64,000 nt of DNA. It comes from a virus. Location of the stretch: the IMG/VR virus record IMGVR_UViG_3300010354_000070, positions 6,807 through 70,806 of that record; one strand, written 5' to 3'. The notes below the pieces were generated by a model, which did no database searches, was not told where the DNA came from, and saw only the letters and a list, made by a program, of their open reading frames with translations. The stretch's first letter is position 1; every line of letters starts with the position of its first letter. Positions 1 to 64,000 of the stretch are shown piece by piece. Both the position numbers and the translations under genes were made by a program.

Positions 1-210
1 AGCAAACAATTCTTTAAAATGTGTAATAAAATAACGTCCTTGCTTATGAAGAATGTGGCAAGATTGATAGATTTTTTTCTCTTTTCGTGAAGCAACTCCA
101 ATACGAGTTAGTGTTTCACGAACTTTTAGAAAATCATCAGGTTCATTTAACGTAACTTCAATCATCATATCAGGCGACCAGTTAATCTGTGGTTCACTTA
201 CCGTGCTCAT
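1..210 (-). CDS. regA: Translational repressor RegA (5' part, runs off the window)
   Basis: Manual translation from ATG 210: MSTVSEPQINWSPDMMIEVTLNEPDDFLKVRETLTRIGVASRKEKKIYQSCHILHKQGRYFITHFKELFA. GGAGG RBS; lies downstream of gp62 as in T4. Confidence 0.95.
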   Translation of the reverse strand, partial: MSTVSEPQINWSPDMMIEVTLNEPDDFLKVRETLTRIGVASRKEKKIYQSCHILHKQGRYFITHFKELFA

Positions 211-586
211 TTGTTCCTCCAACATCAAATTTAGATTTTATAAAATTAAGTTGTTCCTTTGTCAGAATTTTAAGAGCTTGTTTTGCCTTTTCATTACTAT
301 ATCCATAATATTTTTTGACATAATCAAGGTCTTTAATTTCATTCTTTTTAAGCCAAGGAGAATATCTTCTTTGCTTCCTCAAGGTATTTATAAAAAAATC
401 ATACTGCATTTTCTTTGGCAAAAAATGACACTGGTTCATTTCATTTGCAAACAAAATACAATCAATAAAAGATGATAAACAACGATTTATGATGTATGGA
501 GAATATTCTTTTTCTAATAATGGATCTTCATCAATTAGGTTATTTTTTGTAAAATTAATTGATTTTAACCAGTCCTTCAATTCCAT
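194..586 (-). CDS. gp62: Clamp loader small subunit
   Basis: LKDWLKSIN...YSPYIINRCLS...ANEMN...MQYDF...VKKYYGYSNEKA pattern; adjacent to regA. Confidence 0.93.
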   Translation of the reverse strand: MELKDWLKSINFTKNNLIDEDPLLEKEYSPYIINRCLSSFIDCILFANEMNQCHFLPKKMQYDFFINTLRKQRRYSPWLKKNEIKDLDYVKKYYGYSNEKAKQALKILTKEQLNFIKSKFDVGGTNEHGK

Positions 587-1409
587 AATTAAATAATAAA
601 AGTTCTTTACGTTTTTTCTGTTCTCTCATATATTCACCAACTGAACGCATTGTATATGTCAAATCAAACTCAGCAGCATTCCATTTAACAAATCTATCCT
701 TTACGAGTTGATCTGAATTGTAACTAATCAATTGATCCATATTGTTTGCATCACAATCAGCAGCAAACTTATCGTGATCAAATCCTTTATGCATTGATCC
801 CTTACGCCCATAGAGATTGTCCTTAATATCATAAGGAGGATCGAGATACATAAAAGCACCCATGTTTCCATTCATCAAATAATCATAAGAGTAATTAGTA
901 ATACGCCATTTTTCAATGATTTTAGAATATACTGGAAGTTTTTCAATTCCACGCATACTAAAATTGGCATTTGATGCCTGAGGTGAAAAAGAAGAACTTT
1001 CAGTCAAACCAGAAAAAGAGCACTTATTTACAATGTAAAAAGCTACAGCACGATCAATACTTGTTTGGTGAAGATCATTAATGGAAATTTTAGCATCATT
1101 AAAAAGAATTTTTGCTTTGTCTGGTGTATTGTGTTGGGATTTGAGAGTGGCAAGAATATTTGCCATATCTTCACCAAACATTTGAAGTTGTTGCCAAAAA
1201 TTCACCAAAGGTTCATAAAGGTCATTCACCCAAATATCTAAATTTGGATATTTTTTAGTAATATGAATTGATACAGAACCACCACCCAGAAATGGTTCTC
1301 TAAATTCATCATAGTTACGGAGGTCTGGGAAGTAAGAATCCATCTTGGTGCAAGCACGGGACTTACCGCCGGGGTAACGTAATGGACTTTTAAAAGATTT
1401 AAAATTCAT
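555..1409 (-). CDS. dam: DNA adenine methyltransferase (Dam/D12 class)
   Basis: SPLRYPGGKS, EPFLGGGSV (motif I) and YLDPPY (motif IV). Confidence 0.92.
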   Translation of the reverse strand: MNFKSFKSPLRYPGGKSRACTKMDSYFPDLRNYDEFREPFLGGGSVSIHITKKYPNLDIWVNDLYEPLVNFWQQLQMFGEDMANILATLKSQHNTPDKAKILFNDAKISINDLHQTSIDRAVAFYIVNKCSFSGLTESSSFSPQASNANFSMRGIEKLPVYSKIIEKWRITNYSYDYLMNGNMGAFMYLDPPYDIKDNLYGRKGSMHKGFDHDKFAADCDANNMDQLISYNSDQLVKDRFVKWNAAEFDLTYTMRSVGEYMREQKKRKELLLFNYGIEGLVKIN

Positions 1410-1605
1410 AATCAGGATGATGATACTTCAAATATTCCCTAAAGGTAAGTTTCATTTCTTTATGCGTCATACCACAATGAGCGGCAGCAGTTGGCAAGTT
1501 CATAGTAGCATGAAACAATCCTTCATTTGCCTCTTTTACATTCTCGGGAGTAGTTTTAACTGGAATTTCTTTGAGAGACTTAAAATCAATTGCCAATAAA
1601 CCCAT
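1399..1605 (-). CDS. Hypothetical protein (68 aa, possible helix-turn-helix-like segment)
   Basis: Likely start MGLLAIDFK at 1605, overlapping the upstream gene end; contains MNLPTAAAHCGMTHKEMKLTF. Confidence 0.6.
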   Translation of the reverse strand: MGLLAIDFKSLKEIPVKTTPENVKEANEGLFHATMNLPTAAAHCGMTHKEMKLTFREYLKYHHPDYEF

Positions 1606-1840
1606 TTGCACACCTAACAATAATTTCAGTATCCTTAGTTGCTTCTGCCATTTGACGATATCCAGTTCCAACGTAAATCTGACCACCAACTACGGCAACA
1701 GCACAAGCACCCCAAAAAATGTAATACCACTTGGACTTAACTTGATGTTGCTTTTTAAGTTCATCAAGTTCTTCATGAATATCTTGATGATGAAATCTCA
1801 AAGGTTTTTGTATGAGATCTTTCAATTTTTTGTTTTTCAT
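1586..1840 (-). CDS. Small hypothetical membrane protein
   Basis: Single hydrophobic stretch WYYIFWGACAVAVVGGQIYVG; packed in the operon. Confidence 0.6.
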   Translation of the reverse strand: MKNKKLKDLIQKPLRFHHQDIHEELDELKKQHQVKSKWYYIFWGACAVAVVGGQIYVGTGYRQMAEATKDTEIIVRCANGFIGN

Positions 1841-1846
1841 TTGAAT

Positions 1847-2221
1847 TTACATTCCTCCATCACGACGACCAGTTTTTGGATTAATCGGTGGTTTTCCTTT
1901 ATTGAGTTTATCATAAGGATTATATTTTTTGTCTGTTTTTCTTAAACGTGCATTCATACCAGTTGCTTTCCAATTATATCCATTAGCATATTTATTATCA
2001 GTAGGAAGTTTAATCACACCCTCTTTTATTTCAACTTCTTCGGATTTAAGAAAATTAAACCAAGAAACTTCATTTCCAACAAATTCATATGTATAAAACC
2101 TATTACCATCGCTGTGAAGTTTTACATTAGTAAGTTCATAAAATTCTTTAATTTCAGAACTAGTTACATATGATGCATCTGATGAATACTTGTGTTCGTA
2201 ATAGTATTTTTTCTTTTTCAT
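1847..2221 (-). CDS. Hypothetical protein
   Basis: 124 aa ORF with ATGA overlap to the gp44 stop; no recognised motif. Confidence 0.6.
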   Translation of the reverse strand: MKKKKYYYEHKYSSDASYVTSSEIKEFYELTNVKLHSDGNRFYTYEFVGNEVSWFNFLKSEEVEIKEGVIKLPTDNKYANGYNWKATGMNARLRKTDKKYNPYDKLNKGKPPINPKTGRRDGGM

Positions 2222-3162
2222 TTGAATTTACAGTCACACATTATTTCAGTTAAACAAGCGAGAAGATTAATCTCTTGATCCACACAAAATGCCGATTGAT
2301 ATTGATACTTAGCAATTATCAAAACAGCAGAAGCAATGCTAGGACCATCAAGACAATCATAAAGTGAGTCATAAATTTTTCGCATAACAATATTTACATC
2401 ATTATCCAAACTTGTAATAACCCATTTACGAACTTCTGGAAAGTTTTTTTCTTTCAGATTTTCGATTAAATTATTTATTTCTACATCTGTAAATGTCGCA
2501 AGAATACCAGAATCAATTTTCCCACTTGTTGAATACCTCTGGCATTCATTCAAAATTCTCCTCCAATCGGGAAAAAATTTTGTTATTAATTCGATGATTA
2601 CTTTTTGATCGTATTCAATTCTCTCTTGATTTAGGATTTCTTGTAGTCGTTTAAAAAACAACCCTGCCAATTTGGTTTTTTCTTGTTTTTTAATTGCAAA
2701 ATCGACCACAGCACACCTGGAGTGAAGTGGTTCAATAATTTTGTTTTTATAATTACAAGTAAAGATAAATCTACAGTTATTATAGAAGGTTTCAATGTTT
2801 GCCCTCAATAAGAGTTGAACATCGTTACCGGTGTTATCTGCCTCATCTATAATAATTACTTTATGTTTATCGTTTCCTTGTAAAGAAACAGTAGAGGCAA
2901 AGTTTTTTGCTTGATTCCGTACAGTGTCCAGAAAACGCCCTTCGTCGGACCCATTAATCACATAATAATCAACTCCCAGTTCCTCGCACAATGCCTTCGC
3001 AACCGTCGTCTTTCCCACTCCAGGGGGACCAGCAAGAAGAAGATTTGGAATTTCACCTTTTTCCAAAAACTCCAAGAATGTTTTCTTGATATTTTCTGGC
3101 AAAATGCAATCTTCAATTTTTTTTGGTCGCCACTTTTCAACGAACAAGAAATTATCACTCAT
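2218..3162 (-). CDS. gp44: Clamp loader large subunit (AAA+)
   Basis: EKWRP, Walker A GPPGVGKTT, Walker B IIDEAD, LHSRC motif. Confidence 0.97.
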   Translation of the reverse strand: MSDNFLFVEKWRPKKIEDCILPENIKKTFLEFLEKGEIPNLLLAGPPGVGKTTVAKALCEELGVDYYVINGSDEGRFLDTVRNQAKNFASTVSLQGNDKHKVIIIDEADNTGNDVQLLLRANIETFYNNCRFIFTCNYKNKIIEPLHSRCAVVDFAIKKQEKTKLAGLFFKRLQEILNQERIEYDQKVIIELITKFFPDWRRILNECQRYSTSGKIDSGILATFTDVEINNLIENLKEKNFPEVRKWVITSLDNDVNIVMRKIYDSLYDCLDGPSIASAVLIIAKYQYQSAFCVDQEINLLACLTEIMCDCKFK

Positions 3163-3168
3163 AATAAA

Positions 3169-3600
3169 TCAAAAACAAAATTTCCTAAGAACATATTCAA
3201 CTTTTTCTGGTTTATCCTCCATCCAAAATGCTTCATGTTCAACTTGATGAACCGAATTTCCGACTATTTTTTTTGCTGCTTCTATATCATCTTTCCTTCT
3301 TTGAGTTATTGGCATTTTACTTGGATGAATCCAAAAAGGTTCCGATCCTCGCATATTATATTTACAAGACTGGGCAATATGAGTTGCCTCATGAAATAAA
3401 GTTTCATTTATATAATAGTTGGGATCGGAACCTTTTTTAATCGTATCCGTACAAATTGTGATTGTTCTTTCATCATTATTATACCATCCGTAAATTTCAT
3501 GTTTTCTACAGATTGGTGCATTTTCAACAACACGCACTTTTTGAGATACCAAAGAGTAAATATCTTTGCCCGCTGGAGAAAGATAAAGAAGAAATTCCAT
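3169..3600 (-). CDS. Putative zinc metallopeptidase-like protein
   Basis: TLFHEATHIAQ (HExxH) plus downstream EHEAF glutamate. Confidence 0.6.
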   Translation of the reverse strand: MEFLLYLSPAGKDIYSLVSQKVRVVENAPICRKHEIYGWYNNDERTITICTDTIKKGSDPNYYINETLFHEATHIAQSCKYNMRGSEPFWIHPSKMPITQRRKDDIEAAKKIVGNSVHQVEHEAFWMEDKPEKVEYVLRKFCF

Positions 3601-4265
3601 TATTTAAAAGTAGAGTCAGGTTCAAGTGCAATCCAATAAGACAAATTATACTTCGTGTTCGTAAAGTGCGACAGAAGTTTTTTTGAAATTACAACATCAT
3701 AATTACCTGGAATAATTCTAATATTTTCAACCTTGAAATTAAGAATAAACTCCTCATCAGTTTCACCAACTACAATAGAGTATTCATTTGATGTATCATT
3801 CTTTTTGTCTCTTACTACAAGACGAACAACACCAGATCCACCAATCGCTGACATATCTGGTAGTTGATAAACAGATGCTGCCTTTACCAATTTTTCCAAA
3901 GAAGAACCTTCCAATTGAAAACAAATATCCTCAGATGGAAAAGTAATTTCTTTGTCTGGAGGAGAAACAATAACATTTGGATCCGCAAAGAAATACTTAA
4001 CTCTGCGTTTTCCTTCACGAATAGAAAGATAAGTTTCTTCAGCAAAATCAAGATCAGGGTCTTGGTGAAGACTTATGCCGTTTAGAAACTGATTTAAATC
4101 ATAAATCGCAAAGTCTCTTGGAAAGATTTCGGAAATTTGTGCTTCAGCAAGAATGTTCTTGGCAACTGAAATAGTCCTAAGTTTATTGCCTTTTTTGACA
4201 AGAATAGAATTATTAATTCCAGCAAAATTCTTGAGAATTGTAAGTGTATTGTCAGATAGTTTCAT
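3600..4265 (-). CDS. gp45: Sliding clamp
   Basis: MKLSDNTLTILKNFAGINNSI...FAIYDLNQFL...YWIALEPDS. Confidence 0.96.
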   Translation of the reverse strand: MKLSDNTLTILKNFAGINNSILVKKGNKLRTISVAKNILAEAQISEIFPRDFAIYDLNQFLNGISLHQDPDLDFAEETYLSIREGKRRVKYFFADPNVIVSPPDKEITFPSEDICFQLEGSSLEKLVKAASVYQLPDMSAIGGSGVVRLVVRDKKNDTSNEYSIVVGETDEEFILNFKVENIRIIPGNYDVVISKKLLSHFTNTKYNLSYWIALEPDSTFK

Positions 4266-4267
4266 AA

Positions 4268-4732
4268 TCAACGAAATTCGGAAAGACCATTGTTTTGACG
4301 ACTGTAATGCTTATCAAAGTGTAGAAGAAGCATCGCATAATGAATAACCTTTAGAAGGTCCCGTTTGTTGCGTCCATCCTTATCACCATAACGAGAACCG
4401 TATTTGAGAATATTTGCCTGACAGAAGGAAGGAGCAAGACCCTTTGCTGCCATCAAATCAATTGTTTGAATGTCTTTATAGTCCTGCTCGTTTCCGCAAT
4501 AGTGACTGCCATAAGTGCTGGTTACATAATTTTCAATATCTTTCAAGATTTTATCTTCGTTGTATTTCCAAAGATGATTTTTAGTTTCGTTCATTTTAGG
4601 ATTATTAATTAAAAATTCAAGGTCACTATGTCCCCATGGAGGCATACTTTCTTCGGGTATCTTTGTTAAGTCAATCATTCCACTATGTTTATTGGTAGAC
4701 ATGATATATTCAGTTGGTTTTTCATCATTCAT
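4268..4732 (-). CDS. Conserved phage hypothetical protein (DUF3310-like)
   Basis: KYNEDKIL...TYGSHY...NILKYGSRYGDKDG...DLLKVIHYA. Start moved to 4732 because a promoter lies at 4766-4794. Confidence 0.7.
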   Translation of the reverse strand: MNDEKPTEYIMSTNKHSGMIDLTKIPEESMPPWGHSDLEFLINNPKMNETKNHLWKYNEDKILKDIENYVTSTYGSHYCGNEQDYKDIQTIDLMAAKGLAPSFCQANILKYGSRYGDKDGRNKRDLLKVIHYAMLLLHFDKHYSRQNNGLSEFR

Positions 4733-4765
4733 AATTAAGAGAGGAAAGTAGTCATACCTTTCCTC

Positions 4766-4794
4766 ATTATAGCAACTCAGTGAAAATTCGTCAA
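4766..4794 (-). promoter_or_regulatory. sigma70-type promoter driving the gp45-gp44-dam-gp62-regA block
   Basis: TTGACG-N17-TATAAT with an extended TGn, overlapping the cobS stop codon. Confidence 0.8.
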
Positions 4795-5927
4795 TTGGTT
4801 GGATAAAGTTCGTGTCCTCCCTCAATAGTCAGTTCTGGTTTTTCGTTACCAGGCATTTGAAAGTTGGCATCAATCTTATCGTAAAGTTCCAGAAAAGCAG
4901 TTTTAGTTTCGTCATCAAACCTGTTAATACAAACTTGAATTGCCTTTGCCTTATCCCCGAAGATACTATAAGCACGGATAACATGAACCAGACGGCGGGT
5001 GCTGATAATTTCATCAATACCACCATCATAGAATGTCTTGCGGATCACGTCACCCCAATCAACCAACCGCTTACAGAAATCACGATCCTCTACACCAAGA
5101 TCCAAAGCAATACCCTCAAGAATACGCTGCTCCACAGAAGGAGCAGGGTATGATTGCTCAAATGTCACTGGAAAACGCTCAAGAAATGCCTCATTCAAAA
5201 TATTGGTTCCAATAAAGCGACCATCATCAGAACCCTTACCTTTAGTGTTAGCAGTGGCAATCACATTAAAACCAGAAGTAGGTTTAACATAACGTCCAAT
5301 TTTTTTGAGAAATACCCCCTTACCTTCCAAGACCGATTGAAGACACAAAATCTTATTTGAAGCAAGGTCAATCTCATCCAGAAGAAGAATAGCACCACGC
5401 TCCAATGCTTCCACTACTGGACCATTATGCCATGCGGTTTCTCCATTTACAAGACGGAAACCACCGATCAAATCATCCTCATCAGTTTCAATTGTAATAT
5501 TGACACGAATTAGTTCCCTGCCAAGTTGAGCACATGCTTGCTCCACCGAGAACGTTTTACCATTACCCGAAAGACCCGTGATAAACGTAGGATAAAAAAG
5601 ACGGGACTGAATAATCTTTTTAATATCAGCAAAGTTACCAAACTTGACGAAGGTATCATCTTTATCAGGAATGAAATTTTGTTGAACTTCAGGAAGAATA
5701 GATACGGACTGATAATTTCGTTCAATCTCTTGAACTTTTTCTTGCGTCACTTCAAGGTTCCACTTGCCACGATTAGTTTTATAATTTTCAAGACGACGAG
5801 TTACTGTTTGATAATTAAGGTCCTTTGAAACACAAAATCCACGAATGTCAGCGGCAGTAATTTCTGTTCCAAAATTTTCTTTCAGACCATTAACAATCTG
5901 TTCGTCGGTCATTTTCACACGAGGCAT
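4791..5927 (-). CDS. cobS: CobS-like / MoxR-family AAA+ ATPase
   Basis: GLSGNGKT Walker A, LLLDEID Walker B, ATANTKGKG, NEAFLERF. Confidence 0.9.
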   Translation of the reverse strand: MPRVKMTDEQIVNGLKENFGTEITAADIRGFCVSKDLNYQTVTRRLENYKTNRGKWNLEVTQEKVQEIERNYQSVSILPEVQQNFIPDKDDTFVKFGNFADIKKIIQSRLFYPTFITGLSGNGKTFSVEQACAQLGRELIRVNITIETDEDDLIGGFRLVNGETAWHNGPVVEALERGAILLLDEIDLASNKILCLQSVLEGKGVFLKKIGRYVKPTSGFNVIATANTKGKGSDDGRFIGTNILNEAFLERFPVTFEQSYPAPSVEQRILEGIALDLGVEDRDFCKRLVDWGDVIRKTFYDGGIDEIISTRRLVHVIRAYSIFGDKAKAIQVCINRFDDETKTAFLELYDKIDANFQMPGNEKPELTIEGGHELYPTN

Positions 5928-5953
5928 GATGTCATTTGTTTTGAACTGAAGTA

Positions 5954-6010
5954 ATTATAACAGCAAAAAGGGGCGGTTGAATGCCCCCTTGTGTCACTTT
6001 GCCAACTGGC
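5954..6010 (-). promoter_or_regulatory. Promoter with upstream palindrome and an internal terminator-like hairpin
   Basis: GCCAGTT-N4-AAGTGAC, then hairpin GGGGC/GCCCC followed by T5, then TGnTATAAT (5954-5959). Confidence 0.7.
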
Positions 6011-6185
6011 TTTTTCTTGTTTCTAATTTTTGTTTTGAAACTATTTTCAAGTTATAACTGGGATAAAAAAAGTTCATTAAATCGTAAAGTCCTATGGAAG
6101 TAATCCCATTACTATATTTTACCCATACTTCATTAGTATCATAATTGACAATATGTTCGTATGGAAATTTATCAGGTAGTTTCAT
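5994..6185 (-). CDS. Hypothetical protein
   Basis: 63 aa ORF, translationally coupled to the upstream small ORF. Confidence 0.6.
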   Translation of the reverse strand: MKLPDKFPYEHIVNYDTNEVWVKYSNGITSIGLYDLMNFFYPSYNLKIVSKQKLETRKSQLAK

Positions 6186-6331
6186 TTTAATTCATAATCT
6201 GGATACTTTTCCCTAACCTTATCTCTAAAACGTGCGTTAAATGTAGGTGGATTTAGTTCTCGTTTTTGAGTAATAACTTTATTAATATGGTCTATATTTA
6301 AAAGTTTATCAATTCTATCAGTTTTTTTCAT
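6182..6331 (-). CDS. Small hypothetical protein (49 aa, not in ORF track)
   Basis: MKKTDRIDKLLNIDHINKVITQKRELNPPTFNARFRDKVREKYPDYELK; ATGA overlap with the next gene; CTAAATA late-type motif at 6394-6400. Confidence 0.5.
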   Translation of the reverse strand: MKKTDRIDKLLNIDHINKVITQKRELNPPTFNARFRDKVREKYPDYELK

Positions 6332-6400
6332 TTGATTTTAACTTAAATTGTAATTTTTTTATTTCCAACTACATTTGTATAAACTTTTTTAGGTATTTAG

Positions 6401-8575
6401 TTAGGCAACAAGTTCAATAAACTCTCCCAAGATTTTCTTATTCATTTTTTTAGAACTCAAACTCCTCGCAAAAGCAGATTTAATCTGAGTTTTGGATGCG
6501 TCTTCGGCAACAGAAAATACTGTGCTTGCGTTAAGAGCATTAGAAGAAAGACCAAAGTAACTATGATAACCAGAGGTTTTGATTGAAAAACTCTTTTGTT
6601 TTTTCCAAGTTTCCATAATCTTCCTGTGCTCCTCTGCATTACTAACCTGAGAGCGAAGAAAATTACTCACATCTCCTGACTTAAGAATACGCATACCAAT
6701 AAAATTTACATCTGAGAAATTATCACGAAGATTGCGAATAAGAAGATTAGTAAAATCACAGTATTCGTAATCTTGTAGCCTATAAACATTTCCAGTTTTT
6801 CTATCCCTCAAAAATGTATTGCTTGGATTGACAGTATTCAGACCAGTATAAGGTTTATCTGGATTACGATAAGGTTTAATCAAAACGTGTCTTTTTAGTG
6901 GTGCTGCTTCACCATCTGTCAGAATTACACACTGAACTTTTTGTAATTTATTTTCGCTTTTGAATTGTGGAATAATTTGATGAAGAGTTACCAAAGTTTC
7001 ATTCAGTGGAGTTCCAGAAAGTGTCATCTTACGAGGAACATAATATTCTGTTCCATAAGAATTTCGGTGTGTTTTAGCAATCCTATAAATGTTAATCATT
7101 TGCTTCTCAAGTTCTTTTGAACTTACTTTACTCGTGAAAATATTCATCAAAGAAAAAGTACAATCAACCTCAAGAAGACCCTCTTTTGCTTCATAATATG
7201 AAATTGGAGTAAAAGTTCCTGGCAGATACTGACAACCCCAATCATTAGTAAAAGCATAAACTTCAAATGGAATTGAAACTTTCTTACAGAACCAAATCAG
7301 ATTATAAAGTTGCTTGATAGTATCAAGAAAAACTTCACCCATTGAACCAGACCAATCAAGAATAAAAATTAGTCCGTGATTTTTTCCATCCGCAAGAGTG
7401 GTTACTTTCTTAAAGATATCATCATTATACTTATAAGTATGAAGAATAGACGTATTTAAAATTCCTGTTTTTGAAATTGATGCCCGAGCATAACTGTCTG
7501 CTGCTTTGCGGCATTCAAATTCTTTTACAAGATAATTGACTTCTTTTTGAGAAGAACGCTTGAACTTTTGATAATCTTTATCTACTTCATCAAATAATTC
7601 TGGATATTGACGATACTCAATTTGGTCCTGCCAACTCTGATTACAGTGGTCGTGAATTTCTTTATTTGATACGATTACCTTTTCCAAATCAACTTTAGGA
7701 AGTTCAACATAAGTATTCTCAACTCCAGATGAATTCTTAGCCAAATCACGAATAGAGTTTTCTAAACTCTCCATAGTTTTGGCAATTGGTTCTCCACCTT
7801 TTGTTCCCGCATTTGAAGTGTCGGCATCATTGATTTGATTATTTTCACTTTCAGAAGGACTTTGTTTCAGTGAAGGTTTGCTATTACCTTCAGTCTCACT
7901 GGTCTCACTGTCTTCATTTACATCATTATCACCTTCTTCCGATGATGTGTCGGAATCAGAATCATCAGATGAACCACCACCATTTTCCTCATGAGAATTA
8001 ATGGAAGAAATCTTGGTTTGTTCGTCCTGTTTTTGCTTACAATACTTATAAAGTTCTTCTGCGGCAACTAAAACATCATCAAACGTTTCGGTTTCGGCAA
8101 TCATATCAACAATATGCTGCTCTTCAGCATTAAAATTCAATCTCAGAAAATTACCAATCTTGAAAAAAAGATTTACCCTATCAGCAAGATTATAAGTATC
8201 AAGATTGTCATCTTTAATAGAAAAGAAATCCTGGTCGTTGAGTTCTTTATATCCATTATAAAAAGTTTTTGCGAGACCAGCATACCGACGCTTCATTAGT
8301 TTTTCTACACGAGCATCTTCACAGATATTTACAAAACTCGGTGGAATGTTGTAGTCTTTGGACCAGTCAATATTGGGCGTTTCACGAGAATGTCCCACTT
8401 CATGTGCTACAAGAAGTGAATAGATATTATCACTTGCTTTTTCCCAAAGTGGCAGCGTCAGACAGCGGGTATGAACGTTGAAGCAGGCGGTTTCGACTTT
8501 ACGATGTTCCACAATAATGTCTTCTGTTGCCAAAAGACGGGCAAGCATACCCTTAATTTCAAGATTGACGGTCAT
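6401..8575 (-). CDS. CobT-like VWA-domain protein with N-terminal HExxH domain (partner of the CobS/MoxR ATPase)
   Basis: AHEVGH, NICEDARVE, acidic linker, MIDAS motif LDWSGSM...GTPL...LTDGE. Confidence 0.85.
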   Translation of the reverse strand: MTVNLEIKGMLARLLATEDIIVEHRKVETACFNVHTRCLTLPLWEKASDNIYSLLVAHEVGHSRETPNIDWSKDYNIPPSFVNICEDARVEKLMKRRYAGLAKTFYNGYKELNDQDFFSIKDDNLDTYNLADRVNLFFKIGNFLRLNFNAEEQHIVDMIAETETFDDVLVAAEELYKYCKQKQDEQTKISSINSHEENGGGSSDDSDSDTSSEEGDNDVNEDSETSETEGNSKPSLKQSPSESENNQINDADTSNAGTKGGEPIAKTMESLENSIRDLAKNSSGVENTYVELPKVDLEKVIVSNKEIHDHCNQSWQDQIEYRQYPELFDEVDKDYQKFKRSSQKEVNYLVKEFECRKAADSYARASISKTGILNTSILHTYKYNDDIFKKVTTLADGKNHGLIFILDWSGSMGEVFLDTIKQLYNLIWFCKKVSIPFEVYAFTNDWGCQYLPGTFTPISYYEAKEGLLEVDCTFSLMNIFTSKVSSKELEKQMINIYRIAKTHRNSYGTEYYVPRKMTLSGTPLNETLVTLHQIIPQFKSENKLQKVQCVILTDGEAAPLKRHVLIKPYRNPDKPYTGLNTVNPSNTFLRDRKTGNVYRLQDYEYCDFTNLLIRNLRDNFSDVNFIGMRILKSGDVSNFLRSQVSNAEEHRKIMETWKKQKSFSIKTSGYHSYFGLSSNALNASTVFSVAEDASKTQIKSAFARSLSSKKMNKKILGEFIELVA

Positions 8576-8601
8576 CTGGCGATTTGGTTGCGAATGACGT
8601 T

Positions 8602-8657
8602 ATTATACAAAAAAAGAGGGTGGTGAGACCCTCTTGTGTGCCAGTTTGATAAGTGGT
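8602..8657 (-). promoter_or_regulatory. Promoter with upstream palindrome and overlapping terminator hairpin
   Basis: CCACTT-N4-AACTGGCACAC, hairpin AAGAGGGT/ACCCTCTT plus T-run, TATAAT at 8602-8607. Confidence 0.7.
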
Positions 8658-8659
8658 TT

Positions 8660-9466
8660 TCAATCTTTTTTAGGCATTCTAGCACCACTCTTGTGACGTT
8701 CCTGTCCTCCCTCATCAGTATAAGTTTCTTTTTCTCTTCTTGGAGAAACATAACCTACACCAGGAACGTTTCCAGTCTGACCCCTATCTCTAGCAGCATT
8801 TCTCTCAGCTGCTCTTTGTGCCGCTCTCTTACGATTTCTATCGTATGAACTCATTGCTTCAACAATATCTTGCTTCCACTCCTCACTCATATGAGACATA
8901 ATATTAATTGCTGCTTTATTTGTATCAGCGTAACCTTCGGCAACTAGGTATTCTAATAGGTAGTTAAAGAGGTTTGTTTCTTTAATAACTTTCTTTACTT
9001 TTTTAGGTTTTGTAGTCTTAGGATTATGAACTCTGGCGGGTCCAGCATGTGGCATCAATCTTGGACTTGGTTCAAGTTGAATTCTTTGTGGTGCTTCCTC
9101 ATCAAGGTTCATATACATTTCATACATATCATCCCAAGTATAATCACTTAAATCATAACCTTCTTCCACAAGAGAATTCACCCAAGTTTCAACTTCTTCT
9201 TTTAGTCCTTTTCTTTTTCTTCTTCTAGCAACAGCGGACCTCATTCTTGCTTCTTCATCAGCAGCCTTCTCTGCTGCTCTCATTGCTTCAGGATTACGAT
9301 GCTTATATGCTCTATCTGCAGCAGCACCAGTAGCATCAATACGTGCGTTTAAAGCATTACTTACAGTTCTATCAGAAAGTTCATCAAGTTGCTCTACTTC
9401 TTCATTCACATTAGAGTAAATGGACTGATAGGCTTCATAAAGACCTACAATTTCTTGATCTCTCAT
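8660..9466 (-). CDS. Late hypothetical protein, modular and charged; probable virion-internal protein
   Basis: TATAAATA at 9490-9497; modules LVEEGYD and LVAEGYAD; spacers ending LDE, LKE, IKE and IVE. Confidence 0.7.
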   Translation of the reverse strand: MRDQEIVGLYEAYQSIYSNVNEEVEQLDELSDRTVSNALNARIDATGAAADRAYKHRNPEAMRAAEKAADEEARMRSAVARRRKRKGLKEEVETWVNSLVEEGYDLSDYTWDDMYEMYMNLDEEAPQRIQLEPSPRLMPHAGPARVHNPKTTKPKKVKKVIKETNLFNYLLEYLVAEGYADTNKAAINIMSHMSEEWKQDIVEAMSSYDRNRKRAAQRAAERNAARDRGQTGNVPGVGYVSPRREKETYTDEGGQERHKSGARMPKKD

Positions 9467-9492
9467 TTTTTCTAAAAATACTTTTTAAGTAT

Positions 9493-9954
9493 TTATAAAT
9501 TATTTTCCTTTTCTATCATTAGTTTTCCCCAAAGATGGTCTATTTCGTGTTGAAGTATTCTTGCTTCTAAATTTTGATAGGTATCAATTCTTGGTTTTCC
9601 ACTCAAATCACGATATTTAATTGTAATACTCTTATATCTTTTTACTGGAACAAAAGTTTCTGGTATGGATAAACATCCCTCATCACAAACTTCAGTAGTT
9701 TCCGAGTGTTTGATAATTTCTGGATTTATAAAACATTTTGGACTTTGATTTATAATGGCAACTACAATTTGCTTATTCACTCCAACTTGTGGTGCGGACA
9801 ATCCAACACCTTGATTAGAAATCATTGTATCGACCATAGACGAACAAAAAGTCCGAATTGTATCATCAATCTTAGCAATTCTTTTTGATTTTTTTTCAAG
9901 AACTTTATCACCGATTTTTCTGATAGTAAGCATAATTATTTCTTCCCCTATCAT
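9493..9954 (-). CDS. def: Peptide deformylase
   Basis: GVGLSAPQ, EGCLS and QHEIDHL motifs. Confidence 0.96.
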   Translation of the reverse strand: MIGEEIIMLTIRKIGDKVLEKKSKRIAKIDDTIRTFCSSMVDTMISNQGVGLSAPQVGVNKQIVVAIINQSPKCFINPEIIKHSETTEVCDEGCLSIPETFVPVKRYKSITIKYRDLSGKPRIDTYQNLEARILQHEIDHLWGKLMIEKENNL

Positions 9955-9973
9955 TTATTATTATTTAACAAAA

Positions 9974-10108
9974 CTAAAAAGCGTCTCGGTTGAGACGCTT
10001 TAGAAGTGCTTTTTTTCGAGCATTTGCTTGTCGCAATGCTTGAGGTTTAAGTTTTCGTTTTTGTTCTTTTTTGGAGTGATGAACCCAATTTGGGACTTGA
10101 GATGCCAC
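9974..10108 (-). CDS. Small basic protein (44 aa)
   Basis: GTG start with GGAG RBS and its own promoter and terminator; MASQVPNWVHHSKKEQKRKLKPQALRQANARKKALLKRLNRDAF. Confidence 0.65.
   Translation of the reverse strand: MASQVPNWVHHSKKEQKRKLKPQALRQANARKKALLKRLNRDAF
9976..10001 (-). terminator. Rho-independent terminator
   Basis: AAAGCGTCTC-AACC-GAGACGCTTT TT, a perfect 10-bp stem. Confidence 0.75.
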
Positions 10109-10130
10109 GAGATTTCTCCGTTTGTGTTTT

Positions 10131-10187
10131 ATTATAGCAGAAGAAAAATAAAACTGAAGAATGAGTGTGCCACTTTTAATACTGTCC
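10131..10187 (-). promoter_or_regulatory. Promoter with upstream palindrome
   Basis: GGACAGTA-N4-AAGTGGCACAC, with the palindrome about 32 nt upstream of TGnTATAAT (10131-10136). Confidence 0.7.
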
Positions 10188-11903
10188 TCAAACTTCAGCT
10201 TTATAAGAAAATCCGTTTTTCTTTTCAAATTTGATGGTGCAATCAAACTTATCTTGTAAATCAGGTTTATGAGAAATTACAAAAACATTCGCATCTTTAA
10301 TTATATAACGAATAATTTTCAGAAAATTATCAGTTCCAAATTCGTCAAGAGACCCATCAAAAACTTCATCAAATAAAATAATATTAGTATTTACTGAATT
10401 TTTAATTCTTGCTATCTCACGCCAAGCAAAAATAAGAGCAAGATTAATTTTTGCTTTCTCACCTTCACTAAAAGAACTATATGAAAAATCTTCATGTATT
10501 GGAGATTTTATAGTTTCATTAAATTCTTCATCCAGATGGAAATTGATATAAAAATCCATCATTTGTAGATAACGATTAACTTGTTGATTAATGAACGGAA
10601 GATATTTTTTAATAATTTTTGTTTTTACTCCGTCATCCTTAAGTAAGGAATGAGTGAAATCGTAATAAACGATTTGTTCTTTTATTTTTGATAGTTCTTC
10701 AAATGTTTTTTGGAGATTTTCCTGAAATTCTTTTAATTTGTCATTTTCAGTATTTCTGTTTTTAAGTTGCTTGGTAATAGTTTGAATTTCTTGTTCCAGG
10801 TCTCGTATTTGTCTTTGGTTGGATGAAACCTGAGTATTGTTTTTAGAAATTTCATTATTGAGTTTAGTTATCTCCTTTGATAGAACATTAAATTGACGCT
10901 CTCGTTCTTGTTCTGACTTTATAGTTTCTTCAAGTTCTTTAAATCCTTGTTGAAGTTCTCTTGCTTTATTTTGAGCGTCATTAATTCTATTTAATCTAAA
11001 CTCTTCTTCTATCGTTTGAGTGCAAGTAGGGCATACCGTATTTTTACTGAAAAATTGATGCTCTTTGGTGATTACAGATACTTTTTGAGAGATTTTACCC
11101 TTTAAATTGTTAAGCTTTACTAACTTATCACTAGCACCAATAACTTCTTCTTGTTCTTTCGTATATCCAAAAATTTGTTCCTCAATTTTAGAATTCTCAA
11201 GCATATAAATGCCAACTTCTTTGTCTAAGTTATCAATCTTTTTTTGATTAGCATTAATATTGGCATTACCACGATTTTCTAATTCTTCAATGAAACTTTT
11301 TTGCATCTCAATTTTTTCTTTTAGATTTACTTTAGAAATTTCTAAAGTTTTAATCTGTTCTTTTTGAGTTCTTATTTTATCTTTAATCAAAGAATTCATT
11401 ACAGAAAAAATACGAATATCTAAAAGGTCTTCAATGACTTCACGACGATGTGCCGCAGGCAATTGCATAAAGGGAACAAAAGTGCTTGAACCCATAATTA
11501 CGATTTGAGTAAAACTCCGAAAGTTTACCTTAAGAATATTCTCTTCTAATACTTTTTGATTTACACGGTCATCTGCTTCTTTGTGTAAAGGAGAACCATT
11601 TACTTCAATATCAAAAACATTAGGTTTAATGCCACGCCGCACAAGATAATTGCGACTATTAACTGAAAACTCAATTTCAACCAAGCACTCTTTTTCATTT
11701 ACACTATTGATTAATTGGTTTTTATTAATTTTGCGAAATGCCTTATTAAAAAGAACAAAACATAAAGCATCTAAAATTGTACTTTTTCCAGCTCCATTTG
11801 TACCAATTATAAGATTTGTATTATGTTTGCAAAAGTCAATTTCAATAAATTGGTTGCCACTACTCAAAAAGTTCTTATAACGAATTTTTTTAAAGATAAT
11901 CAT
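10188..11903 (-). CDS. gp46: Recombination endonuclease subunit, Rad50/SbcC-like
   Basis: GTNGAGKS, CPTC zinc hook, FSEGEK signature, LFDEVFD, VISH. Confidence 0.97.
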   Translation of the reverse strand: MIIFKKIRYKNFLSSGNQFIEIDFCKHNTNLIIGTNGAGKSTILDALCFVLFNKAFRKINKNQLINSVNEKECLVEIEFSVNSRNYLVRRGIKPNVFDIEVNGSPLHKEADDRVNQKVLEENILKVNFRSFTQIVIMGSSTFVPFMQLPAAHRREVIEDLLDIRIFSVMNSLIKDKIRTQKEQIKTLEISKVNLKEKIEMQKSFIEELENRGNANINANQKKIDNLDKEVGIYMLENSKIEEQIFGYTKEQEEVIGASDKLVKLNNLKGKISQKVSVITKEHQFFSKNTVCPTCTQTIEEEFRLNRINDAQNKARELQQGFKELEETIKSEQERERQFNVLSKEITKLNNEISKNNTQVSSNQRQIRDLEQEIQTITKQLKNRNTENDKLKEFQENLQKTFEELSKIKEQIVYYDFTHSLLKDDGVKTKIIKKYLPFINQQVNRYLQMMDFYINFHLDEEFNETIKSPIHEDFSYSSFSEGEKAKINLALIFAWREIARIKNSVNTNIILFDEVFDGSLDEFGTDNFLKIIRYIIKDANVFVISHKPDLQDKFDCTIKFEKKNGFSYKAEV

Positions 11904-12157
11904 TTTTTAGGAGGAATTACAATATCGTCAGGAGTAATCACAGCATAGTGATAATTATACATCTTACATGTGTTTATTGCAACATCATCATCAACTTCAA
12001 CAACATCCATTTCAGTTTCTTCTTGGTCCTCTAACATTAAAGCATAACGAACTGCATCGTCCTTATCTTCAAATAAAAACAAGACCTTACGCCCATATTG
12101 GTCTTGAACTGCATATGCACCATCGTCTTTTTTATCTTTAAGTGTGAGAAGAAACAT
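11900..12157 (-). CDS. Conserved hypothetical protein between gp47 and gp46
   Basis: MFLLTL...LFLFEDKDDAVRYA...ITPDDIVIPP; coupled to both neighbours. Confidence 0.7.
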   Translation of the reverse strand: MFLLTLKDKKDDGAYAVQDQYGRKVLFLFEDKDDAVRYALMLEDQEETEMDVVEVDDDVAINTCKMYNYHYAVITPDDIVIPPKK

Positions 12158-13194
12158 CACTCTACTTCGCAAGCTTGTGAATAAAGGTCTTGAAATATAT
12201 TTTTAATCTTCTGCTTATCAAATTGAAAATCAGATTCATCAATATACCGATAAAGAATTGAAATTGTATTCTCTTCTTCATCAATCACGAATTCTTCATT
12301 TTCTTGTATATCAAAGTTTTCAACAATTTTTAATTCTTGAACTCCAGCACTATAAAGTTTATCAACAAATTTTTCAAAATCTTTTGGTTTTGATTTTTTA
12401 CGAACAATCACTTTTACAATCTTATTTTGATACTCTGTTGTGTCAAATAACTGATAAGGAGTGTCTTCATAATAAACATTATGAAATAATTTATAAGGAT
12501 TATTTACTGGAGTATGTTCTAATGTTTCTGTATCAAAAATATGAAAACCACGAGTATCATTTACATCAGTCCAAAACATTTCATAAGGATTTCCCAAATA
12601 AAATACTTTTCCATTATTGGAACGAGTATGATAATGACCTGAAAATACTTTAGTAAATTTATCAAAAATCTTTGGATCCATTCCATGGTCTTCCATCAAA
12701 AGATTTTTATTCACACGAAATCCATTAAGTTCCAAATGCCCAAAAGCAACTTTCGCTTTTGACTTTTTAATTACTTTCAGTGTCTCATCATAATTTTCAG
12801 TGCAAATCCAAGGAACAAGAGTTATATCAATATCTCCAATTCTTGTGTTTGTAGGGGACCTATAAGTTTTGATATTTGGATAATCATTTAAGAGAAGAGA
12901 CGGTGAATTGATTTCAGTTGAATTGCGAAGGAAAATGTCATGATTTCCCACAATCATATGAACTTCATATTTTGATAGTGGGTCAAGAACTACTCTTCTC
13001 GTCCAATCAAGTCCCCCAAAATCAATACTTTTACGATTGTCAAATGCATCCCCCATATGAATGACTGTAGTAACTCCTTCTTTTTCTAAAGTTGGAAAAA
13101 ATACATTATTATAAAATAATTCAAAATAGTCGTGCATATGCCGAGAGGCTCTTTTAAACGACCAGTGTGTATCTGTTAAAATAGCTACACGCAT
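12157..13194 (-). CDS. gp47: Recombination endonuclease subunit, Mre11/SbcD-like
   Basis: TDTH, GDAFD, GNHD, GHLE and SGHYH metallophosphoesterase motifs. Confidence 0.97.
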   Translation of the reverse strand: MRVAILTDTHWSFKRASRHMHDYFELFYNNVFFPTLEKEGVTTVIHMGDAFDNRKSIDFGGLDWTRRVVLDPLSKYEVHMIVGNHDIFLRNSTEINSPSLLLNDYPNIKTYRSPTNTRIGDIDITLVPWICTENYDETLKVIKKSKAKVAFGHLELNGFRVNKNLLMEDHGMDPKIFDKFTKVFSGHYHTRSNNGKVFYLGNPYEMFWTDVNDTRGFHIFDTETLEHTPVNNPYKLFHNVYYEDTPYQLFDTTEYQNKIVKVIVRKKSKPKDFEKFVDKLYSAGVQELKIVENFDIQENEEFVIDEEENTISILYRYIDESDFQFDKQKIKNIFQDLYSQACEVE

Positions 13195-13715
13195 TACCTA
13201 CTTCCGCTCCTATAAGAAATGTTGTCTTTGATTGAGTTGTAATCGCTATTATGCCCTGAAAGAAGCGTATCGTCAACCACCATGACTTCATCAAAACCAG
13301 TTCTTTCAATGATTTTAGTTTTAATTTCTAACTGTTTTTTTTCTCTTTGTATTCTTCGGAGAAAAGCATAATGAATAATTTGAGTAAAATAGGCAAATGG
13401 ATTGCTTGATTTTTCTGGGTCAAAATTATGAATATATTGAATTGAATTTTCTATTCCATCTGAAATCATATCTTCACGAAACATATAATTCACAAAGTTT
13501 GGTTTATATGATAAGTGAGTAGCAATTTTAAGAAAACATTCTCCTAAGTAATCAGGTATTCGTGGTTTTCCATCCCAATTACCACCCTTTGGAGGGTTTT
13601 TCCCATACTTTTCAAAATATTTTTTCTCAGCAACAGAAATTCTAGCACGATAATTAATAAGTGCTTCAAGTAATTCTTTGTTATTTACATAATGCTCTGC
13701 TTTTTTCTTTGGCAT
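13194..13715 (-). CDS. gp55: Late-transcription sigma factor
   Basis: HYVNNKEL...IATHLSYKPNFVNYMFREDMISDG...NPFAYFTQIIHYAFLRRI. Confidence 0.96.
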   Translation of the reverse strand: MPKKKAEHYVNNKELLEALINYRARISVAEKKYFEKYGKNPPKGGNWDGKPRIPDYLGECFLKIATHLSYKPNFVNYMFREDMISDGIENSIQYIHNFDPEKSSNPFAYFTQIIHYAFLRRIQREKKQLEIKTKIIERTGFDEVMVVDDTLLSGHNSDYNSIKDNISYRSGSR

Positions 13716-13748
13716 CTTACATTGTTATTTTTTCTATCAGATATACTT

Positions 13749-13778
13749 ATTATAACACATTAAAGAAAGTATTGACAA
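13749..13778 (-). promoter_or_regulatory. sigma70-type promoter for gp55
   Basis: TTGTCA-N18-TATAAT with an extended TGn. Confidence 0.6.
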
Positions 13779-13800
13779 TATTTGAATATATGAGTAGGAT
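13772..13800 (+). promoter_or_regulatory. Divergent plus-strand sigma70-type promoter with no ORF downstream
   Basis: TTGACA (13772-13777)-N17-TAGGAT (13795-13800). Confidence 0.6.
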
Positions 13801-13858
13801 ACCTTTGTTGGGTTTGGAGATAGGGTATAGCTAAGCTTTAAATAATACTTAAAGTAAC

Positions 13859-14332
13859 CTATTGAGACTTATAAAGGTCCTCAAGTTTTTTACGAGCATC
13901 TTTAACAGAAGAAATATAACCCATCTTAGAAGAAGGTTTTACTTTACCAGAGACAGAAGAACTAATAGCATCTATAATATCTTCATCATTACCACAAATA
14001 TAATTTTCATATATTGCTATAAGTTTATCATCTTTAGTTTCTGTCATTGTTATAATTTTATCCATACGAATAATAAAAATATCATCATTTGAAGTTTCAA
14101 TCCAAGATTTTGCTTTTACAAACATACCTCTTTGATTGGTAATTATTTTCATTACTATTGGATTTTGGAGAATAACAATTGGGTCTCCATCATTTTCATC
14201 TGTCATAGATACAGCAAATATTTCTTCACCAGATACTAGTTTAATGACAGCATAGAACTCTTCACTAACAGGACTTTGTTTTTTAATTTCTTTTCGTTTT
14301 CTTTTAAAAATATTCTTAAGTAGTTTAATCAT
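13859..14332 (-). CDS. Conserved hypothetical protein between uvsW and gp55
   Basis: EEFYAVIKLVSGEEIFA...NPI...MGYISSVKDARKKLEDLY. Confidence 0.75.
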   Translation of the reverse strand: MIKLLKNIFKRKRKEIKKQSPVSEEFYAVIKLVSGEEIFAVSMTDENDGDPIVILQNPIVMKIITNQRGMFVKAKSWIETSNDDIFIIRMDKIITMTETKDDKLIAIYENYICGNDEDIIDAISSSVSGKVKPSSKMGYISSVKDARKKLEDLYKSQ

Positions 14333-15221
14333 TTTTGATTGGTATATTTACTATATCGTAGTTAAAGTTTTCTTCATTATAAATTTTAATTCTTTCAATT
14401 AAGTGATTTAAGGTATAATTTTTTCTTGACTTGTAACTAATATCATCAGCAATGTCATATAATGTTGCTTTTGTTTTCTGATTACTTTTTCTTAGAACTC
14501 TTCCTATTGATTGTAAATTACGAACTCTAGATTTTGAAGGTGAAGCAAAAATAACATTATGTAAATTTTTAATATTAATGCCAGTGCTAAAAGTTCCATA
14601 AGACGCAACAATAATTGCGTCATTTTCTTTTTCTGTAATTTCTCTTACTTTTTCTCTATCATCAACATCCACTCCACCATGAATAAAGAATATTTTACGG
14701 TTCATAATATTATTACTTTTATTTATTAACTCATATAAAGGCTCTCCGTGTGTTTCTACACGATTAAAAAGAACTAGAGTGTTTCCTTTTAAATCTAAAC
14801 AAAGATTTTTTATGAAATTATTTCTTTTAGAATGATTAATCAAATATTGAATTTCATCCTCATATGTTTCAAATCTATTTGGTTGATGTTTGAGTAATAA
14901 AACTTTAATATCAAGAGTAGCAAGATGACCTTTTTTCATAAGTTCATCTGTGTTAATAATTTTATATGATGGTCCAAATAATCCTTCTAAAACCCATTTA
15001 TGAGTTTGGGACCCATCAAGAGTTCCAGTAAATCCAAATCTATATTTTGCATTATCACATTTAGTCATTATAGATACTAAGGATTTACTTTTAAAAATGT
15101 GACATTCATCACCAACTATCACATTAAATCTGGAAAAGTATTGCTTGGGGAGTTTGTAAATGGACTGCCAAGTGCTGCAAATTACATTTGGTATTTGGTG
15201 TTGTATTTTTCTAATTTTCAT
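14325..15221 (-). CDS. uvsW: UvsW helicase, C-terminal fragment of a split gene
   Basis: STWQSIYK, GDECH (motif II), FGFTGT (III), SYGTFSTGINI (V), QSIGRVLR (VI); no Walker A. Confidence 0.92.
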   Translation of the reverse strand: MKIRKIQHQIPNVICSTWQSIYKLPKQYFSRFNVIVGDECHIFKSKSLVSIMTKCDNAKYRFGFTGTLDGSQTHKWVLEGLFGPSYKIINTDELMKKGHLATLDIKVLLLKHQPNRFETYEDEIQYLINHSKRNNFIKNLCLDLKGNTLVLFNRVETHGEPLYELINKSNNIMNRKIFFIHGGVDVDDREKVREITEKENDAIIVASYGTFSTGINIKNLHNVIFASPSKSRVRNLQSIGRVLRKSNQKTKATLYDIADDISYKSRKNYTLNHLIERIKIYNEENFNYDIVNIPIKND

Positions 15222-15930
15222 TTTTAATTTTTTTAATAATTGTATTTGATAATGGTCCTCTTTTTGGAATTTTCCCAGAAAGAATGTAATTGAATGTAGA
15301 TAAAGAACAATTAAGTACTTGGTCGCAAATTTGTTTTGTAGTCAAATCATTATCAATTGAAATCCAAGTATTACCAAAATCTAAACTATATTCGTACCTA
15401 TACTTTTTACACAAATAATGATTTTTCCCACTTGTTTTTTCAACTTTTTTCTTAACAATGTTTTTATCTAGCATTGGATTATTTGTTACAAAAATATTTG
15501 TTCCATTTTTTTCTCTATTTGATATGGTTTTTTCATGAATTGATTTATTTTTAAATGGGGAGTTTATTTTTGACCATTCTTTCAGTTCTTTAATTCTTTT
15601 TTCTTGTAAAATTTGATATAATCTACTATTATAGTTAAAATTTGTTTTTATTGTTTTCATACTCATAGCATTAATAGCACAAAGCATTTTATAATAATCT
15701 TGATTTTTGGTGAATTTTGTTAAACATAAATGACATATATAATGTTCTTTTGGCGTTAATTTTATAATATTTTCTTTTTCGTCACTTCCACCCATTGATC
15801 TTGGTATTATATGGTGATTTTCTCCTTCAGAAATTGGCGAATTAATTCTATTGATTATTATATTTTTATACCAATTTAAATATTTGTTATTTTTTAATGG
15901 TTGATAACCATCTATCGTCAATTTCATCAT
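15211..15930 (-). mobile_element. Free-standing HNH homing endonuclease (MobE-like) inserted in uvsW
   Basis: ENHHIIPRSMGGSDEKENIIKLTPKEHYICHLCL HNH motif; basic C-terminal DNA-binding segments; overlaps both uvsW halves. Confidence 0.9.
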
Positions 15931-16639
15931 CTTCGTTCAATTCTCTTGCTAATTTTTTCTTGTTATTTATGAGATTTATAGTTTGATTGCCATCAAACTT
16001 ATATTGATTGCCATCAACAGTAGTTACATAAACCGATATCGGTTCTCTTTCCTTTCCACCATAAATTTTGTGGCAATATGAACCAACATCCCAACCATAA
16101 TCTAGAAAATCTTTATAAATTTGCTCTACGAGGGATGTCGTTGGCACAATTACGAGAATATTTTGTGACTTCTCAACGTAATACCTCACAATTCCATAAA
16201 TCATCAGAGATTTACCCGAAGCAGTTGGAGATATTAATAATTTTCTATTATGTCTTAGAGCGTCGTATACTCCCTCAACTTGATATTCACGGGGAGTATG
16301 AGAACAAATAGAATTTAAATAATCCCTTACACCTTCTTTTGAGATATGTTCGTTAACTTCAAAAGGAAGACCATAATACTTATTATCACGAAACTCATAA
16401 GTATAATCGTGATTTTTGCAAAAACTTATAACTTTATCTAAAAGACCGATATAAATTTCTTTTGTATTTACATTAAATAAGTAAATTACTCCATCCCACC
16501 ATTTGTTCTTATAGGCAGGAGAGAATTTAGCGTTTGGAACTTCAAATTGAAAAGCATCTCTTAACTCATAATAGATATGAGGTTCTGTTTCAATTTGCAA
16601 ATATACTTCATTCTTTTTTGATATAATCAAATGGGACAT
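15887..16639 (-). CDS. uvsW: UvsW helicase, N-terminal fragment of a split gene, with an approximately 51-aa foreign C-terminal tail
   Basis: WDGVIYLF, PREYQ (Q motif), SPTASGKS (Walker A), IVPTTSLVEQ. Helicase homology ends at HKIYGGKERE. Confidence 0.92.
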   Translation of the reverse strand: MSHLIISKKNEVYLQIETEPHIYYELRDAFQFEVPNAKFSPAYKNKWWDGVIYLFNVNTKEIYIGLLDKVISFCKNHDYTYEFRDNKYYGLPFEVNEHISKEGVRDYLNSICSHTPREYQVEGVYDALRHNRKLLISPTASGKSLMIYGIVRYYVEKSQNILVIVPTTSLVEQIYKDFLDYGWDVGSYCHKIYGGKEREPISVYVTTVDGNQYKFDGNQTINLINNKKKLARELNEDDEIDDRWLSTIKK

Positions 16640-16695
16640 TCATAAAATATCAGTTATGAATATTTATTTGTAATAAAAAAACTTGTTTTTAATAA

Positions 16696-16935
16696 TTAAA
16701 CACCAGGAATAACTCGATTAAGACGTGAATTTGGATGATCATGCAATCTTTGTGCAATTATAGCGGGAATACCCGAATTCGATCCTAATGGGACTATAGG
16801 TTTAATAGGTCCAGCAGAACCACCCGCTCCTGGTTTTAAAGAGCGATTAAAAAATGGTAATGGATTATTTTTGTTTTTTGTAGGTGGATTAGTTTGCTCC
16901 ATACAACTATCTAAAAACTGATTAAAGGTCTTCAT
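16696..16935 (-). CDS. Small late protein with a capsid-targeting-like N-terminus
   Basis: MKTFNQFL resembles the T4 internal-protein targeting sequence; CTAAATA at 16962-16968. Confidence 0.65.
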   Translation of the reverse strand: MKTFNQFLDSCMEQTNPPTKNKNNPLPFFNRSLKPGAGGSAGPIKPIVPLGSNSGIPAIIAQRLHDHPNSRLNRVIPGV

Positions 16936-16964
16936 TTCTACTTAAAAAACTTTAATATTAATAT

Positions 16965-17396
16965 TTAGTTATACCCAGCCGTGAATTTCATAAACTCAAT
17001 GCTATTTTTAATTTGATACGATCTATTTGATATGACTTTAATTATGTCTTCTAAAAACTTAAGCATCACATCATAATATTTGATTTTCATCTCCATTCTA
17101 GAAATCCTCTCATCAGCGTCCATATGCCTCTGTAATGCCTCTTTGTCTCTTACTTTATAAGGGAATGGTTCTTCAGCATAAACCTCTACAGGTGCCTTTC
17201 CAGTGTAGTAATTGTAGCGTTCTAATCTGACCTTATTGTAAGTATCTAATGCTTTTTCTTTTAGTAAAGTGATGGTATTATAAATCGTATAATACTTAGA
17301 ATGAAGTTGTGAAATTTTTAAAGATTCCTCATGCAAATTGTCTGGATCAATAATGCAATCTTTTTCCCACATTTCTTGTATTTTTTCCAAATCCAT
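16965..17396 (-). CDS. uvsY: Recombination mediator UvsY
   Basis: MDLEKIQEMWEKD...LHSKY...YYTGKA...NRSYQIKNSIEFMKF. Confidence 0.93.
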   Translation of the reverse strand: MDLEKIQEMWEKDCIIDPDNLHEESLKISQLHSKYYTIYNTITLLKEKALDTYNKVRLERYNYYTGKAPVEVYAEEPFPYKVRDKEALQRHMDADERISRMEMKIKYYDVMLKFLEDIIKVISNRSYQIKNSIEFMKFTAGYN

Positions 17397-17420
17397 AATA
17401 AATTAATTCAACTACTTTAA

Positions 17421-17966
17421 TTATAACCTTTTTCCTTCGTTATTTGAAATGTTGTATATTGTGTATTTAAAAGTTACCTCCGCTGTAAAATATTGAATAT
17501 CAGTTTGAGTTGCATCAAATTCTAAAGAACTTAATGAAACTGGAAATAAATCTTTAAAATTAATTTTACGAAAAGGATTAAAATTGCTATTTAAAATATG
17601 AAGAGTTCCATCACTATATGCAGATTTAGGATCTTGCTCTCCATTTTCTGTAGTAATTAAATCTTTATATTGTTTTGTTGTTTCTGGAAATCCAAGACCA
17701 GTAATCCAATTATGAATTATCATATAATTTTCCATATTTTCATCTACAAGAAATCTTAAAGTAAAATCGCCATAACTTGGTTTTGTTCCAGGAATATCTA
17801 AATCCTTTAAATAATTATCCTGAATGACTGTGGTTAAAGTGATTTCCGGTATTCTTGCTGAATTACAAAAAAATCCCACCTTAGGTTCTTTTGCTAAAGT
17901 AAATTTAAAACCAACTGGTGATAAAAAATTTCTATTTTGTATTTGATTTGCAAATGGGGATGCCAT
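17421..17966 (-). CDS. gp3: Tail tube terminator / tail completion protein
   Basis: NRNFLSPVGFKF...FLVDENMENY...FKDLFPVSLSSLEF; located between gp23 and uvsY. Confidence 0.88.
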   Translation of the reverse strand: MASPFANQIQNRNFLSPVGFKFTLAKEPKVGFFCNSARIPEITLTTVIQDNYLKDLDIPGTKPSYGDFTLRFLVDENMENYMIIHNWITGLGFPETTKQYKDLITTENGEQDPKSAYSDGTLHILNSNFNPFRKINFKDLFPVSLSSLEFDATQTDIQYFTAEVTFKYTIYNISNNEGKRL

Positions 17967-17988
17967 TAATTTTTATTTTTATTTAGAT

Positions 17989-18015
17989 AAAAAAAGAGGG
18001 GATTTCTCCCCTCTC
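17989..18015 (-). terminator. Rho-independent terminator after gp23
   Basis: AGAGGGGA-GAAA-TCCCCTCT followed by a T-run. Confidence 0.9.
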
Positions 18016-18043
18016 TATTTGAATTATAATTAACTTATAATCA

Positions 18044-19459
18044 TCACATTAGGTTTTGTACTCTAACTCTTCTATAGTACACGTTAGCGTTAGTAGTAAG
18101 AGCACCTTGACCCTGTTCTAGACCCTGAGCGAATGGATTGGCAACCATTCCATAACGGGTCTTAAATCCAATTTTGGGTTGGAAAGTATTCTCACCAACG
18201 GCACGTACCATCTGGAGAGGTACATAAGGGCAATAGAAAATACCAGCGTCATAAGGACTTGAACCCTTATAACCAACAACATAGAACTGATTAGCAGCTA
18301 CGTTTGCGGAATATGGGTCAATATAGACACGATACTTACCCTGAAGAACACCAGCAAAAGTATTGCCAGTATCATCAACGTTGAGATTTGCATTTAGAGC
18401 AGGAGTATAATCGAGAACTCCAGCCATTGTAAGTGCAGAAGCAACGTCAGCAGAGCAAAGGATCATATTACCCTTCCCTCTACGAGTTTGCTGGGCGATT
18501 GCGTTGGCATCTCGCTCGATTTGGAAGATTAAACCTTTGAACTTTTCTACAGACCAACGACCGTTGGAGTCAACATCAAGGTCAAAAGTACCAGCAGTAG
18601 CAGTGTTTGCTTGGGCACCAGGCTTAGCAACCTTATAGATGGTACGGATGACTTCACGGTTGATTTCAGCAAGAATTTCAGTGCTGAGGATATTTGCTAA
18701 CTCAGCTTCTGCATTTAGACCGTGAATTGCCTTGAGGTCCTGAGCGAGTTCTAATGAATACTCAGCCTTGAGGGCACGTGACTTAGCAGTTACAGTTACT
18801 TTCTCGATTGAGAATGCCATCTGGTTGAAGTGATCACTTTCACCTAAACCTTCGGCATATTCAGTTCCCATTCCCTGACCAACGTTATAGGCATTTTCGC
18901 CAGAAACGTTGTTTGATTGACCCCAAGGAACTGTTGGATCGAGAACTCCGGGATTGCTGCCTTTTTGGGCAGTTGTTCCCATACCTACGGTTCCACCAGC
19001 ACCTACTCTTGATGCATCAAAAGTGCTACTCTGACCAGAGAATGCTGAATCAACTTCGTTATAGAAGGTTTCAGCACCAGTCATGTTCTTATAGCGAGAA
19101 CGCATTGCGAAGATCAGTCCAGTAGGACCATTCATTGGTTGAACGCCGCAAAGATCATAAGCGATCAAATTGGGCATTGAACGGCGGATAAGGCTGATAA
19201 GAACTGGATCAAAACCAGCGGTAGGACCACCAGCAAGTGATGCAGCACCAGAAAATCCGGCGACACCACCAGAAGAATTGGTGCTAACAGTAGGAGCTTC
19301 AAAAAGGAACTCACGCTCTTCACGGAGAGTTCTTTCTTGGTTTTCTAGCAGGATTGCGGTTACAGCTCTGCGATGTGAATCTTTGATAGGATCAAGACCT
19401 TCGTAATCCAGGAGCGGGGACCACTTCTCCTGCAATTGTTCTGTATTGAACATTTGCAT
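18044..19459 (-). CDS. gp23: Major capsid protein
   Basis: FDPVLISLIRR, GVQPMNGPTGLIFAMR, SRALKAEYSLELAQDLKAIHGL, YCPYVPLQM. Confidence 0.99.
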   Translation of the reverse strand: MQMFNTEQLQEKWSPLLDYEGLDPIKDSHRRAVTAILLENQERTLREEREFLFEAPTVSTNSSGGVAGFSGAASLAGGPTAGFDPVLISLIRRSMPNLIAYDLCGVQPMNGPTGLIFAMRSRYKNMTGAETFYNEVDSAFSGQSSTFDASRVGAGGTVGMGTTAQKGSNPGVLDPTVPWGQSNNVSGENAYNVGQGMGTEYAEGLGESDHFNQMAFSIEKVTVTAKSRALKAEYSLELAQDLKAIHGLNAEAELANILSTEILAEINREVIRTIYKVAKPGAQANTATAGTFDLDVDSNGRWSVEKFKGLIFQIERDANAIAQQTRRGKGNMILCSADVASALTMAGVLDYTPALNANLNVDDTGNTFAGVLQGKYRVYIDPYSANVAANQFYVVGYKGSSPYDAGIFYCPYVPLQMVRAVGENTFQPKIGFKTRYGMVANPFAQGLEQGQGALTTNANVYYRRVRVQNLM

Positions 19460-19506
19460 TTTTTTTACCTCTTTAAGAAATTTAAGTTTGATTTATGATT
19501 TTGAAA

Positions 19507-20688
19507 TCACTTTTTAGAAACTCTTGAAAGTGTCTGAAGATAAGCATTCATAGTATCACTAACTGGTTGTGACATATAAACATCAGTTTCTTCTGACAAA
19601 TTTTCAACAGTATTTCTATGAGTTACAACGTCTCTTTGGGGAAAATATGATTCCTTTAGAGTTAGAAGTTTCTCACGATAGTTGTCTTCACTATCAAACT
19701 CAACATTTTCAGCAAGAGAAGCGAGTTTATCCTTCTGAGAAAGTGCGAGACCCTCAGCGACATCGGCAAAGATTACATCAGCAACCGACTCTGCTAATCT
19801 TTTGTTAAGAGCAACGTTTCTATGAATTTGCTCGTTGAGTTTTTCTTCCATTTCATCAAGTTTATCTACCATACTCTCGATAACATCATATCTATCTTCA
19901 GGGATTGTTACATAATGATCTTCAAAAAGTTGCTTCATTCCAGTAAGGAATGATTCGGTCATTTCAGTTTTAAGACCGTGCTCAACTGCAAGTGCATTCT
20001 CTTGAATCCACTCGTCAGCAACATACTCAAGATATGCATCAACACGATCTACAAGGCTTTCTTTGATTGCTTCGATTTCTTCTAATAATGCTTGCTCGTA
20101 AGAAGACTCAAGTTCTTCTTTAATTTCAGAAACTTTAGAACGAATAGCGGATTCAAAAATTGTGCGTGCTTTTTCTTGGAACTCTTCAGAGAGTTCTTCA
20201 CCAGCAAGAAGAGCATTGACATCTTCTTCAATGTCAAATTCTTCTTCCATTTCTTTCTTTTTCTTAGAGTGCTTTTTACCACCCTCTTCCTCTTCTTCTT
20301 CCTCTTCTTCTTCCTCTTCTTCTTCCTTTTCTTCAGCGGCTTCTAAAAGTTCATCTTCATCTTCATCATGTTCTGCATCTTCTTTTACTCCTTGACCCGG
20401 AGTAGCAACAGGAGTTGCCGAAGTATGTGGAGTTTCGGCAGCAGCTGCCTTTGCATTTACAACATCTCTTACTTGAGCAAGAGTTGCTCCTGGAGTTTTA
20501 AGTGCTGCAGAATCGTCATCGGGACGATAATTTTCGGGTGTTGGACCTCCGAGATCTTCCCAAGCACCAGTTTGCCCTGGAATCATAACCCCAGAAGCAT
20601 TTTGAGTGATGTTGTGCATTGGTTCGGCAGGTGCAGCCCCTTTGGTTACTACGTTTTCCATTTCTTGTAAATTTCTACCAACGGACAT
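19507..20688 (-). CDS. gp22: Prohead core scaffold protein
   Basis: LSEEFQEKARTIFE...VDAYLEYVADEW; acidic coiled coil between gp21 and gp23. Confidence 0.93.
   Translation of the reverse strand: MSVGRNLQEMENVVTKGAAPAEPMHNITQNASGVMIPGQTGAWEDLGGPTPENYRPDDDSAALKTPGATLAQVRDVVNAKAAAAETPHTSATPVATPGQGVKEDAEHDEDEDELLEAAEEKEEEEEEEEEEEEEEGGKKHSKKKKEMEEEFDIEEDVNALLAGEELSEEFQEKARTIFESAIRSKVSEIKEELESSYEQALLEEIEAIKESLVDRVDAYLEYVADEWIQENALAVEHGLKTEMTESFLTGMKQLFEDHYVTIPEDRYDVIESMVDKLDEMEEKLNEQIHRNVALNKRLAESVADVIFADVAEGLALSQKDKLASLAENVEFDSEDNYREKLLTLKESYFPQRDVVTHRNTVENLSEETDVYMSQPVSDTMNAYLQTLSRVSKK
20284..20335. repeat. GAA/GAG trinucleotide tract encoding poly-Glu in gp22
   Basis: Run of tcttcc/tcttct repeats on the plus strand; EEKEEEEEEEEEEEEEE in the protein. 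Confidence 0.85.
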
Positions 20689-20717
20689 TTTAGAATTATT
20701 GTGTTATAATCTATATT

Positions 20718-20725
20718 TATTTATA
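20718..20725 (-). promoter_or_regulatory. T4-type late promoter for gp22-gp23
   Basis: TATAAATA consensus. Confidence 0.8.
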
Positions 20726-20727
20726 AT

Positions 20728-21378
20728 TTATAAATTTGAAAGAAATTCTTGAAACAATTGAACTTTATGTTCTTCAAGAATTTTTTGATCTACTAATGTA
20801 TTAATTTTACGCTTTGTAGATTCAACAAGTTTTTCACGAAGAATTCCACCATCCCAGCACCATTCTTTTCCTTCAAATATTCCTTGAACAAAAGCATCGG
20901 GAGCAGAAGGATCGGCAACAATATCAGCAGCAGTAGCAAGCATAAAATCTTCACCAACAATTTTATGACCTTCATTAGTCATTTTAAGAGAACCAACACC
21001 ACGAGAAGAAACTCCCAAGCAAACTCCTTCATTGATAAGTGCTTTCGCAATTTTACCCATAGGAGTTTCTAAAAGCTGTGCTTTTCCAATAAAATTAGAT
21101 CCTTCACATCTTAAGGATATAATTTTATGAGAAACACGATCTAAATTTACAGTTGGTCCATCTGGATGTCCCAATTCACCAAGAGCACGACCTTTATTAA
21201 TAAAAGATTCAGTATATCTCTTTACCTCACGAGAAAGTGTTGGTAAAGGATACATTCTTCCATTACGATTACAAATATCACCTTGAAGAAAAATTCCTTC
21301 AATAAACGTTTTTTTCTCAGGTCCTTTACCTTCAGTAATAAACTTTACTTTTTGAGCTTCTTCTGTGATGAGTTTCAT
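20728..21378 (-). CDS. gp21: Prohead protease
   Basis: NRNGRMY, ALGELGHP, GVSSRGVGS, DIVADPSAPDAFV. Confidence 0.97.
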   Translation of the reverse strand: MKLITEEAQKVKFITEGKGPEKKTFIEGIFLQGDICNRNGRMYPLPTLSREVKRYTESFINKGRALGELGHPDGPTVNLDRVSHKIISLRCEGSNFIGKAQLLETPMGKIAKALINEGVCLGVSSRGVGSLKMTNEGHKIVGEDFMLATAADIVADPSAPDAFVQGIFEGKEWCWDGGILREKLVESTKRKINTLVDQKILEEHKVQLFQEFLSNL

Positions 21379-21380
21379 TT

Positions 21381-21923
21381 TTATTCGGATACTAGAGTAA
21401 CTACTTCTGAAATATTAAAAAATGTACTTGGATTATAAGTTAAACAAGAAACTTTTACACTTTTATAAGCACTTGCACCTGAAACATTCGGTGAAATTGC
21501 CGAAGAACTATCAAAATCAACTGTAATTGATGTATCATCATATGCGACAATTGATTTATGTGTAGTATTAATTCCTGCTGTTGCTGCACCTTCAATTGTT
21601 ATATAATCTGTTACTACAAATGGATTTCCCGCATTTTTATCAAAAATTAATTTTGTAGTAGTTCCAGTGACAATTCCAGCAATCACTTGTCTCTTCATAA
21701 TTTCTTTAATAATATCTTCATTATAAGATTGAATATGAAAATTGTCTTGAGTGGCAACTGGATTTGTTCCAATTGCAATATGTCCATCAGATGAACCTAA
21801 AGTAGATCCAATAGTGATTCTCAAATAACCACTTTTAAGTGCAATAGGAACACTGGTTGCAGCAATACCAACTGACGGAGAAATTCTAGGAATACTTGTG
21901 TCTTGAACTATTTTTATTGCCAT
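21381..21923 (-). CDS. Hypothetical virion-associated protein
   Basis: 180 aa beta-rich ORF in the head operon. Confidence 0.65.
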   Translation of the reverse strand: MAIKIVQDTSIPRISPSVGIAATSVPIALKSGYLRITIGSTLGSSDGHIAIGTNPVATQDNFHIQSYNEDIIKEIMKRQVIAGIVTGTTTKLIFDKNAGNPFVVTDYITIEGAATAGINTTHKSIVAYDDTSITVDFDSSSAISPNVSGASAYKSVKVSCLTYNPSTFFNISEVVTLVSE

Positions 21924-22075
21924 TATTCTGCATCTCCATCAAACATCAGGGAAGCGACTTCGGGACGAACATAATCTACTTTTTCAAGAGCTTTGGTATA
22001 AAGTAATTGTTTAATACTATCGGAAATATCAGAAGCTGAACCATCAGTTGCAATTAAATCAATAAGTTCTTCCAT
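21923..22075 (-). CDS. Small acidic protein, positional gp67-like prohead core protein (not in ORF track)
   Basis: MEELIDLIATDGSASDISDSIKQLLYTKALEKVDYVRPEVASLMFDGDAE; tandem TATAAATA at 22089-22096 and 22101-22108. Confidence 0.7.
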   Translation of the reverse strand: MEELIDLIATDGSASDISDSIKQLLYTKALEKVDYVRPEVASLMFDGDAE

Positions 22076-22119
22076 AAAGATTAATCTATATTTATAAGAT
22101 TATTTATAGTATTTGAAAA

Positions 22120-23823
22120 TTAAATTTTTCCACCTTTAGGTTCAATCGACACTTCTGGTGCTTCTGGTGCTAATTGATCTTCAGGAATTTCTCCAAGAGC
22201 TGGTTGTTCTCCGACTGCACCTTCTGGTGGTGAAGATTGATCTTGTGGAATGGGATTTCCCATTTCATCAGTTGGTGCGTTTGGATCTGGTAAAATACCT
22301 TTTTGAATCTCATCCTCAATTTGATTATCAATTTCAATAATTTCCGAATCAGTTTGACGAAGAATTTTTTTGCGAACATATTCTGTAGAATAATATTTGC
22401 CAATATATGGTTCTATTGTTGTGGCAAGAGTAAGACGATTGGTGAGGAGTTCTCCTTCCTTCAACTCCGCAAAATGATTATCATAAAGAAAATCATATTG
22501 AATATGATCTTCCATTACTTCCCAATCTTCTGGAGTTACTACATTCTTCAACAAAAGTTGAGTGCGAAGCATATCATTAAACAATTGAGAAAATCTTTTT
22601 CTCAATCTTCCTACAAACTTAGAAAACTTAAGTTCATCTCTCAATATTTCTGATGATCTTCCGAGATTAAATCCATCTCCCCCACCAGCAATTCTTGATT
22701 CTGGAACACCTAAAGCTCTATATAATTTCTTTTGAAAATATTCAATGTCTGAAAGTTCTCCAAGATTTTGTCCTCCAGGTAATGTTGTGATTTCTGTTCC
22801 TCTACCACCTTCACGACGAGGAAGCCAAAAATCTTCAAGCATTGACATAAATTTGCGGTCATCACGAACTTCACCTGTATTTGCGTCATAAACAAGTTTG
22901 TTTCTATAACGAGACATAACTTCTTTAAGATATTGCTCGGCTTTTACTTTAGGTAAATTGCCAACGTCAATATAGAAAATACGACGTTCTGGGGCTCTTG
23001 ATAATCTATAAATTACAAGGGAATCTTCAATCATTCTCAATTGATTGAGTGCTTTAATTGCTTTATGAAGATATGATAAGACGGTTCCTTTATTTCTATC
23101 TACAAGTCCGGAAGTACAATAAGTGATTGAATCTTTCGCAATTTTTATAGACCCCTTTGCTGCTCCAGTAAGAGCACCTGACATTGGATAATTTGGCATT
23201 GGAGAATATATGAAATATTCTTCAATGTCACTATAACTCAGTTCTGTATTTGTAAGATTTGCATTGGCAGTGAGTCTGCTTACTATCGGTTCGCCATTTT
23301 TTCCATTTGTTTTCACTTCCTGTCTCACATGTTTCATCTTCATTGGATCAATATATCTTAATTCTTTGATCCCCTCATGAGGTTTTTTAATATCAATTAC
23401 TTTTAAGTAATAAAGTCTTCCATCAACATACCAATTTCTAAAAATTTCATGGCATTTGCGATCAAAATCCATCATTTCTTTGATGGATTTGAATTCATCA
23501 CGGATAATTTGCTTTAACTTATCACTTGCATTCAAATTTGACAATTCAATTTCTACTGGAGAATCATATAAATCACTTACAAGTGCTTCATTGACAACAT
23601 CTTCTATTGCAGAATCACACTCTGGATGCAGTGCCATTTCCCTATAACGACGCATCAAGTCAAATTCAGTTCTATAGACACCTTCAATATCTACATATTG
23701 ACCGTAAAATCCTGACTGAATAAAATAATCAACCCCGTCCTCATTAGTTTGAGGCACGGGGGAAATTATTGACTTAGATTTTTTTTCCTTATCCTCAATT
23801 GAAAAACCAAAAAGTTTTGCCAT
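22120..23823 (-). CDS. gp20: Portal vertex protein
   Basis: WYVDGRLYY, LRMIEDSLVIYRLSRAPERRIFYIDVGNLPK, EDFWLPRREGGRGTEI. Confidence 0.99.
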   Translation of the reverse strand: MAKLFGFSIEDKEKKSKSIISPVPQTNEDGVDYFIQSGFYGQYVDIEGVYRTEFDLMRRYREMALHPECDSAIEDVVNEALVSDLYDSPVEIELSNLNASDKLKQIIRDEFKSIKEMMDFDRKCHEIFRNWYVDGRLYYLKVIDIKKPHEGIKELRYIDPMKMKHVRQEVKTNGKNGEPIVSRLTANANLTNTELSYSDIEEYFIYSPMPNYPMSGALTGAAKGSIKIAKDSITYCTSGLVDRNKGTVLSYLHKAIKALNQLRMIEDSLVIYRLSRAPERRIFYIDVGNLPKVKAEQYLKEVMSRYRNKLVYDANTGEVRDDRKFMSMLEDFWLPRREGGRGTEITTLPGGQNLGELSDIEYFQKKLYRALGVPESRIAGGGDGFNLGRSSEILRDELKFSKFVGRLRKRFSQLFNDMLRTQLLLKNVVTPEDWEVMEDHIQYDFLYDNHFAELKEGELLTNRLTLATTIEPYIGKYYSTEYVRKKILRQTDSEIIEIDNQIEDEIQKGILPDPNAPTDEMGNPIPQDQSSPPEGAVGEQPALGEIPEDQLAPEAPEVSIEPKGGKI

Positions 23824-23854
23824 ATTATAAAATTTAAACTTGCTGTTAATTTAT

Positions 23855-24445
23855 TTAGTTAATATCAATACCACCAGCAACAGCAGCATTGCCTTTAACT
23901 GCTTCCCACCAAAGAACTTGCATTTCTACAGTAAATTCTTCAATTCCTTCAGTATCATATGAAAGATTAATTGGACTAATTTGAGTTGGGAATATATCAT
24001 AAAAATGATAAGCTCTTAAAGTTTCACCACTACGATCTAATTGATATGCAAAAGCATCTGCATGATAAAGAGCTGGATTTGTGACACCAGTATTATCCGA
24101 TACACGGTTAATTTTATTCATCCAGTTTTCAAAAGCAGAACGAAGAGCAAAATCGGTATCGTTAATAACTGTAATAGTCCAACTATCAAAAGTTCTATCT
24201 CCAGCTACTTGCAGAGTTCTTCCTCTAAAAGCAACGGGAAGTGCAGCTACATTTGAAGCAGGAAGATTCGCAGTTTTAATCAAAAATCTCAATTTATCTA
24301 AAATTGTAGCATCAACTTTTGCCACATCTGGGAATGATAAAACAATTTCAAAAAGATTACTTCTTGTGCCACCACCTGTTAGCCTACTTTTGAAATCAGT
24401 AATCTTCCTCAAAGGAGGTGGATTAAATTGTGTTCTAGTTGCCAT
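23855..24445 (-). CDS. gp19: Tail tube protein
   Basis: GGTRSNLF...FRGRTLQVAGDRTFDSWTITVINDTDF...FPTQISPINLSY. Confidence 0.96.
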   Translation of the reverse strand: MATRTQFNPPPLRKITDFKSRLTGGGTRSNLFEIVLSFPDVAKVDATILDKLRFLIKTANLPASNVAALPVAFRGRTLQVAGDRTFDSWTITVINDTDFALRSAFENWMNKINRVSDNTGVTNPALYHADAFAYQLDRSGETLRAYHFYDIFPTQISPINLSYDTEGIEEFTVEMQVLWWEAVKGNAAVAGGIDIN

Positions 24446-24464
24446 AATTTTTTAAACCTCTAAA

Positions 24465-26627
24465 TTAAAAGTTACCGATTACTTCTTGGAAATCAACGCC
24501 AGTCTTAGTAGCGATGAAGGTCAGTCCAATGAAGTTAATTGACCTTGCTGGTTTGATGTAGATATCAGCAACAAATTCATTACTGTCAATTACAGCAGCT
24601 GTGTTATTTGTTTCATCACAAACAACAACATAATCAAAAATTCCTCTCTTTGCTTGAACATCCCTTAGGAAAGGCTCAATAGTATTTACAAAATTTGTTC
24701 TTGTAATTTCATCATTAAATTCAAATAAGATATCCTTAGCAGCTGCAGAAATTGCTTCTTCAAGATATAGGAATAGGCGACGAACATTAATTCTATCAAA
24801 TGCTGATGCTTTTCCGTATCCGGTTTTGTCACCAAATAGGATAATGCCAGCTCCTGGTGAAAATACAACAGGATTAATTCTGTTGCTGTAAAGACGATCT
24901 CTTTGTGTCTTAGTTGGATTGTAAGGAAGTTTAACTGCGTTTAAAATTGCACCTCTACTTGTTCCTGCTGGGGAATACCATGGGAAACTATTAATATCTG
25001 TACGAGCACAAAGACCAGCAATATCACCATTTAATGGAACATATCTAAATGTATTACTAAATCTATCATACATGTACTTATATCCAGAATCAAATACGGC
25101 ATAAGTTGTTGAAGCAATAGATGAGAAGTAACTGATTATATTTGTTGTAATTTCCTCAGCGGAATTTACGCTCACCGCAGTTTGAGATGAGGTATTAGTA
25201 AGTATAGAACCTCTATATGGAGAAATAAATGCAATAGCATCTTTTCTTAATTCAGCAACTGAAATCAATCTATTTGCAAGTTCTTGTGCGGTTTCTTTTG
25301 TATAGTTTGCCGATCCCATTAATAGAAAATCAATTTGGAAATTTTCCGTGCTTTCAAACAAATCATAACCAGCTGCCAAAGCACCAACAGTAGCAGTTAA
25401 TGCACCAGATGTTGCAATGTTAGTTTGACCATTATAATTTACTCCCCCACTTAAAGTATAAGTATTAGATCCAGCAGCACCAAATATAATATTTTCAATT
25501 GGCTGATCCCAACCAATATCTGATACTAAATCGAATTCACCAGAATCAAATCCTGTAGTAACTACTCCTACTGGCTCACTTCCCCCAAAAATATATCTCG
25601 AATTTTCGGCAAGATATTTTCTCCAATAAGAAACAGAACCAACAGAGTATAAAGCATCACTACCCTTAGAAAGACTTAAATGCTTTTCTAAAATTGTTCC
25701 TGCATTACCAGTTATTGTTCCTGCATCATCAAATACAACAACATGAAGTTCATCAAATCTAGATCCTCTTGCTGCAGCATATTCGGAAGTTCCGGGTCTC
25801 GGAGCAACATTATCCCAAGAAATAGTTGTTCCTGAAAGAGAAATGGTTTGCTCGTTAAACCAATCCAGTTCAGTTGAATATGACCTTGTTGTAAAAGCAG
25901 TTCCTACTGCGTTGGTGTGAATGCCAAGAGATCCAGTTTCAACAAATGAATAATTACCATTTTGTTGATAATCTACTGTTACTTCTGTTCCTGCGGATGA
26001 AACTCTACTAAGAACTTTAACTTCAATACTACTTACACCAATTCCAGTTACAATACCCTTTAAATAATGTGAATTAAGTGAAAGTGCAGCACCACTCGTA
26101 GAATCTGTTTTTCCACTTAAAGATTGTGTTACCCCATATCCAACAGAAATTACAGAAGTGTCAATTCCGCTCAAAATTTGATCTGCCTTTCCATCAATTA
26201 TTGCAACTTTTACCCCATTTCCCCAAGATCCTGGATTTCTAGTTGCAAAAGTAACACCAGTAATAGTGTTTTCATCATAACCAAGTTGAAGATAATGGTC
26301 AAAACTTTTAATTTTTACACTTGAAGCGGCACCTACAAAAGCATTTCTTAAATCTGCATCATCTGCTCTTACAACCATTAAATTTCCACCATACGCTAAG
26401 TATGATGATGCTGTCAACCAAGTCTCATATTGACTATCTATGGTGTATGACTGACCAAAAGTTTGTAGTAAATCATTTTCATTTTCAACTAAAGTTGGTT
26501 CTTCTATGGGTCCCTGAGCAAAAGGTCCTACAATTGCACCGGTAATATTAAAAGAAGGACCAACTCTTCCCAATGTTAAATCAATTTCCCTTACTACAAT
26601 TCCAGGAGATGCTAAATTTAGCGGCAT
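24465..26627 (-). CDS. gp18: Tail sheath protein
   Basis: LASPGIVVREIDLT, PWYSPAG, FDRINVRRLF, IKPARSINFI. Confidence 0.98.
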   Translation of the reverse strand: MPLNLASPGIVVREIDLTLGRVGPSFNITGAIVGPFAQGPIEEPTLVENENDLLQTFGQSYTIDSQYETWLTASSYLAYGGNLMVVRADDADLRNAFVGAASSVKIKSFDHYLQLGYDENTITGVTFATRNPGSWGNGVKVAIIDGKADQILSGIDTSVISVGYGVTQSLSGKTDSTSGAALSLNSHYLKGIVTGIGVSSIEVKVLSRVSSAGTEVTVDYQQNGNYSFVETGSLGIHTNAVGTAFTTRSYSTELDWFNEQTISLSGTTISWDNVAPRPGTSEYAAARGSRFDELHVVVFDDAGTITGNAGTILEKHLSLSKGSDALYSVGSVSYWRKYLAENSRYIFGGSEPVGVVTTGFDSGEFDLVSDIGWDQPIENIIFGAAGSNTYTLSGGVNYNGQTNIATSGALTATVGALAAGYDLFESTENFQIDFLLMGSANYTKETAQELANRLISVAELRKDAIAFISPYRGSILTNTSSQTAVSVNSAEEITTNIISYFSSIASTTYAVFDSGYKYMYDRFSNTFRYVPLNGDIAGLCARTDINSFPWYSPAGTSRGAILNAVKLPYNPTKTQRDRLYSNRINPVVFSPGAGIILFGDKTGYGKASAFDRINVRRLFLYLEEAISAAAKDILFEFNDEITRTNFVNTIEPFLRDVQAKRGIFDYVVVCDETNNTAAVIDSNEFVADIYIKPARSINFIGLTFIATKTGVDFQEVIGNF

Positions 26628-26662
26628 CTTTATTCTCCTACAAATCCAGAATTATCTAAAAG

Positions 26663-26670
26663 TATTTATA
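26663..26670 (-). promoter_or_regulatory. T4-type late promoter for gp18
   Basis: TATAAATA. Confidence 0.8.
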
Positions 26671-26703
26671 AATTCTACTTTTTTATCAATTACTTATATT
26701 TAA

Positions 26704-28425
26704 TTATCTATATTCCCACATATAAGAACGATCACCATATTCGTCTAAATTCCATATATCTGTAGTTTGTAATTTGTTTTCTTCGGTGGCAAATACCCAT
26801 TTCTCACCTGTTTTTTCCTCAACAACAACTTCCATATCATCCAAACCATCAGAAATAAATCCAAATGGTGACATGTCTTGTTCTATTTGATTTTTTTGTT
26901 CTTCATAAATTCTCTTACGAACATCATTATCCGTCATTTCTTTAAAATAATCCTGAGCAACTAACCAAGAAAAAATTACAAGACACATTGCCAAATCATC
27001 ATTACATCCCTCTTCTGCTTCGAAAGAATTATGTCTTTGCGAAAACGTTGTTAATTCTGAAATAATATCATAATCACTAATCAACAATTTATTATCTTCT
27101 ATAAGTAGTTTTAAATTTGAACAACCCAATTTTTTAACTGAAGCTGTCATACGAACGCCTAACTGAGATTTTTTTCCACTAAATCCAGATCCAACGATTT
27201 GCCCCGCTCTTCCCCTCATAGAACACATTAAAATATTGTCATACTCAAGATCAAAATGCAAAATATTTGCTACTTGATCTCCAATATCATTTACTTCAAT
27301 TAATACCCAAGCATTATTATATCCTCTAGCAACTTCATTAATAATACTTGGAAACAACATTGGTTTAATTTCATTATTGTGGTACTTACCTACTACTCTG
27401 TATGGAAACATTGTTATATCAAAAATAACAAATGCCGAAAAATCATTTCCAAGACCACGAGCAACATCAACTGTAATTAAATAATTGTTTTCTTCATTTG
27501 GGTCTTCATAAATGTCTAAACCAGCATTTCTTGTTATTGGATCATCATAAACAAGAGTTTTAAGTTTTGAGGCATTTATAAGTGTATTAACAGACCCAAG
27601 AAACTCAGTTTCAAATTCTACACGAAATTGTTGTTCTGAAGTATTTGCAATTGTCTGCTCCTTCCATTTATCGTCTCTACCAGGCACTTCCGACCAATGA
27701 ACGTCTGTAGTCACATATTCGTTTCTACCCCTCTCAGCGTCATGCCACATACGGTAGAAGTGGTTCATACCACGAGGTGTGGATACGATAATTACTTTTG
27801 TGCTTTTTCCAGACGATATAGTAGGATAAACAGAGGCAAAGAAGTCATCAGCAATGTGATTCGGGATAAATGCGAACTCATCCAAAAAGATGATATTATA
27901 CGATCCGCCACGGACAGCAGATGCAGACGTAGATGCGGCGATAATTTTTGATCCATTTTCTAACTCCAAACTACCTCTATTCCATTGAAGAACTCCTTGT
28001 TGCATCCATTTTGGTAAATTTTCATAAGCAAGTTGTAATCTTTGAAGCAAATCTCTTGCTGTGGATGCTTTGTTCGCAAGAATTGCAATATTTACATTAT
28101 CATTAAAAACGGCATAATGCAATAAGTAAGCAACTGCAGTCGATGACTTTCCGGTTTGACGTGGCATCTTGCAGATATTAAATCTATGCTTATGAAAATT
28201 TTGAATCAATCTTTCCTGAAACGGATATAAATTAAAAGGAACTAATCCATAATCAAGAGAAACAATTTTTAAATAAGTTTTCGCAAAATATACTGGATCG
28301 TCTTTACACTTCAAAAATTCAATGATCTGCTCTTGAGACCATTGTATAGTAGTATTTGCTCTCTTTAGATTTGGATTAGAAAGATAAGCATCTTTCTGGT
28401 TTAGTTGGATATCTTGAATTGTCAT
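26704..28425 (-). CDS. gp17: Terminase large subunit
   Basis: PRQTGKS, IFLDEFAF, IVSTPRG, VDVARG and DDLAMC nuclease motifs; uninterrupted. Confidence 0.98.
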   Translation of the reverse strand: MTIQDIQLNQKDAYLSNPNLKRANTTIQWSQEQIIEFLKCKDDPVYFAKTYLKIVSLDYGLVPFNLYPFQERLIQNFHKHRFNICKMPRQTGKSSTAVAYLLHYAVFNDNVNIAILANKASTARDLLQRLQLAYENLPKWMQQGVLQWNRGSLELENGSKIIAASTSASAVRGGSYNIIFLDEFAFIPNHIADDFFASVYPTISSGKSTKVIIVSTPRGMNHFYRMWHDAERGRNEYVTTDVHWSEVPGRDDKWKEQTIANTSEQQFRVEFETEFLGSVNTLINASKLKTLVYDDPITRNAGLDIYEDPNEENNYLITVDVARGLGNDFSAFVIFDITMFPYRVVGKYHNNEIKPMLFPSIINEVARGYNNAWVLIEVNDIGDQVANILHFDLEYDNILMCSMRGRAGQIVGSGFSGKKSQLGVRMTASVKKLGCSNLKLLIEDNKLLISDYDIISELTTFSQRHNSFEAEEGCNDDLAMCLVIFSWLVAQDYFKEMTDNDVRKRIYEEQKNQIEQDMSPFGFISDGLDDMEVVVEEKTGEKWVFATEENKLQTTDIWNLDEYGDRSYMWEYR

Positions 28426-28427
28426 AC

Positions 28428-30014
28428 TCAATCTTCCACATAAATGAACGTAGCACTAGCAGCAGTCATATTACTTGAAGATGAAACGACTGCTGTTAAA
28501 AAACTATTGGGCGGAATGTCAATACCAATTTGAGACAAATCAACGTCAATAGTAGAATTATCCGTCATATGATATGCAGCAATTGGAGGTGCCGATTGTG
28601 CTGGTAAAATAAACAATCCAGTACTATCTTGAGTTGCATAAAGAGATGCATTAAAATCTGCTTGAGTTGTCCATCTCAAATAATTTGTTACTGTTGGATT
28701 AAAGTATATGTATATGATTGCCGGGTCACCTGCGGTATTTACTGAAGCAGTAAGTCTTTTGGGAATTAAATCTCTAGTGTTAATTTTATTTTGATAAATG
28801 AGTTTATTTTTAATAGAAATGAGATGATAAAGAGAACCAGGAGAGTTCATTGAGTCAGTCCTGGTTGCAGTCGCAGAATATGGAAGTCTTGTTTGTTGAA
28901 CAATTCCTTCAATAGCACCAAGAAATGAAGATCCAGTACAAGTTACAACACCACTTGTAGGAGATCCCAAGTTTGCTGCGACATATCCAACCTTCATTGA
29001 TGGATTGTCTAAATGTGGAAACTCATTTCTATTTGTATAATGTTCGTGATGGAAGAAGAACATATCCCCATTACTAGGGTTCTCAATCGCATAACGGATT
29101 TCTCCAGCACCTAACCAACGGAAGTTGATTTGATATACATTCAGTTTTGATGGATCTAAAGTAACACCAGAATATCCAGTTCCATCAAGTTTATCTAAAT
29201 TAAAGTCTTCTTGAAATGTCCAGTATTCTGTTTGCGCTACGCCAGTTTGATTTGTTGTATTTGTAAATGTTATTGTTGTGGTACTAGTTGCATTAAATGT
29301 ACCATTTTGTGGACCAAGAGATGTTGCTAAAAACTTTATTCTGGTTTGATCATATTCAACTACATAACGAGCAGTAAATGCTGGTTGAGATACTAATCCT
29401 TGTACGAGAAGAGCAATATTTCCAGCAATAGTTCCCGCATTTAAAGTTACAGCAGTAAAAACAGTTCCATTGAGAGTAACCGTTACATTTCCGTCTGCCA
29501 ACGCACTGAAAGTAAAACCTTGAATATGTGCCTTACCACCATTGGCACGAAGAACACCAAACTGCCCGTTGGTATGAGCATATCCAATTTGAACTGCTTG
29601 CTCCTGATTGAATAATCCTGCCCTTTGAGTAAATCCTACTGGATTGGAAGAATATGCTGCAGTAAATCTACATACCGCACCTTGTCCAGGACGATATCTA
29701 AGGAAGTTAGTACTTCTAAGAACACCATAAGAATTAGCATCTGTTCCAGCACCAACTCTAAATCTGGAATTGCCATTTGTAGCAATTCCACTAGAACTAA
29801 AAGTGAATGTTTCAAACTCTCTTGGATCTAATCCATAGACAGCATCACCCTGAACTTTTGGTGTAATGGGAATTGCAATGTTCTCACCAAAAGCAGATTT
29901 AGAGCAAGCACTTTCATTTAGAATATTTCCATACTCATCAGCACGAAGATAAACCTCATGAAGTGTTCTTTCTTGATTTAAATAATCTTGTTCATTTTTA
30001 TTCCACTGGGCCAT
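28428..30014 (-). CDS. Hypothetical beta-rich protein (528 aa), probably virion-associated
   Basis: KSAFGE, RYRPGQG, NVYQINFRWLGAG; inserted between the gp16 region and gp17. Confidence 0.65.
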   Translation of the reverse strand: MAQWNKNEQDYLNQERTLHEVYLRADEYGNILNESACSKSAFGENIAIPITPKVQGDAVYGLDPREFETFTFSSSGIATNGNSRFRVGAGTDANSYGVLRSTNFLRYRPGQGAVCRFTAAYSSNPVGFTQRAGLFNQEQAVQIGYAHTNGQFGVLRANGGKAHIQGFTFSALADGNVTVTLNGTVFTAVTLNAGTIAGNIALLVQGLVSQPAFTARYVVEYDQTRIKFLATSLGPQNGTFNATSTTTITFTNTTNQTGVAQTEYWTFQEDFNLDKLDGTGYSGVTLDPSKLNVYQINFRWLGAGEIRYAIENPSNGDMFFFHHEHYTNRNEFPHLDNPSMKVGYVAANLGSPTSGVVTCTGSSFLGAIEGIVQQTRLPYSATATRTDSMNSPGSLYHLISIKNKLIYQNKINTRDLIPKRLTASVNTAGDPAIIYIYFNPTVTNYLRWTTQADFNASLYATQDSTGLFILPAQSAPPIAAYHMTDNSTIDVDLSQIGIDIPPNSFLTAVVSSSSNMTAASATFIYVED

Positions 30015-30029
30015 ACTTTAGTCTCCTAC

Positions 30030-30341
30030 TTAATCTGTCCAAGAATATCTTTCTGGTTGGTATCTTTTAGCACTCTTTATATTTAATGAACTTTGTGAGT
30101 GTGGGTAAATATTGTGAACAACAGCACCTGGATATTCGTTTTGGAGTTGTTCCGTTAATTCATTTTTAGATGTAATTCTACCCTCAATTACCATTCTATA
30201 TAATCTACCTTTCCAAACTACATCAGCAGTAAAAGATTCTTCTACAGATTGATGAGTTTCTGGAGAATTTAAATAAAGATTTCCATTAAAATCTCCTGCA
30301 ATATTAACACTTTCTGATAGGAATTGATTAAAAGATTTCAT
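30030..30341 (-). CDS. Hypothetical protein with a capsid-targeting-like N-terminus
   Basis: MKSFNQFLSE start; TAATG coupling with the upstream gene. Confidence 0.7.
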   Translation of the reverse strand: MKSFNQFLSESVNIAGDFNGNLYLNSPETHQSVEESFTADVVWKGRLYRMVIEGRITSKNELTEQLQNEYPGAVVHNIYPHSQSSLNIKSAKRYQPERYSWTD

Positions 30342-32026
30342 TATCCGCACCTCCAACGACGAAGTGCTTTATTAATTTTTGAATCGAGATCTCTTGCTGT
30401 TTTTGTTGAAGTGAGTTTTGATTTCATTCCGGTCATACGTCGGCAAAATGATGCACGCCGTTTTGCTCTTTTGCCTTTTGGGCTTTTTTCTGTTACTGCT
30501 GTTTGTAATTTTGATCCTGGATTTTCACTACGATATGCTTTTACGGCAGCAGGACTTAATCCATCAGTTTTATCTTGACGATTAACTTTTTGCCAATCTT
30601 CATTTAAATTTAATTCTTCTCTCCAATTAGAGTATTCTTCTGCTTTTACACAGCGATTATAAGTTTTTCCAAATAATTTCTGGGTTCCTTTTTTCTCATA
30701 TCCAGGCCAACATTTTTTTGCTTCATCAATATCATGCTCACCACTATCAATATAATCCGCAGCAGCATCTATATAATCTGCTGCTTTTGTAATTTTTGAT
30801 TGAACCCAAGCTTCAATATTTCCTTCGCCTTTCATTTTTTTACGAAGTCTTTTGGCAGCAGAAATTATAGTTGAAAGTTCTGAACGAGCCATCGAATGTT
30901 CATGATCACGCTCCTCTGGAATATTTCCGGGGTGAGGACTATTTGCGTGATAATGTGGATTTGACATTACTACATCAGATAATTTTGATGGCAATGAAAA
31001 CATATCCCAATATTTTGGTCCATATCTACATTCACTTCTTGTTTCATCTTTTTTACATTTCGGGCAGTACCTAATCATTTGTGTTTCCTCGCTTTTAGTT
31101 CCCCAATTTGAAGCACCAACTTTACGACATTTGACTAATGCTCCTGAAGCATAAGCACTAGGCCAAACATCATATCTTGATTTTACTTTATGATAACAAG
31201 CATCTTTTTTTCCACTACCTTTTCCAGGTTTATCTTTTCTTGCTTCGTTAAGTTCCATTGCTTCTTTAATTCCTGGTTCTGCTTTTACATAGTTGGGATC
31301 TTTTTTACCTTTTGCAAATGTGGAAACCATTGTTGGTTTTGCTCCACCAGATTTTGCTTGTTGTCCTCTATCTTTTTGTCTTTTTCTACTAACTGCAGAT
31401 CTTATAAGTGATTCTCCCCTTTTACCTTTTCTTTTAAGTGCCCTTAATCTTGCACTACTAAAACATTTAGGAGTTTTAGTTTCACCAGGTTCATTAGCAC
31501 AAGGAGAACCATCTGCTTGAACCCATCCAGGTTTTCCTCCCTTTGATTTGGAACCTTTAAACCAATGATGAAGTGTTCCTTCTTCCAAATCTTCAACCCA
31601 ATCATCTGGCGTTTTGCCATTTTTACTCACAAAAGCATTATGTAAATCTTTTGCCGTCACATCATATTCTTTCATAATACGACGCATTAGTTTATCAATT
31701 GAAGAATAAGAAGTATTTTTTAATTTTTTTAATTCACTTTCAAGTTTTTCAACTGCACCATCTTCTTCACATCCACAATGTTCTTTAACATCTTTGAACT
31801 TTTTATGTTCTTTTTTTGCAGATGCCTCCATTTTTTTTAAACGAGTATAATAATCTGGTATTTCATCGAGATGTTGAAGAGCAATGTCAGTAGCTAGGTC
31901 TTTATCTTTAGTATGTTCATGTTCAATTGGAACTCCCATTTTAAGTTGATTCTGTACAAAAGAAACATCTAGACGGTGTTTCTTTGCAATTTCCTCTACA
32001 CTTTTATGAGACTTTAACTTATGCAC
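30341..32026 (-). CDS. Modular late hypothetical protein (561 aa, multiple small basic/Cys domains)
   Basis: CTAAATA at 32053-32059; modules IEHEHT...HLDEIPDYYTRL, WPSAYASG, CPKC, EAWVQSKIT, CWPGY and RASFCRRM. Confidence 0.75.
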   Translation of the reverse strand: MHKLKSHKSVEEIAKKHRLDVSFVQNQLKMGVPIEHEHTKDKDLATDIALQHLDEIPDYYTRLKKMEASAKKEHKKFKDVKEHCGCEEDGAVEKLESELKKLKNTSYSSIDKLMRRIMKEYDVTAKDLHNAFVSKNGKTPDDWVEDLEEGTLHHWFKGSKSKGGKPGWVQADGSPCANEPGETKTPKCFSSARLRALKRKGKRGESLIRSAVSRKRQKDRGQQAKSGGAKPTMVSTFAKGKKDPNYVKAEPGIKEAMELNEARKDKPGKGSGKKDACYHKVKSRYDVWPSAYASGALVKCRKVGASNWGTKSEETQMIRYCPKCKKDETRSECRYGPKYWDMFSLPSKLSDVVMSNPHYHANSPHPGNIPEERDHEHSMARSELSTIISAAKRLRKKMKGEGNIEAWVQSKITKAADYIDAAADYIDSGEHDIDEAKKCWPGYEKKGTQKLFGKTYNRCVKAEEYSNWREELNLNEDWQKVNRQDKTDGLSPAAVKAYRSENPGSKLQTAVTEKSPKGKRAKRRASFCRRMTGMKSKLTSTKTARDLDSKINKALRRWRCG

Positions 32027-32041
32027 TATTACTAAAAATAA

Positions 32042-32470
32042 TTACTCTTTATTATTTAGAAATTGTTGTTTGAGTAATTTTGATAATTCTGATGTAGATC
32101 CAATAAAAACAGCATTATTGGTTACATTTGTTGGAGATTTAACATTTTGATCTTCTACATCTTTAAGTTTTTTCTGTAAATCAATAAGTTTATCTGTTAC
32201 ATCACTTACAGATTTAATTAATTGACCTGCAACTTCATACGCTCTCGGACTTCCACCTTCTTCTGCTATTTCCATTATTCCGTTAATTGCATCTTGACCC
32301 TTTTCAATTAATGAATAAAGATTTGCTCTAGTATATTCATAATCTTTTTTTAGATCTTGAGTATTTTCTCTAGGTTCTTCAATTTTTTGGGGTAACACTT
32401 GTTTTTCAACCTCTACAATTTCACTCTTGATGTTCAACGCATCCTCTAATTTCTCATAATTTTTTTTCAT
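32042..32470 (-). CDS. gp16: Terminase small subunit
   Basis: DYEYTRANLYSLIEKG...SPRAYEVAGQLIK...VFIGSTSEL. Confidence 0.94.
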   Translation of the reverse strand: MKKNYEKLEDALNIKSEIVEVEKQVLPQKIEEPRENTQDLKKDYEYTRANLYSLIEKGQDAINGIMEIAEEGGSPRAYEVAGQLIKSVSDVTDKLIDLQKKLKDVEDQNVKSPTNVTNNAVFIGSTSELSKLLKQQFLNNKE

Positions 32471-32475
32471 AAAAA

Positions 32476-33273
32476 TCAAATATCAGATTGGCGAGTTGGA
32501 CTATAGGTTTTTGCATCTCCCAAATATTCCCAATTTTCATTGAATCCAAAATCATCACCTGGTTCGGCATCAATTGGATCTGGTGTAACTGTATATCTCA
32601 TTTCTCTCTTTGCAATATTTGTATCTGTTCCAGCATACAAATCAACCTGAGCCTTGCGAATAAGACCATCTGTACTTTCCGCAATTGGACCAAATAAATA
32701 TACTTTAGCAGTAAAGTTTAAAGTATAAATTAACGCTCTACGAGAAGAAAAGTCGCCTTCATAATCATCAGTAAATGAAACACTATCCAAAACAATAGGT
32801 ATATCTCTTTTCTCACCAATAGAATTAATTAAATCAATAGTCATATTGAAAGAAGGTTGAAAAAATGGTAAAATTTGCTCTACAATTTGTAAAGCATCAT
32901 CATTTAGTTTAGCAAGAATGCTCAATTGAAATCCAATATTATATGGAACTGGCATATAAACTTTCTTTAAATTTTCTCCGTCTAATGCCTTAAATGACTG
33001 GGTAATACCAGATTTTCTAGTTGAATCGTAAGAAATTGAAACCATTTCAAATGACATTCTTGGTAATGTAATTGCAATTGGTTTTGTCAGTTGCTCTTGT
33101 TGTTGAATTTTTGCTACAAATTTTTGTATAGGACCATATCCAAGAGGAACTTTTGTGTCATCAATAATTTCATCATTTCTATCTTTATGGCGAATGTAAA
33201 TATTATTGAAAAGAGTTCCAAATCCAATAATAGTTTTTCTTATAATTTCATGATAATAGTAAGTTCCTAGCAT
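32476..33273 (-). CDS. gp15: Tail sheath stabiliser / completion protein
   Basis: YYHEIIRKTIIGFGTLFNNI, LPRMSFE, QIVEQILPFFQP. Confidence 0.95.
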   Translation of the reverse strand: MLGTYYYHEIIRKTIIGFGTLFNNIYIRHKDRNDEIIDDTKVPLGYGPIQKFVAKIQQQEQLTKPIAITLPRMSFEMVSISYDSTRKSGITQSFKALDGENLKKVYMPVPYNIGFQLSILAKLNDDALQIVEQILPFFQPSFNMTIDLINSIGEKRDIPIVLDSVSFTDDYEGDFSSRRALIYTLNFTAKVYLFGPIAESTDGLIRKAQVDLYAGTDTNIAKREMRYTVTPDPIDAEPGDDFGFNENWEYLGDAKTYSPTRQSDI

Positions 33274-34733
33274 TAATATTCTCCAAATGGATTTCTTTCT
33301 GAAAAATCTATAATTGAATCTGCTTCAATTTCAATTTGTTTATTCTGTTCATATGTAGTATCATTACTATATGTATCGTAAGATTGAACTATATATCTAG
33401 CTGAAGAAATTGTACCTACCACAATTTCTCCAGGGAAAAACTTACCAGTATTTATAGATACTTCTAATTCTACTGGAGGATTTGTCAAATTTTTATCAAA
33501 TCTTTTTGTAAAGTTTCTCACTACAGCTACTGTTCCGGAATCATTTCCAATAATTGTTTCATTGTAAAAATAAGTCCCAATTCCAGTTGAAGGGAGAGAA
33601 GAGAAATCAATAGATGGAGGAGACGAATAACCCGACCCAGAATTAATTATTCTAATAGAAGAAACTCCACTATTAGAATCTATAAAAGATTGCAAAATTG
33701 CAGTATTTCCTATTCCAGATGGAGCGGAAACTGTAATTGATGGTGGAGAAGTATATCCATTCCCTTGATCATTTATTACAACTCTAGACACTCCAATATC
33801 ACCAACTAATCCAATAGAACAAGTTGCTGCTGCTCCAGTTCCCCCGCCCCCACTAATAATAATTTTTGGTGGAGTTATGTAACCACTTCCAGAATTTGTC
33901 AATAAAATTTTATCAATAGATCTAATTCCACCTACATTTTTTGTAGTTGCTACGGCAGTTGCAGTTACACCACCAGCTGGTGGTGGTCCTATTGTTACTG
34001 TTGGTGTTCTACTATAACCTTTTCCATCATTATTTAAAAATATTTCTTTAATATATCCAGAAGATAAAATTGCAGAAGCTTCCGCAGGTTTTGCAATTCC
34101 AACTAAATTTAAAGTAGTAATATAACCTTCACTATCTACCGTATTATCGACTTCTTCAACCGAAGTGTCAATTAATTCATTTTCAAATTCATACAATTCG
34201 CAACTTAATTCATAAACATAATTTTTTCCTAATTGATAAAAAGGTCTTTCCGATTCAACTCTTTTTATTTCAAAAAGTCTTTCCCCCAAAGGAAAATATA
34301 TTAAATCTCCTTCTTTTGGACGATTACTAAATTCTAATGATACATTTATATCTACATTTTTACTATATTCATTTTTACTAATTTTACCATCTTCTATACC
34401 TGAAATTATTGCCTCCAAAAAAGGAGATATAAATTCTTCAAATCTTTCTTTGGATATGATTAGAGAAATTTCATTTTTTAATGTTAAACCAAATTTTGAC
34501 ATTACATCATAACCTGGGTTATATCCTTCATAGTTTCCAAGATATGCTTCTAATATAAAACTATCATCAAATTTTGATGATTGAGCTTCCCTAATTATAT
34601 TATCAGTTTTAAATATTTTTCTAGGAAGATAATAAACTTCAATACCATACATTCTTAATTGCTCATTAATTAAATCTTGAATTAAAAATTGTTCGTTAGG
34701 ACTTCCCTGAAGAAAAAAAGGATTTAATGCCAT
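33273..34733 (-). CDS. gp14: Neck protein with inserted GxGY-x-P repeats
   Basis: INEQLRMYGIEVYYLPR, RPKEGDLIYFP, FYQLGK, DFSERNPFG. Confidence 0.93.
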   Translation of the reverse strand: MALNPFFLQGSPNEQFLIQDLINEQLRMYGIEVYYLPRKIFKTDNIIREAQSSKFDDSFILEAYLGNYEGYNPGYDVMSKFGLTLKNEISLIISKERFEEFISPFLEAIISGIEDGKISKNEYSKNVDINVSLEFSNRPKEGDLIYFPLGERLFEIKRVESERPFYQLGKNYVYELSCELYEFENELIDTSVEEVDNTVDSEGYITTLNLVGIAKPAEASAILSSGYIKEIFLNNDGKGYSRTPTVTIGPPPAGGVTATAVATTKNVGGIRSIDKILLTNSGSGYITPPKIIISGGGGTGAAATCSIGLVGDIGVSRVVINDQGNGYTSPPSITVSAPSGIGNTAILQSFIDSNSGVSSIRIINSGSGYSSPPSIDFSSLPSTGIGTYFYNETIIGNDSGTVAVVRNFTKRFDKNLTNPPVELEVSINTGKFFPGEIVVGTISSARYIVQSYDTYSNDTTYEQNKQIEIEADSIIDFSERNPFGEY

Positions 34734-35575
34734 TATCCTATAAAATCGTATGGAGGTAGTTCGTAAGATCTTGCCATATCATTTTTAATTTCATCTAACT
34801 CTCTTACAGCATCATCATATAATTGGCGGCCATTTAATTCAATTCCACCAGGAAGTTTAACTCCTTGAAATTTAATTAAATTTTGCCCCCATTGCTTTTT
34901 GATTAATGATGTCAAATATTTTTTTAAAAATGAATCATTATAAACTTTAGTAAAACTATTTGGATCTAATGCTCTATAACAATCAATAACTAAAAACGTG
35001 TCTTTTGCCTTTGAACCCCAATCAATATCTAAATATAATCTATTTTGCCTTTTATTAAATCTGATTTGCTTATCTGTCGATAATAAAAAATCTATATCTT
35101 CTAGATAGGTTTTTACCATTGCATATTGTAATAATTCAACAGAATTAAAATAATATAAATCATTAAGAAATAATTGATATTTTATACTCCACATTCCACC
35201 AGATATTGAACTGGTATCAAATTTAAATACTTTTTCTATACCAATAATTGAATCTGGAACTTGAATAAAATTGGAATTTTCGTAAAAATTGGAAGTAATT
35301 GTTCCGAGACCACTTATTGTAGAACTTCCCGAAGTTGTTACAATTCCAACGCCATTAGTTCCTGTTGCTTTTCCTCTATTGACATCTTCTTCTGTAATTT
35401 TGTATTTTAAATACATTCTTTCAACACCATCAAAATGCCTTTCATTAAAGTATTGAATGGCATCATCTACTAAATCATCAATTTGATCTTCGTCAACGTT
35501 AATTTCCAATACTGGATAACCCAATTTTCTTAGGCAATAATCGATCAATTCTTGTCTAGTGGATGGTTTTGCCAT
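34733..35575 (-). CDS. gp13: Neck protein
   Basis: ELIDYCLRKLGYPVLEINV, KKQWGQNLIKFQGVKLPGG. Confidence 0.95.
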   Translation of the reverse strand: MAKPSTRQELIDYCLRKLGYPVLEINVDEDQIDDLVDDAIQYFNERHFDGVERMYLKYKITEEDVNRGKATGTNGVGIVTTSGSSTISGLGTITSNFYENSNFIQVPDSIIGIEKVFKFDTSSISGGMWSIKYQLFLNDLYYFNSVELLQYAMVKTYLEDIDFLLSTDKQIRFNKRQNRLYLDIDWGSKAKDTFLVIDCYRALDPNSFTKVYNDSFLKKYLTSLIKKQWGQNLIKFQGVKLPGGIELNGRQLYDDAVRELDEIKNDMARSYELPPYDFIG

Positions 35576-36414
35576 TAATATTCTCCTCCGTCAATTAGAC
35601 CTGCGGTTAAAGTTCCAGTCACAAAAACGTTGTCATTAAAAGTAGAAATTCCAGTAAAAGTGGATAATCCAGAAACAATTAATGTATTGAGTGATGTTAT
35701 TCCAGTAACATTTGCATTACGAGAAGTAAATTCGTCGAACGCCAAATCATCTTTTATATATAAATCCCCACCAACATATAAATCCCCACCGGTTGTTGTA
35801 ATTCCACCATCAGAAGCTAATGTAGTAATCCCAATAGATCTGAAATTACCTTGAACATTAAGTTGATTTAAAATATCTACAGCAGCATTAATATCTAAAT
35901 CTGAAGAAAATGTAGATAATCCAGAAACTAATAAAGATTTACCTACATACAAATCCCCTCCAGTTGTAGTTATTCCACCATTTGAGGATAATGTTGTAAA
36001 TCCAATAGATTTTAAATTGCTTTGAATAACAAGATCATTCAAAATATCAACTGAAGCATTGATATCTAGATCTGATGAAAAAGTTGTTATACCAACAATT
36101 GATACTGAACCACCTACATTCAAATTTTTCCCAATTCCAACACCACCAACAACAACCAAAGCACCATTAGTTGGTAAAGTTGATTGTGATGAATTTTCAA
36201 ATTGTATAGATCCTAGTATTGATAGATTTTTATCAATAACACTTGTCATTATAAATGTTTGAGATGGAAGATCCCAAACAAGAATCATTCCATCTTGTGT
36301 TTTTAAAGTATCATTTACATCAACTAAATTAATTAATTTTGGATTTATTGAAGAAGAATTTGATAAAACTCTTATGGTATTTTGAGAACCAATTCTGTCG
36401 TTTATATTTGCCAT
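35575..36414 (-). CDS. Fibre-like structural protein with an internal 57-aa duplication
   Basis: GALVVVGGVGIGKNLNVGG; two copies of FSSDLDINA.VDILN...GGITTTGGDLYVG spaced 171 nt apart; ends IDGGEY. Confidence 0.7.
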   Translation of the reverse strand: MANINDRIGSQNTIRVLSNSSSINPKLINLVDVNDTLKTQDGMILVWDLPSQTFIMTSVIDKNLSILGSIQFENSSQSTLPTNGALVVVGGVGIGKNLNVGGSVSIVGITTFSSDLDINASVDILNDLVIQSNLKSIGFTTLSSNGGITTTGGDLYVGKSLLVSGLSTFSSDLDINAAVDILNQLNVQGNFRSIGITTLASDGGITTTGGDLYVGGDLYIKDDLAFDEFTSRNANVTGITSLNTLIVSGLSTFTGISTFNDNVFVTGTLTAGLIDGGEY

Positions 36415-36749
36415 TATTGAGTTACTCCTGCTCTTACTAGTGCTGATCCCTCAACAGCTTTATATTCACCCATGTTAGAAATTATTTTTACGTCATAAAC
36501 ATATCTTCCCGGTTTTAATAACAAAGTTTGTTCAGGTTCTAAACCAATAGTAATAGTTCCTGATTTTGGTTTTGTAATACTAGATGCAAAGGAAACAAAA
36601 TTTGAACTGCCATAAGTTTTTCTAATTTTAGACTCTATTTGGCAATTAGTTAAATCTAAAAATGAATTTGTTCTAGTATCCCCTAATTGAAAAGTTGCAC
36701 CAAAAGTGAATCCCTGATCAATTACTATGTTGGATACATATACTGCCAT
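36414..36749 (-). CDS. Small structural protein (BppU-N-like adaptor)
   Basis: NIVIDQG..F...LKPGRYVYDV...EGSALVRAGVT; ATAAATA at 36775-36781. Confidence 0.7.
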   Translation of the reverse strand: MAVYVSNIVIDQGFTFGATFQLGDTRTNSFLDLTNCQIESKIRKTYGSSNFVSFASSITKPKSGTITIGLEPEQTLLLKPGRYVYDVKIISNMGEYKAVEGSALVRAGVTQ

Positions 36750-36769
36750 TACTTAAAACAAAACTACCT

Positions 36770-36940
36770 TTAGATATTTATTAAATTTTTAATTGTTTCC
36801 TGCTGCTTCAAATATAATTTACAATATAATTTAGCAAAATTCTTTAATTCTTCCTCATTTAGTTGATCTATAAATCTTGAGTGTTTTTCATATTCAAATA
36901 ATCTATTAATAGATTCAAGGATGATTTCATTTGGATCCAT
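36770..36940 (-). CDS. Small helical protein, NblA-like (56 aa, not in ORF track)
   Basis: MDPNEIILESINRLFEYEKHSRFIDQLNEEELKNFAKLYCKLYLKQQETIKNLINI; GGAG RBS upstream. Confidence 0.6.
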   Translation of the reverse strand: MDPNEIILESINRLFEYEKHSRFIDQLNEEELKNFAKLYCKLYLKQQETIKNLINI

Positions 36941-37130
36941 TTAACAACTCCTTCAATAAATCTTTTATTTCATTTATATCTTCTTTCATTTTATCTAATT
37001 CTTTTTTTTGATTATACCTATTATTTACGCTATTAATATATTGATTATATGAAGTATTATCAAAATTGATAATTGCTCCTGTATTTTCATCTCTATATAA
37101 ATTTGGGTGCCCTTCTACTGGTATCATCAT
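36927..37130 (-). CDS. Small conserved hypothetical protein
   Basis: IPVEGHPNLYRDENTGAIIN plus a C-terminal coiled coil; coupled to the VrlC-like gene. Confidence 0.75.
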   Translation of the reverse strand: MMIPVEGHPNLYRDENTGAIINFDNTSYNQYINSVNNRYNQKKELDKMKEDINEIKDLLKELLNGSK

Positions 37131-40100
37131 ACTGTTGCGATGCTTCTTAAATCTTTAAATCTTGGGGGATATGCTTGATTTGTAGATGACATAACAATTT
37201 TAATTGTATATCCAGTAAATTGCCCTAGATTATTTGCACTAAACTCATAATCCAAAAATTGGTCCTCTAAACTTGATGGCACAAATGTATCCGGCAAACC
37301 ACTGTTTTTAGATGCGTCTATAACATCCAAGAAACCATCATTATTATTATCTACAGTTAAATTATCATATCCTGGGAATAGTTCAAATGACTGCTCCACT
37401 TCACTTGAATCTGGTCGAATTAAACTATACAAAACTCTAAAATCTGCAGAAGAGTGTTTATATGCAGATACAATAACTTTCAAAGATGTGGCTGGTTGAG
37501 CAAGAAAAACTGTATTTGATATATATATTGCCATATGTGGATCATCTAATATGGAATTGACTCTACCATCATCAGAATAATTTAAAATTGGAGAATTAAT
37601 TCTATTACTATGATAATCTGTAAATGAATTATTAATGAAAATTTGGGGGGAAAGATATTTATTTGTTGTTCTTAAAGTTAAAGCCGTGATAAAAGATTTT
37701 TTTCTATCTAAATTAGAATAAGTTTCTTCATTTATTCTAGAACAAATAAGTCTAGTTGATGAGAGTTTATTCAAAGAATTTAACTGAATATTTTCATAAC
37801 CTTGATCTATAAAAGAACTTTCGGATCCACTTACACTTGTTCCACTTAATGTTCTTATTTTTGCATCTACAGATGTAAATGATCCTGGAGATAATATATT
37901 ATAATATGGAAAAATTGCATCATACTGAATATTTTCAGTTGCATAAACGTTTGGTCCTCCACATGAACTTTCATTTTCGAATGAAAGTTCAGGAGAACTT
38001 GCTAAAGATCCATTAGTAGTTCTGTTAGTTCCTTTATTATTTGACCTGTCAATTTCAATATAATAACTATCAACTCCAAGTCCAGTATCACTAATATCAT
38101 GTTGAGTATTAATTCTTCTCAAAGAAACTCCATTTAATTCATATTTGAATACTAAAGATCCCGTTGTATGATCTAAAATTTGAGTATTATCAATCCCCCT
38201 AGGTCCAAGATTTGTTAACGCAGTTGCCGACACATCTCTATATTCGATAATTTCATTATCAATTAAAATGTATCCCGGATTTGTTGGACCTACTGGCACA
38301 CCTTCAAATACACCAAAATTAGAAGTATTGGCTATTGATATTGAAGTTGAAGTTGAAATTAAATCTTGAGACAATGTTGTTGGTGGAATATTTGATAAAA
38401 TATTGGATAATTCAACTTTGTTATTTTTTGCGTACATTCCATGATTAAAATGATTAACTTTCATATAATTACCACTTGAAAATACGCCATATGGAGAAAA
38501 ATTTCTAATAATAGTAGAAGCAAGAGAAACTCTTTGTCCCAAATTATCATAATAAACTAATGAAGAAGTTCCATTATCAGTAAAACTACTACTTTGAACA
38601 TTTGAAAGATATAATGTGTCTATAGCATTATTATTTCCTGTAATTGAAATTCTTGCTCCGTTTCCACTTTTCGATGTAACAGAAGAAGTTACAATTCCAA
38701 CCACATCGCCAATTGAATAACCATTTCCAGGATTGACTATAGATATTCCTGTTATTGATGAAGTTCCAATAGAAACTGAAGATATATTTAAAGTTAAACC
38801 GGATCCATTTCCAATAATATTAAAAGTAGAAACTGGTGTGCTTACTACATAACCACTACCGCCAGTTGTAATATTTACACTAGATGCCGAACAACCAGTT
38901 CCAACAATATAACCATAATTATAGTTTGTTGCGGATTCTCCTATTTTTCTGCCAGTTGTAAGTATTCCTATAACACTAGGACTCGTAACAGTAGTTATAC
39001 CTAATTTAACTTTTTTTGGAAAAACTGTGATTGGATTTGTTGGAAGATTTTTAACAAATCCATTACTTTGATCTAAAGTTGGATTATAAAAATATGCAAC
39101 TCCAGGTGTAGTTATAAATTCAGCTCTATATAATCTGAATTTCATATCCTGATATTGATTTGCAGTCCATATAGATCCATTTTGAGATTTAAATAAACCA
39201 CCTATAGCAAATTGTTGTGCATAGAAGACACTTGAAGTATCTGGTAAATTTTTAGTTTGTATAGTTTTTTCTCCCATCTGGGCAATAAAAACTTGATATT
39301 CATTACTTTCTGGTGCCAATAAAACAATAGCATATTCGTTATTTGGTTCAAGATAAATTGGATAATCAAAAGTTACCTTTGTTGCAACGCTTCCGTCATC
39401 AGAAGTTTTTATTTGATCTGGCCTTAAAACTACAGAATTTCCCAAAGCAATGCGAGTGGGAGTTCCAAGTTCCATAGTTCTTACTTGAACAGTAAGAGGA
39501 GCATTTCCCGAATCTTTAGTATAGAAAAATAAATCTACTGCAGTTATAAAAGCACCATTTTCGTCATTATTTGGGGTAGTGCTTCCACCAACACTAAAAG
39601 ATTGTGCTAAAGGATCGTAATATTCGATTCTTTCTCTAGTAATAGTTGTAGTTGTTGTTTTAGTTGAAGTAATTGTAGATGTATTGGTAATTAAAGTTTC
39701 GTAAAGTTCAGCAGTTCCTTCTGATTTATAATTAGTTTCAGCTGAAGAAATGGTAGTGTCACCTAAAATTCCAATTCTATTTGTTGAGCTAGAACTAACC
39801 TTATAAGTTTTTGTTCCAGTATTTATTCTAACTGATGGTGCAGGATTTGTATTGGGATCTCTTAAGAAAAATGCTCCTATTAAATCACCATAATCATCTG
39901 ATATTAATCTCAAATCTTTAACATAAGCTTTAGCACCACTAGTTTTTCCAACTAATAACATCCCTTTAAGTAAATAACCGGAATAAAGACCTTGAGCTTC
40001 TTCAGATAAAGAATAAGTATCAACATTTAAAACTTTAGATGAATTGCTATAAGAATTTGGAATTTGTTCTGTTTTTATGTAAGGATTTGAAATATATTTT

Positions 40101-43100
40101 GTAGATGGATTATCAAAGTCACCAAATTTATGATTTGGAGATGCAACTCTAAATTGAATTATTGGTATTGAAGAATTATTTCCTTCATAATGATAACCAG
40201 ATACAGTTTCCCCAATTTGAAAAGATCCCAATGATCCATATGTTTGTAATGTCGAATCTGTTGATATTTCTACTAGTTTTGGAATAAAGTCTACTTGTGA
40301 ATTTCCATCTAAAAATTGATAAAATCTTGTAAATGGTTTCAAATTACTAATAGAAAATTGTGTGTTACGAGATCTCATAAATTCTTCAGGTGTAGATCCA
40401 ATAAAAGATGTTGCACTATTTGAAGATGATGTACTTGAAACTAAAGTTGTAGAAGTAGATTGGGTACTAATTGTTCTATAATCAACTCGACGACCTGTTC
40501 TGAATATTTCCCAGTTTGCAACTCTTACAGTTCTTTCATTCATAATTGTTTGATTTTTTTCCAAATAGATATAATTTGTAATACTAATTGTTCTATTTGG
40601 AAGTTGAACTGTTCTAACCCAACTATCTTTAGATGGGAAAAGTTTGATAAATCCATTATAAGAAATCACATGAAATGGATTTACATTTTCAACTCTAGTT
40701 GCTAATAATTGAGAAATCCATGCAATTTCTGTATATTTTAATGTAACTGATTCTCCAGTTTTTTTAACATTTTCATCAATTAATTGATAGTTTCCCGATA
40801 AATCAATTAGTTCATTTGGTAACTGAGTTTTAGGTGCCAAATAATTTTTTAAACTATTTCTAGAAATAATAGGAATTAATTCTTCTGATTGAGTGTCAAT
40901 TTCAATAGATGATAAATTTTTATTAATTCTGGAATAGTCTTTAAAATCATCTACAAAAAATCCAGTTTTGAATCTATTAAATCCTTGAGCATCTTGTATT
41001 TCTAAAGTTTTTGTATTTAATTCTAATAAAGATAATGATGTAACTCTTTCTAAATTTTTAACCCTACTATCAATAAAACCTATATCTCTCATTGTATATC
41101 TTCTATTATCAGCAAGGACTATTATCGCTTCTTTTGGTGAATACAAATATGGTGGTAAAGAAATTGTGGCTAATTCCATACTATCATCAATTCTTAGTGG
41201 CGATGATGGTAAACTGGAACTAACTCCCTTCAAATATACAAAATTTCCTAATCTATCGAGATAAATCTTATCAGTTCTTCCAATGTAATATCTGTATCCT
41301 ATTATTGCGTTTTCATCTGGCGATAAATTTAAAATGTTATTTGAAATAAAATTTCTTGAGGAAAAATCAAAAGGAGAGGAAGAATTTCCGGTAAATACGT
41401 TGACCCTTGGCCTAAAGTCTAAAACATCAGTAGATCTAATATTGTTTATTCCCAAATTTGGAATATCCGATGTAAATCGTTCTTCATCATAACTCAAAAC
41501 AGTAAAAACATCTCCAGAATCATTTGTTGGTACTGAATAGTGATCAAAAATAACTAAAAGTTGCTTTGATGGACTAGCAACACCTTCATTTCTAACAATA
41601 CTAGAATAGTCATAATACTGATCTTTTTGCCCCTTATCTAAAATAAAATTATTCGTTATATCAGTATATTTACCTGCAGTGATGCTATTAATAGTGGTGT
41701 TAACATTAGATTCTTTAAAAATTACTGTTTCATTTTCTACAAATCTATGTGAATTTAAATATACAATACCAACGGAATTTACAGACTTCGTAACAACTCT
41801 TGCAATTGCGTTACCATCCGAACCAATCACATTTTCCCCAATTATAACATTATTTTGCACATTTACCAAAACACTAAAATTCAACAAATCAAGAGTTGGA
41901 TTAGAGGTATCTAAAGACTCATATATTGCTATTATTTTTGCAACATCGGGATAGTTGAGTGAGATCCTTTCATCCTGGACTCTTAATCCATAAAATTTAT
42001 TGTAAATCAAACCATCATTTAATGTACTATTGATACCAACTCCAGATCTTGGATTATTTGAATATACTATATTAATAACTTGACTCTTATTAAATTGTTT
42101 TATTTTACTCTTTATTCCTGGTTTCGCAAAAGATGCATTTATTGTAGATGTAGTTTTTCCTGGAGTTAAATTTGATAAAGTGACTAAATTATTTGATAAT
42201 GAAAATTTATCAGATGTTAATTTTTCTATTGATCCATCACTATAATGAACTGAATATCTTTCAACATCGAATGGTAAAAATAATGCTGTCGTCAATCCTG
42301 TAGGAAAAGAAAAATCAGATACCGATAGTACTATCTGATTTTCTATTCCCGATGGAGATTTGGATACAGTTGATTGTGCAGTAAAGTTTAACTCGGAATT
42401 TTCTAAATTTACTGAAGAAATATTTGAATTTGGCAATTGAGCATACAAAAATGATCTTTCCGTATTTCTAATTTTAGTAATTCCTAGTGAAAATGTAGTT
42501 GAAGTAACCACTCCAACAGATCCATCACAAATACCAGAAACATTCTCGACACTTCCAACAGTTATACTAGTCCCATTAGAATTTATTGATAAAACTCTAT
42601 TAAAAGTTTCTAAATTAAATCCAGGTTTTTGATATCTAATAATTGTATCTGTTTTAATGCCAACGAAAAATTTTCCGGGGGAAGTTACTGTCCCGCTACT
42701 GGATATAGTTATAGTATCAGTGGGACTAAATCCAGGTGCTAAAACTTTTTCTAATATACAGTCACTTAAAAATGCAGTTGCAAAACCAACAGAAGTTGGT
42801 TGATAAATTTGTTTTATATCATCAATACTATATGAACGAATCTCTGATATTGTTCTTGAAATATCTTCCAATCCATTAATAAGAATTTGTTCTCCTTGAA
42901 TAAAAGTTCCAGAAGTCTGATTTAAACTTATTAAATTTGATCCATCACCGGAAATAGAGGCATATCCACTTGCTCCACTACTTTTTCCTTTTACAAAAGA
43001 AGATTTTGGTAACTGCAAAGAACTTAATGATTGATTTAAAACTAATATCGTATAAGTTTGAATATCAAATAAATATAAGTCCCAACTTGATGTTTGATCT

Positions 43101-44446
43101 TTGTATGCAGAATCCGTTAATCTGTAATTATAAACCCTAGCTTCACCCATTTTTGTTAATGTAGAAGGATTTCCACTTGAATTTCTTCTTAATGAGTGTA
43201 GCTCTACTAATTCATTTTGTTTAGGAACTCCAGATACATTATTAACTCTGAATAAATTCCCCATTTCAAAAGGAACACTTACGTCAGAAACACCTACAGT
43301 ATCTCTAGGTTTTTCTACATCTAAAATTGTAGTTATTGTTTTTTCAATATCATAACCCTTCACATAGGCTTTTCCTGGGGATAATTTAACGCACATTAAA
43401 TTATCAGAAGGTGTATTTCCTTGCTCTGTTTTTTCATTATTAAAAAATAATCCATCATTTCCAAGTCTATCATTTAAAGAATTATGCAATGAAATTTTAA
43501 ATGATTCTACAGAATAATTCCCAGATTCATCAAATGTTCTCTGGGCAAAATAATCTTTAATTATGGAATAATCTGTTTTTGTTTGTACTTTTTTTATTTC
43601 TCCTTCTTCTATTCTAACTAATTCTATAAAATCAGTGTCACTATCTACATTATCTATTGTTTTTTTAGATAGCTCAAGAAATATTTTAAATCTATCAGCT
43701 CCTGGAGCAGAATAATTTGTAAAACCTTTTGCATTATCATTTAATGAATCATCTTCTTTTGACGTTATAATTTCTTCACTTACCTTTAAACCAACTCTAT
43801 ATGATGGTTTATTATCATAATAATCTAAAATAATAGTTTGTTTAGATATGCTGACAAAAGATCCTCTTACAAAATAAACTCCTTCTAAAATAGAAGCAGA
43901 TGATCCAATAGCACATGCATCTGAAGATATCAGTGAAGCAAAAGGAGTCCCAGAAAATATTGTAGTATTTCCATAAACAATATTTTCATCCGAAATAATA
44001 AATTCTCCATCCTGAAATTGACTTATAGTGAAATTAGAGTCTGAATCTATGTATTTTACATATGCAGTAATGTACTCAATATCATTTATATTATTCGGAA
44101 TTTCTATTCTTTGTATAATGGCAGTGATACCAGATGTTTGCCCTATAATTTTTTTACCAACATACTTATTAATATAAAGAGATATATCAATACCAAAGTT
44201 AGTTTGTTTTAATTTTACAGCATAATATTGAGGGTCATAAGTAATGTTTCCTGGAATTACTACAGAACCTTCTTTAAATATATGACTTCCAAATGATTCT
44301 ATTTGATTTTGTAAAATTGATTGAAAATTATTAAGTTCTCTCGCTTGTATTGGTCTTCCTGGATTAAAAAGAACCTTATAAAAATTTTTTTCTTTATTGA
44401 AGTCGTCAAAATATGGACTTACATTTAAATTTGTTTTTTGTGCCAT
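37127..44446 (-). CDS. Large virion structural protein, VrlC/DUF4815-like (2439 aa)
   Basis: NLNVSPYFDDF...VLFNPGRPIQARELN, APGADRFK, RRYTMRDIG, DPLAQSF, LFKSQNGSIW. Confidence 0.85.
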   Translation of the reverse strand: MAQKTNLNVSPYFDDFNKEKNFYKVLFNPGRPIQARELNNFQSILQNQIESFGSHIFKEGSVVIPGNITYDPQYYAVKLKQTNFGIDISLYINKYVGKKIIGQTSGITAIIQRIEIPNNINDIEYITAYVKYIDSDSNFTISQFQDGEFIISDENIVYGNTTIFSGTPFASLISSDACAIGSSASILEGVYFVRGSFVSISKQTIILDYYDNKPSYRVGLKVSEEIITSKEDDSLNDNAKGFTNYSAPGADRFKIFLELSKKTIDNVDSDTDFIELVRIEEGEIKKVQTKTDYSIIKDYFAQRTFDESGNYSVESFKISLHNSLNDRLGNDGLFFNNEKTEQGNTPSDNLMCVKLSPGKAYVKGYDIEKTITTILDVEKPRDTVGVSDVSVPFEMGNLFRVNNVSGVPKQNELVELHSLRRNSSGNPSTLTKMGEARVYNYRLTDSAYKDQTSSWDLYLFDIQTYTILVLNQSLSSLQLPKSSFVKGKSSGASGYASISGDGSNLISLNQTSGTFIQGEQILINGLEDISRTISEIRSYSIDDIKQIYQPTSVGFATAFLSDCILEKVLAPGFSPTDTITISSSGTVTSPGKFFVGIKTDTIIRYQKPGFNLETFNRVLSINSNGTSITVGSVENVSGICDGSVGVVTSTTFSLGITKIRNTERSFLYAQLPNSNISSVNLENSELNFTAQSTVSKSPSGIENQIVLSVSDFSFPTGLTTALFLPFDVERYSVHYSDGSIEKLTSDKFSLSNNLVTLSNLTPGKTTSTINASFAKPGIKSKIKQFNKSQVINIVYSNNPRSGVGINSTLNDGLIYNKFYGLRVQDERISLNYPDVAKIIAIYESLDTSNPTLDLLNFSVLVNVQNNVIIGENVIGSDGNAIARVVTKSVNSVGIVYLNSHRFVENETVIFKESNVNTTINSITAGKYTDITNNFILDKGQKDQYYDYSSIVRNEGVASPSKQLLVIFDHYSVPTNDSGDVFTVLSYDEERFTSDIPNLGINNIRSTDVLDFRPRVNVFTGNSSSPFDFSSRNFISNNILNLSPDENAIIGYRYYIGRTDKIYLDRLGNFVYLKGVSSSLPSSPLRIDDSMELATISLPPYLYSPKEAIIVLADNRRYTMRDIGFIDSRVKNLERVTSLSLLELNTKTLEIQDAQGFNRFKTGFFVDDFKDYSRINKNLSSIEIDTQSEELIPIISRNSLKNYLAPKTQLPNELIDLSGNYQLIDENVKKTGESVTLKYTEIAWISQLLATRVENVNPFHVISYNGFIKLFPSKDSWVRTVQLPNRTISITNYIYLEKNQTIMNERTVRVANWEIFRTGRRVDYRTISTQSTSTTLVSSTSSSNSATSFIGSTPEEFMRSRNTQFSISNLKPFTRFYQFLDGNSQVDFIPKLVEISTDSTLQTYGSLGSFQIGETVSGYHYEGNNSSIPIIQFRVASPNHKFGDFDNPSTKYISNPYIKTEQIPNSYSNSSKVLNVDTYSLSEEAQGLYSGYLLKGMLLVGKTSGAKAYVKDLRLISDDYGDLIGAFFLRDPNTNPAPSVRINTGTKTYKVSSSSTNRIGILGDTTISSAETNYKSEGTAELYETLITNTSTITSTKTTTTTITRERIEYYDPLAQSFSVGGSTTPNNDENGAFITAVDLFFYTKDSGNAPLTVQVRTMELGTPTRIALGNSVVLRPDQIKTSDDGSVATKVTFDYPIYLEPNNEYAIVLLAPESNEYQVFIAQMGEKTIQTKNLPDTSSVFYAQQFAIGGLFKSQNGSIWTANQYQDMKFRLYRAEFITTPGVAYFYNPTLDQSNGFVKNLPTNPITVFPKKVKLGITTVTSPSVIGILTTGRKIGESATNYNYGYIVGTGCSASSVNITTGGSGYVVSTPVSTFNIIGNGSGLTLNISSVSIGTSSITGISIVNPGNGYSIGDVVGIVTSSVTSKSGNGARISITGNNNAIDTLYLSNVQSSSFTDNGTSSLVYYDNLGQRVSLASTIIRNFSPYGVFSSGNYMKVNHFNHGMYAKNNKVELSNILSNIPPTTLSQDLISTSTSISIANTSNFGVFEGVPVGPTNPGYILIDNEIIEYRDVSATALTNLGPRGIDNTQILDHTTGSLVFKYELNGVSLRRINTQHDISDTGLGVDSYYIEIDRSNNKGTNRTTNGSLASSPELSFENESSCGGPNVYATENIQYDAIFPYYNILSPGSFTSVDAKIRTLSGTSVSGSESSFIDQGYENIQLNSLNKLSSTRLICSRINEETYSNLDRKKSFITALTLRTTNKYLSPQIFINNSFTDYHSNRINSPILNYSDDGRVNSILDDPHMAIYISNTVFLAQPATSLKVIVSAYKHSSADFRVLYSLIRPDSSEVEQSFELFPGYDNLTVDNNNDGFLDVIDASKNSGLPDTFVPSSLEDQFLDYEFSANNLGQFTGYTIKIVMSSTNQAYPPRFKDLRSIATV

Positions 44447-44449
44447 TTT

Positions 44450-46027
44450 TTAAAATTCCAGGATAATTTTAATATCTTCTTTTTGTCGAATATTTCTAGT
44501 TATTAAGGGACGATTATCAACATAAATTATATCCCCTGTTTTTTTATTTATCTCTGGATTTGCAAACCCATTTTCAAAAGATACACCAAGGTTAATAATA
44601 TTATTATTAACAATGGTTGTAATTCCACTAAGAGTGGTGTCTACATTACAATTAAATCCACCTTCTATTGTTAAAGTACCTATAGGTGAAAAAGTGACAT
44701 TTGCATTTTTTCCTGTAGAAACTCCAACATAATCTGTTTGATCAAAACTAGTTTTATTATAATATAGTGATCTATCTTTAAAATATTTTAAAACATTAGT
44801 AGTTGTATCGTAAGAAGCGACATATCCAAATGCACCTGATGATGATTGAGAAATTTTTTTACCTATTTCTGGAATAGTTGTACTTCCAGTTTGTGGTGTA
44901 ACTTTGATTGCATATAAATTCGAAAATTGAGATCCAGTGTAAATTCCAGAAGAAGTAAAAGAAGATGGATTTTTTATTATTCCAACTTGACAAAATTTAG
45001 TATCTATAGGAAAATCTCTAGTAGAATCATCAAATCTAGAATAAATTAAAACTTTGTCAGCACCAAGTTCTTTATATAAATCATACCCATGTCCATATGA
45101 AGGTGGAATAATTGGAATTAATTTTGCCGGATATTGCAAATTATCGCTCTGATTTGTTCTTAAAGATCCCAAATCAACAATTCCATAGGTATATCCATAT
45201 CCACCTGAAGTGACAATAGTGTCTACAATTTCACCAACTGAATTAACTTCAACATATACTTTTCCACCAGAACCATCCCCCAAAATATCTACTTCACCGC
45301 TACTATAATTTTTTCCTTGATTTTCAATATATACTGTTTTTATTTGATTGTTATTAATTCTAGAATCTCCATTTTCTCTTACAGAAACAATTTGAGGATC
45401 TGTTGATGTTTGCCAATTATTCGGTAAAGTAATGTATTCTGTAGAATCAAACTTTATAATATCGCTTGGGGGGACAGTGAAAAGATATTTCCATAAGTAA
45501 TTATCTTCTCCCGTTCCAGCAATAGAAGGCTCTAAATCTGTAAATAGTGGTTCAAATTGTGATTGATTTCCTGTTGAATTTATTCCACTTGAACCATTTT
45601 CTATACATATATAGACTTTATATTCACTATTCATTACATAATAATTTGAATCATATAATCTATATCTTTTTGATATTGGAGTTGAATTTTCTATACTATA
45701 ATCATGCCTATACATATCATATTTTGTTCCTCTAGCCCAATCAACTCTTCTTATAACTCTTCTAACATTAGACGATGTTATTTTTTTGCCATAAAGAAGA
45801 GTATCTTTATAATGATTTAAATGATTAAAAGAATCCATTGGATTGGGAACAACTTTGATTGAAGATGATTCGGTGCCTTCCCAATTTTCATTTCTCCCCA
45901 ATCCATTATCTATTTCTGGATTTGGCAATCCAACCCACACATAATATGAGTTTGTAGGATTATCTATAGATTCTAAAAAATTTGAGGCATTTAATATACG
46001 AAACTGATCTGTTACAAGTGCTGACAT
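44450..46027 (-). CDS. gp8: Baseplate wedge subunit
   Basis: MSALVTDQFRILNA, YDMYRHDY, KVYICIEN, YLWKYLF, GDIIYVDNR..I.R...QKEDIKIILEF. Confidence 0.92.
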   Translation of the reverse strand: MSALVTDQFRILNASNFLESIDNPTNSYYVWVGLPNPEIDNGLGRNENWEGTESSSIKVVPNPMDSFNHLNHYKDTLLYGKKITSSNVRRVIRRVDWARGTKYDMYRHDYSIENSTPISKRYRLYDSNYYVMNSEYKVYICIENGSSGINSTGNQSQFEPLFTDLEPSIAGTGEDNYLWKYLFTVPPSDIIKFDSTEYITLPNNWQTSTDPQIVSVRENGDSRINNNQIKTVYIENQGKNYSSGEVDILGDGSGGKVYVEVNSVGEIVDTIVTSGGYGYTYGIVDLGSLRTNQSDNLQYPAKLIPIIPPSYGHGYDLYKELGADKVLIYSRFDDSTRDFPIDTKFCQVGIIKNPSSFTSSGIYTGSQFSNLYAIKVTPQTGSTTIPEIGKKISQSSSGAFGYVASYDTTTNVLKYFKDRSLYYNKTSFDQTDYVGVSTGKNANVTFSPIGTLTIEGGFNCNVDTTLSGITTIVNNNIINLGVSFENGFANPEINKKTGDIIYVDNRPLITRNIRQKEDIKIILEF

Positions 46028-46046
46028 TTATAATAAACTTTTTATG

Positions 46047-46054
46047 TATTTATA
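46047..46054 (-). promoter_or_regulatory. T4-type late promoter for gp8
   Basis: TATAAATA. Confidence 0.75.
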
Positions 46055-46063
46055 TTAATTTTA

Positions 46064-49000
46064 TCATAAAATTTGATTTATTCTTAAATTTAAAGCTCCA
46101 ATATTTCTTAAACCATATCCTCTTCTTTGAATTATTGGATAAGTTGATAATCCAGAATTATAAGAAAAAGTTGTGATACCAATACTAGATGTGTACCCAC
46201 TAACTCCTATAGATATAGGAGAAGGTGAGCGACTAAACCCAGAAAGTTTTCCCCAAGAAAGTTTTCCTACTGGATAATTTATTATTCCTGTAGTAGCAAT
46301 TCCTATAGTAGAAGTAGTAGATAATATATTACATGTTAATATTCCAAGAGATGGAGTATATGCATTTACATGATAAATATTATTTAAAAATGAAGTACTA
46401 ATAGAAACTATATCATTATCTCCAGTATTTATTGAAGTAACACCATTACCAACATTTGTATTTAAAACATAAATTGGATATCCAACTAACAATGATGCCG
46501 GAGAAGGTGAAATAGTAAATTTAATTGCTAAAGGAACTCCTATTCCTACAGTTGTAGCAATTCCAACAATAGAAGATTCAAATCCCTGTATCGTTGTTAT
46601 ATTTTTTATAATTTCATATTTAGTATTATTTGTAGATACCAATACTTGAGGAGGAGATGAATTTGTGTATCCAAATCCAGGATTTGTAATAATTATTGGA
46701 GAAGTTACTGTTCCTGAAGTAGACACTGTTGCATATGCAGATGCTCTCTCTGAAATATTTTCTCCATTTTGATTTTTTATTAATCTTGGTGAAGAAATTA
46801 TTAAGGGAATAGTAGAACCAGTATATCCACTACCACCATCAATTATTTCCAATGAACTTATAGTTCCTGACAAAGATACAACTGCATTTACTTTTGCTGA
46901 AATTGGGTCTGCAATCTGATTTGCAATAAATGCGTCGAATTTAATTGGATTTTGATTTTCATAATTAAATAACTCGATACTATCTACAAAAATTTCGGGA
47001 GAAGAAGAGTTGAAGTCTTTTATAATGTTTGCTGTTGGGTAAATTTGTGGTTCTATGGAATTTCTAGATTTCGATACAAATTGCTCTTTTATTATTAAAT
47101 CGGACTTTTGTTTTGTCCAATAAACTGGTTTTTCAATATTTGTATCAATTCCTTGATCTATATATAGATTTGTTTCTATACGATCAGATCCTACAATTTC
47201 ATATACAATTCTAGAATTTTGAGTAATAGTATTCTCAATAAAATTATTATTACTAAAAACTTGTAAATCATCACCAATTTTTATAGTTTCATCTGTTTCT
47301 ATTAATTGACTATCTTCATCTCTTGTTCCTCGATAGAAAAATATATCAACTTTGTCATTTGGTTTTGGTGGAACTGAAAAAGTAAAACTAGTTCCACCAG
47401 TAAATTGATATGCATCTCCAGATTTTTGAAGAACACCATTTATAAAAATTATAAGTAGTGAAGAAAAATTAATTAATTGAGAATCAGCATCACTTTGATC
47501 TAATTCAAAACTTAATAATTCATTGTTATAATAAAGTGGAAATCTAGTTCTAACTCCATCTTGATATAATTTAATTGAATCAATATAATCTATTTCACCA
47601 AACTGCCAAGCACAAAAAGAATCATTAAAAGTTTCTAATACTGTAAGTCTAAATTGTTCTGGTGGGGAAGAAAATCCTCTAGCAGTTACTAATCCTACTG
47701 GAGTAAATACATCTCCTATTTGAAATCCATATCCGGGTCTAGTAATTTTAAAAGATGTAACTTGAAACAAGGTAGACCCAATACCTACTGACGTTGAACT
47801 GGCTCCAACTTCAACATTTAGTAATAAACCTTGTCCGGTATCAGTTGTTGTACCGATACCGAGTCTAGATACACCAATAACAGGTAAATTTTCATAACTA
47901 GGTGGAGATACATTAATTGTTGGATTTATATAACCAGTCCCACCTCCTATTATTGTAAAAGATAAAGTTCCTCCAGCTCCGACAATTGCTTTAACAGTAG
48001 CTGCCATTCCGACATGATTACTTTCAGTAACAGCAACAGAAACAGGATCTCTATAACCAGATCCAAATGAACCAGAAGTTGTTCCTATTCCAATTGATAC
48101 TATAGATCCACCAACACCAATAACTGCAGTTACAGATGCCCCAACTAATGGTGCGTATCCTAATCCAGATGAAGAACCTAAAGATACAATTATTCCACCT
48201 CTAGGTAATTGATTTTGATTGACATCAAAGGGTGATGTATAAACACTACCATCACTACTAGTAATACCAGTAAAAGTAATACTTGTAAGACCAACTGGTT
48301 CTGTTATAAAATAATTATTAGAAGAATTGTTCAATGTCGTTGGAGTTTGGAAAATATTGTTAATAAAAACAATACCATTTCCCCCACTAGTTCCTATACC
48401 AGTAGTGTTTATTCCGCGAGTTGTAAGAGTAAATGTTTGTTTTTTCCCAGTAAATTCTGTAGAAATATCATCATATAATCTATTAGTTTCATAATTTTTT
48501 CTTAAAAATACTCTTCCATTAAAACTAGATCTAATTCTGGGTAAATTACTTGGTTCTGGTTCAATAAAGTCTAATGAATTTCCTCTAGGTGCCTCGGTAA
48601 AGAAAATTTCATTTCCCACTATATTATATGACCCACGATATATTCTTACCAAAGATGTATCAGTGTGAATACCAGAAATTGATCCCAAAAATCCTCTTTT
48701 AACTTTTACTAATGGAATATCCCCAATAAACGAAATGGGACCAACATTTGTAGTTCCAACACCCACATTTTCCACTTTCATATACTCATTATCAATTTCT
48801 AATATATCATTAAGAGAAATAGAACTAATTCCACTTAATGCAAAAATAGTTTTATCTTCATTAATTTGACCTCCATTTTGAGATAAAGTATGTTTTATTG
48901 AAGTATATGTTATTGGATATTGAGCTATATTATCTATAGTAATTAAAGTCTTTTCATTTTTTTTATACATTTCTATTTCGTGAGCATTTCCAACCCCAAC

Positions 49001-52000
49001 TGATGTAAAAGTAACTCCTATCCCCTGGAAAGCATATTCGGGTTTAGTTGATAATCTAAAAACATCATTGCTATCCTTTATAGCCCATAATTTATTAGGC
49101 AAAATGTCAGTTACAATTCCAAGATAATTCGAAGTCTCACCGATTCCCATTGGAGAAGATCCAATGCCCGTAAAAGTTGATTTTGGTGTGTAAATTAATT
49201 CTTCTCCTGTACTAAAAAAGTGATTTGGTATTGTAAATTTGCCAGTAGATAGATCAAGAATAGATGCATCAGAAGGATTAAAAGTTTTTGAAAAAATAGA
49301 AACATTATTATAATTCAATTGAAAATCTAATTTTTCATTAAATATGCTATTTAATCCATAAAAATATGAATTTTTAAGAGAATCGACAACTGTTCCGTAA
49401 CTCAAAGATGGTGGTTCGTTAATTAAATCTTGTTCTCTATAAAAACTTTCATTAAATGAAGAAATTTCTAACTTTTCACTAACATATTGATTTGGATAAA
49501 ATTTGAGTATAAATTTTTCGCCTGAAATTTCAGATCCAAAAGTACCTATACCGTTAGTACTTCCTATAGATAAAAATGGATACTGCAAGGAATATGTATC
49601 AATTTTATCGTAAACTGTCATTACTTGATGTATTGCACTTGTATTTCCTGTAGAAATTCTAACAAGTGATTTTACCGATGAAAATGTATTTTTATCTAAA
49701 GAAATAACTGAAGTTGAACCAGATCCAATAAAATTAGTATAATTGGATGTATAAATCGCTGTTTTTTCATTTCCTGCAATTTGTCCGGAAATAATAAATC
49801 TATGAATGCCTTCACCCAAAGAAGTTGACCCAAAACCAACAGTTTTAGATCTAATTTTTATGTTTTGTATTGAAGTATTGGTATAATTTAAAGATAAAAT
49901 TCCATTTGGTGAAATAGATGCTCCAAATGATCCAATAAATCCAAAACTAGATTCATTAATACCACCATCAAAATAATTTTCGGCAATATAAGTATTTGAT
50001 CCATCATGAGATACATATATTTCAACATAATTCATATCAGAATTATCTGAAGTAGCAATATGAATATTCGAATATAGAGATGAATATTGTAATGAATTTA
50101 CACTAACTATTGTGGTTGTTATTCCACTTGCAACAATTTTATTGTCATTTATTAGATCAATAAATCCAATTTTTTTAACTGTGGATATTCCTACATTAAA
50201 GTTGTTAAAAGTACTTTGTAATATTTTAATATCATAATTAGAATTTAAAGCATCGTAAGGATCAAAACTCAAATAAAAATTTAAATCTTCATTTACATAA
50301 CCTTCTATTTCAGCCAGTGAAGATTTTTTATTATCAAAGGAAAAATAATCAGTTTTTGCTGTTGAAACTCTTCCTTTTTTTAAGGTATAAATGTCATTAT
50401 CATTGTTCATTATAACAATTTCATCAAATTGAATTTGATCTGTAACAATATCCCTTGTTTGTATTAAAAATCTATTATATCCATTAACAGTATTTAAATT
50501 TAAAATATTTGATGTGGAACTTCTTTCATCTTCAATACTAGAAAATGATGAGCTAATATCATCAATTTCTAAAACTCTATTGGTTTTGCAAAGAATATAA
50601 TCAGTTAGTTTTACGTTTTTAAACTTAAGAAATTTTGATTTATCTGCAAAAGTATCAATATCTAAAACTAAATCAAAATTATTAATTGAATCTACTCTAT
50701 TTTCGCTAATATAATCATTAATAAGAGAAATGCTTGAACTTCCAGTTTCTATTCCAGATAGAAATGAATTTTCTATTTGAGAATCCGAAAAATTTTTCAA
50801 TCCGCTTGGATGAAGTATATTGTTTACTGGAGTTACGATTTCATCCCATGTTTTAGTACTTTTTATACTATAAGAAAGATTTTGATAATAATCATTATTT
50901 GGGATTACTTGAAAATCATCGTTTAATTTTCCAAAATTATTTTTCCACCCTATATTTTGTATATTAGAATAACTTATATTATATCTACCTTTCGTTGATT
51001 GTTGATCGTTAATTGTTGCTTCTACTAAAGATTGAACTCCTCTAATTTTTTCATTTTCTGACAAATTATAAGAACCAACAACCCTAACAAAATTAGTATT
51101 AGAATCGGTAACTGTTAAATCTCTCAAAATAAATCCATTCCCATTATTTGATAATAATTTTTCACCTATAAAAAATGGAGAAAATATTTGTTTTACTTCA
51201 AATTGTGGATAGTTATTGAATTTAATTATATTTGCATATGATTCCTGTAATGTTTTTGCAATTCCTGGATTTTTGGTATATTTGGATATATCATACTCTA
51301 AAATTGCAGGATTTAAGTTAAAGTAATTTTTTACTGTAAAAAATTGATATCCATGATCTGAAGAATTAAATCCTTCACCGTTATTATCATTTTTTTGAAT
51401 TCCCTCAACAAATATTTTTTCTCCAACAAAAAATGGAGAAGTTGTGAATCCAAGTATAGGGGTAGTAAGAATACAAGTTACAATTCCCAAAGAAGAATAT
51501 TCAACTTTATTAATAGAAATCCCGTTAGAATTATTAATTGCTCTGATGGTAACTGGTTTTGTTGGCAATCCTTTCGGTGGTGTCTCAATAGTTACTGATT
51601 GTATAGATGAACCAACTAATTTTGGTTTGATAAATCCAGAATCTATAACATTTCCGGTATCGCTATCTATACAAATTAAATCTGGAGGAGATGTATAATC
51701 TTTTCCACCACCAACTACTAAAATACTCTCTATAGAATTTGCTGAAAAAATTGATATTGATTTTGGAATAGATGCGGATGGTCTTAAAGTTTTGTCAACT
51801 AAGTATTCAAATCCCTCATTTATAATTCTTTCTTTTTTTATTTTACCTATTGTTTTTGATATTGGAATAGCGAATAATCCCAACCCAGTTGTTGATCCTG
51901 TTCCAATAAATATTGGAAGTTTTTTATATCCACTTCCACCGGAAGAAAGTTTTAATTTAGCAACTCCCCCAAATTCTGTATTTGATTTAGTTGTGTATTC

Positions 52001-55000
52001 TAAATTATCACACTCACTTTGTGTATATGAAAATTTTTCAGGTATAGATTTTAAAGAAACTGTAAAATTTGTGGATCCAATTCCATTTACAAAATAAGTA
52101 CCATTATAATTACTATTAAATGAAATTATTTCGGAATTATTGATAACCTCAGTATCAGAAGTGCATATAAATCCAGATTTTTCTATATTATAATAAAGTT
52201 TTTCTGGCGTTTTTTCTGAAAAATTTAATGTTAATGATGCTTCTGAAGTAACTCCTACTGTACCAAACCCAATAATAGAAAAATTATTTTCAAATCCATC
52301 GGATATAAATTCTTTTGTAAAATTTTTATCATAATAAATTTTAAATTTGTATCCTGTTAAAGATGGATCAGATAAATTAAATACTAAATTATTATTTTTA
52401 ATTATTGGAATTTGTGGATTTATTAAACTTAAAGTTTGTGTTGAAGATCCTGTTCCCCGAATATCAACAACAGTTGGTGGATCTTCAAAACAATCAGAAT
52501 AAGTTTCGCAAAGACTTATTTTATTTTTGTCTATTTTATAAACAAAATAAAATCCAGTATTTAATCCAACTGCAATAGAACCATATGATTGATATAATAC
52601 TTTATCTCCGGTTTTAAAATTATGTGATAATATTGAAATAGAATTTAGAGAAGTATTTATTCCGGAGGGTGAAATAGATATTGGATCTATTAACAAACTT
52701 TGAGTATCAGGATCAAACTTTACAAAAATTGAAGTTGACGTTCCTATACCAACAGATATATTTGGATTTAAACTTATAGAAACTAAATCTCCATTTCTTA
52801 AATTGTGAGAAGTTGAAACAGATACTAAAGCATTAACTCTTGTGCTATCTGCATAAATTTGTTTGTAGTTTGTTTCTATGGAATAAAAATAATTATTTGG
52901 ACCAGAAAAAGGAAAAAATAAACCACTCGACACTGTTGTAAGACCAACATTTGTAACTATACCAATAAAATCTTTTGATTTTTTTATTACATATACTTTT
53001 TCTGTATTTTCATTTAAAATAGTAAAGTTTGAATTTGTATATTCATCATATACCGTTATCCCAACTCCAGATATTTTTTTCAAAATCGCTTCTTCACCAT
53101 TAATAAATGAATGATTCGGAAGAAAAATACTTTGAGACGGAATAAAAATTTTATAAGTAGTTATTCCAATGCTGTAATTTTCGTATGAACCAAGTCCTGC
53201 TGTAGTTCCTATTCCTATTGATTGCGATGGATTAAAATAAATTTTATTATTTTTTTTGGATTCAAAATAGTTTGTTTTTTTATTGACTGTAAAATAATCT
53301 GGCAAATAATAAACAGGTGATGATTGGGAATGAGAAGTGCCATTAGGTGATCTAGATACTCTCACAACTCCATAATTTGGATATAAATTTAATATTGAAA
53401 ATATTTCATCATTTATTTTAATACTACTTCCAATAGAAATATTTTGAGGAATTGTAGTCAAATACATATCAAATACACTTCCAGTAACAGAATAACTTGG
53501 AATAGTATTGGCAACCCCTGCAATATGTGAATCAACTTCAATTTGATATGTTCCATTTAGATCAGTAGACTCTGTTGTTAAACCAGATATTATTACATTA
53601 TCTTTATTTAAAAATTCATGATAAGGGGATACATATATCTTTATTTTTTCTCCATTTTCCCAAATAATTAAAGAATTTGAATATGCATTTAACGATGATT
53701 TTATGTCAACTATATTTTTACCTTTCAATTCAGATACACTTGCAGAAATTCCCCCTCCACCGGTTTCACTATCATCAAATATTAAATTATCTCCTATTGA
53801 ATAATCATTACCAAAATTAATAATTTTAATATCATCGACATAACCAGAAGTTACGGATTCAATAATCGTTTTTTGATCTATTATTTCGTTAGACTCAACC
53901 AAGAAATCATAGTCCGAAAATAAATCATCAACTTTATATGGAAGAGTATTTCTAATCAATGAAGAATTATTAAAATCAAAATTTTGATTTAATAATAAAT
54001 TTTCATCTAATATAGATGACCTATACTTATTTCCAATAAAATATGGAAATTTGCCAATTATACTTCCGGATGCGTTAGTATCGACTGTTGCAAAATATGC
54101 ATAAACTCCATTTGGAAACTCTGGTGTTTTAGTAAATCTCCCATTGAATTCGTCCAAATCACCACTCTCAGAATATTCGTAATCTTCTATAAAAGAACCA
54201 TATGGGAATAAGCTAACATCAGGTCTATTTGTAATGTTTTTTTGTGTATAACTTGAATTTATTTTTTTAATTGGAGAATTATTATTGTTTGGATCGGAAT
54301 ATCCATAAGGTCCGTAAATTGGATTGCCATCATATGACCACCCAATAATTGGTGAGTGTTTAGAATTTATAACAACTTCATTATCATCTAATTGTATAAA
54401 TCCATCATCTCCAATATTATTTTTTATGTTTTCCGAATAACCAGCAATAAAATATCCTAAATTATTATTTGTTTCTACAAGAATCTCACTTGCCGGATCT
54501 CTATAAAATGGTCCTTGCGTTCCATATTTGTATGAAATATTGAGATTAAGAGATCTAACATTAGACTGAAATACTGCATTTTTTCCTGAATTTTCTACTA
54601 TAATTGATGTACCATTTTCCGAATACCCCGATCCGGAATTTATTATTATAACACTAACAATTTTATTGTCATTTAAAACAGGTCTCAATAAAGCACCAGA
54701 TCCATTTCCTTTTACAATTAAATCTGGAGTAGAAAAGTAATTTTCTCCACCATATTGAATTTTTACATTTATAATTTTTCCGTTAGATATTATTGGAAAA
54801 AGTTGAGCATTAGTCCCATTTTTAACTAAAATCGATGGTCTTTGATGAACGTTTATTATATTTGATCCATAATTATTTCCATTTTCATAAACATATACTT
54901 GGGATATTTTTCCTCTAATAATTGGAATTGCTGAAATATTGTTACTTATTCCTGTACTTCCAACTCCAACTAAACTGTATTTTACGTCCAAAGTAATTTT

Positions 55001-58000
55001 AGGATAACTAAAAACTTGATATCCAGATCCAGATCCTTTTGTTCCAAATTTTACATAATTTTTTCTTTCATAATTTGATCTATTAGTCCCACCAATACCA
55101 GCATCGCAAAGCCTAAACGAATTTGAATCAACTTTTAAAACATAATATTGATTTGATCTACTTAAATTAGAAATTACTGATTCTGGTTCGTATTCTAGAG
55201 TCCAAGCAATTCCTGCAGGATTACCATTCCAATCTATTTCACTATTAGGAGTATTATAAACAACACCAGATATTTGATGATAACCTTTATTTAAGGTTAC
55301 AATTACGTTCGTTTCTCCACCGGGAGCATAGTTAGAAGAACTTGCCACTTGAATTCCATCAATAAACAATGTTGATGAATTATCTGCCTGAAGTTTAAGA
55401 GTATAATTACCTTCATTTACAACTTCAATATCCCAATAAACTGTATGATTTACACCTGATAATGGCAAAGTATCACTAGGATAAATTGCATATTCGTTCA
55501 TTAAATCACTCCAAGTTACCCAATTAACAGCAACCCAACCACTAGGAATTGGATTTCTTGAAGAGAAAAAGTTATCAGGAGAATACACTATCAATTCCCC
55601 ATCATTAAATCCATGATTATTAAAACTAATTGTATGATTATAAGTAGAAATTCCCGAAGATTTTACTCTTAGTAATCTATTTGCATAACCATTACCACCA
55701 TTAATTACCTCAATACCGGTTAATGTATTTTTTATTTCAGTTGCAAATTTTTGTATTCCGGAATTTCCAAAGGTTGTAAATCCAACTGTATTAATTCCGG
55801 ATGAATAATCGGATAAAGTTGGGTATAACTGTATTGTCTTATTATTAATTGTTTTGATGTAATAAGACGCTCCATTTTTTAATGTTTTTGATTGATTTTC
55901 ATTTGATTGTTTGAATGTTCCTATTCCAATTTCTGGAAAATTATTACTATCATATTGTATTTTTTGTCCGTCTATCAAATTATGTGCAGTAAAAAAAGTT
56001 ATGGTTTCGTCGGTATAATCCAATCCACCACCATTCGTTAAAGATCTTGCATCAAATTCTATTTCTCTTTTATTTTTTTGAATTATTGGTAAAAATTTAG
56101 CTCCCTGACCATTTCCACCAGTCAAGTTAATAGAAATAATTTTATCCAAGTCAAAATCTTGTGGATCAACATAAACTTTTTCAACAGATCCAACAACAAC
56201 TGGTTGAAGTAATGCATTTCCGAAACTTGGTTCCAAAAGAGGGGGACTTATAACATCATAATTAGATCCACCATTTAATACCAATACACTTTCTAACGGA
56301 CCATAATATACTTTATCTGTGGTCTTATAATTATAAATTTCAACACCATTTTTTAAAATTCCTACAGGACCAGGAACTGTATGATTACTATTACTATCTC
56401 CAATATTTGGATATATTTTAATTTTTTTTAGAATATTCTGAGGGGATATTTTATTATTTTTTTGTGAATATAAAGTTATAGTATGTGTACCAAGAGGAAT
56501 TGTTTCAGAAAATTTACCAAAGGATGTAAAAGAATTTGTTCCAATAGATGATGAAGATGAGTATAGTTTAATTTTTTTATTACCACTTAAAACTTCCACA
56601 AAGTAAGGACCTCTTTCCAATCCAACTATCGGTAAATTCGAAAAATCATAATAAACTTTATCACCAGTTATAAAAGAAACCTCGGAAGAAAATTCTAAAA
56701 TAGAATAATTTTCAGTTTCTTGTTGATAACTATCCAGATCTATTTTAAATACATTATACTTAAATATGTTAGAATTTATAGTATATGACGGAAAAGAATT
56801 TGATGCAATGTATAAATATTCAGAATTTTCATCATAAACGTTTAATACATCTGAAATAACTGAATTATTTCCAAATTCAATTGGAACAATTGAACTATTT
56901 GCTTTTTTTATTTTTCTTCTAATATCATAGTTATTTGACGAAAAAGATAATTGAACGTCTGTTTGTAATATTCTATTTCTTAATGATTCATTAATGTCTT
57001 GATTATTAACTGATAAAACTGACACATTTTCATATCCAACTAAAGGTTGATCAGTGCCTCTAATTAAAATCTCAATACTATCTCCGACTTTTATATTAGA
57101 TTTATCAATTGAACTTTTGAGAATTAATTCATTTCCAGAAAAAGACTCAATTTGATGCCTAGTGCTAGTATTATAGATCCAAGAATTTGCAAAAATTTCT
57201 TTTTTTGATTTATTAGTTTCTGGATTTAATATTTTTTCACCTAAGTTTAATGGATATATTTCATCATTTTCCACGAAATTAAAATCTTTATCATCAATAC
57301 TTAAATTCGATATAACTCCTGTAATTCTAAATTCAACTTTTTTTGATAGATCTCCATTTTCATAACCATAATAAACTTCATCAGATCTTATTGTAGAACG
57401 TATAGGGATTTCATTCTTAACGCCACTGCAACCAAAAAATTGATTTACACTTTTATTAGTATATAAAATTTCATTATTTTTTGAATAAATTTTTCCTGAA
57501 TTTGGGAACCCGATAGTTGAATCTACACTAATAACTGAACTTCCAACAGATATTTTATCTAAATTTTTAGTGCTTGGAGTGATATTAAATGTCCCAGTAA
57601 TTGTTGGATAAGTATCGTCATATCCTAGAAATAAAAATAATTTATGGTATGTCTTTCCCGAACGAGTTATTGTTTCGACTTCCGATACAGAAGCACTTGT
57701 AGAAATTTCATTATACTTAAATATCGATTGTCCAGAAAGCAAAGTGGGATTTCCCGAGATTGTCTCTACTACTATTATTTCTCTACGAGAATATTCCGAA
57801 CTTGAAGGTTTAATTAAAAATTTTTCTAAATCTATTACTGATGGAGTTTCTCCAAACAAAATATTAAACAAAATACGAAAAGACTCACCTGTTCCTTTCG
57901 ATTCATATAAACTTCTTGCTTCTTTTATAAAATTTCCAACATTTAAATCACCAATAAAATCTAAATTTTCTAGTCCCGGAGTTAAAAAATATTTTAATTT

Positions 58001-58507
58001 TTTATAGAATTCCTGCAAAAATAATGAACTTAAATTTTTAACTGTAGAACCAGAACTATGGGAAGATGCAGATGACTGCGAAAAAACCAATTCTTCTGAA
58101 TTTAAACTATCATGATAATCAGTTATACCACTAAATCCACGAATACAACCAGTAAAAGAATTTGTTGTTATACCAGTATAGGTAATAATCTCATCATCGA
58201 TTTTCAATAATCCATATTTTGGAGGAAATCCTTTTGTTGATGTAACAGTAACAATCCCCGAAGAAGAAGAAATATTAGTAGACAATCCAATAGATCCGAC
58301 TATTACCTCTGATGTAAGATTATTTAATTTCAAATATTGATCTAAATTTTCTGCAATATCTACAGCACCACCTTGAAATTCTTGTGAAATATAATATTGC
58401 TTTAAAAAATCTTCTAATTTTGGGCTTTCATCTAAAATAAACTCTGGAAGTTGATTTCTAATAACTTCTTGAATTTTTACCCTTGAATTTAATCCTGTTT
58501 GTATCAT
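46064..58507 (-). CDS. gp7: Giant baseplate wedge initiator-like protein (4147 aa)
   Basis: Lies between gp6 and gp8; N-terminal QLPEFI...FLKQYY, LYESKGT..S.RILF, HSPIIGWSYDGNPIYGPYGY, DYYQNLSY..K, LHPSG; many GxGY repeats. Confidence 0.8.
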   Translation of the reverse strand: MIQTGLNSRVKIQEVIRNQLPEFILDESPKLEDFLKQYYISQEFQGGAVDIAENLDQYLKLNNLTSEVIVGSIGLSTNISSSSGIVTVTSTKGFPPKYGLLKIDDEIITYTGITTNSFTGCIRGFSGITDYHDSLNSEELVFSQSSASSHSSGSTVKNLSSLFLQEFYKKLKYFLTPGLENLDFIGDLNVGNFIKEARSLYESKGTGESFRILFNILFGETPSVIDLEKFLIKPSSSEYSRREIIVVETISGNPTLLSGQSIFKYNEISTSASVSEVETITRSGKTYHKLFLFLGYDDTYPTITGTFNITPSTKNLDKISVGSSVISVDSTIGFPNSGKIYSKNNEILYTNKSVNQFFGCSGVKNEIPIRSTIRSDEVYYGYENGDLSKKVEFRITGVISNLSIDDKDFNFVENDEIYPLNLGEKILNPETNKSKKEIFANSWIYNTSTRHQIESFSGNELILKSSIDKSNIKVGDSIEILIRGTDQPLVGYENVSVLSVNNQDINESLRNRILQTDVQLSFSSNNYDIRRKIKKANSSIVPIEFGNNSVISDVLNVYDENSEYLYIASNSFPSYTINSNIFKYNVFKIDLDSYQQETENYSILEFSSEVSFITGDKVYYDFSNLPIVGLERGPYFVEVLSGNKKIKLYSSSSSIGTNSFTSFGKFSETIPLGTHTITLYSQKNNKISPQNILKKIKIYPNIGDSNSNHTVPGPVGILKNGVEIYNYKTTDKVYYGPLESVLVLNGGSNYDVISPPLLEPSFGNALLQPVVVGSVEKVYVDPQDFDLDKIISINLTGGNGQGAKFLPIIQKNKREIEFDARSLTNGGGLDYTDETITFFTAHNLIDGQKIQYDSNNFPEIGIGTFKQSNENQSKTLKNGASYYIKTINNKTIQLYPTLSDYSSGINTVGFTTFGNSGIQKFATEIKNTLTGIEVINGGNGYANRLLRVKSSGISTYNHTISFNNHGFNDGELIVYSPDNFFSSRNPIPSGWVAVNWVTWSDLMNEYAIYPSDTLPLSGVNHTVYWDIEVVNEGNYTLKLQADNSSTLFIDGIQVASSSNYAPGGETNVIVTLNKGYHQISGVVYNTPNSEIDWNGNPAGIAWTLEYEPESVISNLSRSNQYYVLKVDSNSFRLCDAGIGGTNRSNYERKNYVKFGTKGSGSGYQVFSYPKITLDVKYSLVGVGSTGISNNISAIPIIRGKISQVYVYENGNNYGSNIINVHQRPSILVKNGTNAQLFPIISNGKIINVKIQYGGENYFSTPDLIVKGNGSGALLRPVLNDNKIVSVIIINSGSGYSENGTSIIVENSGKNAVFQSNVRSLNLNISYKYGTQGPFYRDPASEILVETNNNLGYFIAGYSENIKNNIGDDGFIQLDDNEVVINSKHSPIIGWSYDGNPIYGPYGYSDPNNNNSPIKKINSSYTQKNITNRPDVSLFPYGSFIEDYEYSESGDLDEFNGRFTKTPEFPNGVYAYFATVDTNASGSIIGKFPYFIGNKYRSSILDENLLLNQNFDFNNSSLIRNTLPYKVDDLFSDYDFLVESNEIIDQKTIIESVTSGYVDDIKIINFGNDYSIGDNLIFDDSETGGGGISASVSELKGKNIVDIKSSLNAYSNSLIIWENGEKIKIYVSPYHEFLNKDNVIISGLTTESTDLNGTYQIEVDSHIAGVANTIPSYSVTGSVFDMYLTTIPQNISIGSSIKINDEIFSILNLYPNYGVVRVSRSPNGTSHSQSSPVYYLPDYFTVNKKTNYFESKKNNKIYFNPSQSIGIGTTAGLGSYENYSIGITTYKIFIPSQSIFLPNHSFINGEEAILKKISGVGITVYDEYTNSNFTILNENTEKVYVIKKSKDFIGIVTNVGLTTVSSGLFFPFSGPNNYFYSIETNYKQIYADSTRVNALVSVSTSHNLRNGDLVSISLNPNISVGIGTSTSIFVKFDPDTQSLLIDPISISPSGINTSLNSISILSHNFKTGDKVLYQSYGSIAVGLNTGFYFVYKIDKNKISLCETYSDCFEDPPTVVDIRGTGSSTQTLSLINPQIPIIKNNNLVFNLSDPSLTGYKFKIYYDKNFTKEFISDGFENNFSIIGFGTVGVTSEASLTLNFSEKTPEKLYYNIEKSGFICTSDTEVINNSEIISFNSNYNGTYFVNGIGSTNFTVSLKSIPEKFSYTQSECDNLEYTTKSNTEFGGVAKLKLSSGGSGYKKLPIFIGTGSTTGLGLFAIPISKTIGKIKKERIINEGFEYLVDKTLRPSASIPKSISIFSANSIESILVVGGGKDYTSPPDLICIDSDTGNVIDSGFIKPKLVGSSIQSVTIETPPKGLPTKPVTIRAINNSNGISINKVEYSSLGIVTCILTTPILGFTTSPFFVGEKIFVEGIQKNDNNGEGFNSSDHGYQFFTVKNYFNLNPAILEYDISKYTKNPGIAKTLQESYANIIKFNNYPQFEVKQIFSPFFIGEKLLSNNGNGFILRDLTVTDSNTNFVRVVGSYNLSENEKIRGVQSLVEATINDQQSTKGRYNISYSNIQNIGWKNNFGKLNDDFQVIPNNDYYQNLSYSIKSTKTWDEIVTPVNNILHPSGLKNFSDSQIENSFLSGIETGSSSISLINDYISENRVDSINNFDLVLDIDTFADKSKFLKFKNVKLTDYILCKTNRVLEIDDISSSFSSIEDERSSTSNILNLNTVNGYNRFLIQTRDIVTDQIQFDEIVIMNNDNDIYTLKKGRVSTAKTDYFSFDNKKSSLAEIEGYVNEDLNFYLSFDPYDALNSNYDIKILQSTFNNFNVGISTVKKIGFIDLINDNKIVASGITTTIVSVNSLQYSSLYSNIHIATSDNSDMNYVEIYVSHDGSNTYIAENYFDGGINESSFGFIGSFGASISPNGILSLNYTNTSIQNIKIRSKTVGFGSTSLGEGIHRFIISGQIAGNEKTAIYTSNYTNFIGSGSTSVISLDKNTFSSVKSLVRISTGNTSAIHQVMTVYDKIDTYSLQYPFLSIGSTNGIGTFGSEISGEKFILKFYPNQYVSEKLEISSFNESFYREQDLINEPPSLSYGTVVDSLKNSYFYGLNSIFNEKLDFQLNYNNVSIFSKTFNPSDASILDLSTGKFTIPNHFFSTGEELIYTPKSTFTGIGSSPMGIGETSNYLGIVTDILPNKLWAIKDSNDVFRLSTKPEYAFQGIGVTFTSVGVGNAHEIEMYKKNEKTLITIDNIAQYPITYTSIKHTLSQNGGQINEDKTIFALSGISSISLNDILEIDNEYMKVENVGVGTTNVGPISFIGDIPLVKVKRGFLGSISGIHTDTSLVRIYRGSYNIVGNEIFFTEAPRGNSLDFIEPEPSNLPRIRSSFNGRVFLRKNYETNRLYDDISTEFTGKKQTFTLTTRGINTTGIGTSGGNGIVFINNIFQTPTTLNNSSNNYFITEPVGLTSITFTGITSSDGSVYTSPFDVNQNQLPRGGIIVSLGSSSGLGYAPLVGASVTAVIGVGGSIVSIGIGTTSGSFGSGYRDPVSVAVTESNHVGMAATVKAIVGAGGTLSFTIIGGGTGYINPTINVSPPSYENLPVIGVSRLGIGTTTDTGQGLLLNVEVGASSTSVGIGSTLFQVTSFKITRPGYGFQIGDVFTPVGLVTARGFSSPPEQFRLTVLETFNDSFCAWQFGEIDYIDSIKLYQDGVRTRFPLYYNNELLSFELDQSDADSQLINFSSLLIIFINGVLQKSGDAYQFTGGTSFTFSVPPKPNDKVDIFFYRGTRDEDSQLIETDETIKIGDDLQVFSNNNFIENTITQNSRIVYEIVGSDRIETNLYIDQGIDTNIEKPVYWTKQKSDLIIKEQFVSKSRNSIEPQIYPTANIIKDFNSSSPEIFVDSIELFNYENQNPIKFDAFIANQIADPISAKVNAVVSLSGTISSLEIIDGGSGYTGSTIPLIISSPRLIKNQNGENISERASAYATVSTSGTVTSPIIITNPGFGYTNSSPPQVLVSTNNTKYEIIKNITTIQGFESSIVGIATTVGIGVPLAIKFTISPSPASLLVGYPIYVLNTNVGNGVTSINTGDNDIVSISTSFLNNIYHVNAYTPSLGILTCNILSTTSTIGIATTGIINYPVGKLSWGKLSGFSRSPSPISIGVSGYTSSIGITTFSYNSGLSTYPIIQRRGYGLRNIGALNLRINQIL

Positions 58508-58509
58508 TC

Positions 58510-60426
58510 TTATTCCTCTTCAATAGTCCTTATTAGATCGCCATTAGAATAACTTGAACGGTAGTATTCAGCAGTTGAAAAAACAACACCAGATGTGTCT
58601 TCTCCAGACGCTATCACATCCTTTACCATATTTATTTCACTTTTTGATATGTCAAATGTAACGTAAAGATCTTTCAATCCTATAATATCATTTGATTCGG
58701 GAAAAGCTTGAATTTCTATAATATCATCACTTAAAACAGTGGAAGTAATATTAATTGTATTAATTAAAATTTCACCAGTATCATATCTTACAATTCCTGC
58801 AGATTGAATTATTACCGGAGAATTTTCCAAAGTTACTGATGGTTTGCAGATTGACAAAATCCCTGTTTTTCCATCAGAATTTGGTGTATCGGTAAAATAT
58901 ACTGTGTCTGGGTAATCGAAAATAGTAAATCCTGTAGATTTTATATTATATCCTTTATCATTTATATGAAACTTATTACCAAAACAAAGTTCATATTGGG
59001 ACGGTTTATTGAGCATTGCTTTTAAATTTCTGCGAATTCTAACTCTAGTGATATTAGATGTAATTGATACATCGGTATTATCAATTACTTGTAATATTTT
59101 ACTATATTTAAATCGCCCCCCAAATTTATTTAAATCTATAGATTCAGAATATTTACTTAGATTTGATTTTATTTTTGATTTTAAGTTCAATACACTTCCA
59201 GTTTTTCCATAATCGTAATAAACAAATGACACCAATTCGACATAAAGTATTTTTGGGTCAATGATTGTCTGATTTATTCCAACTATACTGTATTGTTTTA
59301 ATTTAAGTAAAATTTGATTTTTATCAAAATCTGAAACAAATAATCCATTTTTTGGTTTAATACTAATTAAAACCGTTCCAAATTGTGGTGGATCCAGTTC
59401 TTCTCCACCAATTGCAGAAACAGATTCGGTATTTGGATATATTTTTGCTATTATAGTTTCATAATCACTACTCGTAACTGCTCTGTATTGAGAAGAATAA
59501 AATCTCGGTGCAAAATATTTGATTGAATTAATAGATTCAGAATCACTTCCATTTCTTGATTTTTGATTTGTCAGAACTGAAGAAATTGTAGGGACTATCG
59601 AAACATCATTTTGATCTCTGAAAGAACCCTGAAAAACAAAACTATCCACCCCGTTACCATCTTTTCCATCAGTTGTCAAATAATAAATCGTAATTACAGA
59701 CCCATTTTCTAATTTTTTACCAAAATAACCATCACCAAAAAGAAGTTCATATTTTTCATCCTGAACTTCTTGAATTAAATAAATTTGTGAAGATGGATTT
59801 ACCGTTATAATATTTTCAACTAAAGAATATTTCGATCCAATTCCACTATCTGCAGATCCCTTAACATAAACAACAATTGATTTTGTATCTATGTAGGGAT
59901 TATCCAAAATAAATCTTTGATCTAATGATCCATCTACAACAAAAGTTTTAGATAAAAATACTCCTTGATATATTTTTATGTTATTAAATGTTGCAACTCC
60001 ATTTATTACTGGTCTTGTGATATAGTCAGTTATTGCAAATGTATATGATACTTCTTTTGATTTTCCAACACAAACTAAATTTGGGAGTAGTGTAAGACTT
60101 GTAGTAGTTTGATCTCCGATTGATACTGTAGCAGTAAAAGAAACCTCAGCTTCAGATGCATTTCTTGAACGAGGAACATATCCAATATTTCTTGCTAAAG
60201 AAACAACATTTTCACGAACAGTTGCAGAATCTAAAAAAGATTCATTCACAGTCATATTTGCATTAAATGCTGTTATATATGTATTATACGCTAACGTATC
60301 AATTAAAACAGAAAAATTAGAACCTTCAAAATCAAAATCTGTAAAATTTGAGTTTGCACGAAGGTAATCTTTGATGGAAGTTTTAATTTGATCGAAATCT
60401 AAATTTGCAAATTGGGTAAAAGGCAT
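58510..60426 (-). CDS. gp6: Baseplate wedge subunit
   Basis: LDFDQIK..IKDYL...FTDFDFEGSN...LAYNTY...ESFLDSA, QYRAVTSSDY. Confidence 0.96.
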   Translation of the reverse strand: MPFTQFANLDFDQIKTSIKDYLRANSNFTDFDFEGSNFSVLIDTLAYNTYITAFNANMTVNESFLDSATVRENVVSLARNIGYVPRSRNASEAEVSFTATVSIGDQTTTSLTLLPNLVCVGKSKEVSYTFAITDYITRPVINGVATFNNIKIYQGVFLSKTFVVDGSLDQRFILDNPYIDTKSIVVYVKGSADSGIGSKYSLVENIITVNPSSQIYLIQEVQDEKYELLFGDGYFGKKLENGSVITIYYLTTDGKDGNGVDSFVFQGSFRDQNDVSIVPTISSVLTNQKSRNGSDSESINSIKYFAPRFYSSQYRAVTSSDYETIIAKIYPNTESVSAIGGEELDPPQFGTVLISIKPKNGLFVSDFDKNQILLKLKQYSIVGINQTIIDPKILYVELVSFVYYDYGKTGSVLNLKSKIKSNLSKYSESIDLNKFGGRFKYSKILQVIDNTDVSITSNITRVRIRRNLKAMLNKPSQYELCFGNKFHINDKGYNIKSTGFTIFDYPDTVYFTDTPNSDGKTGILSICKPSVTLENSPVIIQSAGIVRYDTGEILINTINITSTVLSDDIIEIQAFPESNDIIGLKDLYVTFDISKSEINMVKDVIASGEDTSGVVFSTAEYYRSSYSNGDLIRTIEEE

Positions 60427-60430
60427 TTTC

Positions 60431-60832
60431 TTATCTTGTTGCCTCTACAATAAAAGTGAACTGTTGTGTAGGAAATTCTTGTCCAATTATATCAAAGTTA
60501 ACAGTTACTTCAAATTCATTTCTGTCTGGTTTTGGATCTACTTCTACTTTTAAGTTTGATACTCTGGGTTCATAATTCAAAATTGTAATTTTGATTTGAT
60601 CTTCTATGACAGATGCTGTTGCAAAATCAACAAAATCAAATAAAGAAGAACGAACATCTGATCCCAAATTGAGATTAAAAAATCTTTCTTTTGGTATTGT
60701 TTCTACTAAATTGCGAATTGAGCGAGTAATTGCTCTTTCATTTATGAGTATTGGTAGATCCTTTGTCACAGGATGAGGTTCAAAGGATAGGCTAATATCT
60801 TTAAAAGATCTAGATATCCTTATATTTGTCAT
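60431..60832 (-). CDS. gp25: Baseplate wedge subunit
   Basis: FKDISLSF..HPVTKD, ERFFN..LGS, YEPRV; TATAAATA at 60861-60868. Confidence 0.95.
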   Translation of the reverse strand: MTNIRISRSFKDISLSFEPHPVTKDLPILINERAITRSIRNLVETIPKERFFNLNLGSDVRSSLFDFVDFATASVIEDQIKITILNYEPRVSNLKVEVDPKPDRNEFEVTVNFDIIGQEFPTQQFTFIVEATR

Positions 60833-60870
60833 TGAAAAAAATGGAAAAAATTTCTTAAGTTATTTATACC

Positions 60871-61113
60871 TTATTTCCAAAAGTTTCCATATGACGGTTC
60901 AGTTCCATATTCCCAATCATCATAATCATCATCATTTCTAATTTTTTCATGTAATTCAGTTTGTTTATTGAAATTATGTTTTGGGGCAGAATCATGCATA
61001 ATTTCTTGAATTATTCTTTTTTGTGGTAATGAATTATAGTCTGTGATTAATTCCTTAGTACCCCACATTTGATACATATAATTTTTATCACGATCTACGG
61101 GTAGGTTTGACAT
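60871..61113 (-). CDS. Hypothetical protein
   Basis: 80 aa with AGGAG RBS; preceded by a structured leader. Confidence 0.7.
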   Translation of the reverse strand: MSNLPVDRDKNYMYQMWGTKELITDYNSLPQKRIIQEIMHDSAPKHNFNKQTELHEKIRNDDDYDDWEYGTEPSYGNFWK

Positions 61114-61119
61114 TTTTTC

Positions 61120-61175
61120 TCCTGTTTTAATGAATAAAACAGAACTTTTATTATTGTGCGGTTCTATCGCACAAT
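61120..61175 (-). promoter_or_regulatory. Candidate cis-regulatory RNA (H-type pseudoknot versus RBS-sequestering hairpin)
   Basis: ATTGTGCG/CGCACAAT stem; loop ATAGAAC complementary to downstream GTTCTGT; competing stem TTCTGTTTTA/TAAAACAGGA. Confidence 0.55.
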
Positions 61176-61180
61176 TCTAT

Positions 61181-61507
61181 TTAACGTTCTATCTCTCTTA
61201 TTTGATAATTGTAAGAATTTAAGTATTTTAGTAATTGAATGGCAATTAATTTAGGATTTCCTTCTCCACAAGTATAAACATCAACTGCTAAACAACCATT
61301 TTCAGGCCATGTATGACAAGAAACATGACTTTCCGCAAGAGAAATTACAATTGTGCATCCCTGAGGAGTAAAACAATGGGAAAAAATATTTAAAATAGTC
61401 ATCTTTGCCCTTTCAATTCCCTTTTCCATTACTTCTTGAAGGGATATGGCGTCATTTAAAAGATTATAATCTACATTATACACCTCTAAAAGTAGGTGTT
61501 TTCCCAT
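61181..61507 (-). CDS. speD: S-adenosylmethionine decarboxylase family (pyruvoyl-dependent) proenzyme
   Basis: MGKHLLLE...F.PQG.T...LAESHVSCHTWPE...DVYTCG, with the E-S autocleavage site. Confidence 0.92.
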   Translation of the reverse strand: MGKHLLLEVYNVDYNLLNDAISLQEVMEKGIERAKMTILNIFSHCFTPQGCTIVISLAESHVSCHTWPENGCLAVDVYTCGEGNPKLIAIQLLKYLNSYNYQIREIER

Positions 61508-61542
61508 TGAAAAACGTTCCAATTCAGTTTTTTCCAAAAAAA

Positions 61543-62001
61543 TTATTTATTTCTGATTTTTTGGACCATTTCATAATCATTTTCAAGTATTTTTTTTAAA
61601 AAATTATCATCCCATAGGTCATAATAATTTGTTTTAGCTAAAATACGTCTCATTTTAGTTAAAAAATCGGCATTTTGATATAAAACTAAATTATAAAGTC
61701 CATTATTGGTTTGCTGTTTACCGATGAAACTTGATTCATCCTTAAAATCATCAAAAAATTTATATTTTGGATATAATTCATTTAATTTATCAATTTTTTT
61801 TAATGCATCTTTTAGATTTAAGTCATCTTCAACAATAAAAATAACGACACCAAACTCTTCTTCAAGAGGTTTAATGTCGTCAATGGAACATTTTATAATT
61901 TTATAAGTGCTTGTTTGTGCAAATGGGCAAATAGGATGTCCTTTTAGATCTGGATTACGTTGTTTAACTTTATTAATCCATTCTTCAAGGTCTTCTATCA
62001 T
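61543..62001 (-). CDS. Hypothetical protein (CPFA motif, DUF1415-like)
   Basis: WINKV...GHPICPFA...NLVLYQ...R..LAKTNYY..W. Confidence 0.65.
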   Translation of the reverse strand: MIEDLEEWINKVKQRNPDLKGHPICPFAQTSTYKIIKCSIDDIKPLEEEFGVVIFIVEDDLNLKDALKKIDKLNELYPKYKFFDDFKDESSFIGKQQTNNGLYNLVLYQNADFLTKMRRILAKTNYYDLWDDNFLKKILENDYEMVQKIRNK

Positions 62002-62150
62002 CCTTTACCTTGTCCTCTGTATTTTTTACCCGCAAAATTACGTGATGATGCAGAGTATTTTGTTCCTCCACCTTGCCCTTGACGAGATTTTTTAGGAGCA
62101 CCTGGTATATAATTTGTCTTGTTCAATCCACTTCCTTTTGATTTTGCCAT
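61998..62150 (-). CDS. Small Lys/Gly/Arg-rich basic protein (50 aa, not in ORF track)
   Basis: MAKSKGSGLNKTNYIPGAPKKSRQGQGGGTKYSASSRNFAGKKYRGQGKG; AGGAG RBS; ATGA overlap with the next gene. Confidence 0.75.
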   Translation of the reverse strand: MAKSKGSGLNKTNYIPGAPKKSRQGQGGGTKYSASSRNFAGKKYRGQGKG

Positions 62151-62152
62151 AA

Positions 62153-62311
62153 TTAATCTCCTATAATTTCTGTATCTAAATCTTCTGGTTTGGGTTTACC
62201 AGTATTATAATATTCAATTGCTAATTCTTCCATAGTATTCATATATTCTTCTTCAGAAAGATTTGAATATATTTTTCTCCCCTTACAAAGAATATTGTAA
62301 GTTTCTTTCAT
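62153..62311 (-). CDS. Small hypothetical protein (52 aa, not in ORF track)
   Basis: MKETYNILCKGRKIYSNLSEEEYMNTMEELAIEYYNTGKPKPEDLDTEIIGD; exactly fills the intergenic gap. Confidence 0.7.
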   Translation of the reverse strand: MKETYNILCKGRKIYSNLSEEEYMNTMEELAIEYYNTGKPKPEDLDTEIIGD

Positions 62312-62315
62312 TTTT

Positions 62316-63071
62316 TTAGATTACTCTGGTTTTTTCATGTCCAACACGAATTCTCGGATCGCACCAAATTTCAAATCCAGCTTCTTTTGCATCCAAACAA
62401 AAACTTACATCTTCTCCACACATATCCTGAACTTCTCCAGATTCAAACACCTGCATCTTAGGAGCAAACCACGGATATTTCATTTCTGAATGTTCAAATA
62501 CTCCGTGTTTAATTAAAAGCCAACCAAATCCAGTATAATCTACTGTAAATGGTTTTCTACGCTTTGAAATACTATCCAGAGTTTCGTGGTTCATTACTCC
62601 ACCGTTATTTCTAAAATCACCTTCTTCCAACCAATGTGCTACTGAAGTTGTGTGACCGTCTTCAGTACAATACCACCCTGCAGCAATATCTTTATCCACC
62701 AAAATCAATTGCCAGAATTTTTCGGTGTTAAAAACAATATCACTATCAATCCACAATTGATAATCATATTTTAGTTTCCCATCCCATGGAATTTGATCCG
62801 GTCCTCTTAGAACATTTGCACCAAGACACTTGCAACGTGCAAAATTAACCATAGATGAATAGTCTTGCGAAATCTGAATACTTGCTCCTGTTTGTACTAA
62901 ATCAAAACATAATTGAACGAAGTTTTTCAGGTAAGTATATGATACTCCTCTTCCAGGAAGACAAAAGACAATGGATTTCCCTTTTACCATTTCTTTTGCT
63001 AAATCATAATCCCATTCTTGTTCTTTTTGAACTGTAGGTGCTTTTGCTTTTACCGTAAATCCTTTTGCCAA
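62316..63071 (-). CDS. Glycosyltransferase family 2-like (GT-A fold) protein
   Basis: QLWIDSD (DxD), TGFGWLLIK, GEDVSFC, RVGHEK; TTG start with GGAGG RBS. Confidence 0.8.
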   Translation of the reverse strand: MAKGFTVKAKAPTVQKEQEWDYDLAKEMVKGKSIVFCLPGRGVSYTYLKNFVQLCFDLVQTGASIQISQDYSSMVNFARCKCLGANVLRGPDQIPWDGKLKYDYQLWIDSDIVFNTEKFWQLILVDKDIAAGWYCTEDGHTTSVAHWLEEGDFRNNGGVMNHETLDSISKRRKPFTVDYTGFGWLLIKHGVFEHSEMKYPWFAPKMQVFESGEVQDMCGEDVSFCLDAKEAGFEIWCDPRIRVGHEKTRVI

Positions 63072-63105
63072 AATTCATTCCTCCAACAAATTTCACTAAA
63101 ATTTT

Positions 63106-63134
63106 AGTATACAATATTATGTATAGGATGTCAA
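63106..63134 (-). promoter_or_regulatory. sigma70-type promoter
   Basis: TTGACA-N17-TATACT, overlapping the stop codon of the upstream ORF. Confidence 0.8.
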
Positions 63135-63301
63135 TTTTTTTCTTTTAGAATTACTTCGTTTCCATACATTTTGATTTCTATTTCAGTATCTTCATACCAA
63201 GAAAGATCATTCACCATCCATTCTGGAATAGTTATATAATAATTTCCAGTAATTGGGTCAATCTTCAATACCTCAAAATTTTTGTCGAAATTTTTTTTCA
63301 T
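63131..63301 (-). CDS. AbrB/MazE-like small DNA-binding protein (56 aa, not in ORF track)
   Basis: MKKNFDKNFEVLKIDPITGNYYITIPEWMVNDLSWYEDTEIEIKMYGNEVILKEKN; ITIP...L.W..D.EIEI....NEVIL swapped-hairpin pattern. Confidence 0.7.
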   Translation of the reverse strand: MKKNFDKNFEVLKIDPITGNYYITIPEWMVNDLSWYEDTEIEIKMYGNEVILKEKN

Positions 63302-63588
63302 GTAACGGATTTTACTTTTTGAAAATATTTTTTATATATAAAAATTTTTTTTATTAAAAGGTATTATGATGTTTTTACTCAGAAAAATTTTTTATTTTTG
63401 AAATAAAACACAGTCTATATTTACTTTTATAGATTACGGGGTCCCATCGTTTTTATATAACCCCCCCCCTTATAACCATTATAACCCCCTAACGACGGCG
63501 GCGCCGATATAAGAAACCCGCCAGGATTTAACTGCCAAACACGAACGAATGACTGCCCCCCACGAATAACGCAGGGGGCACATGTTCG

Positions 63589-63786
63589 TCACCCTTGCTG
63601 ACTGCGCCACCCGCTAATCGGGCAACGGGTAACATCGGCGGCATGAACTTCAGCGAACTGTGCTGCCCACACTGTAGCGGGGATGCCCACGGGGTCGCTG
63701 ATCTTCTCAAACTTGCTACCATCATTGCGGTAGCTGACCCACACGGTCTTGCGGTCAGCGAGGCGGGTAGCAGGGGAAAGACGCAT
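63589..63786 (-). CDS. Small hypothetical early protein (65 aa)
   Basis: MRLSPATRLADRKTVWV...; has its own promoter; GC-richer codons. Confidence 0.55.
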   Translation of the reverse strand: MRLSPATRLADRKTVWVSYRNDGSKFEKISDPVGIPATVWAAQFAEVHAADVTRCPISGWRSQQG

Positions 63787-63813
63787 TGGGTTGATTGCTT
63801 GTGAACTGAAAGA

Positions 63814-63869
63814 ATTATAGGGCATCCAGGGGGTCCTGTGAACCCCCTGGTTCATAAGTGTTGCTTATG
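63814..63869 (-). promoter_or_regulatory. Early-type promoter: palindrome, hairpin-embedded -35, and TATAAT
   Basis: CATAAG-N5-CTTATG; hairpin CCAGGGGGT/ACCCCCTGG; TTCACA-N17-TATAAT. Confidence 0.7.
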
Positions 63870-63999
63870 CGACCTGAAACCTCCCGAAGTTAAAGTTTGC
63901 ATAGCTGAAGGATTCACGATTGACCAGTTTGAACATGCCAAACTCATTGGACATCACATAACCTTCAGCATCAATCCTATCGGTGCCAATGTAAGCGGC
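63865..63999 (-). CDS. C-terminal end of a conserved phage protein (DUF6267-like), partial
   Basis: ...AEGYVMSNEFGMFKLVNRESFSYANFNFGRFQVA*. Confidence 0.65.
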   Translation of the reverse strand, partial: AAYIGTDRIDAEGYVMSNEFGMFKLVNRESFSYANFNFGRFQVA

Positions 64000-64000
64000 A

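Follow-up and report, generated by a model that had tools for sequence, protein, structure and literature searches.

Intein-derived stubs on the two halves of a uvsW gene split by a homing endonuclease gene in a T4-like cyanophage

We found that uvsW of a freshwater T4-like cyanophage is encoded as two separately translated halves on the minus strand, with an HNH gene between them, and that the termini created by the split carry short extensions of split-intein origin: a 51-residue tail on the N-half and a head of ~9 residues on the C-half. We consider it probable that these are dead split-intein stubs whose pairing with one another helps to dock the two halves of UvsW. The locus lies in a stretch of 64,000 nucleotides, here called the window (positions 6,807 to 70,806 of IMG/VR record IMGVR_UViG_3300010354_000070), and has the following parts.

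15887..16639, minus: N-half, 250 aa, in which GKERE is followed by the 51-aa tail at the end
16043..16639, minus: uvsW N-extein part, residues 1–199 (UvsW_N domain, helicase motifs I and Ia; ends GKERE); Pfam UvsW_N 1.6e-14, ResIII, DEAD
15887..16042, minus: tail, residues 200–250 plus stop codon; remnant of a dead split-intein N-fragment (C-terminal ~40 residues, block B region)
15887..15930, minus: 44-nt overlap of DEIDDRWLSTIKK of the tail with the HNH start MMKLTIDGY, in different frames
15211..15930, minus: free-standing MobE-like HNH homing endonuclease gene, 239 aa; phrog_655 'homing endonuclease' 3.6e-34
14325..15221, minus: C-half of the split uvsW, 298 aa, N-terminus MKIRKIQHQIPNVICSTWQ
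15195..15221, minus: head of the C-half, MKIRKIQHQ, ~9 aa, like the first strand of split-intein C-fragments
14325..15194, minus: uvsW C-extein part (strand xVICSTWQ, motifs II–VI, RecA-like domain 2, C-terminal part); Pfam Helicase_C, ResIII; phrog_9690 3.9e-102
15171..16042, minus: inserted cassette, 872 nt (tail, HNH gene, head and diverged native-strand codons), with limits taken from a cassette-free allele

The N-half, the HNH ORF and the C-half each occupy a different frame, and re-examination of the ORFs bore out all that the sequence-only reading had stated about the end of the first and the start of the third. The 44-nt overlap is kept in every locus that holds both ORFs, and the HNH stop overlaps the ATG of the C-half by 11 nt (15211..15221); the last 14–16 codons of the tail and the first 3–4 of the head are double-coding. 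The dS of 0.14 in the overlap 15887..15930 is low, as expected from double coding.

The identity of the gene as uvsW is borne out by the UvsW N-terminal domain, two RecA-like domains, motifs I–VI and the uvsY–uvsW–gp55 neighbourhood. Identity to the UvsW of S-SRM01 and P-SSM2 is 72–83% (83% between the N-extein part and that of S-SRM01), and neighbour genes are shared. A PDB search placed N-half residues 13–199 on residues 12–198 of T4 UvsW (2OCA) and C-half residues 9–291 on residues 204–498, with E 1.9e-22 and 1.1e-55 for the two halves. Since these matches stop at 199 and start at 9, the tail (200–250) and the head (1–8) are not UvsW sequence. Alignment of both halves to T4 UvsW also indicates that no helicase residues are lost by the split, and the exteins have an omega of 0.13–0.15. 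The insertion site is a loop of RecA-like domain 1; with the break inside a single RecA-like domain, the halves have a large native interface in common in any case, a point against the docking role.

Intein descent of the tail and head

Three lines of evidence, namely profile comparisons, a search of the whole library and a template-free fold, together show that the tail and head descend from an intein, and they support homology of the tail to the C-terminal ~40 residues of N-inteins, block B included, and of the head to the first strand of C-inteins. In hhalign, a profile of 19 tails matched six real split-intein N-fragments from ribonucleotide reductase (RNR) loci at 97.5% with E 5e-12 over 37 columns, a similarity beyond chance. 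The tail aligns to positions 73–109 of the last 112 residues of these N-fragments, which leaves the first ~70 residues of the intein unmatched. Against seven N-inteins from uvsW motif II, the tails gave P 2e-4. Searched against 1.84e9 proteins, the tail profile retrieved three real N-inteins, P0173, P0177 and P0178, with E-values of 2.8e-4 to 9.3e-4; Pfam Intein_splicing scores these three at 21.6–24.7 bits, under its cut-off. Pfam on the window's tail alone gave no family at E<=1, hence no Hint family, and a PDB sequence-profile search with the tails returned no intein, the best match being a designed ubiquitin variant at E 0.05. Conservation of the tail extends to all relatives found.

Modelled alone by AF2, the tail reached a pLDDT of 87.9, and the preceding linker (residues 191–200) a mean of 62. 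When the 51-residue model was compared by VIA-align, 35 of the 36 rows at Z>=2 were inteins or hedgehog Hint domains, the best at Z 5.0, values of up to 5 being modest by VIA's own scale. The rmsd was 1.9–3.1 over 43–49 residues, the tail lay on residues 54–97 of Npu DnaE IntN, and the matched structures included the naturally split inteins 4qfq, 6qaz and 8ubs. Foldseek with the same model gave only E-values >1. The model corresponds to the C-terminal half of N-fragments, so that the tail holds just a part of the Hint fold. The Hint reading that had been proposed from the letters of the tail is upheld by hhalign, the tail-profile search and VIA-align.

The head reads MKI[KRT]KI in 13/13 loci and resembles the C-intein starts of L029 (MKIKKINK), L033 (MKINKIKR) and L035 (MKIKRITR), as the sequence-only reading had suggested for MKIRKIQ, over a length of only ~9 residues, with three codons under constraint where the HNH stop overlaps them.

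The residues required for splicing are absent, as that reading had correctly listed on all points. The block A nucleophile is missing, the first tail residue being Pro200. At the block B TxxH position the window reads D-G-N-Q, versus T-G-N-H in the real inteins fetched, and none of the relatives' tails inspected has the His. Blocks F and G are missing too, and there is no terminal Asn followed by Cys, Ser or Thr: Ile-Pro-Asn comes directly after the head, and then the native strand. In the real C-inteins that were retrieved, 35–40 residues long, a final HN or AN precedes Thr, Ser or Cys. Because every splicing residue is gone, no peptide bond should be made, and UvsW would work as two chains.

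Cassette limits, mobility and selection

The limits of the insertion come from one contig in run X7 (depth 28, 50 letters on its shorter side) that joins 15170 to 16043 through 27 other letters and reads TDSQVIITT on the minus strand, as in intact UvsW. The cassette carries IPNVICST where the native strand reads DSQVIITT, and because these codons differ, the joined form in X7 is a cassette-free allele. The cassette itself is spanned by contigs in all four of the public runs examined, from four studies, with 1–6 differences. Near-identical DNA occurs in 20 sequencing runs from 14 studies; none of the listed runs is an RNA run.

The tail and head are part of the mobile cassette and not of the host gene. 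They are absent from the cassette-free allele and have no counterpart in the UvsW of T4, S-SRM01 or P-SSM2, and across eight close loci their dS (tail 0.73, head 0.71) is like that of the HNH gene (0.83), versus 1.81 and 1.84 for the exteins. With a dS less than half that of the exteins, the spread of the cassette postdates the divergence of the host genes. Genes annotated as mobE in RB3 and further T4-group phages match the HNH protein at 30% identity along 79% of its length; the protein's Pfam HNH score is 19.6 bits, under the cut-off of 21.4, and its gene has an omega of 0.156 across the same eight loci. This MobE-like homing endonuclease gene is active-looking.

One other candidate for part of the tail was the possibility, suggested by phrog_16259 coverage, that its VYVTT arose by duplication of the native UvsW strand VIITT and then diverged. 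We discarded this idea: aligned to the native segment by hhalign, the tails gave P 0.06–0.1 over 1–5 columns, and the cassette-free allele shows that the counterpart of the native strand is IPNVICST of the C-half. A group I or II intron was likewise rejected, as a scan of 14000–17000 for these and other Rfam families at E<=1 gave only two rows, both at chance level (a miRNA family and a CRISPR repeat family). Promoter-like and terminator-like sites were at shuffle level (20 versus 17.4 expected, and 2 versus 0.8). The window's own 70.8-kb record holds one tail and one full HNH copy; an HNH fragment, 37% identical, lies at its first 196 bases.

Purifying selection acts on the tail as a protein. 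Pooled over the eight close loci, its 41 non-overlapping codons have an omega of 0.195, versus 0.85 and 3.8 in the other two frames, and tail and head are both under purifying selection at an omega of ~0.2. Six non-overlapping pairs of loci have a synonymous share of 0.37 versus 0.195 expected (binomial p 4e-8); the most distant pair, L023/L025, has no synonymous excess (pS 0.39, pN 0.49). This frame-specific selection led us to reject plain read-through junk as the origin of the tail.

Docking of the halves and rival explanations

The explanation that we favour is that an 872-nt mobile cassette inserted into uvsW and divided it into two translated halves, with stubs that descend from the split-intein parts adjoining the endonuclease gene in 'fractured genes'. 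Of the second pseudo-symmetric unit of the Hint fold, tail and head between them represent the greater part. The basic head may pair with the acidic end of the tail as the two fragments of a split intein do, by electrostatic capture and strand pairing, and this pairing would dock or stabilise the helicase halves. The cassette would then bring its own repair kit and so could settle in essential genes without splicing.

We infer that tail–head binding holds the halves together from the association of real split inteins and from the complementary charges. The acidic patch of the tail carries –3 to –6 and the head a net +2 to +5 in 11/11 loci; according to the available text of Beyer et al. 2019 (10.1101/546465), the gp41-1 split intein has a charge network between the start of its C-fragment and the C-end of its N-fragment. 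A complex prediction from the tail alignment and the C-half alignment scored 0.08 against a mark of 0.32, in a run without controls, and weighs neither for nor against binding. Since AF2 folds the tail confidently without the head, the tail is not obviously in need of a complementing strand.

That self-contained fold, set on a linker of lower confidence, is one reason to ask if the tail is a selected intein-derived mini-domain with a job other than clasping the halves. It might stabilise or solubilise the N-half, rebuild the break surface, contact a replication or recombination partner, or serve the endonuclease. Purifying selection proves some function at the protein level and is silent as to which, and the Aeh1 NrdA heterodimer, described below, formed without need of its tails. 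Nevertheless, tail and head always co-occur, the two intein segments they derive from are those that associate in real split inteins, every locus counted shows complementary charges, and the single fused form, P0166, retains both in one chain; we therefore regard a non-clasping role as rather unlikely.

Much less plausible still is that tail and head are functionless baggage of the homing endonuclease, conserved through recent spread and frame overlap with the HNH gene. The low dS of the cassette and the double-coding codons at both overlaps would fit such a history, but the selection on the tail is frame-specific within codons that do not overlap and recurs in independent pairs, and the motif pattern survives both HNH divergence to 42% identity (L025, L026) and the spread across 43 clusters. 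Finally, a covalent full-length UvsW could be imagined to arise by non-canonical protein trans-splicing or by removal of the cassette at the RNA level, the stubs being intein-derived and the relatives L011–L013 having working-looking split inteins at uvsW motif II. We consider this extremely improbable: there is no nucleophile, block B Thr/His, block F/G, terminal Asn or +1 Cys/Ser/Thr after the head, the three ORFs lie in three frames, the Rfam scan found no intron, and the sole joined form comes from a DNA run.

Known split genes and portability of the cassette

The closest known case is nrdA-a/mobE/nrdA-b of phage Aeh1, in which, according to the available text of Crona et al. 2010 (PMC3045599), the split NrdA depends on its mobE-derived tails for activity and for higher-order assembly, though not for the heterodimer. 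As there, a T4-like phage has an essential gene of DNA metabolism interrupted by a MobE-family HNH gene, and the new termini bear insertion-derived tails of opposite charge with no splicing. The locus shares with such 'genes in pieces' the MobE-family HNH gene between the halves and tails that come from the inserted DNA. The host gene here is uvsW and not nrdA, and the charge polarity is reversed: in Aeh1 it is the N-fragment that has the basic tail and the C-fragment the acidic one, whereas here the tail is acidic and the head basic. The Aeh1 tails are known from biochemistry, and those of uvsW from sequence and models. Crona et al. speculated that the Aeh1 tails are degenerate intein remnants, an idea that stayed unsupported because their database searches matched nothing; for the uvsW tails, in contrast, intein descent is demonstrable, so that this locus and its many relatives supply the sequence and fold evidence that was missing. 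The arrangement had been called possibly undescribed in the sequence-only reading. Tails on an endonuclease-split NrdA and the speculation about inteins are in fact already present in Crona et al., though without a database match. Among openly available main texts, we found no paper on dead split-intein stubs on a split uvsW or on the intein descent of such tails, and the available parts of PMC2988022 and PMC3322345 held nothing further on such descent. T4 gene 39/mobA/gene 60 is similar in that a Mob-family endonuclease splits a phage enzyme (topoisomerase) gene and the products have tail-like extensions with a similar charge pattern; no intein relationship is reported for it in the available text of PMC3045599.

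In 'fractured genes', a free-standing homing endonuclease gene separates the two parts of a split intein (available text of Dassa et al. 2009, PMC2677866). We fetched examples at RNR loci (L029, L031, L033, L035) and at uvsW motif II (L011–L013). The order of N-half, endonuclease gene and C-half on one strand, in phage-like environmental DNA, is the same as here, and the adjacent halves and free-standing endonuclease gene are both present at this locus, but its halves do not end and begin in a complete split intein. The 'fractured gene' inteins are complete (Cys1, TGNH, terminal HN then Cys/Ser/Thr) and presumably trans-splice; in comparison, the uvsW stubs miss ~70 N-intein and ~25 C-intein residues, including all catalytic residues. 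The endonucleases of the fetched cases are SegE-like GIY-YIG, TnsA/Vsr-like with NUMOD3, or unassigned, and that of the window is HNH. Also, uvsW is not among the hosts named in the available text of Dassa et al. The modelled fold of the tail, and the charge complementarity between N-fragment C-end and C-fragment start, are shared with the gp41-1 and Npu DnaE split inteins as far as these are described; those are full, splicing Hint domains, and the uvsW stubs amount to roughly half of one and are splicing-incapable. Our searches found no complete split intein with the same HNH family between its halves and no complete intein at this uvsW site, where the sequence-only reading had proposed to look for one.

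Its proposal to look in metagenomes for the tail–HNH–MKI cassette was rewarded. The cassette occurs at the identical uvsW site in 7/8 IMG/VR loci and 13/15 metagenome loci, all fetched by the HNH protein, some being cut by contig ends and some representing the same contig twice. Of a fused version, also proposed there, one case was found, P0166, with a tail at its C-end; it is known from a single sequence on a 2356-nt contig and could be an artefact of assembly. A search for further fused forms like P0166 retrieved only P0166 itself, a word search for longer proteins with a window-like tail gave none at E<=0.01, and IMG/VR held no close relatives of the variant tail of P0027.

If the stubs dock the halves, a splicing element would have decayed into a purely structural assembly tag, which would explain a homing endonuclease inside essential genes at sites without a splice-competent residue. 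Protein engineering would then also gain a pair of natural heterodimerisation tags, small at about 45 and 10 residues. Tails are also found outside the main uvsW site: at another, second position in uvsW (P0161; C-end of P0166), on the N-part of dnaE (P0169) and on an unidentified protein (P0172). A broader view, which we hold tentatively and at somewhat less than even confidence, is that the cassette carries a domesticated split-intein 'capture module', made of the N-fragment C-end and the first C-fragment strand, as a portable non-covalent heterodimerisation tag. With it the element could enter surface loops in a range of essential phage genes (two sites in uvsW, dnaE and others) and would need no nucleophile-bearing splice site. 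Mobile elements would then have, besides RNA and protein splicing, a third and widespread way of neutralising their own insertions. Among the matches to the tail profile, 43 of 59 are UvsW N-halves with a terminal tail. In uvsW alone the family spans 43 clusters at 50% identity, which would make it a common feature of aquatic phage genomes and not a curiosity.

The split uvsW locus and its inserted cassette

The 70.8-kb IMG/VR source record belongs to a T4-like cyanomyovirus, and, among named phages, Synechococcus phage S-SRM01 (80% nucleotide identity) and P-SSM2 come closest to it in this region. Near-identical DNA is present in 20 public runs from 14 studies, labelled mostly as freshwater, river and lagoon metagenomes, with aquaculture, freshwater-sediment, drinking-water and mine-drainage making up the remaining labels. 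Between uvsY and the gp55 neighbourhood, uvsW is split in two by an HNH endonuclease gene; the three ORFs overlap, each in a frame of its own. The same place in S-SRM01 and P-SSM2 holds a single 487-aa UvsW.

15887..16639, minus strand: UvsW N-half, 250 aa
15211..15930, minus strand: HNH endonuclease, 239 aa
14325..15221, minus strand: UvsW C-half, 298 aa

Residues 13–199 of the N-half align with 12–198 of the solved T4 UvsW and residues 9–291 of the C-half with 204–498; therefore, all helicase residues are present. The break lies within RecA-like domain 1, in the loop ahead of the TWQ-bearing strand. Residues 200–250 of the N-half (the tail) and about 1–9 of the C-half (the head) do not belong to UvsW. 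The ORFs, tail and head were checked, and every sequence feature quoted in the earlier sequence-only reading is correct.

The middle ORF matches phrog_655 'homing endonuclease' (3.6e-34) and, across 79% of its length, shares 30% identity with mobE genes annotated in T4-group phages; its Pfam HNH score is slightly below the cut-off. Contigs from four runs of four studies cover the insert and both junctions with 1–6 differences. In one contig of the public run X7, position 15170 is joined to 16043 with 27 other letters in between, which on the minus strand encode TDSQVIITT, identical to the intact-UvsW sequence. Because the X7 joint encodes this stretch in DNA, it represents a cassette-free allele and not spliced RNA, and it places the limits of the insert at 15171..16042 (872 nt). 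An Rfam search found no intron. The insert is a discrete mobile cassette.

The eight codons right after the head (15171–15194) read IPNVICST, against DSQVIITT in the cassette-free allele; most positions differ, and the flanks of this stretch are at least 90% alike between the two. The divergence fits either co-conversion of the flank or a target-site change that evades cutting by the nuclease the cassette encodes. A second HNH endonuclease fragment, 37% identical, lies outside the window, right where the 70.8-kb record begins (G000:C1:2-196), and is cut by the contig end. In related phages, free-standing GIY-YIG-like ORFs with a YIGKG motif occur between the major head gene and gp3 (L005:416-1177) and immediately upstream of the N-half gene of uvsW (L024:1618-2259). 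The uvsW region appears to be a homing endonuclease hotspot.

Recurrence of the arrangement

With the HNH protein as query, we fetched 8 IMG/VR and 15 metagenome loci. The same arrangement is found at the same uvsW site in seven of the former and 13 of the latter. Contig ends truncate some of these loci, and a few represent one contig fetched twice. The other three loci (L010, L027 and L028) carry distant HNH genes in different contexts. The arrangement is kept at HNH protein identities down to 60% (L023) and 42% (L025, L026), and a word-based protein search returned many 250-aa N-halves, 59–75% identical, with the tail conserved. The stub-bearing split arrangement is widespread. Searching 1.84 billion representative proteins with a profile built from 14 tails yielded 59 matches at E<=1e-3.

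Matches of the tail profile
43 UvsW N-halves, including P0148: tail at the end
P0136, P0150: short fragments (76–80 aa), tail-like sequence at the end
P0161 (189 aa): UvsW C-part (C-domain fragment), tail at a second site
P0166 (516 aa): UvsW; tail, 14-residue linker and head-like strand fused in frame
P0169 (738 aa): Pol III alpha N-part (PHP, DNA_pol3_alpha domains) ending in the tail
P0172 (175 aa): Cys-rich, no Pfam match, ends in the tail
P0173, P0177, P0178: real ribonucleotide-reductase (RNR) N-fragments ending in N-inteins (E 2.8e-4 to 9.3e-4)
P0168: 58-aa fragment of the same kind as the RNR N-intein fragments
Seven repeat proteins: unrelated

The tails of P0169, P0172 and P0161 suggest that the stub-bearing cassette moves among genes and sites. 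In P0166 the fused stretch sits where the window's gene is broken, and no endonuclease gene is present; the C-end carries a second tail, at a different place within RecA-like domain 2. This protein is a singleton among 5.8 billion proteins, encoded on one 2356-nt contig, and may be an assembly artefact. Two generations of mobile elements meet in one half-gene in P0148 (603 aa), an N-half whose motif I contains a full LAGLIDADG intein (Hom_end_hint, 1.2e-22) and which also bears the dead-intein tail at the usual break.

Splicing, age and descent of the stubs

Block A is absent: the tail begins with Pro and lacks an equivalent of some 70 N-intein residues. At block B, the Thr and His have given way to other residues, the window reading D-G-N-Q, and His occupies that position in none of the tails examined there. 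The head ends after about nine residues, with no blocks F/G, terminal Asn or +1 nucleophile. That the UvsW halves do not splice is thus well supported on sequence grounds, and the sequence-only reading, which had argued the same from these missing elements, is borne out on this point.

Substitution estimates by region (Nei–Gojobori counts pooled over 8 close loci)
N-extein: dS 1.81, omega 0.15
Tail, 41 codons outside the HNH overlap: dS 0.73, omega 0.195
HNH: dS 0.83, omega 0.156
Head, codons 4–11: dS 0.71, omega 0.24
C-extein: dS 1.84, omega 0.13

These values are rough, as extein dS is near saturation and the pooled pairs are not independent, but the contrast between exteins (the UvsW-derived parts) and cassette is still clear. 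The tail DNA read in the two other frames gave ratios of 0.85 and 3.8, and the synonymous share of differences was 0.37 where 0.195 is expected (six non-overlapping pairs, binomial p 4e-8); the most distant pair, L023/L025, showed no synonymous excess. The tail and head are as young as the endonuclease gene and younger than the exteins, and purifying selection acts on the tail in its own reading frame. This selection, together with the endonuclease-like age, rules out a plain read-through origin. Our first idea, that the tail is a duplicated native UvsW strand, was also ruled out.

A near-exact 14-nt direct repeat with 21-nt spacing (15987-16027, minus strand) is present where the window encodes the tail, and gives DGNQ twice (VDGNQYKFDGNQ). 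It is peculiar to the window; the tails of relatives read EDGIQ...(D/E)GN(E/Q) without the DNA repeat.

The first lead to the origin of the stubs was a real N-intein at helicase motif II in some UvsW N-fragments (P0032 and others), with a matching C-intein downstream in loci L011–L013. This split intein (DE/C ... HN/CH; L011:3311-5320, L012:3302-4980, L013:3299-6126) is seemingly complete and lies downstream of the break in the window, at a distance of about 30 residues. Between its halves, L011 has only a 53-aa ORF, and L012 and L013 have NUMOD3 and TnsA-like endonuclease genes. In L011, the homologue of the late sigma factor gp55 (5874-7322) has 482 aa, against about 173 aa in the window; its insert starts with Cys, matches LAGLIDADG_3 weakly (E 0.0014, below cut-off) and is probably an intein.

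In RNR fractured genes (L029, L031, L033 and L035), whose halves bear split-intein parts, the N-inteins end ...EIEFEDGNVYKFTGNHKLKT.NGWKKVEDLTEEDEI... and the C-inteins start MKIKKINK, MKINKIKR or MKIKRITR. Aligned by hhalign, 19 tails match six RNR N-fragments with 97.5% probability (E 5e-12, 37 columns), placing tail positions 4–41 on positions 73–109 of the N-fragments' last 112 residues. AlphaFold2 without templates predicts the tail alone as four strands and a short helix (pLDDT 87.9). Every Foldseek E-value with this model was above 1, and the well-superposed rows were inteins; in a second look with VIA-align, 35 of the 36 rows with Z>=2 were inteins or hedgehog Hint domains (best Z 5.0), the aligned parts being residues 54–97 of the Npu DnaE N-fragment and their equivalents. 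The window's own tail has no Pfam match and a PDB sequence-profile search with the tails returned no intein, so it is the family profile and the fold, not the single sequence, that carry the link. Descent of tail and head from a split intein is well supported, and the Hint likeness first noticed from sequence holds.

A proposed docking role and known systems

The gp41-1 intein is described by Beyer et al., in the part available, as two pseudo-symmetric units, the second of which spans the N-fragment end and C-fragment start and holds a charge network thought to start split-intein association. Tail and head together are the counterpart of most of this second unit. Their charges are opposite in 11 of 11 loci: an acidic patch on the tail has a net charge of -3 to -6, and the basic head one of +2 to +5. 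A docking role is plausible by this analogy. The likeliest reading, we infer, is that the stubs would keep the association function of the split intein, its chemistry lost, and so would contribute to forming or maintaining the assembly of the two UvsW chains. The simple clasp proposed in the sequence-only reading would make tail and head hold the halves together; however, in the predicted model the tail reaches its fold with no head present, and a large native interface is already common to both halves. Moreover, the available part of Crona et al. (2010) reports that the Aeh1 NrdA tails are essential, yet the heterodimer formed without them.

The window locus follows the same logic as Aeh1 nrdA/mobE, as far as that system is covered there; the same part of the paper speculates on a degenerate-intein origin of the Aeh1 tails, for which no database match had been found. 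Our literature search, covering main texts outside subscription journals, found no paper showing intein descent of such tails and no description of a split uvsW of this kind. The portion of Dassa et al. (2009) available does not name uvsW among fractured-gene hosts. The window locus resembles the fractured genes described there in gene order and stub ancestry, but its intein is incomplete and dead. Its endonuclease is of the HNH type, whereas those of the real fractured genes we fetched are GIY-YIG, Vsr/TnsA-like or unassigned.

Follow-up and report, generated by a model that had tools for sequence, protein, structure and literature searches.

What does the short leader between speD and a gene for an 80-amino-acid protein do in the genome of a freshwater cyanophage, and does it decide whether that gene is translated? 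The leader lies in the window, i.e. the whole stretch of viral DNA that was analysed (64,000 nucleotides), which is present in freshwater, riverine, reservoir and similar DNA metagenomes; in two RNA-type sequencing runs the contigs span only parts of gp25 and speD and do not reach the leader. The small gene is a late gene. The original prediction had read here a riboswitch-like leader, in which an H-type pseudoknot competes with a hairpin that masks the Shine-Dalgarno (SD) sequence, and had proposed a ligand- or protein-controlled translational ON switch. The leader looks like a putative translational switch belonging to a new cis-regulatory RNA family. Its features, in the order in which a transcript would carry them, are as follows.

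61181..61537, minus strand: speD (S-adenosylmethionine decarboxylase), the upstream neighbour, outside the element (Pfam AdoMet_dc PF02675, E 8.5e-31)
61178..61185, minus strand: GTTAAATA, resembling a late promoter and differing at one base from the cyanophage consensus NATAAATA (read from the sequence; putative promoter)
61183-61181, minus strand: UAA stop codon of speD (sequence)
61111-61184, minus strand: leader element, comprised of two hairpins, an A-rich linker and GUUCU (sequence reading and RNAfold)
61153..61175, minus strand: P1 hairpin, 8-bp stem (61175-61168 with 61160-61153) and 7-nt loop
61175-61168, minus strand: P1 5' arm, ATTGTGCG (sequence)
61167-61161, minus strand: P1 loop, ATAGAAC (RNA AUAGAAC; sequence)
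61161..61165, minus strand: AGAAC of the P1 loop, proposed as 5' strand of the pseudoknot, exact complement of 61141-61145
61160-61153, minus strand: P1 3' arm, CGCACAAT (sequence)
61146..61152, minus strand: A-rich linker AATAAAA (AAUAAAA), loop 3 of the proposed pseudoknot (sequence)
61141..61145, minus strand: GTTCT (GUUCU), 3' strand of the proposed pseudoknot, common to the anti-SD arm (sequence)
61120..61144, minus strand: hairpin 2, 10 bp, type A platform, loop TTCAT (UUCAU) at 61134-61130 (RNAfold)
61144-61135, minus strand: hairpin 2 5' arm, TTCTGTTTTA (RNA UUCUGUUUUA), pairing with the 3' arm
61129-61120, minus strand: hairpin 2 3' arm, TAAAACAGGA (RNA UAAAACAGGA), pairing with the 5' arm
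61119..61123, minus strand: SD sequence AGGAG, four of its five bases within hairpin 2
61113-61111, minus strand: ATG of the small ORF (sequence)
60871..61113, minus strand: the regulated gene, encoding an acidic 80-aa protein (phrog_1414) with N, M and C modules (ORF and homologues)
60861..60868, minus strand: TATAAATA, T4-type late promoter box without mismatch, located between small ORF and gp25 (sequence)
60431..60832, minus strand: gp25 baseplate wedge gene, the downstream neighbour (Pfam PF04965, E 1e-13; phrog_261, E 7.3e-51)

The minimum free energy (MFE) structure computed with RNAfold for 61105-61195 (minus strand) consists of exactly both hairpins, at -19.2 kcal/mol (P1 alone -9.2 kcal/mol, hairpin 2 alone -8.2 kcal/mol), and corresponds to a z-score of -4.67, none of 200 shuffled sequences (mean -8.6, sd 2.27) being as stable. 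The 8-bp P1, the A-rich linker and the SD-burying hairpin of the original prediction are thus borne out by the sequence and by folding, and so is the mutual exclusion of the two folds: the UUCU of GUUCU sits in the anti-SD arm and is common to both pairings, AGAAC:GUUCU and anti-SD. The loop-tail pairing had been drawn with the entire seven-base loop; AGAAC is the exact complement of GUUCU, but a helix of all seven bases is sterically unlikely and 5-6 bp are realistic. The bare pseudoknot duplex is weak (-3.0, or -0.3 with the usual C bulge), and blocking GUUCU raises the energy of the window leader from -19.2 to -13.4 (mean penalty across leaders 6.3 kcal/mol), so that the OFF fold should win unless the pseudoknot is helped. 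This OFF/ON balance is a nearest-neighbour estimate, pseudoknot energies being outside the reach of the tools used.

The core of the element, of approximately 30 nt (P1, loop AUAG-N-AAC, A-rich linker and GUUCU), precedes members of the small ORF family in hundreds of contigs from T4-like cyanophages. Its DNA pattern occurs in at least 120 viral stretches, and among the matches listed a P1 of at least 4 bp is present in 116 of 120 core-pattern viral stretches (117 unique leaders), while a relative of the ORF is encoded in 597 of 600 pattern-matched IMG/VR stretches, likewise among the matches listed. The model CM R1 matches the window at 61140-61177 on the minus strand (33.4 bits, E 2.7e-7), the sole match above 12.7 bits. 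The element is also carried by S-SRM01, S-SKS1, DSL-LC02 and B3/B23, once per genome, the one strong copy scoring 42.9-48.7 bits (18.8 in B23) and the runner-up at most 15.7; it was not found in P-SSM2, S-T4 and S-WAM1. A PeSL-like element, which would be a multicopy cassette, was rejected because of this single copy per genome. Among cellular genomes, the 120 pattern matches listed behave as chance occurrences (3 of the 120 have a stem of at least 4 bp, and none of the three has a platform), and judging from the matches listed the element appears to be restricted to phages. It is dispensable: 11 of 71 unique protein-anchored metagenome leaders possess only a late promoter and an SD sequence, and L028 also lacks the element.

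The 80-aa ORF is real, with 958 homologous protein clusters, every one annotated as 'hypothetical'. No lead to its function was obtained from Pfam, PHROG function or Atlas, and its AlphaFold2 model, displaying three short helices, is weak (pLDDT 69.5, pTM 0.25). The ORFs located behind the element have no module common to all of them, N-only, C-only and other forms being encountered. The annotation of S-SKS1 omits the small ORF.

P1 covaries strongly across homologues. In a set of 96 unique cores, pair 9-24 is GC in 37, AU in 32, CG in 19 and UA in 3, and pair 11-22 is GC in 49, AU in 39, CG in 5 and UA in 1; the covariation score of 0.202 compares with 0.072 for shuffles (0 of 500 reach it) and at most 0.077 for slid controls. 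Hairpin 2 covaries as well, its first variable pair being U-A in 42, A-U in 33 and unpaired in one of 76 unique type A platforms. Hardly any variation is seen in the loop AG-N-AAC and in GUUCU, none in the four A that immediately precede GUUCU (columns A29-A32), and the one free loop position, mostly C and otherwise A, G, U or absent, is the position predicted to bulge from the pseudoknot. When loci were picked through the protein, independently of the RNA (119 unique leaders with 17 loop/tail combinations), at least four pseudoknot pairs were kept in 119 of 119 and at least five in 117. The conservation of AGAAC/GTTCT complementarity on which the original prediction had staked itself therefore holds in all protein-anchored leaders with the element; in the AGAAC/GTTCT helix, no true double (compensatory) substitution was found, the columns being invariant in the canonical family (96 cores). 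The tail variant GUUUCU, present in seven leaders with four loop types, is always accompanied by a purine at the bulge position able to pair with the extra U (AGAAAC:GUUUCU in B23 is an example of this lengthened match), and A-to-G changes yield G.U pairs. These supportive variants all come from one protein clade and therefore may represent one to three independent events only. A scan for loop G-to-A variants was dominated by noise and gave no real case, 0 of the 115 matches listed having P1. The invariance of loop and tail could equally be attributed to two separate contact sites for proteins or the ribosome.

The downstream part of the leader is variable in design and constant in target. The 177 unique leaders were subdivided into platforms of type A (128; SD in the 3' arm), type B (24; SD in the loop, with the 3' arm adjoining the AUG), type C (8; a long hairpin in which the SD is paired to the P1 3' arm and linker), type D (3; UUCUCC pairing directly with GGAGAA) and others (14). 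At least 3 nt of GUUCU are paired downstream in the MFE fold of all 177 leaders, and GUUCU pairs with positions -14 to +3 relative to the start codon in 168 of 177, against 705 of 1770 shuffled platforms. At least four downstream designs thus all pair GUUCU or the P1 3' arm with the SD or AUG, and this combination of a constant, sensor-like domain with variable platforms that share a strand with it is the pattern of a riboswitch.

Our preferred reading, to which we assign a probability of roughly one in two, is a cis-acting switch that is OFF by default and is turned ON when a trans-acting effector stabilises the pseudoknot domain. The 5' domain would fold as a compact H-type pseudoknot, with a helix between the loop AG(N)AAC and GUUCU and with the invariant A-run placed alongside P1; in the alternative fold, the SD/AUG region would be paired with GUUCU or, in certain lineages, with the 3' arm of P1 and the linker. 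According to nearest-neighbour energies the buried fold is predicted to be favoured, which would make OFF the default, and stabilisation of the pseudoknot by the putative effector would allow the small ORF to be translated. As the effector, a common metabolite is considered less likely than a phage- or infection-specific factor, either a protein or a small molecule, because the element is single-copy, phage-only among the matches listed and located ahead of a non-metabolic gene. The ON switch first proposed for the 80-aa gene hence survives as the best reading of the P1 and hairpin 2 covariation, the kept complementarity and the at least four competing platforms; the pseudoknot helix is without compensatory double changes, and the ligand or protein is putative. 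A narrower version, which we consider unlikely, is a phage-only orphan riboswitch, whose pseudoknot aptamer of approximately 30 nt would sense a metabolite of the infected cell, such as a nucleotide-derived or phage-made compound, and turn ON a small late protein. If true, this would be the first riboswitch class without cellular members, with its gene adjoining baseplate genes.

The suggested link to speD is refuted: a speD-type stop context is found in only 63 of 180 unique leaders (approximately one third), the rest being located behind other genes or behind a terminator and late promoter, and a connection with speD or polyamines was rejected because of these many other upstream genes. A stimulator of readthrough or frameshifting at the speD stop codon was also rejected: in the window the next in-frame stop follows after nine codons, and the element also occurs without speD. 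In the window, GTTAAATA overlaps the speD stop and ends 2 nt ahead of P1; the cyanophage late-promoter consensus, as given in the relevant passage of PMC2984593, is NATAAATA. A TAAATA box ends 4-7 nt ahead of P1 in 101 of 180 unique leaders and is found within 40 nt in 105, compared with a background rate of 2.1% of 40-nt windows; several leaders have a terminator ahead of the late-promoter-like box, and in 75 of 180, without a promoter box, coding sequence reaches the element. An ATAAATA box is also present ahead of speD (61544-61550 in the window). The late box between the small ORF and gp25 recurs in S-SRM01, S-SKS1, B23 and DSL-LC02; gp25 is probably driven by its own promoter, and with a perfect late box ahead of gp25 the leader would therefore mainly serve the small ORF. 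Among 177 leaders, the upstream ORF stops at most 12 nt before P1 in 94, at the loop UAG in 17 and at the linker UAA in 4, reads through the core in 33, and is absent as a long ORF in 24. Some upstream ORFs cross the element in one frame (RDSNPVKSS); a coding explanation is disfavoured, all frames being closed in the window and in speD contexts and the P1 changes being compensatory at the RNA level.

Two rival explanations make use of these upstream contexts. The element may be an effector-free device, a possibility that we regard as rather unlikely: P1 would be a 5'-terminal stabilising hairpin of the late transcript, hairpin 2 a fixed attenuator that keeps the protein scarce, and a transient co-transcriptional pseudoknot would provide a short translation window or a temperature or Mg2+ sensor, with no ligand or protein involved. 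The box 4-7 nt before P1 in 101 of 180 leaders, several of them behind a terminator, would let the mRNA begin with P1; GUUCU is made some 20 nt ahead of its competitor arm during transcription, the OFF fold is the thermodynamic minimum, and the element is single-copy and phage-only among the matches listed. Against this device, the eight loop bases, the four A and GUUCU are near-invariant from freshwater S-SRM01 to marine S-SKS1 while P1 pairs vary, it leaves unexplained why four platforms target one strand, and the 75 leaders with coding sequence up to the element have no promoter box. The second rival, a gate set by transcript context, is quite improbable. Ribosomes ending on the upstream ORF would melt the 5' domain, such that the SD is buried in read-through (early or polycistronic) RNA, while transcripts starting at the late box would keep the pseudoknot and be translated, in a modified form of the temporal control known from T4 e, soc, 49 and I-TevI. 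The stop codons at or shortly before P1, in the loop and in the linker, and the ORFs reading through the core (94, 17, 4 and 33 of 177) are in line with such a gate, as is the T4 precedent of SD-sequestering structures confined to long early transcripts (in the pertinent section of PMC3014915). However, unlike in T4 gene e, the entire inhibitory structure is downstream of the late box and is therefore retained in late transcripts; a long upstream ORF is lacking in 24 of 177 leaders, the gate needs a pseudoknot that is stable alone, which the energies disfavour, and the ATAAATA box ahead of speD blurs the distinction between early and late in the window.

A simple protein operator without a pseudoknot is improbable to the same degree as the context gate. 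In this case, P1 with its 8-nt loop and/or the AAAAGUUCUG tract would be bound by a phage RNA-binding protein, repressing or activating, either autogenous or gp43-, gp32- or RegA-like. Single-copy, gene-specific occurrence resembles that of T4 operators, and the S-SKS1 loop is AUAGUAAC; from the portion of PMC3014915 that deals with T4 operators, the gene 43 operator hairpin has a selected loop with UAAC, gp32 uses a 5' pseudoknot and an A/U-rich tract, and RegA binds initiation regions. The loop N is usually C, however, and UAAC is consequently not conserved; the lack of a universal ORF module argues against autogenous control by one domain, and the variable anti-SD platforms make RNA rearrangement, rather than plain occlusion, part of the mechanism. 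It is very improbable that the structure arose by chance or that the sequence acts at the DNA level, as a promoter, terminator or recombination site. In the GGAG-type linker, TATAAAAG resembles a late or -10 box, but the commonest linker, GUAAAAAG, is neither promoter-like nor a late box, and an internal late promoter at TATAAAAG was rejected because this linker lacks it. The sole terminator-like call is on the opposite strand, where the P1 complement is followed by T-rich sequence; on the coding strand P1 is followed by AAUAAAAG with no U-run, and there are no plus-strand genes here. The compensatory changes in P1 and hairpin 2, moreover, are RNA-level signatures, and 0 of 200 shuffles fold as well. 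The effector-dependent translational switch is accordingly the reading that we retain.

To our knowledge, post-transcriptional control in cyanophages is almost unexplored, the worked examples coming only from T4 (gp32, gp43, RegA and the gene e hairpin). The element is common among T4-like cyanophages from freshwater and the sea alike, its size (core of approximately 35 nt, or 65 nt with the platform) suits direct biophysics, and cultured systems exist with S-SRM01 on Synechococcus KCZYC6 and S-SKS1 on WH7803. The element also singles out a widespread family of small proteins (958 clusters) as being under special regulation; if an effector exists, the element would give access to the way in which these phages control the timing or amount of a late protein, and it could also be used as a compact ON switch for cyanobacterial synthetic biology.

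The element was compared with known RNA families by scanning against Rfam 15 (E <= 10) a 2.5 kb region, three narrow leaders (81-101 nt) and 13 related loci, and by scanning the whole window at gathering scores. No family matched at or near its gathering score in the leaders, the 13 loci or the window, sub-threshold noise being limited to freshwater-2, preQ1-II, GP20-b and BMV3_UPD-PK1 (wrong strand). Membership of preQ1-I or SAM-II, the classes to which the original prediction had pointed, or of preQ1-II is therefore not borne out. For preQ1-I (RF00522) there was no match at E <= 10 in the three narrow leaders, the 2.5 kb region or the 13 loci, and its association with queuosine/preQ1 genes is absent here, a small ORF and then gp25 being located downstream. 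preQ1-II (RF01054) reached 16.6 bits at the leader (E 1.2 in the 101-nt search) against a gathering score of 47, with an alignment that rests mainly on the SD region, AAAGGAGAAAAUAUG. SAM-II and SAM-V gave no match at E <= 10 in the leader scans, and their association with methionine/SAM genes does not apply, speD being upstream rather than downstream and in 63 of 180 leaders. Freshwater-2 (RF02980), whose gathering score is 49.9, scored 16.6 bits at the leader and equally well or better at unrelated sites and in control genomes.

The glutamine-II/Downstream-peptide RNA is a structured leader of T4-like cyanophages. These phages also carry the manA, wcaG and PhotoRC-II leaders, as described in a passage of PMC2864571. 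None of the four was found in the window at gathering score or at the leader at E <= 10. The candidate phage cis-regulatory motif GP20-b (RF03003) bears a likeness, its second hairpin and tail resembling P1, loop and linker; their consensus, in the part of PMC10690425 on this motif, is GGuG-AagGCaAC-CaCC-UAAAAAAG, and the context, a phage structural-gene leader, is also alike. Only model positions 19-58 are matched, with 14.4 bits where the gathering score is 36.2, and in four relatives the element scores 10.3-13 bits. The element has no counterpart of the first GP20-b hairpin, carries GUUCU where the motif has GCgUA at its 3' end, and is followed by a gene other than GP20. Neither RF03003 nor RF02980 was found above cut-off in five related genomes or in the window's own record.

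With the T4 gene 32 pseudoknot, gene 43 hairpin and RegA sites, the element shares that it is a single-copy leader structure controlling the initiation of one gene; the gene 32 operator is comprised of a 5' pseudoknot followed by an A/U-rich tract (same section of PMC3014915). The T4 operators, however, repress through protein binding and occlusion ahead of the regulator's own gene, whereas here an alternative anti-SD fold is present, and the downstream gene encodes a small protein without a universal module. The likeness to T4 e, soc, 49 and I-TevI lies in the burial of the SD/AUG of a late-expressed gene in a helix with late boxes nearby; these T4 structures act only in long early transcripts (PMC3014915, in the same section). 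In the gene e type, the late promoter is inside the 5' arm and late transcripts consequently lack the inhibitor, whereas here the box is outside hairpin 2, with its end 4-7 nt ahead of P1, and the inhibitor strand is contested by a conserved second domain.

The architecture also resembles that of the preQ1-I riboswitch, in which a short P1 is followed by an A-rich tract and a tail that pairs with the 3' part of the loop. As in preQ1-I, SAM-II and preQ1-II, the domain has approximately 30 nt and a short P1, and a tail located after an A-rich tract would pair with the 3' part of the loop; as in preQ1-I-type elements, the tail overlaps or competes with the SD, and the expression platforms attached to a constant core are variable. 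The pseudoknot hides the SD in most examples of preQ1-I and SAM-II, whereas here it would free it (ON); in addition, the loop-closing C would pair here with the cis G of the tail, this element has no cellular copies among the matches listed, and the gene regulated is unrelated to queuosine or SAM. What the element has in common with riboswitches in general is a structured domain with stem covariation, and a sensor domain whose variable platforms make use of one of its strands.

The window belongs to a 70.8-kb viral contig, estimated to be 33% complete, whose source is a T4-like cyanophage with Synechococcus phage S-SRM01 (Kyanoviridae) as its closest named relative. The leader element (61111-61184, minus strand) lies in the 67-nt spacer between speD and an 80-aa ORF, in the following minus-strand gene order:

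before speD, minus strand: 152-aa ORF
61181-61537, minus strand: speD (PF02675, E 8.5e-31)
first in the spacer, minus strand: hairpin P1, ATTGTGCG/CGCACAAT, with loop ATAGAAC
after P1, minus strand: linker AATAAAA
after the linker, minus strand: GTTCT
minus strand: hairpin 2, TTCTGTTTTA/TAAAACAGGA, spanning all but one of the five bases in the Shine-Dalgarno (SD) sequence AGGAG
60871-61113, minus strand: 80-aa ORF (phrog_1414, function unknown)
60431-60832, minus strand: gp25, after the 80-aa ORF
after gp25, minus strand: gp6
46064-58507, minus strand: 4147-aa structural protein ORF, directly after gp6

The S-SRM01 counterpart of the 4147-aa ORF carries the annotation virion structural protein. 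Since gp25 is separated from the small ORF by a perfect TATAAATA box of its own (60861-60868), and four named relatives likewise have a box at this position, the leader probably serves mainly the small ORF. At 63450-63900 the only similarity is to an S-SRM01 hypothetical gene, over 65 nt, and neither an Rfam family nor a tRNA was found there.

The spacer sequence and two-hairpin layout of the original prediction proved to be an exact reading: RNAfold recovered both hairpins (-19.2 kcal/mol, z-score -4.67), and an equally good fold was obtained in 0 of 200 shuffles. That the two pairings it proposed would exclude each other is also borne out, as GUUCU is the exact complement of the loop AGAAC and overlaps the anti-SD arm. 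In an alignment of 96 unique cores, in which the four inner P1 pairs were scored, pairs 12-21 and 10-23 are nearly always G-C (94/96 each), while pair 11-22 is GC in 49, AU in 39, CG in 5 and UA in 1, and pair 9-24 is GC in 37, AU in 32, CG in 19 and UA in 3. The P1 covariation score was 0.202 versus 0.072 in shuffles, was equalled in 0 of 500 shuffles, and did not exceed 0.077 in slid controls. In leaders of platform type A (described below; 76 unique sequences), the first pair of hairpin 2 that varies is U-A in 42 and A-U in 33, and one sequence leaves it unpaired. These compensatory changes identify both hairpins as real RNA structures, and we put the probability that the element is a functional structured leader at about 0.9. 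The five pseudoknot pairs show no covariation among the 96 cores because their columns are invariant in the canonical family; the covariation test proposed for homologous leaders gave a signal in P1 and hairpin 2, and for AGAAC/GUUCU only the complementarity was kept.

The relatives' leaders have a common core in which P1, with its loop AUAG-N-AAC, is followed by an A-rich linker that closes with AAAA and then by GUUCU(G), and the element was found in S-SRM01, S-SKS1, DSL-LC02 and B3/B23. The core DNA pattern matched at least 120 viral stretches, with a P1 of at least 4 bp in 116 of the 120 listed (117 unique leaders), and in nearly all listed matches an ORF of the same small, modular family starts 25-35 nt downstream. 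At least 597 of 600 listed pattern-matched IMG/VR stretches encode a relative of the small ORF. Across 185,579 species genomes, the same core pattern had a stem of at least 4 bp in 3 of 120 matches listed, about the random expectation, and no SD platform lay behind these three; the cellular matches listed behave as chance and give no sign of cellular copies, which is not proof of absence. The element is single-copy, with one covariance-model match of 42.9-48.7 bits per complete genome (B23, 18.8) and a next best of at most 15.7, and one match of 33.4 bits in the window (next, 12.7). Among the genomes searched it is absent from P-SSM2 and S-T4, which have no small ORF annotated immediately before gp25, and from S-WAM1, which has only a C-terminal homologue of the small ORF in another context. 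It is also dispensable, since among the 71 unique leaders from protein-anchored metagenome loci 11 contain a late box and SD alone. Metagenome contigs over 61114-61151 are deepest at the conserved leader, and their loose ends past 61151 correspond to the GGAG/CUCC-type P1 of relatives, so several related element-bearing phages coexist in the same freshwater samples.

The proposed pseudoknot has textbook H-type geometry, with a 2-nt loop 1 (AU), a stem 2 of 5-6 bp stacked directly on P1, and a loop 3 of at least 6 nt ending in four invariant A. The sole free loop position, N, which would bulge out, can be any of the four bases or missing (missing in the window). Of 224 loci fetched via the protein, a route that takes no account of the RNA, 21 had no detectable element, a few being cut contigs or having a 3-bp P1 below the detection threshold; the rest gave 119 unique leaders with 17 loop/tail combinations, which retain at least four pseudoknot pairs in all cases and at least five in 117. 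The variant combinations (L-numbers denote related loci) include:

AGAAAC + GUUUCU (B23, L521, L522): six Watson-Crick pairs, N paired with the inserted U
GGAAC + GUUUC(U) (L087, L540)
GGAAC + GUUCU (L362)
GG-A-AAC + GUUCU (L584)
AG-C-AAC + GUUCC (L539): one terminal mismatch

N is a purine in 7/7 extra-U leaders versus about 13% of canonical ones; as all extra-U leaders fall in one protein clade, they may represent one to three events only. A scan for loop G-to-A variants returned noise only, with P1 in 0 of 115 matches listed. Invariance, geometry and compatible variation make the pseudoknot well supported, not proven, and we consider its formation probable. The differing leader L384:60-158, from one homologue, has a 6-bp hairpin whose loop CUUUAG is complementary to CUAAAG overlapping the SD; this may be a separate pseudoknot design or a coincidence.

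Downstream of the core, 177 unique leaders display four platform designs:

type A (128 leaders, including the window): UUCUG + 2-8 bases pairs with complementary bases + CAGGA; SD in the 3' arm
type B (24 leaders): UCUGUUU pairs with AAACAGA immediately before AUG; SD in the loop
type C (8 leaders): single long hairpin with GAAA-type loop; SD base-paired to the P1 3' arm and linker, GUUCUG to its own complement
type D (3 leaders and B23-like ones): direct pairing of the SD with UUCUCC, UUCUAA or UCUUCU
other platforms: 14 leaders

At least 3 nt of GUUCU are paired downstream in the minimum free energy fold of 177/177 leaders, and the partner lies within -14 to +3 of the start in 168/177 versus 705/1770 shuffled platforms. 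Such an invariant 5' domain sharing a strand with varied SD- or AUG-burying helices is a riboswitch-type organisation. When GUUCU and the loop are denied conventional base pairs, the fold loses 6.3 kcal/mol on average (window, from -19.2 to -13.4). Bare stem 2 is weak, with bimolecular duplex values of -3.0 kcal/mol for AGAAC:GUUCU and, where the loop has the common AGCAAC form, -0.3. On these duplex estimates the SD-buried fold should dominate without extra stabilisation, and the leader would act as a default-OFF, inducible-ON switch in which tertiary A-minor contacts, Mg2+, a ligand or a protein could stabilise the pseudoknot domain. The leader is built like a translational ON switch, with a candidate pseudoknot and a putative effector; we give an effector-stabilised ON switch an even chance and regard a true small-molecule riboswitch as unlikely.

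Autogenous control by a single conserved domain is not favoured, because no module is universal to the proteins. These are acidic, modular and 45-100 aa long, with an N module (PVDRDxNYMxxMWGTxxLITDY), a middle module, and a C module (HEKIRNDEDYDDWEYGTEP) or an alternative one; N-only and C-only forms exist. Their 958 protein clusters are all 'hypothetical', Pfam and Atlas gave no lead, and AlphaFold2 modelled the 80-aa protein as three short helices with low confidence (pLDDT 69.5, pTM 0.25). S-SKS1 has the element though its small ORF is unannotated; both lie inside the gap between a ferredoxin gene and gp25 (NC_020851.1, locus L082, 1146-1345). There the ORF is only 48 aa, and past an A-run the family-typical continuation (..EEKVLQEIMHDD..) is in another frame, which suggests a frameshift, whether a sequencing mistake, the mark of a pseudogene or a programmed event.

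T4 late starts obey a spacing rule relative to the late box. Of 180 unique leaders, 101 have a TAAATA box whose end is 4-7 nt upstream of P1, and 105 have one within 40 nt (background, 2.1% of 40-nt windows); 63 of the 105 read GTTAAATA, overlapping the speD stop, and 25 read AATAAATA. This placement, the terminators preceding the box in several metagenome loci, and the cyanophage late promoter consensus NATAAATA (PMC2984593, excerpt) suggest that in many lineages late transcripts probably begin right at P1. The whole window contains 28 copies of ATAAATA, fewer than shuffles do (mean 50.5); the minus (gene) strand carries 23 of the 28, and one copy is just upstream of speD (61544-61550). This avoidance and strand bias fit use as a late promoter core. 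Coding sequence extends up to the element in the other 75/180 leaders. In 94/177 leaders the upstream ORF stops at most 12 nt before P1; in 17 its stop is the loop UAG, in 4 it is the linker UAA, and in 33 the ORF continues across the core. Such positions would allow upstream ribosomes to have an effect. At L089-L109, L215 and similar loci an upstream ORF without its own stop reads through the element in one frame (..RDSNPVKSS..), and the two remaining frames stop within it, at the loop UAG or linker UAA. The link to speD that had seemed suggestive was not upheld: speD precedes only about one third of the leaders and is an accidental neighbour.

Rfam 15, run as the original prediction had proposed, assigned no known class, with no family at gathering score anywhere in the 64-kb window and only noise at the leader at E <= 10. 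An identity with freshwater-2 was rejected (16.6 bits, noise). Literature searches on cyanophage riboswitches and pseudoknots and on cyanophage late promoters, baseplate or secondary structure brought up no account of the element; the comparison included excerpts of PMC2864571, and the main text of PMC5737381 mentions neither 'freshwater' nor cyanophage motifs. The main text of a 2023 catalogue of >8,000 candidate viral RNAs (PMC10690425) names neither baseplate nor this motif, and its supplements may list the element. It is a real, widespread and apparently undescribed cis-regulatory RNA family of T4-like cyanophages. Its nearest likeness, a partial one, is to GP20-b (RF03003), a phage motif whose second hairpin and tail (GGuG-AagGCaAC-CaCC-UAAAAAAG) score 14.4 bits versus a gathering score of 36.2. 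Membership tests placed it neither with the small pseudoknot riboswitches nor with the T4 translational operators (PMC3014915, excerpt), the two groups to which it can be likened in function.
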